Shown here: positions 1 to 32,000 of the stretch, one piece after another
Numbering within the stretch: position 1 is the stretch's first letter
Layout of the letters: the number at the start of each line of letters is the position of its first letter
Notes under the pieces: generated by a model
Told to the model about the DNA's origin: nothing
The model's database searches: none
What the model saw: only the letters and a program-made list of their open reading frames with translations
From: Prochlorococcus marinus str. NATL2A
GTDB lineage: Bacteria; Cyanobacteriota; Cyanobacteriia; PCC-6307; Cyanobiaceae
Direction of reading: 5' to 3'
DNA: 32,000 nucleotides
Assembly: GCF_000012465.1 (NCBI RefSeq)
Contig: NC_007335.2
Coordinates: 870,001-902,000 of the forward strand
Program-made: the position numbers and the translations under genes

Positions 1-440
1 AGAAAGAGGAAATTAGGGAAGTTTTTAATAAGCAATATACTTTAATGGAGAAAAGGTTAGCTAATATAATTACCACTCCAGGAATGGTATTGGCTGTTAT
101 AATGGCAACTGGTCTATTATATATGCAGCCTTCTTATCTATCGCAAGCATGGATGCAAGTTAAATTATTATTTGTATTATTTCTACTTATATATCATTTT
201 TATTGTTATAGAATTATGAATCAATTAACTAATAATCAGTTCAATTTTAGTGGTCAGCAACTCCGAGCATTGAATGAGTTGCCAACACTACTGTTGGTAG
301 TTGTTGTAATGCTTGTTGTATTTAAAAACCAATTCCCAACAAGTGCTGCAAGTTGGTTGATCTTTGGGTTAATACTTTTTATGGCGGCAAGTATACAATT
401 TTATGCCAAATGGCGCAGGAACAAGAAACAACTTACTTAG
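1..440 (+). CDS. hemJ: Protoporphyrinogen IX oxidase HemJ (UPF0093 membrane protein), 5' end cut by the window edge
   Basis: The frame is open from base 3 with no stop before the listed Met at 45. The translation ...KQYTLMEKRLANIITTPGMV...HFYCYRIMNQL...SGQQLRALNELPTLLLVVVV...QFYAKWRR closely matches my recollection of the C-terminal two thirds of Synechocystis Slr1790/HemJ. It has several hydrophobic helices. Confidence 0.8.
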   Translation, partial: KEEIREVFNKQYTLMEKRLANIITTPGMVLAVIMATGLLYMQPSYLSQAWMQVKLLFVLFLLIYHFYCYRIMNQLTNNQFNFSGQQLRALNELPTLLLVVVVMLVVFKNQFPTSAASWLIFGLILFMAASIQFYAKWRRNKKQLT

Positions 441-445
441 TTAAT

Positions 446-1105
446 ATGATTAATAAGGATTTTCTTTGTATAAAAAATATAATCAAATCTGTTACTAAAG
501 ATAGTTGTCCAAATTCTATTAACTTTCATATGCATTCAACTTATAGTGATGGAAGTTTGTCTCCTATAGAAATCTATAATCAAGCTTTAGAACTAAATAT
601 TGATCATTATGCAATTACAGATCATCATTCAGTTGATGCATATCTTGAATTAGTTAAAATTATTGAATCTGATTATCTTGATAGTTCATTTTTTCCAAAA
701 CTTTGGACTGGTATAGAAATTACCTGTTTATTAAAAGGATGTTTAGTCCATGTTTTAGGGCTTGGATTTGATCCTAGCTCTAAACACTTATTACCTTATG
801 TTGAACATAGATCTGCTATTGGTAATGAATTACTAGCATCAAATGTAGTTGATTCGATACACAATGCGAATGGAATTGCTGTTTTAGCTCATCCTGCAAG
901 ATATAAGCTTCCATTTGATATTTTAATTAATGAAGCATCAAAGCTTAATTTTGATGCTGTTGAAACTTGGTACAACTACGAAAGAGCACCTATTTGGATC
1001 CCGTCAGAGTTTATTTGCGATAAAATATTTGATTGTGCAAATTCTTATTCATTGTTATCAACATGTGGAACAGATACTCATGGATTATCTCTTTTAAGAC
1101 GCTGA
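446..1105 (+). CDS. PHP-domain metal-dependent phosphoesterase (TrpH/YciV-like)
   Basis: It has the N-terminal PHP signature INFHMHSTYSDGSLSP, followed by AITDHH, then LAHPARY and a C-terminal GTDTHG. I placed the start at the ATG at 446, just after the hemJ stop. The track start at 353 would overlap hemJ by 88 nt. Confidence 0.8.
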   Translation: MINKDFLCIKNIIKSVTKDSCPNSINFHMHSTYSDGSLSPIEIYNQALELNIDHYAITDHHSVDAYLELVKIIESDYLDSSFFPKLWTGIEITCLLKGCLVHVLGLGFDPSSKHLLPYVEHRSAIGNELLASNVVDSIHNANGIAVLAHPARYKLPFDILINEASKLNFDAVETWYNYERAPIWIPSEFICDKIFDCANSYSLLSTCGTDTHGLSLLRR

Positions 1106-4100
1106 TTTATTATTTCTTCTATTGGAATTAAATTTTTCAATTTTACTGTCTATATCAGATAAAGCAGATTTAATAGATGCTATTTCTTCATTAGTTGCAT
1201 CTGTCCAAAGCTTTCGATTTGATGCTTCTAGTAGTCTTTCAGCGATATCTCTTAATGCCCATGGATTGTTATCAATAATAAATTTTCTTGTCTTTTCATC
1301 TACCAACCAATTATTTGCAATTGACTCATAACACCAGTTAGGAACAAGGTTAGTTGTTGCATCAAAAGAGAATAAATAGTCAAGGCTTGCTGACATCTCG
1401 AAAGCTCCTTTATAGCCATGTTGTTTCATTCCCTCAAGCCATTTTGGATTTAATAACCTACTCCTAACAACCTTATCTATTTCTTTTGAAAGTTTATGTA
1501 TTCTTGGTCGTTGATATCTAGAATTATCTGCAAAATAAGCTTGTGGATTGTTACCACTAGTTTTCTTTACAGCAGAGATTAAGCCACCCTGAAATTGATA
1601 GTAATCATCTGAATCGAGTATGTCGTGCTCTCTATTATCTTGACTATGTAGTACTACTTTTACTTTTGATAAATTATATTCCAACCCTTTTTTGTCTTTA
1701 ACAATATTGTTTGAACCTTCATATCGCCATTTACTCCATTCTATAAATGCATTAGCCAGTTCAGATTGATGATCCCATGAGCCATTATTGATAATTTCTT
1801 GCAAACCTGCTCCATATGATCCAGGTGCTGATCCATATATTCTTGAGTCGGTTTTTCCATTTCTATAAGACTCAGCAAGGGGATTAATTGCATTGGGCTC
1901 ATTTAAGTTCCCAATAAGGTTTTGTCCTCTTCGTATTAATTCAATGATTTGTGGGAATGCATCCCTAAATAAACCAGATATTCTTAATGTGACGTCGACT
2001 CTGGGCCTATTTAAAACACTCATGGGAATGACTTCAACGTCCACAACTCTTCTTAAAGTTCCATCCCATATAGGCATTAGACCCATAAGTGCAAATAGTT
2101 GACAAATATCTTCTCCTCCATTTCTCATGGTTGAAGTTCCCCATATTGAAATAGCGAGATGTAAAAGGTGCTCTCCATTTTCTTGTAGGTAAAGATCAAC
2201 TAATTTTTCAGCACTTCTTTTCCCTAGGTCCCATGCTGTTTCTGTTGGAATAGCTCTAATATCAACAGAAAAGAAATTTTTACCTGTCGGTAAGACCTCT
2301 AATTTTCCTCTTGTTGGGGCACCAGAAGGGCCGCTAGCAATTCTCTTCCCTTCCAATGCTTTAAGTAAATTAGTCTTTTCGGTTTTGGAACTTTTTAATA
2401 ATCTAGGTAAAATATTAGTTATTAAATGATTTATAAATATATTTGGGTTTTCAATATCTAAATATTTTAGTAGTTTACTATCAAGTTCGATTTTATTTTT
2501 GACAGTGGTTTCGAGATTAAGTATATGTATACAATGAAACTCAATTATATACATTCCAATTTCATTAAACCAGTCAATTAGCTGCCCTACTTTTCTTGCA
2601 TTAATAGAGGTATATTTTTTAAATAAATTAATATCTATTTGCGTTAAGTCCAAACTTTCTTCGTCTCTCCAGGGGTCTATGGTAAAACCTAAATCTTCAG
2701 CTAAACATTGTGATAAACCAGCGATATTCCCTGTAGGTACATTTGATATAGCCAACGTTAATTCAATTAGTTTATCCATACTTAGATTCACACCAAAGAT
2801 ATGAAGTCCTGTCCTTATTTGGGATTGTTTTAATTCACATAAATAACTTTCTGCAGTATCTATTATCTCTTGTATATTAATTTTTTTCATATCATCTTTA
2901 ATTATATTTGGGTCAATACTTGGCCATGAATTTTTAATTAATAACTCTATAATCTTTTTTTCTAATAACTCATTTCTATTATCATTTATAAGTTTAGATT
3001 CATAATATTCATCAATTAGGTTCTCAATTTCTATTAACTCATTATAACTACCAGCGTGAGAAAGTGGTGGTGTTAAATGATCAATAATTATCGCGTGTGT
3101 CCTTCTTTTTGCTTGTGACCCTTCTCCAGGGTCATTTACTATAAATGGGTATATGTTTGGTACTGGTGGGCAAATAATAAATGGGAAACAATTACTACTT
3201 AAACCAACACCTTTACCAGGTAACCATTCAACGCTACCGTGCTTTCCTAGATGTATAATTGCATTTGCCTTAAATGAATGCGTTAACCAAAAATATTGCG
3301 CAATATATTTATGTGTAGGTGGTAGATCTGGTGAGTGCAAATCTGATAAATTATCTGATTCAAAGCCTCTACTTGCTTGAACTAATACAGTTATATTTCC
3401 TAGAGTAAATCCATTGATCGGGAACCCGCTTTCTTCTAATTGTTTTGAAAAATTTGGTTCTCCCCATCGTTTAATTAACTTTTCCTTTGCATTAGATTCC
3501 ATTTTATTCCAATGGTATAAATAATCAACAAGGCTTAAATATGATTGGGGTTCGTTAGATATGGTTTCTTCAGAATTTGTCCTATAAGTAATTAACTTGT
3601 TAATTAGCTCTTTACTAGTTCGTGGCAAGGTGCTATCTCCTAAATAATATCCTTCATCTTTTAACCATCTCAAAAGGTACATAAGGCTTTCTGGTGTATC
3701 TAAACCAACTCCATTTGCAATCCTTGAATCCTTAACAGGATAATTAGCTATTACAACGGCAATTTTTTTATTGAAGTTACTTGATTTTCTAAGATAAACA
3801 AGATTTTTTATGTAATTAATACACCATTCAATATGTTTGCCATAAGGTTCTGTCTTATATACAGATATAGATAATTCATTATCTATATAGCTAAGATTTT
3901 TAAATGCAATTGGAACTGTACAAATTCGACCATCTACTTCTGGCAGAACAACTTGAATTGATAAGTCAATTGGATTTAAACCAACTGTTGATTTTTTCCA
4001 TTCATTAACCGTCGAACTGGATATAAGTAGTTGATAGACAGGAACGTCTAATGTGTCCCATAGGCTATTTTTTATATTATCATTCTTATATTCAACTGAT

Positions 4101-4882
4101 GAAAATGAAGTAGTAGTAATGATCGCTTCAATTTTTTCATTATCCAATAAATTTATTATCTCTTTCTGAATATCTTTTGACTTAAAACTAGTAATCCATA
4201 CGATTTTGGCATTTATCTGATGTCTTTTTGATATTTCAACTATTGAGTCTGCTAATTCTGTGTTGCCTGATTGCAATAATGATTTGTAGAGAAATATAGC
4301 AATCTTAGGGTAATCATTATCTATCCATTTCCATTTGACTAAATCATCATGATATTCAATTAAATCTCTTTCTACTTTAATTTCCTCTAAACTTTTTAAG
4401 TTATCTAAAACCTTTAATAAGTAATTATAGTTTTTTAAACCGCCTTCATTTAATAGAAGTTGAATAAAATCAACTTGAACTTTTTTTATACTACTAATAT
4501 CTTTAAGATCATTTGCTGTACTCTCTATGCCAGAGACTACTATTAATTGTCTATTAGGTTTCTCTAATTGCCATAAACTTAATTGTTCAAATCCATATGA
4601 CCAATATGATCTTGATCCTAAAAACCTAACAATAACGATTTCTGCTGTGTTACATGTATTGGATATATAATGGTCAATTGATGCATTTGATGATAAATAA
4701 GCTATTGGTAAAGCCCTGATTTTATTTCTCCACTTTTTATTTTTAGGTTGCTTTAATACAGAGGATAAGCATGTTATGTCGGATGTAGCACTAGTTAAGA
4801 AGATAACTGGTGCATTTGGTTGTTCAATAAATGTAATTTCTTCTTGAGGATCATTCCCAGGAAGGCTGGCAATTCTATGCAT
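1094..4882 (-). CDS. cobN: Cobaltochelatase large subunit CobN
   Basis: This is a 1262-aa ORF. The N-terminus MHRIASLPGN...ITFIEQPNAPVIFLTSATSDI is typical of cyanobacterial CobN rather than the Mg-chelatase subunit ChlH. The CobN/Mg-chelatase family is recognisable throughout (HLGKHGSVEWLPGK, GLFRDAFP, DYYQFQGG). Its 3' end overlaps the convergent PHP gene by 12 nt. Confidence 0.9.
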   Translation of the reverse strand: MHRIASLPGNDPQEEITFIEQPNAPVIFLTSATSDITCLSSVLKQPKNKKWRNKIRALPIAYLSSNASIDHYISNTCNTAEIVIVRFLGSRSYWSYGFEQLSLWQLEKPNRQLIVVSGIESTANDLKDISSIKKVQVDFIQLLLNEGGLKNYNYLLKVLDNLKSLEEIKVERDLIEYHDDLVKWKWIDNDYPKIAIFLYKSLLQSGNTELADSIVEISKRHQINAKIVWITSFKSKDIQKEIINLLDNEKIEAIITTTSFSSVEYKNDNIKNSLWDTLDVPVYQLLISSSTVNEWKKSTVGLNPIDLSIQVVLPEVDGRICTVPIAFKNLSYIDNELSISVYKTEPYGKHIEWCINYIKNLVYLRKSSNFNKKIAVVIANYPVKDSRIANGVGLDTPESLMYLLRWLKDEGYYLGDSTLPRTSKELINKLITYRTNSEETISNEPQSYLSLVDYLYHWNKMESNAKEKLIKRWGEPNFSKQLEESGFPINGFTLGNITVLVQASRGFESDNLSDLHSPDLPPTHKYIAQYFWLTHSFKANAIIHLGKHGSVEWLPGKGVGLSSNCFPFIICPPVPNIYPFIVNDPGEGSQAKRRTHAIIIDHLTPPLSHAGSYNELIEIENLIDEYYESKLINDNRNELLEKKIIELLIKNSWPSIDPNIIKDDMKKINIQEIIDTAESYLCELKQSQIRTGLHIFGVNLSMDKLIELTLAISNVPTGNIAGLSQCLAEDLGFTIDPWRDEESLDLTQIDINLFKKYTSINARKVGQLIDWFNEIGMYIIEFHCIHILNLETTVKNKIELDSKLLKYLDIENPNIFINHLITNILPRLLKSSKTEKTNLLKALEGKRIASGPSGAPTRGKLEVLPTGKNFFSVDIRAIPTETAWDLGKRSAEKLVDLYLQENGEHLLHLAISIWGTSTMRNGGEDICQLFALMGLMPIWDGTLRRVVDVEVIPMSVLNRPRVDVTLRISGLFRDAFPQIIELIRRGQNLIGNLNEPNAINPLAESYRNGKTDSRIYGSAPGSYGAGLQEIINNGSWDHQSELANAFIEWSKWRYEGSNNIVKDKKGLEYNLSKVKVVLHSQDNREHDILDSDDYYQFQGGLISAVKKTSGNNPQAYFADNSRYQRPRIHKLSKEIDKVVRSRLLNPKWLEGMKQHGYKGAFEMSASLDYLFSFDATTNLVPNWCYESIANNWLVDEKTRKFIIDNNPWALRDIAERLLEASNRKLWTDATNEEIASIKSALSDIDSKIEKFNSNRRNNKSAS

Positions 4883-4953
4883 TCATTTATTATGTGTAAT
4901 TAGTGCAGTAAAACTAAAAATGCTGATTTTTTTTCATCCTAGCTCTAGCTTAA

Positions 4954-5868
4954 ATGCATAATTTTCTTCCCTTCGCTTGGTTTGAGGGTCAATGTATTCC
5001 ATTCAATGATGCAAAGCTATCAATAGCTACTCACGCTCTTCATTATGGAACTGCAGCTTTTGGTGGGATGCGTGCTATCCCTGACCCAAATAATAGTAAA
5101 TCATTTTTATTATTTAGGGCAGATAAACATGCAAAAAGATTATGCCAAAGCGCTAAATTTTTGATGACTGAATTAGATGAGGATTTTGTATTAAACTCTC
5201 TAGAAACGTTTCTAGTCAAAAATAAACCTACTCAACCTGTTTATATAAGACCATTTGTATATACTAGTGATTTAGGAATTGCACCAAGATTACATAATAT
5301 CGAAACTAATTTCTTTATTTATGGAATAGAATTAGGGGATTATCTTTCACCAGATGGTGTTACATGTCGTGTCAGTAGCTGGACCCGTCAGCAAGACAAT
5401 TCACTTCCTCTGCGTGGAAAAATTAGTGGAGCATACATAACAAGCTCATTAGCTAAAACAGAAGCAGTAAAAAGTGGATTTGATGAGGCACTTTTACTTA
5501 ATAGTCAAGGTAAAGTTAGTGAGGCTAGTGGAATGAACATCTTTATAGTTCGGAATGGTGATCTTATAACACCTGGTGTAGATCAAGATATTCTTGAAGG
5601 TATTACTCGTGCAAGTGTTATAGAACTTGCTAAGAGTAATGGAATAAATGTTATTGAAAGACCTGTAGATAAAACAGAGTTATTTATATCGGATGAGGTA
5701 TTCTTAACAGGCACAGCTGCAAAGATAACTCCGATTAAAATGATTGAAACAACATTAATGAGTAAAGAAATGCCAACAATGAATTTACTCAGAGATAAAT
5801 TAACTAAAATTACAGAAGGTTTAGTACCCGAATATGAGAATTGGGTTAAACGTGTGAATATAGATTAA
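4954..5868 (+). CDS. ilvE: Branched-chain amino acid aminotransferase (class IV PLP fold)
   Basis: At 304 aa it has hallmarks of the class IV aminotransferase family: HALHYGTAAFGGMRA, RPFVY, NIFIVRNGDLITP, ILEGITR and FLTGTAAKITPI. Confidence 0.9.
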   Translation: MHNFLPFAWFEGQCIPFNDAKLSIATHALHYGTAAFGGMRAIPDPNNSKSFLLFRADKHAKRLCQSAKFLMTELDEDFVLNSLETFLVKNKPTQPVYIRPFVYTSDLGIAPRLHNIETNFFIYGIELGDYLSPDGVTCRVSSWTRQQDNSLPLRGKISGAYITSSLAKTEAVKSGFDEALLLNSQGKVSEASGMNIFIVRNGDLITPGVDQDILEGITRASVIELAKSNGINVIERPVDKTELFISDEVFLTGTAAKITPIKMIETTLMSKEMPTMNLLRDKLTKITEGLVPEYENWVKRVNID

Positions 5869-5931
5869 AATCTTAATGTATAATTTATTTAGATTTATGT
5901 TTTTCATTTTTATAAGTAAAGTATATATTAT

Positions 5932-8900
5932 ATGACTCACTTTTTAGACTATCTAAACTCAGAGAAAAGGCCAATAATAGTCTTTGATGGTGCAACAGGC
6001 ACGTCTTTACAAGATCAACAACTAACTGCAGATGATTATGGTGGTGCTTCTTTAGAAGGTTGTAATGAAAATCTTGTTTTAACCTCTGTCTCTAGTGTTG
6101 AGAAAGTACATCAGTCATTCTTAGAGGCCGGTTGTGATGTAATAGAAACAAATACATTTGGCGCAACTTCTATTGTTCTTGATGAGTATGGAATTGGAAA
6201 CAAAGCTTATGAGATCAATTTCAAAGCTGCACAAATAGCAAGGAGTATTGCAAATAAATATCAAACAGCTGAAAAGCCAAGATTTGTTGCTGGTTCAATT
6301 GGTCCAACAACAAAGCTTCCAACCCTTGGTCATATCAGTTTTGATGAATTAAAAAAATCTTATCTTGAACAAGCTAAAGCACTGATTGAGGGTGGAATTG
6401 ATCTTTTTCTTATTGAAACTTGCCAAGATGTTTTACAAATAAAGGCAGCTCTGCAGAGCGTAAATGAAGCAATAGGTGATGGAATTAAAATCCCAGTAAT
6501 GGTATCTGTAACCATGGAAACTACAGGTCAGATGCTTATTGGTAGCGATATTTCTTCCATAACAACAATTTTAGAGCCTTTTAATATTGATATTTTGGGC
6601 CTTAATTGTGCTACTGGCCCAGAAGAAATGAAAGATCATATTAAATACTTATCTGAGCATTCACCCTTTCACATAAGTTGTATTCCAAATGCTGGACTTC
6701 CTGAAAATGTAGGAGGTAAGGCTCATTATCGATTAACCCCAATGGAACTTAAGTTCCAACTTAGTCATTTTATTAATGATTTAGGCGTTCAATTAATTGG
6801 TGGTTGTTGTGGGACGAGGCCAGAACATATAAAACAACTTTCAGATTTATCGCTTGAGCTTTTATCATCAGATCGTAGGTTGATTAACCTATCAAAGGAA
6901 AGATCTATAATTCCAGCTGCATCTTCAATTTATGAGTCAATTCCATATGAACAAGACAACTCATTTTTGATAGTTGGCGAAAGATTAAATGCAAGTGGTT
7001 CAAAAAAGGTAAGAGAACTTTTGAATATTGAGGACTGGGATGGTCTGGTTGGAATAGCAAAATCACAACTTAAGGAAAATGCGCATGTACTTGATGTAAA
7101 TGTTGATTTTGTTGGAAGAAATGGCATAGAAGATATGTCGAACTTGGTTAAAAGATTAGTTAATAATATCAATTTACCTTTGATGCTTGATTCAACGGAT
7201 TATGAAAAAATGGAGAGTGGTTTAAAACATGCTGGCGGAAAATGTATTTTAAATTCCACTAACTACGAAGATGGACAAGATAGATTTCATAAAGTGATTG
7301 ATCTAGCTAAAGAACATGGTTCAGCAGTTGTAATTGGAACAATTGATGAAGATGGAATGGCTAGATCTGCAGAAAAAAAAGCCGAAATAGCAACTAGGGC
7401 TTTTAAGGATGCTACAAATTCTGGGTTGAAACCCTATGAAATTTTTTATGATCCTTTAGCTTTGCCAATATCTACAGGACTTGAGGAAGATAGAAAGAAT
7501 GGTTTTGAAACGATTAAAGCTATTAAGTTAATTAAAGATCGACATCCACAAGTACATTTAATCCTAGGCATTTCAAATGTAAGTTTTGGCCTATCATCTA
7601 GTGCGAGAGTTGTCCTTAATTCTATCTTTCTAAATGAAGCAATTAAGGCTGGATTAGATTCGGCAATTGTTTCACCATCCAAGATATTACCTTTAAATAA
7701 AATTAGTGAAGAAGAGATAAAAATATGTTTAGATCTTATTTATGACAAGAGAATTATAGATAATAGTGTATGCACTTATGACCCCCTAACGACCCTAACT
7801 TCTTATTTTGATGACTCGAAAAAACTTCTAAATAATAGCTCAATTGATGAGGATATTAATTTACCTATTGAAGATAAGTTGAAGAATCATATTATTGATG
7901 GAGAAAAAACAAATCTACATTCAAATCTTGATTTAGCATTAAATAAATATAAGCCTTTGGTAATAATTAATGAATATTTACTAGATGGAATGAAAGTTGT
8001 TGGGGAATTATTTGGATCAGGTCAAATGCAATTACCTTTTGTACTTCAATCTGCAGAAACAATGAAATATGCAGTTTCATATTTAGAAGATTTTATGGAT
8101 AAATCCGAGGTAAATCAATCAAAGGGTAAATTTATTATAGCTACTGTCAAAGGCGATGTTCACGATATAGGAAAAAATTTAGTAGATATTATTTTGTCGA
8201 ATAATGGGTATGATGTTATTAATTTAGGAATTAAACAAGATGTCAATGCAATTATAAACGCACAAAAAGAACACCATGCCGATTGCATTGCAATGAGCGG
8301 TCTACTTGTAAAATCGACTGCCTTTATGAAAGATAATCTTAAAGCTTTAAATGAGGAAGATATTGATGTACCTATTATTTTAGGTGGGGCTGCATTAACC
8401 CCTAAATTTGTTAACCAAGATTGCGCAAGTGTGTACAAGGGCAAGGTTATTTATGGGAGAGATGCCTTCACTGATTTGAAATTTATGGACGCATATATGA
8501 AAGCTAAATTAGCTAATAACTGGAATAACAAAACAGGTTTTTCCGAAGGAGCTCCTGAGGGGATTACTATTGGAACTTATAAAAGTTCTAATTCAGATCC
8601 AAAAGTAATAAAAGAGAGTTTAGAGGTTAAAAAAGTTAACGACAATTCCAGATCAAAAGATATATCTTCAGTAAAATCTATTAAACCTCCATTTTTAGGC
8701 CCCAAGGTTTTACTTGAAAAAGATATTGATTTATCCAATGTTTATAAATTCTTAGACCGTAATGCATTATTTGCTGGACAATGGCAAATGAAAAGATCCA
8801 AGGACATGTCGGCTTCAGATTATAAGGAATTTCTTAAGAAAAAGGCTGAGCCAAAATTAGATTATTGGATGAATAAAATCATAAATGATAATCTTATCTC

Positions 8901-9480
8901 ACCATCATTGGTATATGGATATTTTCCATGTGGGAGAGAAGGGAATTACTTAAATGTTTATGACACTGATCACAAATCTCTTTTAGGAAAATTTCTATTA
9001 CCCAGACAAAGATCTGGAAAGAGATATTGTATCGCAGATTTTTATAATGACTTAGTAGATAATCATCCTTCTGATTATCTACCTATGCAGGCAGTTACAA
9101 TGGGAGAAAAAGCTAGTGACTATTCCCATAAATTATTTAGCAAAGACTCTTATTCTGATTATCTATTTTTCCATGGTTTAACTGTACAATTAGCTGAAGC
9201 CCTAGCAGAATATATACACTCAATTATTAGAATAGAGTGTGGTTTTAAATATGAAGAACCAGATAATATTAAAGATATATTGGATGTAAAGTATAGAGGT
9301 TGTAGATACTCATTTGGTTACCCTGCTTGCCCAGAGGTATCTGATTCTAGAAAGCAATTAGATTGGCTAGATGCAGATAAAATTAATATATCTATGGATG
9401 AAAGTGAGCAACTGCATCCAGAACAAAGTACTACTGCAATTGTTGCATTACATCCAGTAGCTAAATACTTTGGTATTTAA
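5932..9480 (+). CDS. metH: Cobalamin-dependent methionine synthase
   Basis: At 1182 aa it has the full MetH domain order. There is a homocysteine S-methyltransferase domain (DGATGT, GLNCATGP, GGCCGT), a pterin-binding domain and a B12-binding domain with the DVHDIGKN motif (DxHxxG). The C-terminal AdoMet activation domain has RYSFGYPACP. Confidence 0.95.
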   Translation: MTHFLDYLNSEKRPIIVFDGATGTSLQDQQLTADDYGGASLEGCNENLVLTSVSSVEKVHQSFLEAGCDVIETNTFGATSIVLDEYGIGNKAYEINFKAAQIARSIANKYQTAEKPRFVAGSIGPTTKLPTLGHISFDELKKSYLEQAKALIEGGIDLFLIETCQDVLQIKAALQSVNEAIGDGIKIPVMVSVTMETTGQMLIGSDISSITTILEPFNIDILGLNCATGPEEMKDHIKYLSEHSPFHISCIPNAGLPENVGGKAHYRLTPMELKFQLSHFINDLGVQLIGGCCGTRPEHIKQLSDLSLELLSSDRRLINLSKERSIIPAASSIYESIPYEQDNSFLIVGERLNASGSKKVRELLNIEDWDGLVGIAKSQLKENAHVLDVNVDFVGRNGIEDMSNLVKRLVNNINLPLMLDSTDYEKMESGLKHAGGKCILNSTNYEDGQDRFHKVIDLAKEHGSAVVIGTIDEDGMARSAEKKAEIATRAFKDATNSGLKPYEIFYDPLALPISTGLEEDRKNGFETIKAIKLIKDRHPQVHLILGISNVSFGLSSSARVVLNSIFLNEAIKAGLDSAIVSPSKILPLNKISEEEIKICLDLIYDKRIIDNSVCTYDPLTTLTSYFDDSKKLLNNSSIDEDINLPIEDKLKNHIIDGEKTNLHSNLDLALNKYKPLVIINEYLLDGMKVVGELFGSGQMQLPFVLQSAETMKYAVSYLEDFMDKSEVNQSKGKFIIATVKGDVHDIGKNLVDIILSNNGYDVINLGIKQDVNAIINAQKEHHADCIAMSGLLVKSTAFMKDNLKALNEEDIDVPIILGGAALTPKFVNQDCASVYKGKVIYGRDAFTDLKFMDAYMKAKLANNWNNKTGFSEGAPEGITIGTYKSSNSDPKVIKESLEVKKVNDNSRSKDISSVKSIKPPFLGPKVLLEKDIDLSNVYKFLDRNALFAGQWQMKRSKDMSASDYKEFLKKKAEPKLDYWMNKIINDNLISPSLVYGYFPCGREGNYLNVYDTDHKSLLGKFLLPRQRSGKRYCIADFYNDLVDNHPSDYLPMQAVTMGEKASDYSHKLFSKDSYSDYLFFHGLTVQLAEALAEYIHSIIRIECGFKYEEPDNIKDILDVKYRGCRYSFGYPACPEVSDSRKQLDWLDADKINISMDESEQLHPEQSTTAIVALHPVAKYFGI

Positions 9481-9514
9481 TTAATTGACTTAATTGTTTA
9501 AACTTTTAATTAAT

Positions 9515-9751
9515 CTAAATATTATTTTCATCCATCGCCTCTAATACTTCTATCTGAAATTCTGCCATTGATTCTGAGTCACTTAAATCAATTCCTTCTC
9601 CAGCAGCATTTTGAGTTAACTCTTGAAAATGAAAAGCTCCTTCACCAGTGGCTAAAAATTCCATAGCAGAAGTTTCGCCGCTCTCTTGAAAAGCGTCACA
9701 AAGAGCCAAAAATGCTCCGTCTTCAGAAAAGTCCCAATCCATCGAGGACAC
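9515..9751 (-). CDS. Small acidic hypothetical protein (75-78 aa)
   Basis: This clean ORF is convergent with metH. It is visibly more GC-rich and more acidic than the surrounding spacer. The codon at 9751 is GTG, and an in-frame ATG lies at 9742, so the true start is uncertain. I recognised no motif. Confidence 0.55.
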   Translation of the reverse strand: MSSMDWDFSEDGAFLALCDAFQESGETSAMEFLATGEGAFHFQELTQNAAGEGIDLSDSESMAEFQIEVLEAMDENNI

Positions 9752-10251
9752 ATTACTGAAAGAGGTTTTAACTCCTTCCCCCCTGCTTACGTCAACCTAA
9801 ACTGACAAGATTTTTAAACTTTTTTGCAAAATGATAAATTAGGAATCGTTTATTTTTGCTTCAGATCTGTTCCAGCACAAGCGTTTCTATATAATCATTG
9901 AACATAAAATATATTTTCAGAATTAAATCAATTTTTAATGCTTGCCAACAAAAGAATTTGTTCGCATAAATAATTTTTTTATTCTGGAATAATTCAAACC
10001 ATACCCAAGACGCTAAATAGCCTGAAAGACCTTTTAGAAGGGCTGTAGAGCATCCAATCAAATGAAGACAGGTATTATGCCTTTCAGTCATTTGATCCTT
10101 CTCTGAGTTAGAAATAAGGAAAGATAAAAAATACTCTGCCGATTTTATTGAGATCAGATCCCTTGAAATTTAATTAGTTAATAAGTTTTGATTTGAACTT
10201 TAACTTTTTAGTAGTTAAATCTATAATAATCATATTAATGAATAAGGTCTA

Positions 10252-11094
10252 TTGAAGGTGAAGAGCGAATTAATATGGTCGAAAGCTCTTGAAACCAGCA
10301 GAAAAGCTATTGATTGTGCAGCTGTTATTCCATTAGAAACTTATAAATATAAATCTATTAAAAAATGTTTTGACTTTGAATTGAGGTTTCTAAAAAGAAC
10401 CTTTCCAAAAAATTTAATTGACTATGGTCCAAAGGCAAATCCCTTTATCCCTTGGGATAGAAGACTTGAAGTTCAGGCAGTAAATGATAATTACACTATA
10501 ATTTTAAATAAATATCCTGTACAACTTGGGCATTTATTATTAATTAGTAATTATTGGAAACCACAAAATAGTTGGTTAAGTATCGACGATTTTGAAGCAA
10601 TTGCCAAAGTTGATAACGATACAACAGGATTATGGTTTTTTAATAGCAGTAAGGATGCAGGAGCGAGCCAGCCTCATCGTCATTTTCAATTATTACGTAG
10701 GGATAAATATGAAAATATTTGTCCTAGATATGAATGGTTTTGTTCTTTACTAAATAATAGTGAAGGTTTTAACTCTGACATCAAACAATGTATTTCAATT
10801 AAACCAAGAAAGAGTAAATTAGATATAGATGCTCATGACTTATTTAATTCATACAAGTCAATGATTATTGAAATGGATTTGGGTAATATTAATAATGATG
10901 ATAAACCATTAAAGCCATATAATCTTCTTATCACTGAAAAATGGATTTCACTAATTGTAAGATCAAAGGATAGGGCTCATGGTTTCGGTATAAATGCACT
11001 TGGATTTGCAGGGTACTTTCTTGGAACAAGAAGATCAGATATTGATATGTTAATTAAATTTGGTCCAGAATCTATTTTAAAAGATGTAATTTAA
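10252..11094 (+). CDS. ATP adenylyltransferase / Ap4A phosphorylase II family protein
   Basis: It has the GASQPHRHFQLL nucleotidyl-transfer histidine motif and ILNKYPVQLGHLLLIS, which is typical of the Apa1/Apa2 (HIT-like) family. The start is non-ATG: TTG at 10252 or an in-frame GTG at 10258. There is no in-frame ATG near the N-terminus. Confidence 0.75.
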   Translation: MKVKSELIWSKALETSRKAIDCAAVIPLETYKYKSIKKCFDFELRFLKRTFPKNLIDYGPKANPFIPWDRRLEVQAVNDNYTIILNKYPVQLGHLLLISNYWKPQNSWLSIDDFEAIAKVDNDTTGLWFFNSSKDAGASQPHRHFQLLRRDKYENICPRYEWFCSLLNNSEGFNSDIKQCISIKPRKSKLDIDAHDLFNSYKSMIIEMDLGNINNDDKPLKPYNLLITEKWISLIVRSKDRAHGFGINALGFAGYFLGTRRSDIDMLIKFGPESILKDVI

Positions 11095-11111
11095 ACTATA
11101 AAAAATATTTT

Positions 11112-11291
11112 TTAACTTTCTACAGTAGAGAGATTTGATTCAATTTGCTCCTCTAGCTTAGAAATAGAAGCTGATATTGCAGCAAGTTTCCTTTCATAAG
11201 ATTCTTTAATCGATATTAACATATGTAATTTTTTAGTTTGAAAGAACTTTTTTCTTTTGCTCCAATCTTGATTAGAATTACAGAAGTCCAT
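11112..11291 (-). CDS. Hypothetical 59-aa protein with a predicted helical C-terminus; not on the supplied ORF track
   Basis: I translated this by hand. It runs from the ATG at 11291 to the TAA at 11112-11114 and reads MDFCNSNQDWSKRKKFFQTKKLHMLISIKESYERKLAAISASISKLEEQIESNLSTVES. It fills most of an otherwise empty gap and is divergent from the next gene. Confidence 0.45.
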   Translation of the reverse strand: MDFCNSNQDWSKRKKFFQTKKLHMLISIKESYERKLAAISASISKLEEQIESNLSTVES

Positions 11292-11473
11292 CTAGGTTAA
11301 ATTAATTAAATTTACAATAGACATTAATTATAGCGAATGTGTATCAAGAGTGATTATTTAAAGAAGATCAAAGATTTTATTTTTTTTATATTGATTCTAT
11401 TTATATAAATTCAAACGTATAGGAGTGTTGAGATTCAAAACCCTATTACTATAGTTTTAGTTTATGACTTGAT

Positions 11474-12517
11474 GTGGCAGAAGCAGAAACTGAAGAGAAG
11501 AAGGTAAAAAGAATTTCAATTGACTTGCCAATTGAGTTAATAGAAGGTGTAGACCGTCTTCGTAAAGAGTGGGGACTAAGAAGTAGAGGACTTGTCTTTG
11601 CGAGGTTATTAGAAGTCATTTTGTCAAATGACTTAGAGGAAGATTTAACTAATAATCAACAACTAGAGCTTAACCAAAGTGCTAAGACTGACTTAGTAAC
11701 AAACAATTATGATGAAATAGACAATAAGACTGAAGAAAAGGCAATTGTTATAGTTGGTGATAAGAATATTGAAATAAAGAATGTCTCAGTACTAGAAAAT
11801 GATTTAGAAAATAACAATAAGAATAAAAAAGATCAGATAACATCTGGCATTGAACTACCTGGGTTTATTAGGAAACAAGCTACTAATCTTAAGAGAAGTT
11901 TAAGCAAGGACAAGTCTATAAAAAATATGGAGGACACATCAATTACTACTATTGATATAAACGATTTATTAGAGGCTAAAAATGATGCAGTAAAACATTG
12001 GATCTACCTTTACGGACAAAAACCCACAGATAATGTTCTTGAGGCATCAATGATTTGGCTAGCAAGAGATATATGGCCTAACGTCGATGGAACGGAAAAT
12101 ATTCCTTTCACATGGAGTGCTGCATGCAAAATGTTGAATTCATATTGCAAGGATTGGCACAATGAAGATTTGACGTTTGATCAAGTAATCATATTAGCTG
12201 GAGCATTAGAAGATCCATTCTCTACTAGAAACCTAAAAAGTAGAATTCCTACTCTCATTCGAAGATTCGTTAATAAATTTAAGCGAAGCAATAATGTGAC
12301 TTCTTTTCAAACACTTGAATCAACCATGACCGTCCATGGAGCACTTAAATTATTAGGTTTACCCACAAAGGCCGGCTCTTCATTAACACTTTCTTTCATC
12401 AGGGAAGCATATAAAAATAAAGCATTATCTAACCATCCAGACGCTGGGGGCTCAAATGAATCAATGAGGAAGCTAAATGAAGCATATCAACTTTTAAAAG
12501 ATCTATACAAAAATTGA
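11474..12517 (+). CDS. J-domain protein with an N-terminal ribbon-helix-helix-like segment
   Basis: The C-terminal 60 aa form a J domain: ALKLLGLP...IREAYKNKALSNHPDAGGS...LNEAYQLLKDLY, including the HPD tripeptide. The N-terminus KRISIDLPIELIEGVDRLRKEWGLRSRGLVFARLLEVIL fits the strand-helix-helix pattern of CopG/Arc/MetJ proteins. The start is GTG, with no ATG that would retain this segment. Confidence 0.75.
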   Translation: MAEAETEEKKVKRISIDLPIELIEGVDRLRKEWGLRSRGLVFARLLEVILSNDLEEDLTNNQQLELNQSAKTDLVTNNYDEIDNKTEEKAIVIVGDKNIEIKNVSVLENDLENNNKNKKDQITSGIELPGFIRKQATNLKRSLSKDKSIKNMEDTSITTIDINDLLEAKNDAVKHWIYLYGQKPTDNVLEASMIWLARDIWPNVDGTENIPFTWSAACKMLNSYCKDWHNEDLTFDQVIILAGALEDPFSTRNLKSRIPTLIRRFVNKFKRSNNVTSFQTLESTMTVHGALKLLGLPTKAGSSLTLSFIREAYKNKALSNHPDAGGSNESMRKLNEAYQLLKDLYKN

Positions 12518-12853
12518 CGTCTAATATATCCCATGCAAGACTTACTATGAGTCTCATAACGCGTCTGGAACGAGTCAAGTAAGATAAGAATTTTTCCTTT
12601 TGAACGAATGCAATCTTTGTAAAAAAAATGGTGAGAAATTTGCTTTTATTACTTGTTTTTTCATGGTCTTTGTTCAGTTGAAATGACTACTACCATGTAA
12701 GCAACAAATTAAAATGCTTATTTATCCGTCCTTTTCAACCTAAAATCAATAAGAAAACTCTAAAAAAATATTAACTTACAAAATTACAGTCCAATTCCTG
12801 TCCATTTTAATTATCGAGGCTTAAATGTACTGCCGCAAAATGCTTTTGAGGTG

Positions 12854-12882
12854 TGCATAACTGCTTTATAGACAGTTATGCA
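12854..12882. repeat. Perfect 10-bp inverted repeat (hairpin) in a long gene-free spacer
   Basis: TGCATAACTG (12854-12863), a 9-nt loop, then CAGTTATGCA (12873-12882). Confidence 0.6.
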
Positions 12883-13230
12883 TAGATATCGATCAAAACA
12901 TCTCTTGGATTTTCAACTCCTATATGTATTCTATGGATTTCCTTAGTTAAAAAAATTCTCATTAGTCTAATGTCAGTCCTATTACTAGTCCTGTATTGCG
13001 TCGCATTAAGGATCTTAGAGACTATTCTTAAGATGTTTTTGCAATTGAAATATAAAATTTTAAATATGAGTGATTTTTCATCAATGTATATTTTCAAGCA
13101 ATAACAAAGACATCGATCTTCAAAAAATGTTTATTCTCTAAATATATTTTCTTAAAAAGCGGTGGTCTCGCAAGTCTTGTATTAGACTCTTTATTGGTCT
13201 AACTAAGAGACAAGGCTGATATTTCTGAGA

Positions 13231-15705
13231 CTAACTTCTTAGTTCCGCTTTTATTTTTTCTTTAAGAGCATTTCTAATCTTTTCGTGTATTGGATTAATG
13301 TCTTTCTCTACTAATGTTTTTTTTGCATCTCTGTATCTGATTCGAAAAGCTTGGCTAATCTCATCCTCGGGCATTGAAGAGCCCTCGTAACGATCTATTA
13401 ACTCTACTTTCTCTAATAATGGCCTTCCAGTTTTTTTAATTAGACCCATGATTTCTAAAGAGCTATATTTTTTTGAATGTATGAGGGCAATATCTCTTTC
13501 CATATAAGGAACAGTGGGGTAATCCTTGTAAATTCTTGTCCAATTTGTTTTCCTTGTCGCAGCTTTTATCAATGAATCAAAATCAAGGTTAAATAAATAA
13601 GTTTCCTTAATTAGATCAAATTTCTCAGACTGCGAAGGATGAATTTGACCAAAGAAGCCGATACTTTTGCCTTCAACAAATAATTCAGAAGTTCGGCCTG
13701 GATGCATAAAATCTTTTTCAGCAAGCTGCTTATCAATAGTCTCAACTCCAAGAACATCAAGAGATTGCTTAAGTTTGCCTCTTGCTTCAAAATAATCTAA
13801 CGATAGTTGTTTTGACGCTCCGCCCCACTTACTAAGTCGTTTACTACCAGTCAATGCACCTGATAACAAATTAGTTTCAACAAAACATTCTTTATCTTTT
13901 TTGTATGTCTTTGCTATTTCAAAGATCCAACAACCTTCAGCTCCAAAAGATACGTTTCTCTGAAGTATTTTAAGATGTTCATCCCATACATTTGTTCTTA
14001 ATCTACTTGTCTCTGATAGTAATGGGTTTTTAATCAATACAGCATTATCATCAGTATTTTCTGGACCAACAAGTGAAGAAGTAACTACCTCTTGAAAACC
14101 ATTGTGGATGAAAGAATTTCGTAAACGTCTTTCAACTAACTTAGTGGGTGAAAGTACTCCTGGCTCAAGAGGATCTGGCATATTTGAATCAAAATTGTCA
14201 TATCCAATTAGCCTCGCTATCTCCTCTATTAAATCAATTTCTCTTGTTAAATCAGATGATCTATAAGGAGGTACTTGAACATTCCAACCGGAATCATTTG
14301 AAGTAAGTATGAGACCAAGTTTTGATAAGAGTGTCTCAATCTCATCTTCATTAAGATATCGAAGTTTAGTAGAATTATTATTTACAAAATTACTATCAGA
14401 GCTACTTAATTTACCTAAGACGCTATTGATTTTATCCATTCTTAGATTAACACTAATACTTTTTTTCTTGAAATCAGTATTAACATAAGAAGATATATTG
14501 TCTCCTCCTAACTGAACAGAAATTAGTTCACTAGCTCTTTTAGAAACAGCAGTAGTCATATTTGACGATATTCCTTTTTCGTACCTACTACTTGCATCTG
14601 TCCTAAGACCTATTTCTCTACTGCTATTTCTAATTGAAGTAGGGGTAAATACAGCAGCTTCTAACCAAATCCTTGTTGTTTTATCACTTACAGAACTATT
14701 ATTTCCACCTATAACTCCTGCTATTGCTATTGGAATATCGTCGCAGGTAATCAACTTTATCGTGGGATTTATCTTATATTCCTTTTTATCAAGTGCGACA
14801 AATAATTCACCTTGCTTACCATTTCTAATACCAAAATCATTTGGTTTAACCTTTCTACCAATTATATTATCTAATAGATCTGCATCAAAAGCATGTAATG
14901 GTTGTCCCTGTTCAAGCATTAAATAATTTGTTATGTCTACAACAGGATTTATACAATTTTGTTTTAATGAACTTAATTTATTAAAAATATTTTTATTTGT
15001 CTTTCCAGTATTGTCAATACTGTCTATATACGTAATTGAGTATATACAGTCTACTCCAATCGTTTCTTTATCACATATTTTTGGTTCAAATATATTAAAG
15101 TCTTCAATGTAATTTAAATTTGGTAATGTTAATTTTGAATTTGTTATTGTAGATATTTCTCGTGCAATACCTACCATTGACATACCATCAGGTCTATTAG
15201 CAGTAATAGCTAATTCAATTATGGTGTCATTCAAACAAAGGTAATCAACAGCATTTGAACCAATTGGTGGGATATTTGCTTCATTTTCTTCAAGAATTTC
15301 AATACCTTCATTACTACTTTCAATACCTAATTCTTCCAGCGAGCAAATCATTCCCTCGCTTTCAACGCCACGTAAATTAGATAATTTTATTTTTAGTGAC
15401 TTTGAAGATAAATAAGCTCCAACCTTCGCCACTAGGACGTGAAATCCTGCTTTTACATTTGGTGCACCACAAACAATGCTCAACTTTTTGGGTAAACCAA
15501 CATCTACAGAACAAACTTTTAGCTTTTCAGCATTTGGATGCGGCGTGATTTCCTCAACAAAACCAATAACAACATTCTTTGCTTGTTCTGATAAGTCTTC
15601 TAAAGATTCAACCTCAAAGCCTGTCATTGACAGCTTTTCAGAAAGCTCGTCAATATCATTGTTAAATTCGACAAGATCTTTTAGCCAAGAAACAGATACC
15701 TTCAT
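13231..15705 (-). CDS. pheT: Phenylalanyl-tRNA synthetase beta subunit
   Basis: At 824 aa it has the N-terminal MKVSVSWLKDLV start and a tRNA-binding (EMAP-like) domain with HPNAEKLKVC. B3/4 and B5 domains follow, and the C-terminus is ferredoxin-fold anticodon-binding (FRIRYRD). Confidence 0.95.
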   Translation of the reverse strand: MKVSVSWLKDLVEFNNDIDELSEKLSMTGFEVESLEDLSEQAKNVVIGFVEEITPHPNAEKLKVCSVDVGLPKKLSIVCGAPNVKAGFHVLVAKVGAYLSSKSLKIKLSNLRGVESEGMICSLEELGIESSNEGIEILEENEANIPPIGSNAVDYLCLNDTIIELAITANRPDGMSMVGIAREISTITNSKLTLPNLNYIEDFNIFEPKICDKETIGVDCIYSITYIDSIDNTGKTNKNIFNKLSSLKQNCINPVVDITNYLMLEQGQPLHAFDADLLDNIIGRKVKPNDFGIRNGKQGELFVALDKKEYKINPTIKLITCDDIPIAIAGVIGGNNSSVSDKTTRIWLEAAVFTPTSIRNSSREIGLRTDASSRYEKGISSNMTTAVSKRASELISVQLGGDNISSYVNTDFKKKSISVNLRMDKINSVLGKLSSSDSNFVNNNSTKLRYLNEDEIETLLSKLGLILTSNDSGWNVQVPPYRSSDLTREIDLIEEIARLIGYDNFDSNMPDPLEPGVLSPTKLVERRLRNSFIHNGFQEVVTSSLVGPENTDDNAVLIKNPLLSETSRLRTNVWDEHLKILQRNVSFGAEGCWIFEIAKTYKKDKECFVETNLLSGALTGSKRLSKWGGASKQLSLDYFEARGKLKQSLDVLGVETIDKQLAEKDFMHPGRTSELFVEGKSIGFFGQIHPSQSEKFDLIKETYLFNLDFDSLIKAATRKTNWTRIYKDYPTVPYMERDIALIHSKKYSSLEIMGLIKKTGRPLLEKVELIDRYEGSSMPEDEISQAFRIRYRDAKKTLVEKDINPIHEKIRNALKEKIKAELRS

Positions 15706-15820
15706 GATTTGTTCTTACACGAGTTATACATAGGTGCTCAAATGAATTTATAAAAAAGGGTGCTTAGCCTAGTAAGATTGTACTTTGTTCCCAGACTCAC
15801 CAAAGTTGAGCTAAGTTCAT

Positions 15821-16018
15821 ATGGCGAAAAAAGGTACCAGAATTGTGGTTACTTTAGAATGTACTGAGTCTAGAACTGTTCCTAGCTCAAAAAAACGTTC
15901 TGCAGGAGTATCTAGATACACCACAGAGAAAAATCGTAGGAACACTACTGAGAGACTTGAACTTAAAAAATTCTGTCCTGAATTAAATAAGATGACAATT
16001 CATAGAGAAATCAAATAA
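15821..16018 (+). CDS. rpmG: 50S ribosomal protein L33
   Basis: At 65 aa it reads [16 protein letters not shown]...[22 protein letters not shown], which is typical of L33. Confidence 0.9.
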
Positions 16019-16043
16019 TTGTCCCATACAAACTTTTAAAAAA

Positions 16044-16265
16044 ATGACTAATTCACTATTTAAACAAAAGCTTTCTCCAATAAAGCCAGGCGATCCTATT
16101 GATTATAAGGACGTTGAATTATTAAAGAAATTTATTACTGATAGAGGAAAAATTTTACCTAGAAGACTTACAGGATTAACAGCTAAGCAACAAAGAGACT
16201 TAACAACAGCGGTTAAAAGAGCAAGAATTATTGCCTTACTTCCCTTTGTTAATCCAGAAGGATAG
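16044..16265 (+). CDS. rpsR: 30S ribosomal protein S18
   Basis: At 73 aa it has the S18 signature [43 protein letters not shown]. Confidence 0.9.
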
Positions 16266-16297
16266 TTATATATTTTTAATATTCTATTAAAAATAGA

Positions 16298-17572
16298 ATG
16301 GGCACAAAAATAATAGAAGATGAAATAAAAGATATAATATTCAGATCTAACACAAGTAATAATTTAAATTCTGCAGTTAAAGATCTTACCCATCTTAAAA
16401 CATATACAATAGATGATTCTAAAACGGTAGAAATAGATGATGCAATTTCACTAGAACAAGTATCTGGTCAGAACAAGTTATGGATTCATATTGCATCCCC
16501 TGCCTCCTATATTGAATATCAATCAGGTATAGATGAAAAAGCAAGAAAACTTGTCTCAACTGTTTATTTGTCTAACAATACCTATTACATGCTTCCCAAA
16601 GCCTTAATAAATAATGTATTCAGCCTAAGTGATAAAGAAAAGAGAGAATCATTAAGCTTAGGTGTTATCTTAAATGATGACGGTAGTATTTCTTCTACTG
16701 AAATTGTTCAGAGTTTGATACAAGTAGATTATCGCTTAGATTTTATAGAAGCTGATGAACTTATAGATTATGCGCCAAAAGAAGAGATAGATTTAAGTCT
16801 TATATCAACAATTTTAGAAAGTAGAAAGAGCTGGAGAAAGAATTTAGGTTCAATTGAAATATTAGAATCTTATGGAAAAATAGTTGTTGAAGATAAGATT
16901 CCCAACATAAAAATAATTGATCCAACTTTATCAAGACAACTTATAAGTGAGGCTATGATCTTGTACGGAGATATTATTTCAAATTTTACTAAGCTAAATA
17001 AAATACCTGTTCCATATAGGGTTCAAGAACGCTCAGATAAAGTAAGTAATGATAATATTCAACTTTCTGATAATAAAATTTTATATAATTTTTTACTTAA
17101 GAAAACTATGGGTAAAACTTATTATTCTATAAATCCAATGCAACATGATAGTTTAGCATTAACTTCTTATTTACATGCTACATCTCCCATTAGAAGATAT
17201 GCTGACTTGTTAGTTCACTATCAATTAAATAGATTTCTTAATAATAAAGTTCTCATATCTAAGGATGATGTTCAACAGATTATTCATGAGATTAATATTC
17301 AAGGAAGACAAAATATCATGAGATTTAGAGAAGATCAAAAATATTGGTTAGGTAAATGGTTCGAAAATAACACTTTTAATGAATATAGTGTGATATTGCT
17401 TAATTGGATAAATAGGTATAAAAATACTTGCCTTCTATACTTTGTCGATTATAATTTTTCTACAATATCCAATTTGCATTCAAAATTAAATATAAATATC
17501 GGGGACAATTTTAACGTAAAAAATACTAACCATGATAATAACGATATGAATAATTTTGAGATAATTCAATGA
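16298..17572 (+). CDS. rnb: RNB-family 3'-5' exoribonuclease (RNase II/R-like), short form
   Basis: RNB motif I (TIDDSKTVEIDDAIS) already appears at about residue 37. The catalytic motif is HDSLALTSYLHATSPIRRYADLLVHYQL. The protein is only 424 aa and starts 32 nt after rpsR, so there is no room for N-terminal cold-shock domains. Confidence 0.85.
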   Translation: MGTKIIEDEIKDIIFRSNTSNNLNSAVKDLTHLKTYTIDDSKTVEIDDAISLEQVSGQNKLWIHIASPASYIEYQSGIDEKARKLVSTVYLSNNTYYMLPKALINNVFSLSDKEKRESLSLGVILNDDGSISSTEIVQSLIQVDYRLDFIEADELIDYAPKEEIDLSLISTILESRKSWRKNLGSIEILESYGKIVVEDKIPNIKIIDPTLSRQLISEAMILYGDIISNFTKLNKIPVPYRVQERSDKVSNDNIQLSDNKILYNFLLKKTMGKTYYSINPMQHDSLALTSYLHATSPIRRYADLLVHYQLNRFLNNKVLISKDDVQQIIHEINIQGRQNIMRFREDQKYWLGKWFENNTFNEYSVILLNWINRYKNTCLLYFVDYNFSTISNLHSKLNINIGDNFNVKNTNHDNNDMNNFEIIQ

Positions 17573-17639
17573 TTAATATAAACTATAATCATTGAAGTGC
17601 AAAAGCCTTTAAAATATAATATAATAATCAGAATATGTA

Positions 17640-19190
17640 ATGAATATGAAATACACAATTACAACACCACTATATTATGTTAACGACAAGCCTCATCTAG
17701 GTAGTTCATATACAACAATCGCTTGTGATGCAATAGCTCGTTTTGAAAGACTAAATGGAAATACTGTTCTTTTTCTTACTGGTGTTGACGAACATGGTCA
17801 GAAAATAGAACGTACTGCAGAAAGCAAAAACCTTGAACCTCAACTTCATTGCGATGAAATCACAGAAAAGTATAAGTATTTATGGGATAAACTAAATATT
17901 AGTTACGATCGTTTCGTTAGAACAACTTCTATTGAACATACATCTTTGGTCCATCAATTTTATTCTAAAGTTTTGAAATCTGATGATGTATACATGGGTA
18001 GGCAAAGTGGTTGGTATTGTGTTGGATGTGAGGAATATAAGGATGTTGAGGATAAAGATAAAAGTCCAATCTGCTCAATCCATAAAAAGGAATTAGAGTG
18101 GAGAGATGAAGAGAATTTATTTTTTAAATTATCAAAATATCAAGATCAAATTGAAAAATTAATTCATGTCGATGGTTTCATATCTCCGAAAAGTAGAAAA
18201 AATGAAATTATAAATTTTGTCTCTAAGGGCTTAAGAGATTTCTCAATTTCAAGAGTGAACTTAAAATGGGGAATAAATGTTCCAGGAAATAAGGATCACA
18301 CATTTTATGTCTGGTTTGACGCATTACTAGGTTATGTTAGTGGATCTCTTAATGATCAATGCTCACCGGAACTAACCGAAAAATCGTTAAGTAATTGGCC
18401 TGCAAACATACATGTTATTGGTAAGGATATCCTCAGATTTCATGCTGTTTATTGGCCTGCAATGCTTCTGTCCGCAGGTATGAAAACGCCACGAAGTGTT
18501 TTTGGACATGGATTCCTAACTCGAGAAGGTCAGAAAATGGGTAAATCACTAGGTAACGTACTTGACCCCATTGAACTTCTGGAATATGGCGGGATCGATG
18601 CAATGAGATGGTATCTTCTAAGAGATATTGAATTTGGAGAAGATGGTGATTTTCAAATGAGAAGATTTGTTGATATCGTTAACAGTGATTTATGTAATAC
18701 TATTGGTAATTTATTAAATAGAACAATAACGATGTCGAAAAAATGGTTTAAAGAAAATATCCCAATAGATAATACTTTATCATCTGATTCTACACTTAAA
18801 GTTAAATCAGAGACAAAGATAATCGAATATATGGAGTCATTTAAGGATAGTAATTTTAAAAGCTCAGCTAATGCAATAATAGATTTAGCCAATAGTGCAA
18901 ATCTTTATCTAAATGATCGAGCACCATGGAAACTAATTAAGGATATTTCTAATAAAAATATTGTAGCTCTTGATATTTATTCTGTTCTCGAATCATGTCG
19001 GATTATTGGAATATTACTTAATCCAATCGTACCAAATTTAAGTAATAGAATATTAAAACAACTTAATATTGACACTTCAAATATAAATTTTAAAGATTCA
19101 CTGCAATGGGGTTTATTAGATCCTAATAATGGATTACAGGATCCGACTCCTGTAATGGATAAGATTGAATTTAATGAGGACCCTAGATAG
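17640..19190 (+). CDS. metG: Methionyl-tRNA synthetase (short form, no C-terminal tRNA-binding appendix)
   Basis: It has class I motifs PHLGS (HIGH variant) and KMGKS (KMSKS variant), a Zn-knuckle region CVGCEEY...CSIH, and an anticodon-binding helical domain. A second in-frame ATG at 17646 is an alternative start. Confidence 0.95.
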   Translation: MNMKYTITTPLYYVNDKPHLGSSYTTIACDAIARFERLNGNTVLFLTGVDEHGQKIERTAESKNLEPQLHCDEITEKYKYLWDKLNISYDRFVRTTSIEHTSLVHQFYSKVLKSDDVYMGRQSGWYCVGCEEYKDVEDKDKSPICSIHKKELEWRDEENLFFKLSKYQDQIEKLIHVDGFISPKSRKNEIINFVSKGLRDFSISRVNLKWGINVPGNKDHTFYVWFDALLGYVSGSLNDQCSPELTEKSLSNWPANIHVIGKDILRFHAVYWPAMLLSAGMKTPRSVFGHGFLTREGQKMGKSLGNVLDPIELLEYGGIDAMRWYLLRDIEFGEDGDFQMRRFVDIVNSDLCNTIGNLLNRTITMSKKWFKENIPIDNTLSSDSTLKVKSETKIIEYMESFKDSNFKSSANAIIDLANSANLYLNDRAPWKLIKDISNKNIVALDIYSVLESCRIIGILLNPIVPNLSNRILKQLNIDTSNINFKDSLQWGLLDPNNGLQDPTPVMDKIEFNEDPR

Positions 19191-19849
19191 TGAAATCATT
19201 CAATATCTATTTACTATTTATACTTACTATATTTGCACTTTTAGGGTGTCAGAAATCTAATAAATCTACTGCAAAGATTGATAACAAAAGCTATATTAAT
19301 GATTTTGAACTACTACAAGAAAATCCAAACAAAGAAACTAGTGTAAAAATTACTAGTCCTAAAGCCATAATTGATCCGACCATTAACGATATAGAAATAT
19401 ACGAAAGTTCAATTGATATACTGAATAGAAATGGAATTGACTTTCAAGTTAAATCTGGTAATGCAACCCTAAATAATTTATCAAATAATATAAGAGTTTT
19501 TAATAATGTATACATATCATTCCTGAAAGATTCATATTACAATATTACCACTAATTCATTTAATTGGGATTTAAATACCTCAGTTATAGATATAAGTAAT
19601 CCACTTGCTATAAATTTAGAAAATACTAAGATAAATGCATCTAATGGATTTTATAATATCGACACCAGCCTACTAAAAATAGATAATACTAGATTTAATA
19701 GAAAAATAAGTAATTCTGAAGGTGTAGAGGAATATCAAGTAGAAATAAAATCTGACTTTGCTAAATGGTTCAAGAATGATAATAAATTAGTTTTCACATC
19801 GAATGAGAAACAGGTAGAAACAACTATTAAATTTCTACTTACTAAGTAG
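19190..19849 (+). CDS. Predicted lipoprotein, possibly an LptC/OstA-like beta-jellyroll protein
   Basis: The GTG start overlaps the metG stop by 1 nt. It has a signal peptide with the lipobox LLGC. The body is Asn/Ile-rich with alternating beta-strand-like repeats (KITSPKAIID..., VKSGNATLNNLSNNIRVFNNVYI) that resemble LptC-related proteins. The functional call is tentative. Confidence 0.6.
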   Translation: MKSFNIYLLFILTIFALLGCQKSNKSTAKIDNKSYINDFELLQENPNKETSVKITSPKAIIDPTINDIEIYESSIDILNRNGIDFQVKSGNATLNNLSNNIRVFNNVYISFLKDSYYNITTNSFNWDLNTSVIDISNPLAINLENTKINASNGFYNIDTSLLKIDNTRFNRKISNSEGVEEYQVEIKSDFAKWFKNDNKLVFTSNEKQVETTIKFLLTK

Positions 19850-20452
19850 AACGTATAACTTATCAGACCATCCTGAAATCCATTTCTCATCTGAATTTGT
19901 AAATGATCTCTTTGACCAGCCTCCAACTATAGTTAGGCCCCTATTAGAGAGAGGATAAACAATCACTGCAGGTAAATCAGTTAAAACGTCATCAAATTCT
20001 TCTCTCCCTGGAAATAACTTTGTATTTACTAACGAAATAAGTCTTTTTTGATCAATAGCTCTATTACATATTTCTCCAGGTTTAAATTTATTATTTGATA
20101 TTATGCCTCTTCTAAGTATAACTCTATTATCCCAATATATTAATATTGTACTTGCCGCTGTTGCAGTTAGTATTTGCTTGCTTCCCCATGCTAATTCATT
20201 TCTTTGATCTTCTGATAATTCATTGCAAAGTTCAAAACCTTCATTTCCATTCAACTTTACTTTTGAAGGTTGTTTAGGATTAATTTCGGTCCAGAGATAT
20301 CCTATAGTTATTAATGCTATAGAAGAAATTCCAGATATAGTCTCTGCTCTAACTAGGCTTGGATTTACTTGATTAGTAGTAACAATGTTTATAATTGATA
20401 AAATTAATAGAAAAGCTCCAAATATAATAACTAAGCTTGAAATTTTATACAT
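19835..20452 (-). CDS. Conserved-looking membrane protein; possibly the CCB2/CCB4 (DUF2930) family involved in cytochrome b6 haem attachment
   Basis: At 205 aa it has two N-terminal hydrophobic helices followed by a soluble domain. The family assignment comes from memory of the overall architecture only and is weak. It overlaps the convergent lipoprotein gene by 15 nt. Confidence 0.5.
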   Translation of the reverse strand: MYKISSLVIIFGAFLLILSIINIVTTNQVNPSLVRAETISGISSIALITIGYLWTEINPKQPSKVKLNGNEGFELCNELSEDQRNELAWGSKQILTATAASTILIYWDNRVILRRGIISNNKFKPGEICNRAIDQKRLISLVNTKLFPGREEFDDVLTDLPAVIVYPLSNRGLTIVGGWSKRSFTNSDEKWISGWSDKLYVLLSK

Positions 20453-20585
20453 TTATAAGTTCTAAAAAATTAAAAAACTAGATATATTGAATATGTATTA
20501 TACATTTCGATGTCAACTTTAATTTTTGGCTTTATCGATATAATATAAAAAAACACTATTAATAGATAATCCAATTGCTCAACAT

Positions 20586-21143
20586 ATGATTACACCATTA
20601 GAAAAAAACTATAAAGGACTTATATCAATTACAGGACCGACAAGAAGTGGAAAAAGTCAATTGGCAGAATTTTTAATCAAGAAACAACAATCCGTCACTT
20701 ATATAGCAACATCAAAACCAAGACCAAATGATCCAGATTGGCAACAAAGGATTGACCTCCACAAGAAGAGAAGACCTGATCGATGGAAGTTAATTGAGCA
20801 TCCTAAGGATATCTGCAAAGCAATTGAATCGATCAGTAAAAATGGATCAATATTAATAGATTCAATAGGTGGCTTAGTAGAGCATCACCTAGGAGATGAC
20901 GATACTCAATGGGAAATATTCCAAGATAAATTACTTAATTGTTTTACAGATGATAATTTGCTAATTGTTTTTGTTTCAGAGGAGGTTGGTTGGGGAATTG
21001 TTCCTGCAACACCAATAGGCCATTTATTTCGTGAACGTCATAGCACGTTAACCTCATTGCTTAGCTGTCGTTCAAAAAAAAGGTTGCTTGCTATCAATGG
21101 GATTGCAATTGATTTAGATCAAATTGGCGACCTCATACCATGA
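20586..21143 (+). CDS. cobU: Adenosylcobinamide kinase / adenosylcobinamide-phosphate guanylyltransferase
   Basis: It has the P-loop ITGPTRSGKSQLAE, then VTYIATS and a C-terminal NEVGWGIVP-like segment (SEEVGWGIVPATP...RERHS), which is typical of CobU/CobP. Confidence 0.85.
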   Translation: MITPLEKNYKGLISITGPTRSGKSQLAEFLIKKQQSVTYIATSKPRPNDPDWQQRIDLHKKRRPDRWKLIEHPKDICKAIESISKNGSILIDSIGGLVEHHLGDDDTQWEIFQDKLLNCFTDDNLLIVFVSEEVGWGIVPATPIGHLFRERHSTLTSLLSCRSKKRLLAINGIAIDLDQIGDLIP

Positions 21144-21640
21144 ATTCATTTAATCGTACAAGACCTCGTGTCGCATTATTTGAACCAAGAATTCCACAAA
21201 ATACTGGAACAATTGGTAGAACATGCTTAGCCTTTAATATGTCATTAGATATTATTAAGCCAACTGGGTTTAGCTTCGAAGATAAATATTTAAAAAGAGC
21301 AGGTTTAGATTATTGGCCTCACGTAGATGTACATTTATATGAATCGTTTGAACAATATAAAAATTCATTTAAAAACTCAAGAATTATAGCTCTTACAAAA
21401 AAAAGTAATAATTTAATTTCAAATATTATTTATAAAGATACAGATATACTATTATTTGGACGAGAGGATACAGGTTTGCCCGAAAGCATAATTAATAAGT
21501 GTGAAATTGTTGCAGGAATACCTATGCCAGGAGGTGAGAATCAATTAAAGACAGGAGGAGTTAGAAGTTTGAATTTATCCGTTGCAAGTGGGATAGTTTG
21601 TTATTCTGCATGTTTACAATTAAACTTATTAAGCAAGTAG
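21140..21640 (+). CDS. trmL: tRNA (cytidine/uridine-2'-O-)-methyltransferase TrmL (SpoU/TrmH family)
   Basis: VALFEPRIPQNTGTIGRTCLAF...IIKPTGF...LKRAGLDYW...LLFGREDTGLP matches the TrmL (YibK) pattern. There is a 4-nt ATGA overlap with cobU. Confidence 0.85.
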   Translation: MNSFNRTRPRVALFEPRIPQNTGTIGRTCLAFNMSLDIIKPTGFSFEDKYLKRAGLDYWPHVDVHLYESFEQYKNSFKNSRIIALTKKSNNLISNIIYKDTDILLFGREDTGLPESIINKCEIVAGIPMPGGENQLKTGGVRSLNLSVASGIVCYSACLQLNLLSK

Positions 21641-21647
21641 AAAGTCA

Positions 21648-21833
21648 TTATCCAAGATAATTACAATATAAAACCCCATCATTTATTACATTATCATCAT
21701 CAACCTCTAACCATTCTTTGTATTCATCATACAGAGCTTCCCTGTTTTCACCATTCAAATTATTCAATCGTTTAAGTGATGCGTTTAGCATCACTTCTAC
21801 TGCGTTTAAAGCTCCAGATTGCCTAGCAGACAT
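21648..21833 (-). CDS. Hypothetical 61-aa protein, paralogue of the ORF at 22078..22257
   Basis: This ORF is on the track. It shares the core xxEVxxNxxLKRxxxLxGxxxxALxxExKEWxxxxxxxxxxxxVLYxN with the divergent neighbour. Confidence 0.6.
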   Translation of the reverse strand: MSARQSGALNAVEVMLNASLKRLNNLNGENREALYDEYKEWLEVDDDNVINDGVLYCNYLG

Positions 21834-22077
21834 AGAATAAATGAAGATTTAAATTAAATATTAGATCATGTAATACTTTTTTTCAGTTTCATTTATTACA
21901 GAATTCAGAATTTGACTAGTTTACGTAAAAAAATTTCTAAATAATTGAACAAATTTTGATTAATGTAGATGTATACATATAATGAGATTCATTTCATAGA
22001 GGTTTTAACTTATACGGGATTTACTAATTAACAGATGCTAGTAGAGATAATAGTATAAATTTAACTCATTAATTTAG

Positions 22078-22257
22078 ATGTCTAACACAAACATTCTAGG
22101 AAGTTGTGAAGTCACAATTAACTCTGCACTTAAGAGAATTTCTCAACTCGAAGGCAAAGACAAACAAGCTCTAAAGAGTGAGTTTAAAGAGTGGATAAAT
22201 GCAATTGAAAGTATAGAAAAAAACTATGATGTTCTTTACATAAATAAAATCATTTGA
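22078..22257 (+). CDS. Hypothetical 59-aa protein, paralogue of the ORF at 21648..21833; not on the supplied ORF track
   Basis: I translated this by hand from the ATG at 22078 to the TGA at 22255-22257: MSNTNILGSCEVTINSALKRISQLEGKDKQALKSEFKEWINAIESIEKNYDVLYINKII. It aligns with the 61-aa ORF with one 2-aa gap. Confidence 0.6.
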   Translation: MSNTNILGSCEVTINSALKRISQLEGKDKQALKSEFKEWINAIESIEKNYDVLYINKII

Positions 22258-22261
22258 TCAT

Positions 22262-22468
22262 TTATGCACGAGGATGTAAATCTGGATATCTACTGTTTTC
22301 GTCTTTTATTCTATTTGGATTTTCACGATCTGAACTTCTGGCAGCGTTAAAAATAACTAAAAAAGGTATGAATATTGCGAAGAAATAAAAATGCAAGAGG
22401 ACTAAATCCCATGGAGCACCTGTACTTCCGTAATCTGGAAAAAACAAAGCGGTAGCAAAAGGAAGCAT
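22262..22468 (-). CDS. Hypothetical 68-aa membrane protein
   Basis: It has one strong hydrophobic helix (WDLVLLHFYFFAIFIPFLVIFNAA) and a charged C-terminal tail. It lies 51 nt downstream of a 26-aa ORF on the same strand. Confidence 0.55.
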   Translation of the reverse strand: MLPFATALFFPDYGSTGAPWDLVLLHFYFFAIFIPFLVIFNAARSSDRENPNRIKDENSRYPDLHPRA

Positions 22469-22519
22469 TTTGATCCAATTTCTGATATCAACATAGCCAG
22501 ATTCGCTATCAAGCGTGGG

Positions 22520-22600
22520 TTACTTTTTTGACCAGGACTTAATTAAAAGCTGCAACTCTCTTATGCGTTTCTCTGCTGCTTCAATCTTTTCTGACTTCAT
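22520..22600 (-). CDS. Candidate 26-aa helical micro-protein
   Basis: Hand translation gives MKSEKIEAAEKRIRELQLLIKSWSKK, from the ATG at 22600 to the TAA at 22520-22522. It sits directly upstream of the 68-aa membrane ORF. The only support is the ORF and its position. Confidence 0.3.
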   Translation of the reverse strand: MKSEKIEAAEKRIRELQLLIKSWSKK

Positions 22601-22796
22601 TTTAGAATCTCAAATAAGCAGAACATATCCAAATGAACTGTACTGCGCGGTGTTAATAACCGTAAGAGAGTGATTAAATCCTAATAATTAAACTAAATAT
22701 TTGCTGTATGTAATAAGTTCAAACAACATACTAAAGCTTTGCACAAAAATAATTAACGAACTATATTAAAATCGTAAATATTTAATTCTATAAAGG

Positions 22797-23012
22797 ATGA
22801 AGTACATAACAGAGAGCATAAAAAATATAAAAAACCTTTTACCCTATTTACTGTTAATAGCTATATATTTCTTTTTTGTTAATCTTGAGGCACGGAAGGA
22901 TAACGAAACTATCAGAATAAACGAGAATGAAGTTAAGTTGATAGAAGAAAAATCAAGCGAAAAAAATAAACAACAAAGAATAAAAATCCCAGTTATTCCA
23001 TATAAACAATAA
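22797..23012 (+). CDS. Hypothetical 71-aa single-pass membrane protein
   Basis: It has an N-terminal hydrophobic helix (LLPYLLLIAIYFFFV) followed by a Lys/Glu-rich tail. Confidence 0.45.
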   Translation: MKYITESIKNIKNLLPYLLLIAIYFFFVNLEARKDNETIRINENEVKLIEEKSSEKNKQQRIKIPVIPYKQ

Positions 23013-23013
23013 A

Positions 23014-23127
23014 TTAATACCTAATATTTATTTTAGAAGTCCTTGCTTTAAATAAATTGGCTTGTCTTTGAGCAGCCCTATCTAGCTGTTTTTTAATTTC
23101 TAAGCAGTGCTCGCAGTTGCATGTCAT
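23014..23127 (-). CDS. Candidate 37-aa protein with an N-terminal CxCxxC motif
   Basis: Hand translation gives MTCNCEHCLEIKKQLDRAAQRQANLFKARTSKINIRY. Its stop lies 1 nt from the stop of the convergent 71-aa ORF. Confidence 0.3.
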   Translation of the reverse strand: MTCNCEHCLEIKKQLDRAAQRQANLFKARTSKINIRY

Positions 23128-23327
23128 TTTAGAAAATAAATAAAGAAGGTTTTAAGTGAGAAGGTAAATAAATGAAAAGCGAAAATGATTGAGAAGTTTA
23201 AAACTAACTAATTTTATGATAAATTTAACAAGAAATTAGAAAATTTCAAGTTGATTTTTTGAATAAAAGTAAAGTCTGATATTAGCTTTGTATGTGATTT
23301 AGTTGAATCTAATCCTTAGAGAATGAT

Positions 23328-23462
23328 TTAGTGATCATTGGAACCACGTTCGGCATCAATCGACTTCTCATAATAAAGGTCGAGAGTTGAGTTTAGTTCA
23401 GCTAATAAATATGTTATGCGTTCGTCCTTTTGATTTAAATCTTCTTGATTGATTAGTTTCAT
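23328..23462 (-). CDS. Candidate 44-aa acidic protein
   Basis: Hand translation gives MKLINQEDLNQKDERITYLLAELNSTLDLYYEKSIDAERGSNDH, from the ATG at 23462 to the TAA at 23328-23330. Confidence 0.3.
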   Translation of the reverse strand: MKLINQEDLNQKDERITYLLAELNSTLDLYYEKSIDAERGSNDH

Positions 23463-23736
23463 ATTTATATGAGTAAGTAAGGTACTCAGGAATGATTGGA
23501 ATTAATTTGAAGTACATGATTAGATAAAGCTTCAGATATAATCTGACTTTAAATAACCAGTGTTTTGAAATATTTAGTTAATTATTGGGGATTGAGAACT
23601 GAAGTGTGAATAAAGCTTGTTCGGTTTACAACCAGTCGGATTCTTCAGGATTACCAAATTTTAATAATGAATGTTTATATTTTTAAAAACTCCATTACCA
23701 ATATTTATAAGTGATCTAAAATTAAAAATCTATCAG

Positions 23737-23934
23737 ATGTCAATGAAAAGAAAATTATTTAACATCGATAAAAACACTCCATTTTCACTTATAGGTCTGG
23801 AAAAAAGAGCTGCACTTGCTATTCAGAACCATTTTCGATTGAGCAATTATCAAATGCTAGTACTAAGTTGGATAAAGGGTCTATGGACAGGTATTTTGCT
23901 TTCTCTAGTGGTTCATTATTTTATAAGTCATTAA
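23737..23934 (+). CDS. Hypothetical 65-aa protein with a C-terminal transmembrane helix
   Basis: The track ORF is 23671..23934. I prefer the internal ATG at 23737 (MSMKRKLFNIDKN...) because the upstream 22 codons are low-complexity AT-rich sequence. The C-terminal helix is WIKGLWTGILLSLVVHYFI. Confidence 0.4.
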   Translation: MSMKRKLFNIDKNTPFSLIGLEKRAALAIQNHFRLSNYQMLVLSWIKGLWTGILLSLVVHYFISH

Positions 23935-24077
23935 ACTCATGGATTTTTGCCATTTAATTAAAAATACTAATATATTTCCTTATAAAAAGTTCAACATCTT
24001 GGCAGGTTATAAAGTAGGTTTTCTATAGGAATTAATTCGATGTTCTATTTTTAAAAAGAAGATTATAAATCTTACTT

Positions 24078-24332
24078 TTATTCAGATGTTAACTGAACTT
24101 CCTTTCCCAAAATATTATCGTCTGTATTATCTAAATCATGAATCTCAAAATCATCTGTTAAAAATGTTTTTTTTGATTCAGCTGATTGGCTTTCTAAGGT
24201 TGTAAGATATGTTTTACCTATTTTTCTTTTATTTGTATAATACATACCTTGAATATAATTTTTATTTTCGGTAAATCTCATCAAAAATAATTTTAGATTT
24301 GAATAAGTGAAATTTTTAAAATTCTTAAACAT
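24078..24332 (-). CDS. Hypothetical 84-aa protein
   Basis: Only the ORF supports this call. It has a basic N-terminus and an acidic C-terminus, and I recognised no motif. Confidence 0.4.
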   Translation of the reverse strand: MFKNFKNFTYSNLKLFLMRFTENKNYIQGMYYTNKRKIGKTYLTTLESQSAESKKTFLTDDFEIHDLDNTDDNILGKEVQLTSE

Positions 24333-24772
24333 AAAAAAACTGATATATATTTATTATGGCTAAGCTAATTATTTAAACTGAATGAGATTAGTAGTGCATT
24401 CCGAACTTTTTTGTCTTTCTATACTGTATTTATAAACTACGATAAAATTAAAAAAGCTACAAATCGGTAAATGTTCACGCATATAACGATCATTTTTAAA
24501 TTAACATACTACTTTTATTTGATAGGTAGCAAAAAATACAAATTACCTTATAAGAAATTAATTTTAACTTCTTATGGTTTGTAAAGACATTAATCAAATA
24601 TTAATATCCTAAATATTGCTTGATAATTGGTGTGGTATGAGTCATGTTCAATTTAAATAACAACAAGTAAAAATGATATATAACTCACTCTACTAGTCAA
24701 TAATTGAGAGTAGATAATACCGAACAGTGAAAACACGCATTTATATGTATCTGTTCTTATAGTTGTAAGAAC

Positions 24773-24937
24773 ATGATAGAAACAGTTTTTAAAAATCAAG
24801 TCTTAATGACTTTTGTAATTGCAAGTATTTGGATAATCCCAGGTATACTATTCACATTTGCAACGAATCGCAAATACAAAAATCGACAAATTGAAAGGCA
24901 GATTAAAAAGGTAGCTAAATTATATCCTCAGCAATGA
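24773..24937 (+). CDS. Candidate 54-aa single-pass membrane protein; not on the supplied ORF track
   Basis: Hand translation gives MIETVFKNQVLMTFVIASIWIIPGILFTFATNRKYKNRQIERQIKKVAKLYPQQ. It has a clear 20-residue hydrophobic helix followed by a basic tail. Confidence 0.45.
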   Translation: MIETVFKNQVLMTFVIASIWIIPGILFTFATNRKYKNRQIERQIKKVAKLYPQQ

Positions 24938-24981
24938 TTTAAATGTATCGTAATCCAGCAAATTCTTAGTTGCTTTAAGAT

Positions 24982-25038
24982 TTATTTTTTATTTTTTTCG
25001 TTATTATTTACTGGACGAACAGGCTTAGGTAGAAGCAT
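24982..25038 (-). CDS. Micro-ORF, 18 aa (MLLPKPVRPVNNNEKNKK), copy A
   Basis: I translated this by hand. Its first 10 residues are identical to copy B at 25612..25671, although 6 of those 10 codons differ, all synonymously. It lies 76 nt downstream of the 51-aa ORF on the same strand. Confidence 0.6.
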   Translation of the reverse strand: MLLPKPVRPVNNNEKNKK

Positions 25039-25114
25039 AAGAGAAAAATGTAGCTAATCTTTTTTAACCATGATCGATATAGGAGTCTGCATTTAATGAT
25101 ACGATTTTCTATTT

Positions 25115-25270
25115 TTAGCTTTTAGTTGTCTTTTCTATAACTTTTTGGAGTTCAGCTCTTGAAAGAGTAGCTTCAATTTGAGCCAAAACTTGCTGTAGTT
25201 CGGCAGTTTTATTCAATGACGTCTCAGCCATAGATCTAAGCTTTTGAAGTTCTTTAGAGGCAGTTTTCAT
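25115..25270 (-). CDS. Hypothetical 51-aa helical protein, cassette copy A
   Basis: Hand translation gives MKTASKELQKLRSMAETSLNKTAELQQVLAQIEATLSRAELQKVIEKTTKS. By my manual alignment, about 30 of 51 positions are identical to the 52-aa ORF at 25760..25918. Confidence 0.6.
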   Translation of the reverse strand: MKTASKELQKLRSMAETSLNKTAELQQVLAQIEATLSRAELQKVIEKTTKS

Positions 25271-25521
25271 AGATAAAATGAAAAGATTGATTTTTTCCTA
25301 GAGAAAGTACAGATAATTAGCGAAAAAATTAATAGTGACAACACACGAACAAATTTGCCCTAGATTTTCATGATGTCAATAGATTTGATTGTGAACTGTT
25401 AATAAATCAATGGGTGTATGAATTTTCTATTAAGTTTTTTATTTATATCTATATTTCTGTTTTAAAAAATATAAGGAATATATAACCTTTTACTTAAATT
25501 GATTTATTGAGCATAAAAAAA

Positions 25522-25553
25522 AGAACAAAGGTATTCATTGATACCTATGTTCT
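25522..25553 (-). terminator. Rho-independent terminator-like hairpin downstream of cassette copy B
   Basis: AGAACAAAGGTAT (25522-25534), the loop TCATTG, then ATACCTATGTTCT (25541-25553). This makes a 13-bp stem with one mismatch. It is flanked by an A8 run on the plus strand (25514-25521), which reads as a U-run after the hairpin on the minus strand. It lies 58 nt downstream of the micro-ORF stop. Confidence 0.65.
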
Positions 25554-25611
25554 TTTAATAACAAACAATAAAATAATAATTAAGAATTAATTAATTAAAT
25601 AATGATCTTAG

Positions 25612-25671
25612 CTAGCTGTCTTTACCTTTCTTTTCAGCATCAACAGGTCTAACTGGCTTAGGCAATAGCAT
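25612..25671 (-). CDS. Micro-ORF, 19 aa (MLLPKPVRPVDAEKKGKDS), copy B
   Basis: I translated this by hand. See copy A. It lies 88 nt downstream of the 52-aa ORF and is followed by a terminator hairpin. Confidence 0.6.
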   Translation of the reverse strand: MLLPKPVRPVDAEKKGKDS

Positions 25672-25759
25672 GATAAAAATCCAATCTATATACTTATTTA
25701 TAGGTGGTTTTCAAAATACGTAAATAAGAATTTAAAGTTTGAAACTTCTTGACATAAGC

Positions 25760-25918
25760 CTACCTCCTTTTTAAGGACTTCTCAGTCACCTTTTGCGTTT
25801 CCTTTCTTGAGAGCGTTGCCTCCAATCTCGCTAGCGCTTGTTGTAGTTGAGCAGTTTTATCTGTTGATCCCTCAGCTTTAGAGAGTAGCTTCTGAATTTC
25901 TTGTGATGTATTTATCAT
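25760..25918 (-). CDS. Hypothetical 52-aa helical protein, cassette copy B
   Basis: Hand translation gives MINTSQEIQKLLSKAEGSTDKTAQLQQALARLEATLSRKETQKVTEKSLKRR. It is a paralogue of the ORF at 25115..25270. Confidence 0.6.
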   Translation of the reverse strand: MINTSQEIQKLLSKAEGSTDKTAQLQQALARLEATLSRKETQKVTEKSLKRR

Positions 25919-26054
25919 AACTGAATGAAAATAGCAGTTGAGTCTGCATGTTTGATTAAAATAAAGAAACCAAGACAGTCATTTGCCTACGAAAAGCTAG
26001 GATTTAGAGGATCATTAAAGATTCCATTAATGATTCTTAATGGAGAGAATATCT

Positions 26055-26261
26055 ATGACAGAAGATTGGAAGCCAGTAGATTCTCAAGTCTTAGTAGACG
26101 CATGGGATGAAATTAAGGACTGTGCTGAAGGTATACAAAAAGATTTAGCTTGCCCAGACGAGACTATTTCAAAAATGCTGCGGTCAGTCGCTGAAACATT
26201 TGATAACACTGTCGAAGATATTCTTGATAAGGCTGAAGAGGATTGGGAAGAAGATAAATAG
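26055..26261 (+). CDS. Hypothetical 68-aa highly acidic protein
   Basis: The track ORF is 26040..26261. I prefer the ATG at 26055 because GGAGAG lies 8-13 nt upstream of it. The sequence is MTEDWKPVDSQVLVDAWDEIKDCAEG...AEEDWEEDK. Confidence 0.5.
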   Translation: MTEDWKPVDSQVLVDAWDEIKDCAEGIQKDLACPDETISKMLRSVAETFDNTVEDILDKAEEDWEEDK

Positions 26262-26276
26262 ATGTATTATTGACAT

Positions 26277-26420
26277 ATGAATCCAGATTTCTTTCAATCT
26301 CCTGACCCTCTAACTCATATGGGCCAATGGAAAACGATAATTGGCTTGTTCATAGTTTTATTTGCAACTTTTGTAGGAGTCGAAATTAGGATTGGTAATG
26401 AAGATGAAGAGACAAAATAA
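26277..26420 (+). CDS. Candidate 47-aa single-pass membrane protein; not on the supplied ORF track
   Basis: Hand translation gives MNPDFFQSPDPLTHMGQWKTIIGLFIVLFATFVGVEIRIGNEDEETK. It starts 15 nt after the stop of the acidic ORF. Confidence 0.4.
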   Translation: MNPDFFQSPDPLTHMGQWKTIIGLFIVLFATFVGVEIRIGNEDEETK

Positions 26421-26559
26421 AAGTTAATGTCTCAGTATAATATTTGGCCTTAACAATATATTTAAAGCTTAAATATAAATTTGATTTTTAAAATGTACTA
26501 AATACAATAATTCTATTTTAATATTCATATATTCATAGATTTAAATTTAAATAAATCCT

Positions 26560-27102
26560 ATGCCACCATGGTTAACTCAACTTAGCTCAGTTCAGAGAAA
26601 AGAATCAAAATTAGACTCTTCAAGATGGCTTCAACTAGCCACAATTGGAATAGATAATAATCCCAGAGTAAGAACAGTGGTTTTTAGAGGATGGAGTAAA
26701 TCCTATGAAATGGAAATATATACTGACAAAAGAAGTCAAAAATATCATGAATTAAATTTGAACAATAACGTAGAAATATGCTGGCTTTTTTCAAGATCAA
26801 AATGTCAATTCAGGTTTAGAGGAACTTCAACAATTGAATTAGATAAATACAACCTTCTACATTGGGAAAAACTAAGTGAACAATCTAGATTAATGTGGAG
26901 TTGGCCAACTCCAGGTAATCAATTTAATCTAGAAAAAACTAATGATTTTTCTGTCAAATCAATTAAAGAGTTATCAAATAATTTCACTGTATTAAAGATT
27001 AAAATCAACCATGTTGACCAATTGCTTATTCGTAAACCTGTTCATAAAAGAAGAAGGTGGATTCGTGCTAATGACTGGAAAGAAGAAAGTATAAACCCTT
27101 AA
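26560..27102 (+). CDS. Pyridoxamine 5'-phosphate oxidase-related FMN-binding protein (Alr4036-like family)
   Basis: PPWLTQL...RWLQLATIGIDNNPRVRTVVFRGW...EICWLF...QFRFRG follows the pattern of the PNPOx-like split-barrel family. Confidence 0.7.
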   Translation: MPPWLTQLSSVQRKESKLDSSRWLQLATIGIDNNPRVRTVVFRGWSKSYEMEIYTDKRSQKYHELNLNNNVEICWLFSRSKCQFRFRGTSTIELDKYNLLHWEKLSEQSRLMWSWPTPGNQFNLEKTNDFSVKSIKELSNNFTVLKIKINHVDQLLIRKPVHKRRRWIRANDWKEESINP

Positions 27103-27116
27103 ATAATTGAGGATGA

Positions 27117-27140
27117 CGAAGCTTACTGTTGGGGAAGCTT
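27117..27140 (+). terminator. Hairpin 15 nt downstream of the PNPOx-like gene (weak terminator candidate)
   Basis: GAAGCTT (27117-27123), a 10-nt loop, then AAGCTTC (27134-27140). The stem is a perfect 7 bp, but only a poor T-tract follows. Confidence 0.35.
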
Positions 27141-27263
27141 CATTATGTTCCGATCACCCTCTGTGTATAAATAGCAATGTTTTTATATAATGGCAAGTTC
27201 ATTTGTAAATCAATTTTCAAGAGAGAAGTTGAAATGGAGGTTAATAAAATTTATATTTTATTC

Positions 27264-27458
27264 CTATGTTTTAAAAAAAGAGTCTTTTGGTATGAGATTC
27301 TTTTCCCCCCAGGCTTTGTGCTTTCTGTCTAAGTCAGATATTGAATTACACTGAGCCTTTAATTTCAAAAGATAGGAAACTTTCGAGATTTTGGTATGTG
27401 AAATCTTAATGGGGTAATCCACCAAAGACTGGTATGCATTTAAATAATCACTACTCAT
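27264..27458 (-). CDS. Hypothetical 64-aa protein
   Basis: Only the ORF supports this call. A nested inverted repeat lies immediately upstream of its start. Confidence 0.35.
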   Translation of the reverse strand: MSSDYLNAYQSLVDYPIKISHTKISKVSYLLKLKAQCNSISDLDRKHKAWGEKNLIPKDSFFKT

Positions 27459-27460
27459 TA

Positions 27461-27510
27461 AGTTGATAAGTCCTGTATATTTTCTATTTTTATACAGCAG
27501 TGAATCAACT
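27461..27510. repeat. Nested inverted repeat (two-tier hairpin)
   Basis: The outer arms are AGTTGAT (27461-27467) and ATCAACT (27504-27510). The inner arms are CTGTATA (27473-27479) and TATACAG (27491-27497). Small internal loops separate the tiers. Confidence 0.55.
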
Positions 27511-27923
27511 TAAAATCTTTTAATTATCTCTTAGTCTTTGCTTTACAAGGTTAAGGACAGACATAAGTTTTTCTACTTAACTGAATTTATTAAACCTAAG
27601 ACCACAAACCTACATTTATAATTAGCAAGATTATGTATTTACTTGCTTGAAAATTCTTATCAGTACTTATCCATGGAATCAAGAGTCATTAGCTTCTGGT
27701 GAAAAAGAGTGGTATTCATTACCAATATTAATACAGTAGAACATTGAAAGCTTTATTCATAGACTTCAAAAAAAAATATAGATCTCAAGATTTCTTCCGA
27801 AGAAGACCTTCCTGAATTATCATGTTGTATGTGTACCTTTCTGTCTCAGTTTTGATAGATGTTATTCACGAAAAACTTCTTGAATAACATCAGCGAAAGC
27901 TGGAATTTATTTGGTATTAGTTA

Positions 27924-27997
27924 GTCAGTGTAGCTCAGCCGGTTAGAGCACAGCATTCATAACGCTGAGGTCGAGAGTTCAAGTCTCTCCACTGACA
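27924..27997 (+). tRNA. tRNA with a CAT anticodon (elongator tRNA-Met or lysidine-type tRNA-Ile2; not an initiator)
   Basis: I folded a 74-nt cloverleaf by hand. The acceptor stem pairs GTCAGTG with CACTGAC, with discriminator A. The D arm is GCTC-AGCCGGTTA-GAGC. The anticodon arm pairs CAGCA with CGCTG, with one A-C mismatch at the loop-closing position, and the loop is TTCATAA. The variable loop is AGGTC and the T arm is GAGAG-TTCAAGT-CTCTC. The paired 1-72 position and the absence of three G-C pairs in the anticodon stem argue against tRNA-fMet. No CCA is encoded. Confidence 0.9.
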
Positions 27998-28125
27998 TTA
28001 GTTCATAGGATCAAAGCATATATAAGTATTAGTGATAGTTTAATTAACTCGTATACATTCAAATAGTTGGTTAAATGTATTATTTATTCAAATTGATAAA
28101 ATTAAATATTTTTATAAGGTAGATA

Positions 28126-28536
28126 TTATTTCATATCTATATTATCAAGACGCTCTTTGAAAGATTTAAAGGAAGAGTCTTGGTTTGATTTCGAAGAATC
28201 AGATAAAATGCTTTCATTTTGTTGAACTATATTATTATTTGTCGTTTGGTTATATATAGAAAAATTTTTGGCATTATTAAAACTCACAGTTGATTGATTA
28301 CTATTGACTTTAGAACTTTGATTAGAACTATTAGTGTAGGAACTATTTTGTATTGCTGGTATATTTGCTTTATTTTTATTGCTAATAGTTTCCTTAGTCG
28401 GAATAGAAGTTGTATTTTTCTTTTTATTTAGAGGATATTTTTTAACTTCATTTCTCAACTGATTTAAAAGTTTATAATGATTTGAGGAACTAAATTTTTT
28501 AATAAGTGATGGGTCCCAACTTACTGATTCTTTCAT
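28126..28536 (-). CDS. Hypothetical 136-aa protein with a Ser/Asn-rich low-complexity body
   Basis: A structured-looking N-terminal 35 aa (MKESVSWDPSLIKKFSSSNHYKLLNQLRNEVKKYP) is followed by about 90 aa of S/N/Q/T-rich sequence. It is divergent from the peroxiredoxin gene. Confidence 0.5.
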   Translation of the reverse strand: MKESVSWDPSLIKKFSSSNHYKLLNQLRNEVKKYPLNKKKNTTSIPTKETISNKNKANIPAIQNSSYTNSSNQSSKVNSNQSTVSFNNAKNFSIYNQTTNNNIVQQNESILSDSSKSNQDSSFKSFKERLDNIDMK

Positions 28537-28660
28537 TTTTTGAGATTATGCTTGCTTAGATAGAAAGAGTAAGTCTCTTTGATCTTTACATGATAAATTA
28601 TAAAGAGGAAAAGGGGAAGTTCTCTACTCTCCAAACCATTCAAAATACGAAACAAATTCC

Positions 28661-29257
28661 ATGACGACAAATGAGTGCCTAAGGGTAGGAATGCAAGCAC
28701 CAGATTTTGCTACAACAGCAGTAGTAGATCAAGAATTTAAGGACATAACACTTTCTCAGTACAGAGGAAAGTATGTTGTTCTATTTTTCTATCCATTAGA
28801 CTTCACGTTTGTTTGCCCTACTGAAATCACGGCCTTCAGCGACAGATATAGCGATTTCAGTAGCAAAAACACAGAAGTTTTAGGTGTTTCGGTTGATAGT
28901 AAATTTACACATCTTGCTTGGATTCAAACACCAAGGAATGAGGGAGGAATTGGTGACATTAACTATCCACTAGTATCTGATTTAAAACGTGAAATTTGCC
29001 AATCTTATAATGTTTTAAATGAGGATGGAGAAGCTGATAGAGGTTTGTTTATAATTAATCCAAGCGGAATAATTATGCACTCAACAATAAATAAAGCACC
29101 TGTTGGCCGAAATATAGACGAAACTCTAAGAGTATTACAGGCATATCAATACGTTGAATCTCACCCTGATGAAGTATGTCCAGCAGGATGGACTCCTGGT
29201 GACAAAACCATGAAAGAAGATCCTAAAGGAAGCAAGGAATACTTCTCTGCATTATAA
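28661..29257 (+). CDS. Typical 2-Cys peroxiredoxin (AhpC/TSA family)
   Basis: The peroxidatic Cys lies in [15 protein letters not shown] and the resolving Cys in EVCPAGW. At 198 aa it resembles cyanobacterial/chloroplast 2-Cys Prx. Confidence 0.95.
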
Positions 29258-29277
29258 AAATTATAGATATTATTTAC

Positions 29278-31005
29278 TTAGTTGCTAGATAAGTAAGAAT
29301 TAAGTGAATCAATTACAAAATCAGATTCAAGAGTTTCCTTAACTATTAATTCATCAACAAGATTATCCATTAAGGAAACTTTATCTGAAAGAAGAAATAT
29401 TGCATGATTAACAGCCTTATTTGCTATTGAAATAATTTGCTTATCAATTTCCCTGCTTGTCCTCTGAGAATATTCTTTTTTATTCTTCATAAGATCCTTT
29501 CCAAGAAAAATTGTATCTTTTTCTGAATCATAAGTAATAGGTCCAAGATCTGAGAATCCAAATTTAGTAACCATTTGATTTGCCCAAAAATATACATTTT
29601 CTAGTTCCTTTTGTGATCCTTGTGTAACTTCCTTAGAGCCAAAAATAATCATTTCAGCAGCCCTAGAACCAAGTGAAATAACAATTTTGTTATAAATGTA
29701 GTTACGTGTAAAAAGTCCGCTGTCAATGGTCTCTTCATCTGGTGTGAAATAAGTCATTCCAGAAATATTTCCGAGAGACTTAAATAAAGAGATTTTTTCT
29801 AATTTATCTTGGGTCGGAATCAATAAAGCAACAAGGGTTTTACCAATAATCTGATAAGCAATTTGTCTTTTTTTTGTCTGATCTGAAAGTGGCTTAGACA
29901 GTATTCCAAATCGTGTTTTTTCAAGTGCATTTTCTAGTTCAACACTGCTTATGACTGACTTATTATTTCTAGCAGCATAGATTGCAGCCTCATTCATTAG
30001 GTTTTGTAAATCTGCACCTGAGTAGCCAGGCGTCTTAGTTGCCCAGTCTTTCAGATTCACTGAATCACATAAAGGTTTTGTCCTTGCGTGAACGGACAAA
30101 ATTTTGTGTCTAGCTTCTCGATCAGGAAGGGATATGTCAATACGACGGTCAAATCTACCAGGCCTAGTTAATGCTCGGTCAAGAATATCGGGTCTATTCG
30201 TAGCTGCAATAACTATGACTCCATTATTTGCTTCGAATCCATCCATCTCGGTTAAGAGCTGGTTAAGTGTTTGCTCTCTCTCATCGTTGCCTCCTCCTAT
30301 TCCAGCTCCCCTTTGTCGTCCAATAGAGTCAATTTCATCTATGAAGACTATGCAAGGAGCCTTTGATTTAGCACTTTTAAATAAATCACGGACACGTCCA
30401 GCTCCAACACCTACGAACATTTCAACAAATTCCGATGCAGAAATAGAAAAGAAAGGAACATCAGCTTCTCCTGCAATTGAGCGAGCTAGTAATGTCTTAC
30501 CGGTTCCAGGTGGACCCACTAATAAAACTCCCTTCGGCGTTTTAGCTCCGAGGTCTTTTAATGTCTGTGGATTCTTTAAAAAGATTACTATTTCCTTTAA
30601 TTCGTCTGATTCTTGATTTAATCCAGCCACATCATCGAATGTGTATTTTCTAATATCATCTTCATTTACTTGAGAAGAACGACCAGAAAAACTTTGCAGA
30701 TTGTTTAATAACTTGGATGATCTTCTAATTAAAAATACAAGAGAGAAAACAAAAATCAAAGTGAGGCCAAAACCTGTTATGTAGTTTGCTAATCTCTGGT
30801 CTGATCTAATATCTCTTACAGTAAGAGGAACATTATATTCCTCAGATATTCGAAGAATTTTCTGATCATTATAAAATATAGGTATTAATTTTTTCTCTCC
30901 ATTTATTAATTCAACAATGACCTCTCTTCTATTTGGAATTAAAATAATTGAAATAATTTCACCACTTTCAATATCCCTCAATAATTGACTATAACTTTTA
31001 CTCAT
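29278..31005 (-). CDS. FtsH-like AAA+ protein lacking the HExxH zinc-protease motif
   Basis: The AAA+ module is intact: Walker A GPPGTGKT, Walker B IVFIDEID, pore loop FVEMFVGVG and [23 protein letters not shown]. An M41-like C-terminal domain is present, but the position of HEAGH reads QIIGK and there is no HExxH anywhere. Only one hydrophobic helix is present ([19 protein letters not shown]). An in-frame stop lies 5 codons upstream of the ATG. Confidence 0.85.
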
Positions 31006-31177
31006 TTTATAATTAAATCAATTAATTCAAATGAATTTATATACTAACTATAGTAAAAATGATAGCGAACTTGAATTTATATAGAAAAAGAGACAAGAAG
31101 TTAGTATTTCCTTAAGTTTTTTTTGTTAAATTGGAGCTTGACGTTATAAAATATAATGTCTGTAATTGTTGAGAAAA

Positions 31178-31357
31178 ATGGCGGTACCCAAGAAAAAAAC
31201 CTCTAAGGGGAAGAGAAATCAAAGACACGCCACATGGAAAGGTAAGGCTGCTGTAGCAGCAGAAAAGGCATTATCAATTGGAAAATCAGTACTTACTGGA
31301 AGAGCTCAGGGATTTGTTTATCCAATGAATGAGACTTCAGAAGAAGAAGCTGATTAA
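31178..31357 (+). CDS. rpmF: 50S ribosomal protein L32
   Basis: [21 protein letters not shown] is the canonical L32 N-terminus. I placed the start at the ATG at 31178 rather than the TTG at 31166 on the track. Confidence 0.9.
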
Positions 31358-31363
31358 GGATAA

Positions 31364-31684
31364 TTAAGAACCAAGCTTATAGGCTTCAAGAATCAGAGCA
31401 TATGTAGAACCAATTCGGATATTATTTATTATCATTACGGGAATGGTCAATTTAGGTATTAGATATGATCGGATTACCAACTCCATAATTAATAATATTA
31501 TAATTGCCAAAAATATTGTATTAACAGATTTATCTAGTAAAAAAGAAAGAAAACTATTGGTAAAATAAAAACCAAATAGTAATGAAAGAACTAATAAACT
31601 CCTCTTACTCCATGAATCAGAGATAATTGGATTAATAATGAAAATCAGTGAATCTATAAATTCTCTGAATTTAGTTTTCTGCAT
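31364..31684 (-). CDS. Small membrane protein, possibly Ycf20-like (DUF565)
   Basis: At 106 aa it has three hydrophobic segments. The family assignment rests on size, architecture and cyanobacterial context only. Its start lies 1 nt downstream of the stop of the upstream HAD gene. Confidence 0.5.
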   Translation of the reverse strand: MQKTKFREFIDSLIFIINPIISDSWSKRSLLVLSLLFGFYFTNSFLSFLLDKSVNTIFLAIIILLIMELVIRSYLIPKLTIPVMIINNIRIGSTYALILEAYKLGS

Positions 31685-31685
31685 T

Positions 31686-32000
31686 TTAATTTATAATATT
31701 TGTCAAATAATCAAAATCCACATGATTACTAATTAGCTTTTTACCATAAATTAGACTAGATGGATTATCAAAATTACCAAGGCTATTTAAACATGCATTA
31801 GCGTTTTTAGAAATATTTTGCTTAGAACTATTCCACGGAGGCAAAATCAAAAGGCAATTAAGATTAGCTGCCTTAGCAGATTCAACGCCAATCTTAGAGT
31901 CCTCAATAGCTATGCAATTAAATTGTGATTGCTTACTTAATTTAAGCGCTAGCTTATATGCATCAGGGAAGGGCTTGTGCCTACTTACATCTTCGTATGT
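31686..32000 (-). CDS. HAD-superfamily hydrolase (CbbY/phosphatase-like), C-terminal part only; the start is outside the window
   Basis: Hand translation of the minus strand from the window edge gives TYEDVSRHKPFPDAYKLALKLSKQSQFNCIAIEDSKIGVESAKAANLNCLLILPPW..., ending at the TAA at 31686-31688. KP.PD.Y and the IAIEDS..G..SAKAAG-like segment are HAD motifs III and IV. It is absent from the ORF track because it has no start codon in the window. Confidence 0.7.
   Translation of the reverse strand, partial: TYEDVSRHKPFPDAYKLALKLSKQSQFNCIAIEDSKIGVESAKAANLNCLLILPPWNSSKQNISKNANACLNSLGNFDNPSSLIYGKKLISNHVDFDYLTNIIN

Follow-up and report, generated by a model that had tools for sequence, protein, structure and literature searches.

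Coding selection points to a 19-codon protein gene in a duplicated cluster of very small genes of low-light Prochlorococcus

Cyanobacteria possess a number of small regulatory proteins, including SliP4, AtpTheta, AcnSP, CP12, NirP1 and PirA, which are thought to act by binding larger proteins, and for which PetN, at 29 aa the shortest conserved cyanobacterial protein, provides a lower reference point in length (Kraus and Hess, 2024, PMC11848123). In Prochlorococcus, peptides are also encoded by RNAs listed as 'ncRNAs', namely Yfr6 (33-aa ORF) and Yfr9 (44-aa ORF), and in both cases the whole gene is highly conserved and secondary structures are predicted (Steglich et al., 2008, PMC2518516). 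The yfr6 and yfr14 RNAs of strain NATL2A match the Rfam Downstream-peptide motif (Lott et al., 2020, Table S2, PMC7368042).

Here we describe microB, a 19-aa ORF of NATL2A that recalls each of these systems in part. Like the small regulatory proteins, microB is short, non-enzymatic, lineage-restricted and overlooked by annotation; it shares no sequence similarity with them and is confined to one Prochlorococcus lineage. As with Yfr6 and Yfr9, a conserved short ORF is carried on what appears to be a small, separately transcribed RNA, although sequence and locus are different, the 3' UTR is variable and conservation is limited to the peptide, the promoter-like region and the terminator. In contrast with yfr6 and yfr14, microB has no Rfam match, including to the Downstream-peptide/glutamine riboswitch family RF01704. 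A further resemblance is to MgtL of Salmonella, which also combines a very short ORF and several conserved Pro codons with a downstream terminator. In microB, however, the whole peptide is conserved, no alternative RNA structures were found and the downstream gene has its own promoter-like sequence.

The window analysed is a stretch of 32,000 nucleotides of the P. marinus NATL2A chromosome (NC_007335.2, positions 870,001 to 902,000), for which a preliminary description had proposed a tandemly duplicated unit made up of a gene for a helical protein of 51 or 52 aa and a proline- and lysine-rich micro-ORF. The features of the locus, in window coordinates, are as follows.

25928 to 25979, minus strand: conserved region upstream of helix B, from an alignment of 83 unique loci; putative promoter roles
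25760 to 25918, minus strand: helix B, gene for a 52-aa single-helix protein, in the ORF list; annotated as ABU23897.1
25672 to 25759, minus strand: intergenic block read as the microB promoter, with three blocks at least 90% conserved in 100 unique loci
25612 to 25671, minus strand: microB, 19-aa microprotein gene, MLLPKPVRPVDAEKKGKDS, read directly from the sequence
25515 to 25555, minus strand: intrinsic terminator 3' of microB, hairpin and T-run, from folding and covariation
25351 to 25379, minus strand: promoter-like region of helix A, from multi-locus conservation; putative promoter role
25115 to 25270, minus strand: helix A, gene for a 51-aa single-helix protein, in the ORF list; annotated as ABU23896.1/WP_011295121.1
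24982 to 25038, minus strand: microA, 18-aa paralogue of microB, MLLPKPVRPVNNNEKNKK, read directly from the sequence

All four ORFs lie on the minus strand of NATL2A where they had been placed, and the spacers between helix ORF and micro-ORF are indeed 88 and 76 nt. The helix proteins, first judged identical at about 30 of 51 positions, share 31 of 50 (62%, BLASTP E = 3e-17), and the first 10 residues of the two micro-ORFs, MLLPKPVRPV, are the same. Within these 10 residues six codons differ between microA and microB, all synonymously, including CGT/AGA and CTA/TTG. A degenerate back-translation of MLLPKPVRPV matches the window at the microA and microB sites only, and none of 100 shuffled sequences gave a match. 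The proposed tandem duplication is real, the full helix-plus-micro form of unit A being present in NATL2A-like sequences. The locus belongs to the core chromosome, with conserved synteny from cobU/spoU through to ahpC. One statement of the preliminary description, that neither type of sequence was recognised, stands for microB, for which we found no earlier annotation or description; the helix ORFs are already deposited as 'conserved hypothetical protein'.

Homologues of microB were found outside this locus, as the preliminary description had proposed to check. Near-identical peptides, with ORFs of 17-22 aa throughout, are encoded in 10 of 10 Prochlorococcus genome loci and on 108 marine metagenome contigs, with the family consensus MLLPKPVRPVDSEKKGKDN. 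The C-terminal half of the peptide, which the search pattern leaves unconstrained, is nearly invariant in the 108 metagenome matches. In a set of 11 sequences found independently of the micro-ORF, dN/dS was 0.026 with dS close to saturation (approximately 1.0), compared with 4.8 and 18.7 in the off-frame controls. At codons not fixed by the search pattern, entropies at the three codon positions were 0.17, 0.12 and 0.99, and the other five reading frames across this stretch are mostly closed. Frame and length persist across diverged genomes whose neighbouring proteins drop to approximately 50% identity. The level of conservation equals that of AhpC, and the adjacent PNPOx-like protein is only 50-70% identical. 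The low dN/dS at near-saturated synonymous sites argues that microB is a real protein-coding gene, and these comparisons mark it as the most constrained part of the locus. The same pattern indicates that selection preserves the peptide sequence and not the RNA. Thus the earlier proposal that these are selected genes rather than random AT-rich ORFs is borne out by coding selection and conservation. The peptide is hydrophilic and rich in proline and lysine, with 8 of 19 residues charged and no hydrophobic span; Pro codons 4, 6 and 9 are invariant, and the same Pro codons occur in microA. No Shine-Dalgarno-like sequence was found before the ORF, an absence that is common in Prochlorococcus. Literature searches for the peptide string, NATL2A small proteins, Prochlorococcus Ribo-seq and NATL2A proteomics returned nothing relevant. 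In an AlphaFold2 model of a natural read-through fusion (P0173) the peptide portion came out disordered, which is uninformative on microB.

The 88-nt spacer upstream of microB has the geometry of a promoter. It contains, in order, an upstream element TCAAGAAGTTTCAAAC (25752-25737), a -35-like TTTACG (25724-25719), a 16-nt spacer and a -10-like TATAAA(T) (25702-25697), and each of the three blocks is at least 90% conserved in 100 unique loci. The spacings are fixed: 101 of 103 loci have the 21-nt interval and 99 of 101 the 16-nt one. Between the -10 and the ATG the length ranges from 22 to 27 nt, and indels are confined to the region downstream of the -10. These blocks persist in loci that have no helix B (e.g. 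L013 and L046), and microB looks like a transcription unit of its own, with a predicted start near 25690 and a predicted mRNA of approximately 175 nt. A simple sigma-70 scanner did not call this promoter because TATAAA does not have the final T. Other readings of the spacer fared less well. RNAalifold gave 0 pairs and no consensus structure for the upstream block, for which an RNAz result of z = 0.03 and P = 4e-6 has been published (Lott et al., 2020, PMC7368042), and an apparent GUUUCAAA/UUUGAAAAC pairing in NATL2A is not shared by other loci. A coding reading is contradicted by a frame that is not conserved (e.g. in L002) and by the lack of three-base periodicity, although in some close relatives the helix B stop is lost, giving a 74-aa read-through product that ends in the -10 box. 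An HLR1/RpaB-like motif in TTTACGTATTTTGAAAAC was rejected, with only 4 of 6 bases per half-site in comparison with published examples. NtcA, CRP-like and Pho-box consensus sequences did not fit the element by eye. The window holds no second good copy of AAGAAGTTTCAAAC; 12 matches at up to 3 mismatches compare with 11.4 expected.

The strong hairpin described after unit B folds as proposed, with a stem at approximately 25555-25520 and a T-run extending to 25515; folding gives a 15-bp hairpin followed by U8. A simple terminator scanner missed it because the stem carries one mismatch. Of 106 loci, 88 have a comparable hairpin and a T-run of 5 or more, in most cases 75-100 nt past the microB stop, and 9 of 12 stem pairs show compensatory changes. 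The stretch of approximately 60 nt between stop and terminator is poorly conserved in the multi-locus alignment.

Published RNA data, to which the preliminary description had pointed as a check, show that microB is transcribed in natural populations. Contig 6069 of a Red Sea metatranscriptome, with 36 reads, maps to the minus strand of NATL2A at 895571-895750 (Lott et al., 2020, Table S2, PMC7368042). This corresponds to 25572-25751 of the window, the coordinates being tied through the Yfr108 probe match, and covers microB. The contig begins at 25751, approximately 60 nt before the predicted start, which means that some transcripts, at least, are either initiated further upstream or continue from helix B by read-through, and the invariant upstream block could form part of a 5' leader instead of an operator. 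A single antisense read contig is reported on the plus strand at 895636-895733 (Lott et al., Table S2, PMC7368042). Our promoter scan near microB gave no candidate on the opposite strand.

Helix B is a 100% match to the NATL2A hypothetical protein under its accession, and AlphaFold2 (16-sequence alignment) predicts one continuous helix over residues 2-51 with a mean pLDDT of 80.6. With dN/dS of approximately 0.20 across loci it is the least constrained part of the locus, and in L001 it is interrupted by an in-frame TAG. Upstream of helix B lie the block ACTGTCTTGGTTTCTT(C/T)ATTT (25979-25959) and an extended -10-like TGCTA(A/T)TTT (25936-25928), both at least 90% identical in 83 unique loci; this region, shared with a divergent acidic-protein gene, may place a promoter close to the helix B start codon. 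Helix A, whose exact sequence occurs on 65 contigs, has a dN/dS of approximately 0.10, with conservation of 90% or more over most of its N-terminal part, MKTASKELQKLRSMAE. In 78 of 91 loci it follows the microB start at a distance of approximately 275-415 nt, with two outliers. A promoter-like sequence precedes it, consisting of TTGACA (25379-25374), a 17-nt spacer and AAATTT (25356-25351). Of 89 loci, 87 have the TTGACA approximately 105-110 nt before helix A begins, with GGCAA 14 nt later in 58, and in L120 a related, promoter-like TTGACT...TAAATA sequence precedes a divergent helix gene. Helix A would stand behind its own conserved, putative TTGACA-type promoter.

Retention of both partners in both copies had been taken to suggest a functional pair. 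The conserved order survives scrutiny for unit B: among loci found by the micro-ORF pattern alone the helix ORF ends approximately 88-93 nt upstream in 92 of 101, and among those found by the helix protein alone the micro-ORF is present in 10 of 10. Co-occurrence in the same order and spacing does not hold throughout for unit A, and obligate pairing is not supported. Helix B is missing in 9 of the 101 pattern loci, microA is present in 15 and absent in 60 of 75 testable loci, and no micro-ORF lies near the genes of a divergent helix subfamily, which come from very AT-rich contigs of 500-1450 nt, too short to show wider context. Identical copies of microA are found in L024, L033, L034 and L079, with variants such as MLLPKPIRPLNNDDKNKNKL elsewhere; its start codon is TTG in L001 and ATT in L015, and its dN/dS where present is approximately 0.2. 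microA has no counterpart of the -35 and spacer blocks seen upstream of microB, hence it is probably expressed by read-through from helix A.

Searches of Pfam, NCBIfam, Rfam, PADLOC, PHROG, PDB and phage sequences gave no significant match for the locus. Rfam returned nothing at the gathering score and only noise at E values up to 10. For the helix proteins, Pfam, NCBIfam, PADLOC, PHROGs and PDB yielded sub-threshold noise only. The JGI label DUF1192 on a helix homologue (P0005), which denotes a short helical protein of unknown function as the helix proteins are, was not supported: a Pfam scan of both proteins at E up to 10 gave no DUF1192 match, the best matches, to other families, scoring 15-17 bits and lying below the cut-offs. 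A phage origin found no support among viral contigs and 50,697 phage records; the micro-ORF pattern matched the viral contigs 0 times, and tblastn searches of the phage records with helix A and with a 21-aa microB variant gave no match. Named small RNAs were also considered. Yfr13 is the only sRNA with NATL homologues in Steglich et al. (2008, PMC2518516), but its published 60-nt fragment looks unrelated to the microB RNA by eye. The window contains no match to the published primers for Yfr106 and Yfr107, and Yfr108 is located away from this locus, at 27109-27161.

Three other explanations have to be weighed against a peptide acting in trans. That helix protein and micro-peptide form an obligate interacting pair, toxin/antidote or peptide/chaperone, in which the helix neutralises or delivers the peptide, would fit the strongly conserved adjacency and order (92/101 and 10/10 loci), the joint copying of both genes in the duplication, and a basic, proline-rich peptide next to an amphipathic helix. 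We nevertheless regard it as unlikely: 60 of 75 loci have lost microA, yet helix A remains constrained (dN/dS 0.10), helix B is the least constrained element, broken in L001 and missing in approximately 9% of loci, while microB remains intact, and helix-only relatives exist. The fixed spacing between helix B and microB is accounted for by the promoter geometry. A type II-like pair implies obligate co-occurrence and co-transcription, against which stand these losses and the apparent promoter of microB itself. The toxin/antidote idea of the preliminary description gains no positive support, as the peptide is hydrophilic, unlike type I toxins, and PADLOC, PHROG and phage searches gave no match. 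Nor did the single antisense read contig and the promoter scan point to a conserved antisense RNA.

Proline-rich leader peptides such as MgtL are known in other bacteria, and microB might instead be a cis-acting leader ORF in which translation of Pro codons, or stalling by the nascent chain, controls read-through of the terminator into helix A. The short ORF, the strong terminator followed on that strand by helix A, and the invariant Pro codons 4, 6 and 9 common to microA are in keeping with this, yet we think it improbable, more so than a helix-peptide pair. Selection on amino acids spans the whole peptide including the C-terminal tail, unlike codon-sensing leaders; the residues through which stalling peptides work lie close to the peptidyl-transferase centre, but between the paralogues it is the N-terminus and not the C-terminus that is conserved. 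Moreover, the stretch from stop to terminator is poorly conserved and offers no conserved anti-terminator, the terminator lies 75-100 nt after the stop, no consensus structure was found upstream, and helix A has its own TTGACA promoter-like sequence past the terminator in 87 of 89 loci. Least credible of all, and in our view very hard to sustain, is an untranslated micro-ORF whose conserved stretch serves as a small regulatory RNA or a purely DNA-level element. The anatomy (apparent own promoter, approximately 175 nt, terminator) would suit an sRNA, and it was a screen for non-coding RNAs that yielded the transcript (Lott et al., 2020, PMC7368042). However, third codon positions are near saturation with first and second positions fixed, the opposite of a base-pairing seed; the terminator is the only conserved secondary structure, conservation does not extend to the 3' UTR, no Rfam match was seen at E up to 10, and the RNA does not correspond to Yfr13 (by eye), Yfr106, Yfr107 or Yfr108.

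We therefore lean, with some reserve, towards a lineage-specific syntenic cluster of very small, separately transcribed protein genes in which microB acts in trans as a short binding peptide. This cluster, carried by NATL2A-like low-light Prochlorococcus, arose by tandem duplication of a unit of a 51-aa helix gene and a micro-ORF and would now be divided into separate putative transcription units for helix B, microB and helix A. The microB unit would have its own promoter (upstream operator-like element, -35, 16-nt spacer and -10) and its own intrinsic terminator, and microA, a decaying paralogue, would still follow helix A in a minority of lineages. Translation of microB would yield the hydrophilic Pro/Lys-rich peptide. 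MLLPKPVRPV, being common to both paralogues, probably serves as an extended docking motif; their charged tails differ. The helix proteins are, by the predicted fold, single long amphipathic helices that probably bind in coiled-coil fashion. microB itself would be a regulatory microprotein whose partner is a larger conserved protein or complex of the cell, which it would bind and modulate, a transcription factor at the invariant upstream element controlling when microB is made. The case for action in trans is made by excluding the alternatives, and both the target and the exact start site are ones that we infer. A bolder version, in which microB is the shortest independently transcribed, selection-constrained cyanobacterial protein gene described (19 aa, where PetN has 29 aa), uses MLLPKPVRPV to dock onto a core machine (ribosome or a photosynthetic or metabolic complex) and is switched by a dedicated operator TCAAGAAGTTTCAAAC, is speculative, and we would sooner doubt than accept it.

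Gene callers and pan-genome catalogues generally ignore ORFs of less than approximately 30-50 aa. A Prochlorococcus pan-genome study is noted to have left out hypothetical ORFs of less than 50 aa unless a second genome also carried them (Steglich et al., 2008, PMC2518516). Taken alone, the case of microB settles no long-standing question, and its function is one that we infer. As a strongly selected 19-codon gene, it shows that the streamlined genomes of Prochlorococcus keep micro-genes that standard annotation probably misses, in a lineage that is among the ocean's most abundant low-light phototrophs. The locus is tractable, offering what appears to be a clean promoter-ORF-terminator unit together with natural 'knock-outs' of the paralogue, and the invariant operator-like element could expose a new regulon in an organism with very few transcription factors.

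All four minus-strand ORFs claimed in the preliminary description were found where it had placed them, the two larger ones in the ORF list and the two micro-ORFs by direct reading of the sequence:

25918-25760, minus strand: helix B, 52-aa single-helix protein gene
25671-25612, minus strand: microB, 19-aa micro-ORF downstream of helix B
25270-25115, minus strand: helix A, 51-aa single-helix protein gene
25038-24982, minus strand: microA, 18-aa micro-ORF downstream of helix A

The helix A and helix B proteins are 62% identical (E = 3e-17), in line with the roughly 30 of 51 matching positions counted earlier, and the identical 10-residue N-terminus attributed to the micro-ORFs is MLLPKPVRPV. All six codon differences between the two decapeptides are synonymous, including two-base changes that preserve Leu and Arg, and degenerate back-translation of the decapeptide matched the window at the microA and microB sites only (shuffled controls, 0). 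The 52-aa ORF matches a deposited NATL2A protein at 100% identity, and the helix ORFs are already in databases as hypothetical proteins (ABU23897.1; ABU23896.1/WP_011295121.1). The helix genes are known hypotheticals. For the micro-ORFs, the databases and literature covered here yielded no annotation or description, full-text searching with the peptide string gave no match, and the 19-aa gene is without record there.

The pattern of substitution argues firmly that microB is a coding gene. Among 11 sequences retrieved without use of the micro-ORF, dN/dS was 0.026 with dS about 1.0 (Nei-Gojobori), as against 18.7 and 4.8 in the two shifted control frames; the frames other than that of microB are mostly closed. 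Over codons 11-18, the part left free by our search pattern, entropy by codon position was 0.17/0.12/0.99 in about 100 unique sequences. The proposal that these are not random AT-rich ORFs is therefore borne out for microB. Helix A has a dN/dS of about 0.10 and helix B one of 0.20, so by this measure no gene in the cluster is as constrained as microB; its conservation is similar to that of the neighbouring peroxiredoxin, the PNPOx-like neighbour showing just 50-70% identity. The peptide is hydrophilic, with three prolines within its first nine residues and a charged tail. MicroA is more variable than microB: it is present in 15 of 75 testable loci, its start is sometimes non-ATG, and its dN/dS where present is about 0.2.

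A helix-family profile search of Prochlorococcus genomes returned 10 loci, all with a microB ORF about 90 nt 3' of the first helix gene. Scanning metagenome contigs with the micro-ORF N-terminal pattern alone gave 108 stretches, in which the ORF is always 17-22 aa long, bar two clipped at contig ends, and the C-terminal half, D[SA]EKKGK[DE]x, is near-invariant though outside the pattern. Co-occurrence of the two ORF types in the same order and spacing, which the preliminary description had proposed to test, was observed in 92 of 101 testable pattern-found loci, where the upstream helix ORF ends about 88-93 nt before microB. In 78 of 91 loci a helix A-type ORF begins some 275-415 nt beyond the start of microB, with two outliers. 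Conserved gene order runs from cobU and spoU through several small ORFs to helix A, microB and helix B on the minus strand, and beyond these through a divergent gene for a very acidic 68/73-aa protein, a 47-aa membrane ORF and the PNPOx-like gene to ahpC. The preliminary description had suggested searching cyanophage genomes; no copy of the locus was found in the viral contigs and phage genomes searched.

Conservation in the 88-nt 'spacer' between helix B and microB exceeds that of the coding sequences on either side. Three blocks (TCAAGAAGTTTCAAAC; TTATTTACGT; CCTATAAAT) show at least 90% identity in 100 unique loci, with near-invariant distances between blocks (21 nt in 101/103 loci). TTTACG and TATAAA lie 16 nt apart in 99/101 loci, and the distance from TATAAA to the microB ATG varies from 22 to 27 nt. 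As read from sequence, the spacer has the geometry of a promoter, with -35-like and -10-like hexamers and, upstream of them, an operator-like element that includes the palindrome AAGTTT-C-AAACTT. The blocks are retained in loci lacking helix B (for example L013 and L046). RNAalifold gave no consensus RNA structure for the spacer, and the published RNAz z for the same stretch is 0.03 (Lott et al., 2020; PMC7368042). In 88 of 106 loci microB is followed by a hairpin with a T-run, and this terminator shows compensatory changes at 9/12 pairs. Helix A is preceded by a TTGACA box in 87/89 loci; helix B has an extended -10-like TGCTAATTT near its start codon and, farther upstream, an invariant block (25979-25959) common to it and the divergent acidic-protein gene.

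The published probe for the Yfr108 sRNA (Lott et al., 2020, Table S1) matches window positions 27109-27161 (+) with one mismatch, directly downstream of the PNPOx-like gene (26560-27102), which places the window at about 870,000-901,999 of the NATL2A genome in the same orientation. Published RNA data, to which the preliminary description had pointed, do cover the locus: a Red Sea metatranscriptome contig of 179 nt and 36 reads (NATL2A 895571-895750, minus strand; PMC7368042, Table S2) corresponds to window 25572-25751 and spans microB. This contig starts about 60 nt upstream of the predicted microB transcription start; transcripts over microB could also arise by read-through out of helix B, or from a second start site bordering the invariant block.

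From the family alignment, AlphaFold2 predicts helix B to form one continuous helix (residues 2-51; mean pLDDT 80.6). When 1.84 billion representative proteins were searched exhaustively with a profile, just 129 relatives emerged, nearly all short (33-107 aa) apart from one weak 685-aa match, and none of the 129 carries annotation. Pfam, NCBIfam, PADLOC, PHROG and PDB searches gave no significant match, and a JGI label of 'DUF1192' on one helix homologue was not reproduced. A divergent subfamily (MNKTQEQLEKLRKVAE...KVLAQIEALMS) on very AT-rich contigs (21-27% GC) has a similar TTGACT-type promoter-like sequence upstream and no micro-ORF nearby; on one such contig (L120, 22% GC; positions 120-640) there are three copies of the motif (T)AATGTAAAAAAT, each before a promoter-like or small-ORF region. 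In some close relatives (P0002, P0004, P0006-P0008, P0011 and P0016) the helix B stop is lost, and a 74-aa product results from an ORF that crosses the conserved promoter block and ends at a TAA in the -10 box. In P0173 (107 aa), from one contig, helix B, spacer and microB are fused as a single ORF. In Prochlorococcus sp. AG-402-B05, helix B (L001:3001-3156) carries an in-frame TAG at codon 16 beside intact microB and helix A, and looks like a natural knock-out.

Other small ORFs surround the cluster. The acidic-protein gene (26040-26261, plus strand; likely true start 26055; MTEDWKPVDSQVLVDAWDEIKD...EEDWEEDK) adjoins helix B divergently and was present, about 80-100% identical, in 93 of the loci fetched; homologues occur in this lineage alone, and it has no family match. 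A second paralogous pair, of 61 and 59 aa (21648-21833, minus; 22078-22257, plus), has in common ...ALKR...L.G....AL..E.KEW..., and the two are about 36-45% identical; each matches the other's locus reciprocally in tblastn, and some 25 related loci retain both. From spoU to the PNPOx-like gene (21650-26450) there are about a dozen conserved ORFs below 90 aa, their order largely preserved in related genomes and with a Pfam match in none of the five tested, which amounts to a small-protein gene neighbourhood.

The functional pair suggested in the preliminary description, an obligate toxin/antidote or peptide/chaperone arrangement of helix protein and micro-peptide, was not upheld: the helix and micro genes show independent loss patterns, and microB has an apparent promoter of its own. 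A cis-acting leader or attenuator is likewise contradicted, as the whole microB peptide is under selection, the region from stop to terminator is variable and a promoter-like sequence precedes helix A. A non-coding RNA fits neither the codon-position pattern nor the absence of consensus structure. With synonymous sites close to saturation, conservation does not lie in the microB nucleotide sequence as such, which argues against a base-pairing RNA.

The locus is best read as a set of small-protein genes, specific to this lineage and expressed separately. It arose when a helix-plus-micro unit was duplicated in tandem; unit A has mostly lost its micro-ORF, and in unit B the micro-ORF is now under stronger constraint than any other element, with a terminator and an apparent promoter of its own. 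MicroB would be translated and is favoured as a trans-acting binding microprotein, with a presumed target and inducing condition; the decapeptide common to both paralogues would be its docking motif, and the invariant upstream element would regulate it. Kraus and Hess (2024; PMC11848123) name PetN, at 29 aa, as the shortest conserved cyanobacterial protein; microB is shorter, yet confined to one clade. On present evidence microB joins the bacterial microprotein genes that have generally been overlooked and is not a new kind of system, in a locus that is tractable and whose evolutionary evidence is very clean.

Follow-up and report, generated by a model that had tools for sequence, protein, structure and literature searches.

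Introduction

Several small regulatory proteins of cyanobacteria have been characterized, among them AtpTheta, NblD, PirA, AcnSP, SliP4, and NirP1, whose sizes range from about 37 to 80 amino acids. In enterobacteria, peptides embedded in base-pairing small RNAs (sRNAs) are known, such as SpfP (15 amino acids, from Spot 42) and SgrT (43 amino acids). MgtL/MgtP, TnaC, SecM, and the RAPP-type peptides ApdA/ApdP are encoded within the 5' leaders of their target genes and are coupled to RNA structures or Rho sites. The critical residues of such leader and arrest peptides are located at the C-terminal end. Oncocin, Bac7, apidaecin, and drosocin are secreted animal peptides that derive from precursors, carry repeated PRP motifs, and consist of 25–50% proline.

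PetN, with a length of 29 amino acids, has been named the shortest conserved cyanobacterial protein (PMC11848123). In Prochlorococcus MED4, short mRNAs as well as Yfr6 and Yfr9 were described as intergenic units with conserved short peptides that had been overlooked by annotation (Steglich et al., 2008; PMC2518516). The overlooked peptides of MED4 comprise 33–130 amino acids, 33 amino acids being the lower end (PMC2518516). The conservation of Yfr6 and Yfr9 extends along the entire RNA, and both have a predicted structure and antisense partners (PMC2518516).

The window, that is, the whole stretch of DNA analyzed here (32 kb), consists of low-GC Prochlorococcus DNA. A first-pass annotation had drawn attention to two micro-ORFs in this window, termed copy A and copy B in the following, which encode the same ten N-terminal amino acids by different codons. 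At 19 amino acids, the ORF of copy B is shorter than PetN with its 29 amino acids (PMC11848123).

Results

Two micro-ORFs in a duplicated unit

Both micro-ORFs reported by the first-pass annotation were located on the minus strand (Table 1), each of them 76–88 nt 3' of an ORF of the FAM51 family. Since the combination of a FAM51 gene and a micro-ORF occurs twice, the region is a tandem duplication of this unit. The two FAM51 paralogues share 61% identity. Within the first 30 nt, a recount gave eight differences between copy A and copy B, all of which (8/8) are synonymous over the first ten codons, as had been claimed. Six of them affect third codon positions and two affect first positions (CTA/TTG and CGT/AGA). 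The probability that the peptide remains unchanged after eight random substitutions in codons 2–10 was calculated to be 2 ∙ 10−6 to 8 ∙ 10−6. The back-translated 10-amino-acid core, allowing for up to three mismatches, matched the 32 kb at two sites only, namely copies A and B, and was found in none of 100 shuffles. The flanks of both copies are not conserved between them and resemble each other no more than shuffled sequences do: the upstream spacers (76 and 88 nt) share 58% identity (shuffled spacers 56.6 ± 2.6%), and the 80 nt downstream share 56%. The tails of the peptides diverge as described earlier (NNNEKNKK in copy A versus DAEKKGKDS in copy B). Common to both paralogues is the succession of M-L-L-P-K-P-x-R-P-x, a polar or acidic stretch, and a lysine-rich end. 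The copy B peptide is hydrophilic, with eight charged residues, three prolines, and one arginine among its 19 residues, and does not contain consecutive proline codons.

Table 1. Positions of the micro-ORFs, the FAM51 genes, and the predicted expression signals in the window
Feature	Position	Strand	Description
Micro-ORF copy A	24982..25038	minus	18 codons plus stop; MLLPKPVRPVNNNEKNKK; paralogue under relaxed constraint
FAM51-A	25115..25270	minus	51-amino-acid paralogue between the two micro-ORFs
Predicted intrinsic terminator of copy B	25515..25556	minus	Inverted repeat; arms 25556..25541 and 25534..25519, followed by 8 T
Micro-ORF copy B	25612..25671	minus	19 codons plus stop; MLLPKPVRPVDAEKKGKDS; the conserved gene
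Promoter-like block	25696..25724	minus	TTTACG-N16-TATAAAT; conserved in 22 sequences; −35-like TTTACG at 25724..25719, 16-nt spacer, −10-like TATAAAT at 25702..25696
Upstream element	25737..25752	minus	TCAAGAAGTTTCAAAC; near-invariant; about −45 to −62 relative to the putative transcription start
FAM51-B	25760..25918	minus	52-amino-acid gene, 88 nt upstream of copy B

For FAM51-B, a single helix was predicted by AF2 (pLDDT 83.5). Searches with FAM51 in Pfam, NCBIfam, and PHROGs gave nothing above the threshold, and weak matches to DUF883, EntA_Immun, and GvpG were dismissed as generic helical matches. The family is small: clustering of 1.84 billion proteins at 50% identity gave 130 FAM51 clusters. 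No micro-ORF adjoins the FAM51 relatives of other lineages, including those located downstream of pstCAB; the contigs with pstCAB-linked FAM51, which show a different gene context, probably belong to high-light-clade Prochlorococcus. The association of FAM51 with the micro-ORF is not obligatory, as FAM51 occurs elsewhere without a micro-ORF and as FAM51-B of locus L001 is a pseudogene with an in-frame stop, next to an intact copy B.

Conservation of copy B

Related loci (n = 22) were obtained from species-representative genomes (10) and metagenomes (12). They were gathered via the neighboring 51-amino-acid gene FAM51 and never via the micro-ORF, so that the sample is unbiased with respect to the micro-ORF and not tilted towards conserved peptides. 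All 22 related loci belong to low-light Prochlorococcus, one of them to strain MIT1012 of clade LLI. The proteins encoded at the closest metagenomic loci are identical or nearly identical to those of the window. The gene order around the unit of FAM51 and micro-ORF is the same in all loci, including MIT1012. The conserved neighborhood consists of small ORFs and a gene for a PPOX-type flavoprotein, the latter missing from some loci.

Copy B is present in all 22 loci, approximately 90 nt 3' of FAM51-B. Its frame is intact in 23 out of 23 sequences, and the ATG is invariant. The orthologous peptides begin with MLLPKPVRPVD[S/A]EKKGK and end with two variable residues; conservation peaks at the N-terminus and is lowest at these final two positions. 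Codon variation was counted over the first 17 codons of the 23 copy B sequences, which comprise 20 distinct nucleotide haplotypes. Of 18 variable sites in these 17 codons, 17 were purely synonymous, and the distribution over the codon positions 1, 2, and 3 was 2/0/16. The exchange of serine and alanine at residue 12 is the single amino acid change over the 17 codons of the 20 haplotypes. The mean pairwise pS of copy B was 0.48 and its pN 0.013 (pN/pS 0.026), while the neighboring genes FAM51-A and FAM51-B showed pN/pS values of 0.16 and 0.40, respectively, at a pS of about 0.5–0.55. Copy B is the most constrained gene of the locus. Its synonymous sites are approximately as free to vary as those of the neighboring genes, which argues against an overlapping constraint at the RNA level. 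As judged from this codon pattern, the frame of copy B is shown to be subject to strong purifying selection that acts on the encoded protein. The first-pass annotation had proposed that the peptide, rather than an RNA structure or a DNA site, is the target of purifying selection; the low pN/pS of copy B and a terminator as the sole conserved RNA structure bear this out. Copy B sequences with a broken frame and conserved nucleotides, which had been named as a pattern pointing to an RNA or DNA element, did not occur among the sequences.

Copy A as a relaxed paralogue

The conservation ascribed to both copies earlier applies to copy B, which is kept in 22 out of 22 loci, but not to copy A, which is relaxed; about half of the loci have it only in a degraded form or lack it. 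Intact versions of copy A occur in the window and in the loci L011–13, L001 (with a TTG start), L005, L006, and L007, with substitutions at residues 7, 8, or 10 among L001, L005, L006, and L007. In the other loci that reach past FAM51-A (approximately 12), it is broken or absent: in L014, it is interrupted by a stop at codon 3, and in the remaining ones, it is unrecognizable or missing. The intact copies displayed a pN/pS of about 0.28–0.38, a value obtained from a small set that includes one B-type duplicate. A conserved promoter block comparable to that of copy B was not found for copy A, which faces a convergent gene and has no same-strand gene downstream. Judging by this variation, copy A is a paralogue under relaxed constraint. 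Its decay in many genomes indicates that two copies are not required. Copy A originated from the tandem duplication of the unit of the 51-amino-acid helical gene and the micro-ORF, and its constraint is now relaxed.

Predicted expression signals of copy B

The promoter-like block upstream of copy B is sigma-70-like, and its −10 box ends 24 nt before the ATG. In the alignment of 22 sequences, both boxes are invariant or nearly so, and the spacer between them is variable. The transcription start is inferred to lie approximately 7 nt past the −10 box, which would result in a 5'UTR of roughly 17–20 nt. This 5'UTR is short and AU-rich and has a weak Shine–Dalgarno match. Insertions and deletions upstream of the ATG are not multiples of three, indicating that this stretch is non-coding. 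The block was not listed by a generic promoter scan, because the rule applied demands a T as the sixth base of the −10 hexamer, which ends in A here. The promoter call is therefore based on the conservation pattern in addition to the consensus. The near-invariant element further upstream (Table 1) occurs as one exact copy in the window, with near matches at chance level. Motifs for NtcA, HLR1/RpaB, CRP-like regulators, or a Pho box were not found in the upstream block of copy B upon inspection by eye. A type I toxin was considered and rejected, because the peptide is hydrophilic and no opposite-strand promoter-like site across the ORF was listed by the generic scan.

The stop codon of copy B is followed by about 55 nt that are unalignable and evolve freely, after which the stem of the terminator begins (55 nt past the stop codon). 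The consensus hairpin calculated with RNAalifold comprises 11 pairs, nine of which show compensatory changes in at least one sequence, and this hairpin dominates the minimum free energy fold of the putative copy B transcript in the window sequence. RNAalifold gave no meaningful conserved structure besides the terminator hairpin. Copy B is thus predicted to carry transcription start and stop signals of its own. Because FAM51-A has its own conserved TTGACA box (25380..25375, roughly 100 nt before its ATG), copy B looks monocistronic, and a mini-gene with a transcript of roughly 180–190 nt is predicted. Read-through into copy B from FAM51-B upstream is possible. The first-pass annotation had placed the ORF at the 3' end of its transcription unit, but copy B is more than the end of the unit of the upstream gene, as it has a conserved promoter-like block of its own.

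Database, viral, and literature searches

Neither the peptide nor its neighbors gave a match above the threshold in Pfam, NCBIfam, PHROGs, or the PDB sequences, and Rfam detected only a tRNA-Met in the window. An exact look-up of the micro-ORF variants of 21–26 amino acids among 15 billion predicted proteins gave no match. The matches obtained in a large protein database with three concatenated variants were artefactual longer ORF calls only, that is, upstream extensions or translations with alternative genetic codes (TGA as W, TAG as Q). The exact back-translated core had no match among viral contigs. A looser pattern gave 16 matches, all of which were attributed to chance, in unrelated high-GC or long ORFs. 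One locus (L028) resembled a phage-borne copy, but was judged to be a probable assembly chimera: the upstream amidase is of a non-cyanophage-like marine phage type, the GC content jumps at the junction, and there was no second example. In a literature search, neither a paper with the peptide sequence string nor a study of Ribo-seq or small proteins in Prochlorococcus that includes LLI strains was found. The micro-gene is previously unannotated and has no homologue in any library searched. On present evidence, it is specific to the LLI arrangement.

Discussion

The results obtained make it quite likely that copy B is a bona fide, hitherto unannotated protein-coding micro-gene, the 19-residue product of which is preserved by selection. 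With a pN/pS of about 0.03, which is tighter than that of the neighboring genes, this 19-codon gene is very likely doing something, and the near-unchanged peptide in all 22 related sequences indicates that the cell selects for the peptide itself. Copy B is the founding member of a new family among the bacterial microproteins. Selection at the peptide level fits a trans-acting peptide and a cis-acting nascent peptide alike.

The transcript of approximately 190 nt might mainly act as a base-pairing riboregulator with a translated ORF, that is, as a dual-function sRNA comparable to SgrS/SgrT, Yfr6, or Yfr9. The inferred size together with a separate promoter and terminator is what transcriptome studies label as an sRNA, and for Prochlorococcus MED4, sRNAs that encode peptides have been suggested (PMC2518516). 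We consider a dual-function sRNA quite improbable, however, as the terminator is the only part of the transcript conserved beyond the ORF, the 55-nt 3' spacer being unalignable. Moreover, the synonymous sites of the ORF vary like those of the neighboring genes (pS 0.48 versus 0.55), which leaves no conserved seed, and there was no match in Rfam.

A very unlikely explanation is that of a cis-acting leader or arrest peptide, in which translation of the proline-rich core, or stalling on it, would control termination or the expression of FAM51-A. Arrest peptides are likewise conserved at the amino acid level, and the arrangement of a short ORF with three proline codons among the first ten, a terminator, and a same-strand gene is of the expected kind. 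The terminator stem, however, is out of reach of a terminating ribosome at a distance of 55 nt from the stop codon, the spacer in between is unconserved, and a conserved alternative (anti-terminator) structure was not found. FAM51-A has its own conserved promoter-like block with the TTGACA box, and copy A, facing a convergent gene, has nothing downstream to regulate. The first-pass annotation had rejected a classical leader or attenuator role, and the missing alternative structure and the promoter-like block of FAM51-A agree with this. The conservation of copy B is N-terminal and weakest at the last two residues, which is the opposite of known arrest motifs. Consecutive proline codons and a RAPP- or RAGP-like motif are absent, and no coupled downstream element was found. 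The resemblance to arrest peptides noted in the first-pass annotation was therefore not upheld, since the C-terminal residues are the least conserved ones and neither an arrest motif nor a cis target is present.

It is extremely unlikely that copy B encodes the precursor of a modified or exported peptide, for example a RiPP, a signaling peptide, or a peptide similar to the proline-rich antimicrobial ones. The very short and strongly conserved peptide with its cationic, proline-rich core would be in line with such a product, but a signal peptide, a leader/core architecture, and cysteine are absent, and the single serine alternates with alanine. Genes for a modifying enzyme, a protease, or a transporter are not present in the conserved neighborhood. 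With three prolines and one arginine among 19 residues, the peptide is far below the content of proline-rich antimicrobial peptides; in view of this composition, the absence of a signal or pro-region, and the absence of a family or PDB match, the similarity to these peptides suggested earlier does not hold. Finally, a non-functional chance frame, the conservation of which would stem from a recent duplication, from gene conversion, or from hitch-hiking alongside the promoter or terminator, would fit the decay of copy A in many genomes and the ease with which a 19-codon ORF arises in AT-rich DNA, but is effectively refuted by the codon-position variation and pN/pS. Gene conversion would make the copies alike in their nucleotides, but 8 out of 30 nt differ between the paralogues. 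The synonymous sites of the orthologues are near-saturated, yet only one amino acid change occurred over 17 codons of 20 haplotypes.

Copy B as a protein-coding micro-gene raises the question of how its product might act. The peptide is hydrophilic, cationic, and probably too short to fold. By analogy with the characterized small regulatory proteins of cyanobacteria, it would most likely be trans-acting and serve as a short linear motif for docking. A larger partner would be contacted by the invariant N-terminal MLLPKPVRP, a probably extended PxPxxP segment, and solubility or electrostatic contacts would come from the lysine-rich tail, [D/N]x[E/D]K[K/N][G/K]K. The FAM51 proteins are the only candidate partners from the genomic context. 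A partnership is weakly suggested by the fact that they were duplicated as a unit with the micro-ORF and are always adjacent to it in LLI.

A more specific, although unlikely, possibility is that the 19-residue peptide is a lineage-specific endogenous regulator, the invariant extended LLPKPVRP motif of which docks to an SH3-like or beta-barrel protein or, like proline-rich antimicrobial peptides, fills the ribosomal exit tunnel and thereby tunes electron flow or translation in LLI Prochlorococcus. Examples of docking targets in the photosynthetic or translation machinery are PsaE, NdhS, FtrV, or a ribosomal protein. If such a regulator exists, it would be the shortest functional conserved cyanobacterial protein known, and the 3' region of FAM51 might be where its gene originated de novo. 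The finding of a partner in photosynthesis or translation would make the result considerably more interesting. As this case illustrates, genes that fall short of any annotation threshold can be uncovered solely by comparing paralogues and orthologues, and a synthesizable peptide with a clear invariant motif is now at the disposal of experimenters.

In comparison with the known systems, copy B shares with the leader and arrest peptides a short proline-containing ORF, whereas the placement in a 5' leader, the coupled structures, and the C-terminal motif are absent here. The oncocin-type peptides resemble it in being cationic, extended, and non-hydrophobic, in the P-x-P or R-P spacing, and in their similar length; copy B differs from them as a putative cytoplasmic bacterial product with three prolines and one arginine. 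SpfP and SgrT demonstrate that a length of 15–45 residues is sufficient for a hydrophilic peptide to affect a target protein in trans, although they originate from another phylum and are not related to copy B in sequence. In contrast to Yfr6 and Yfr9, copy B shows conservation of the ORF plus its promoter-like block and terminator only, and has no Rfam match. AtpTheta, NblD, PirA, AcnSP, SliP4, and NirP1 differ from copy B in that experimental evidence is available for them, and they have no sequence similarity to the peptide. They share with it the organization as stand-alone small genes that are often missed by annotation (reviewed in PMC11848123). Like the product of copy B, these cyanobacterial regulatory proteins are too short for catalysis, and some of them are lineage-restricted; they bind to a larger protein or complex, as the peptide would do according to the docking model.

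The conserved small-ORF cluster and sequence motifs

The region from the tRNA methyltransferase gene to the gene encoding a PPOX-type flavoprotein (21648..26420 of the window) is, over its full length, a syntenic cluster of small, conserved ORFs. These encode 26 to 87 amino acids and the majority of them have no family match; several are probably real genes that are unannotated or poorly annotated. The ORFs of 61 and 59 amino acids match each other with 32% to 44% identity in related loci and are a second small-gene paralogue pair of the region.

Features of the small-ORF cluster and conserved motifs around the FAM51/micro-ORF unit (window coordinates)
Feature	Position	Strand	Remark
61-aa small ORF	21648..21833	-	Paralogous to 22078..22257
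59-aa small ORF	22078..22257	+	Paralogous to 21648..21833
26-aa ORF	22520..22600	-	96% identity in the related locus L003
37-aa ORF	23014..23127	-	CxCxxC motif
ATCATTAAATGCAGA(C/T)TCC, short block	~25070..25095	-	Directly after the FAM51-A stop codon
TCAAGAAGTTTCAAAC, near-invariant element	25737..25752	-	Upstream of the copy-B promoter-like block
GACTGTCTTGGTTTCTTCATTT and TGCTAATTTC, conserved motifs	25919..25990	-	Upstream of and near the FAM51-B start codon
73-aa acidic ORF	26040..26261	+	Highly conserved

Within the FAM51/micro-ORF unit, FAM51-B, the paralogue upstream of copy B that is predicted to be helical, evolves fastest (pN/pS 0.40). In one related locus (L001:~2990-3159), its reading frame is interrupted by an in-frame stop codon, while the neighbouring micro-ORF B is intact. 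Of the two motifs preceding FAM51-B, TGCTAATTTC looks like an extended −10 element; it lies so close to the ATG (about 12 nt) that an mRNA starting from it would be nearly leaderless. The element TCAAGAAGTTTCAAAC contains a small dyad (GTTTC/AAAC), and a by-eye comparison gave no match to the NtcA, RpaB/HLR1, CRP or Pho-box consensus sequences. The block ATCATTAAATGCAGA(C/T)TCC, which is kept even where copy A has decayed, could be either a 3' element of FAM51-A or a relic of the copy-A promoter.

Micro-ORF copies in database entries and metagenome contigs

Entries of a large protein database (P0105-P0113), all derived from public metagenome gene calls, contain the micro-ORF lengthened by 40-75 residues. 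The extension results from the use of alternative genetic codes (TGA read as Trp or TAG as Gln), and the entries represent annotation artefacts rather than real variants.

Two B-type micro-ORFs in tandem, each preceded by a full promoter block, are found on an ENA contig with a coverage of 1 (L029:1-605). At ...EKKGK, the first copy is joined across a microhomology, AAGAAAGGAAA, to the 3' end of FAM51, which is in a different frame. This arrangement reflects either a local duplication through illegitimate recombination or a chimeric read.

On a 1-kb ENA metagenome scaffold (L028:1-1027), the copy-B micro-ORF lies on the same contig as a phage amidase gene with 81% nucleotide identity to IMG/VR contigs of marine phages carrying GroEL/ThyX. 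The micro-ORF retains about 24 nt of its own 5'UTR and is fused in frame to codons 1-37 of the phage gene that follows. The GC content is 0.45 before the junction and falls to 0.30 there; for the final 125 nt no match was found, and the host-type terminator is absent from them. The scaffold is probably an assembly chimera; alternatively, it may represent a genuine capture of the micro-ORF by a phage.

FAM51 homologues in another lineage

Four loci (L023, L025-L027), probably belonging to high-light-clade Prochlorococcus, harbour only one FAM51 homologue (MNKT[QK]EQLEKLR..., e.g., L025:2367-2522), beside which the micro-ORF is absent. The gene is located immediately 3' of pstC, pstA and pstB, which encode a phosphate transporter, and adjoins genes for a metallophosphoesterase and an Lhr-type helicase. 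Its position next to the pst genes hints that FAM51 may have a phosphate-related role.

Follow-up and report, generated by a model that had tools for sequence, protein, structure and literature searches.

In Prochlorococcus, the most abundant of phototrophs, the genome is very reduced, and the question raised by one locus of strain NATL2A is why such a genome would keep an FtsH that appears unable to cut. The gene lies on the minus strand of the 32,000-nucleotide stretch of DNA analysed here (the window, whose positions are used below unless the genome is named), and we call it ftsH4, its name in the picocyanobacterial literature. The features on which the argument is built are the following:

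29278-31005, minus strand: ftsH4 (picocyanobacterial name), a protease-dead FtsH of 575 aa, from the ORF, Pfam/NCBIfam matches and primer mapping
30808-31005, minus strand: N-terminal alpha+beta domain (residues 1-66), homologous to the FtsH periplasmic/lumenal domain, from the E. coli alignment
30724-30792, minus strand: single TM helix (~residues 72-94), the equivalent of FtsH TM2, from hydropathy and flank charges
29911-30648, minus strand: AAA+ ATPase module and lid (residues 120-365), from Pfam and invariant motifs
30493-30516, minus strand: Walker A of ftsH4
29320-29883, minus strand: Peptidase_M41 domain without zinc site (residues 375-562), from PF01434
29839-29853, minus strand: degenerate zinc motif Q385-I-I-G-K389 in place of H-E-x-x-H, from alignments to E. 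coli FtsH and orthologues
29605-29607, minus strand: E467, at the position of the third zinc ligand (Asp), from the same alignments
31018-31020, minus strand: in-frame TGA, 5 codons upstream of the ftsH4 ATG
31166-31357, plus strand: rpmF (ribosomal protein L32), divergent neighbour of ftsH4, from a TIGR01031 match and synteny
28661-29257, plus strand: 2-Cys-type peroxiredoxin, convergent neighbour with a 20-nt gap to ftsH4, from the ORF and a profile match

The original prediction, made from the letters of the window, had described an intact AAA+ unfoldase joined to an M41 fold without its zinc site, and both halves of this description hold. All of the quoted ATPase motifs are present, and FtsH4 keeps Walker A (GPPGTGKT), Walker B (IDEID), the pore loop (MFVGVG), sensor-1 (AATN) and the arginine fingers (RPGRFD); the AAA+ motifs are invariant over 54 aligned sequences, with the inter-subunit DGF motif and the arginine fingers invariant as well. 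Pfam recognizes AAA (residues 160-292, 3.8e-48), AAA_lid_3 (residues 315-358) and Peptidase_M41 (residues 375-562, 1.6e-38), and the AF2 model has the FtsH fold (pLDDT 75; the Foldseek matches are FtsH structures), the helices of the M41 domain being modelled except for a low-confidence stretch at 485-510. When FtsH4 is aligned with E. coli FtsH (7vhp, E 2.6e-135), however, AYHEAGHA of the latter stands opposite AYQIIGKT of FtsH4, and a search of the whole frame for HE..H found none, which confirms both the replacement of HExxH by QIIGK and its absence elsewhere in the protein. The region of the third ligand is altered as proposed, with E467 opposite the Asp of E. coli 'GASND' (most other LLI copies have D). 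That is, FtsH4 has the AAA+ module with SRH arginine fingers and the M41 fold of the FtsH family, and it departs from the family in HExxH plus the third acidic ligand (of which only the third is kept, as Glu) and in the two TM helices.

The absence of TM1, with a single helix left, was likewise borne out. Kyte-Doolittle hydropathy (19-residue window) finds one hydrophobic helix in FtsH4, at ~residues 75-93 (score 2.3), the match to the FtsH_fam profile TIGR01241 spans profile positions 27-596 and leaves positions 1-26 (the TM1 part) unmatched, and residue 5 of FtsH4 aligns to residue 34 of E. coli FtsH. The in-frame stop claimed five codons before the ATG is the TGA at 31018-31020 (the coding strand before the ATG reads tga-ttt-aat-tat-aaa), and the 160-bp gap between ftsH4 and rpmF is AT-rich with stops throughout. 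An upstream TM1 reached through another frame or an alternative start is excluded by this stop-filled gap together with the frames of the orthologues. A promoter/terminator scan of the minus strand upstream of ftsH4 gave nothing usable.

No hydrophobic helix precedes the conserved 'SYSxLL' start in any of the Cyanobiaceae orthologues examined, including the proteolytically intact ones. Since TM1 is absent from the intact orthologues as well, its loss is older than, and independent of, the loss of the zinc site, and the sequences place it in the ancestor of the marine picocyanobacteria; the missing TM1 is thus not tied to the dead zinc site. One orthologue (L061) has a doubtful hydrophobic segment, which lies before any plausible start codon. 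The Synechococcus and LLIV copies have a conserved GTG start and a Pro/Ser/Ala-rich extension of ~40-100 residues, this extension is gone in LLVII and later Prochlorococcus, and the outgroup orthologues carry a signal-peptide-like TM1 ending in AxA.

As for the orientation of the remaining helix, its C-side flank in FtsH4 has three K+R and is free of acidic residues; averaged over 39 orthologues, the net charge is +3.7 on the C-side and ~0 on the N-side, a charge pattern that corresponds to TM2 of FtsH and would put the AAA module in the cytoplasm. The N-terminal domain, which has neither TM1 nor a signal peptide ahead of it, is modelled by AF2 as a compact alpha+beta unit (helices at 5-14 and 48-56, strands at 17-23, 28-33, 38-42 and 61-63; pLDDT 75-85). 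The crossing of the membrane by this domain without TM1 or a signal peptide is unexplained and counts against the reading that we favor below; the family-wide absence of TM1 raises a question of membrane topology.

The NATL2A genome has four FtsH genes, three with HExxH (HEAGH, HEVGH and HEVGH) and ftsH4 without, and the identity of the latter was established with the published qPCR primers for the four ftsH isoforms of MED4 and MIT9313 (PMC6300248), which we searched in the FtsH loci. Both 'FtsH 4' primers, for MED4 and for MIT9313, match the ftsH4 orthologue of the respective strain exactly, and the primers for isoforms 1, 2 and 3 match the other three paralogues (isoform 2 being the HEAGH copy). 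The NATL2A gene is therefore the picocyanobacterial ftsH4 of the literature. Previous studies equated picocyanobacterial FtsH4 with Synechocystis FtsH1 (slr1390), and isoforms 1, 2 and 3 with Synechocystis FtsH2, FtsH3 and FtsH4 (PMC6300248, PMC11262661), the FtsH4-slr1390 relationship being termed 'less obvious than the others' by its authors (PMC6300248). In our tree of 60 FtsH proteins (LG+C20, quick search) the sequences fall into four clans; each clan has one member from each of three outgroup cyanobacteria, and a fourth outgroup is represented in three clans. The ftsH4 clade joins the clan of an S. elongatus-type protein (L108) with SH-aLRT values of 100 and 98; this clan stands apart from the FtsH2, FtsH3 and FtsH4 clans of the four-FtsH cyanobacteria and is nearest to the FtsH2-type clan, which is what one would expect if both are type-B. 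The clan labels were set via the PMC6300248 primers, and the name 'FtsH1' rests on the published tree, with no named Synechocystis sequence included in ours. A search of representatives at 50% identity returned mostly long multi-AAA fusions and contributed nothing to the phylogeny.

Taken together, the published tree, our own tree and the primers indicate that ftsH4 is the orthologue of Synechocystis FtsH1 (slr1390), i.e., of the type-B partner of FtsH3, and the type-A FtsH3 orthologue is present at 265925-267679 of the same genome with HEAGH intact. FtsH4 resembles Synechocystis FtsH1 in its clan, in occurring as one copy per genome and in domain order, and it has the rpmF neighbour in common with the S. 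elongatus orthologue of the FtsH1 group; unlike this group, it lacks the zinc site and TM1 and evolves much faster. The divergent rpmF was found next to ftsH4 at every Cyanobiaceae locus checked as well as next to the S. elongatus-type orthologue (L108).

Among 151 Cyanobiaceae genomes that were at least 90% complete, exactly one ftsH4 orthologue (E<=1e-160) was found in 147; of the remaining four, MIT1223 carries a more diverged copy, a second genome has its ftsH4 divided between contig ends, and two are drafts without ftsH4. Loss of the gene from these two drafts was considered, and an assembly gap is more likely, given that the adjacent rpmF is likewise without a match (weak evidence, since a 63-aa query can be missed). 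The zinc motifs of the orthologues are listed below, where the assignment of the relatives' genomes to SS120, MED4 and MIT9211 is our assumption (backed for MED4 by the primer matches as well):

Synechococcus and Cyanobium genera, and LLIV (MIT9313): HE[IV]GH
LLVII isolates MIT1341, MIT1300 and MIT1307: HE[IV]GH
LLII/III (SS120 first): NEAGK, YEIGR, NEIGR
MIT9211 and a relative: NEVGK, HEAGR
MIT1223 (LLVIII): RNASK
LLI (20 genomes): Q[IV]IG[KR]
HL: NEVGR

Strain names of relatives were obtained by exact protein look-ups and from PMC11559063. All dead copies have Lys or Arg for the second zinc His, whereas the first His is kept in one dead copy and the Glu in all of them except LLI and MIT1223. 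Since only the former change is common to all dead copies, the exchange of the second His for Lys/Arg was probably the founding lesion, and it would have been followed by decay of the first His and, in LLI, of the catalytic Glu as well. With the motif columns excluded, the dead copies form one clade (SH-aLRT 92) in a quick tree, based on SH-aLRT support only and in which long branches could help to group them, so that a single loss of the zinc site suffices for all dead copies. The motifs place the exchange of the second His within Prochlorococcus, on the branch that leads from the LLVII grade to LLII/III. The same grouping as that of the dead copies is seen in the species relationships of PMC11559063, in which LLVII falls between LLIV and LLII/III.

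The dead gene is not a pseudogene. Within LLI and within HL, dN/dS values by the Nei-Gojobori method are 0.03-0.10 for the AAA module, 0.06-0.25 for M41 and 0.07-0.17 for the N-terminal domain; between LLIV genomes dS is saturated, which precluded a comparison of active vs. dead copies. Between clades (NATL2A, MED4 and SS120), FtsH4 is less conserved than the active paralogues in all three domains, with identities of 36-41% vs. 74-94% for the N-terminal domain, 65-68% vs. 89-96% for AAA and 34-38% vs. 78-92% for M41. The intact FtsH4 pair of MIT9313 and Synechococcus (52, 84 and 65% for N-terminal domain, AAA and M41, respectively) also evolves somewhat faster than the other paralogues. Hence, dead FtsH4 is maintained by purifying selection, and has been since an early Prochlorococcus branch.

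FtsH4 is a maintained pseudo-protease. Because ftsH4 is orthologous to Synechocystis FtsH1, the partner of FtsH3, we favor, with moderate confidence, the hypothesis that it serves as a non-cutting ATPase subunit and forms heterohexamers together with the FtsH3 orthologue. In Synechocystis, FtsH1 and FtsH2 are type-B subunits that each assemble 1:1 with type-A FtsH3, the FtsH1/FtsH3 complex resides in the cytoplasmic membrane, and accumulation of FtsH1 depends on FtsH3 (PMC9020784); the complex tunes nutrient-stress regulators (PMC11287208). FtsH4, with its ATP-binding, hydrolysis, pore-loop and inter-subunit motifs intact, would grip substrates and thread them within a hexameric ring and, its zinc site being destroyed, could not cut them. 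The type-A FtsH3 orthologue would provide three working protease sites, and FtsH4 would provide the ATPase power, the unfolding and the ring scaffold, with its retained N-terminal domain providing any targeting that complexes of the FtsH1 type possess. What the analysis establishes for FtsH4 is its anatomy, orthology, distribution, single origin and purifying selection; that it hydrolyses ATP, which protein it pairs with and what it does in the cell are inferred. In Arabidopsis, a dead zinc site engineered by Zhang and colleagues in 2010 into the thylakoid type-B FtsH2 reportedly showed this site to be dispensable in the type-A/type-B heterocomplex; that loss is engineered and in a plant, whereas the FtsH4 loss is natural and old, and FtsH4 would be the natural counterpart. 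A maintained inactive subunit of FtsH hetero-hexamers was also what the original prediction had suggested, and it is the best-supported reading, given the motif-less orthologues and the purifying selection.

There are also observations that fit the heterohexamer less well. The M41 domain is the main hexamerisation surface, yet it is poorly conserved in FtsH4 between clades; with the faster change of AAA, this could mean that the partnership has loosened or changed. Further, the ftsH transcript pool of MED4 has been described as isoforms 1-3 and an ocean metaproteome figure lists only FtsH1-3 (PMC11262661), and expression of ftsH4 in MED4 appears to be low. With M41 so little conserved and expression apparently low, there is room for a protease-free motor, or for a regulatory subunit.

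Alternatively, FtsH4 might have left the FtsH3 partnership and work as a protease-free, homo-hexameric AAA+ unfoldase, extractase or chaperone that would draw proteins out of a membrane or through it, like the chloroplast Ycf2-FtsHi motor. Protease-dead FtsH-like motors are known, the motor motifs of FtsH4 are all intact, its three domains change faster than those of the other paralogues, as they might in a new functional setting, and the family-wide loss of TM1, an altered membrane anchoring, would fit as well. The loss of TM1 and the faster evolution are, however, already found where the zinc site is intact, in the orthologues of Synechococcus and LLIV, FtsH1 of Synechocystis fails to accumulate without FtsH3, and the neighbourhood of ftsH4 suggests no translocon partner; we thus regard a homo-hexameric motor as unlikely, if worth keeping in mind. 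Also unlikely is the bolder form, in which FtsH4, outside the FtsH1/FtsH3 partnership, would be a single-pass, protease-free AAA+ pulling motor acting alone or with an unknown partner, its ~70-residue N-terminal domain being either on the far side of the membrane without a signal sequence or unusually cytoplasmic. If true, bacteria would have arrived by convergence at a counterpart of the chloroplast FtsHi motors, and with a new FtsH topology. A regulatory or 'poison' subunit, which occupies places in the ring or titrates the type-A subunit and in this way lowers or retunes proteolysis, is improbable in our view: a dead site within an otherwise assembly-competent fold, found in streamlined-genome lineages with few regulators, speaks for it, but a mere blocker would have no need of Walker A/B, pore-loop, sensor and arginine-finger motifs that stay unchanged throughout the radiation, nor of the low dN/dS of the AAA module.

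Two further explanations deny that FtsH4 is a maintained, non-cutting protein, and both are highly improbable. Decay of a pseudogene, or a sequencing or assembly error specific to the strain, would agree with evolution faster than that of the paralogues and with TIGR01241 scores that pass the cut-off of 600 marginally in NATL2A (607.4 bits) and fall below it for the orthologues of SS120 (590.8) and MIT1223 (513). Against this, the frame is open at all of the streamlined Prochlorococcus loci examined (~30), similar motif loss recurs in five clades/grades and in 120 database clusters at 83-99% identity, and dN/dS is far below 1 in all domains. A strain-specific decay, or an error whose correction restores HExxH or TM1, had been named at the outset as what would overturn the prediction, and neither was seen; all streamlined Prochlorococcus clades examined are without the motif. 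The other possibility, that FtsH4 is still a protease through other ligands or another metal, draws on the catalytic Glu retained in the HL, LLII/III and MIT9211-type copies, on one copy (L077) that retains H-E, and on the third-ligand Asp/Glu, which is mostly retained; it is hard to reconcile with the Lys/Arg that stands for the second His throughout the dead copies and with the NATL2A motif, QIIGK, which is without first His, Glu and second His, there being no HExxH elsewhere in the protein. Hence, we retain the heterohexamer with the FtsH3 orthologue as the probable arrangement.

The original prediction had compared the protein with the chloroplast FtsHi of the Ycf2-FtsHi import motor, a comparison that stands as an analogy but not as kinship. 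FtsHi1/2/4/5 of the Ycf2-FtsHi-FtsH12 motor, like FtsH4, combine AAA+ with an M41 domain of mutated HExxH, are under selection and are membrane-anchored, and with its mutated HExxH maintained by selection FtsH4 belongs to the functional class of FtsHi pseudo-proteases. Membership of the chloroplast FtsHi clade is contradicted by the identities of FtsH4, which are 41-45% to solved bacterial FtsH vs. 24-34% to chloroplast FtsHi/FtsH12 chains, and by an inactivation that is nested in Prochlorococcus. Since the sister lineages (LLVII, LLIV and Synechococcus) are intact, the loss is independent of that in chloroplasts, and FtsH4 is best described from these comparisons as a convergent FtsHi, neither ancestral nor related to those of plants. 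The immediate neighbourhood of ftsH4 showed no Ycf2-like partner.

A free-living cyanobacterial FtsHi had further been predicted to be notable. The protein is real and conserved, but it is not new to the literature: Mishra et al. 2019 (PMC6460958) and, later, Mishra and Funk 2021 (PMC8197885) each give one FtsHi of P. marinus SS120 a single sentence. Their FtsHi is ftsH4 as found in another clade: in SS120 the gene is syntenic and its zinc motif is NEAGK, and the NATL2A (LLI) version has additionally lost the catalytic Glu. The passages concerned give no paralogue assignment, distribution, timing or mention of TM1 for the SS120 FtsHi, and our literature search found no paper in which the Prochlorococcus FtsHi is placed in the FtsH1 group, its distribution is charted or the absence of TM1 is noted. 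FtsH4 is therefore an independently evolved addition, briefly noted in print, to the known class of FtsH pseudo-proteases.

A non-cutting protease kept since an early Prochlorococcus branch, despite the reduced genome, represents a natural experiment, and its outcome points to the ATP motor or scaffold, and not to proteolysis by the subunit itself, as the essential contribution of the FtsH1-type (type-B) subunit. This bears on how FtsH1/3-type complexes work in open-ocean lineages, and on the interpretation of FtsH isoform data in papers on Prochlorococcus physiology and metaproteomics, where FtsH1-4 have been treated as having 'presumably parallel functions' to the Synechocystis isoforms (PMC11262661). 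It also bears on annotation, as databases label the dead LLI copies 'ATP-dependent zinc metalloprotease FtsH'. Finally, the 2-Cys peroxiredoxin predicted to lie tail-to-tail with ftsH4 is indeed there (28661-29257, plus strand) and is of the AhpC/PrxU type; among the loci examined, it adjoins ftsH4 only in streamlined Prochlorococcus.

Among the protease-dead ftsH4 copies, the most diverged is that of Prochlorococcus sp. MIT 1223 (locus L144 in genome G041, LLVIII). At the zinc-motif position it reads RNASK, and its arginine-finger region reads TRAGRFD; its terminal branch is 2.2 changes per site long, and its TIGR01241 score is 513 bits. The product names that NCBI gives this copy are 'FtsH/Yme1/Tma family protein' or 'AAA family ATPase', unlike the dead copies of LLI, which are named 'ATP-dependent zinc metalloprotease FtsH'.

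In the proteolytically intact orthologues, TM1 is replaced by a Pro/Ser/Ala-rich, non-hydrophobic N-terminal extension of 40-100 residues (loci L109, L110, L042, L060, L071, L075, L086 and other Synechococcus/LLIV orthologues), and this extension is lost in LLVII and later Prochlorococcus. The Synechococcus and LLIV orthologues also share, 20-40 nt ahead of their GTG start, a conserved 17-nt block, GTCAAATCGCTA(A/G)GCTC (loci L109, L060, L075, L080, L086, L087, L088 and L042), which is preceded by CCAAAC...GATCTT and translates in frame as 'VKSLSS'. Because its reverse complement contains TTGAC, the block is a candidate for the -35 element in the promoter of the divergent rpmF gene or, alternatively, for a shared regulatory site.

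Two further open reading frames (ORFs) lie beside the neighbouring genes in the window:

31364-31684, (-) strand, hydrophobic 106-aa ORF adjoining rpmF
28126-28536, (-) strand, 136-aa Ser/Asn/Gln-rich low-complexity ORF, divergent from the peroxiredoxin gene

The 136-aa ORF had no family match and the 106-aa ORF had no NCBIfam family match; the latter is conserved, with copies 30-70% identical adjoining rpmF in almost all of the Prochlorococcus loci examined and in some of the Synechococcus loci.

Finally, additional or long-branch FtsH copies adjoin the FtsH4-type clan of the tree in some larger cyanobacterial genomes, i.e., G039 (L131), G030 (L122) and G038 (L125). Fewer than four strong FtsH matches were obtained in G026 and G038, each of which has a single type-B-like FtsH copy in the tree.
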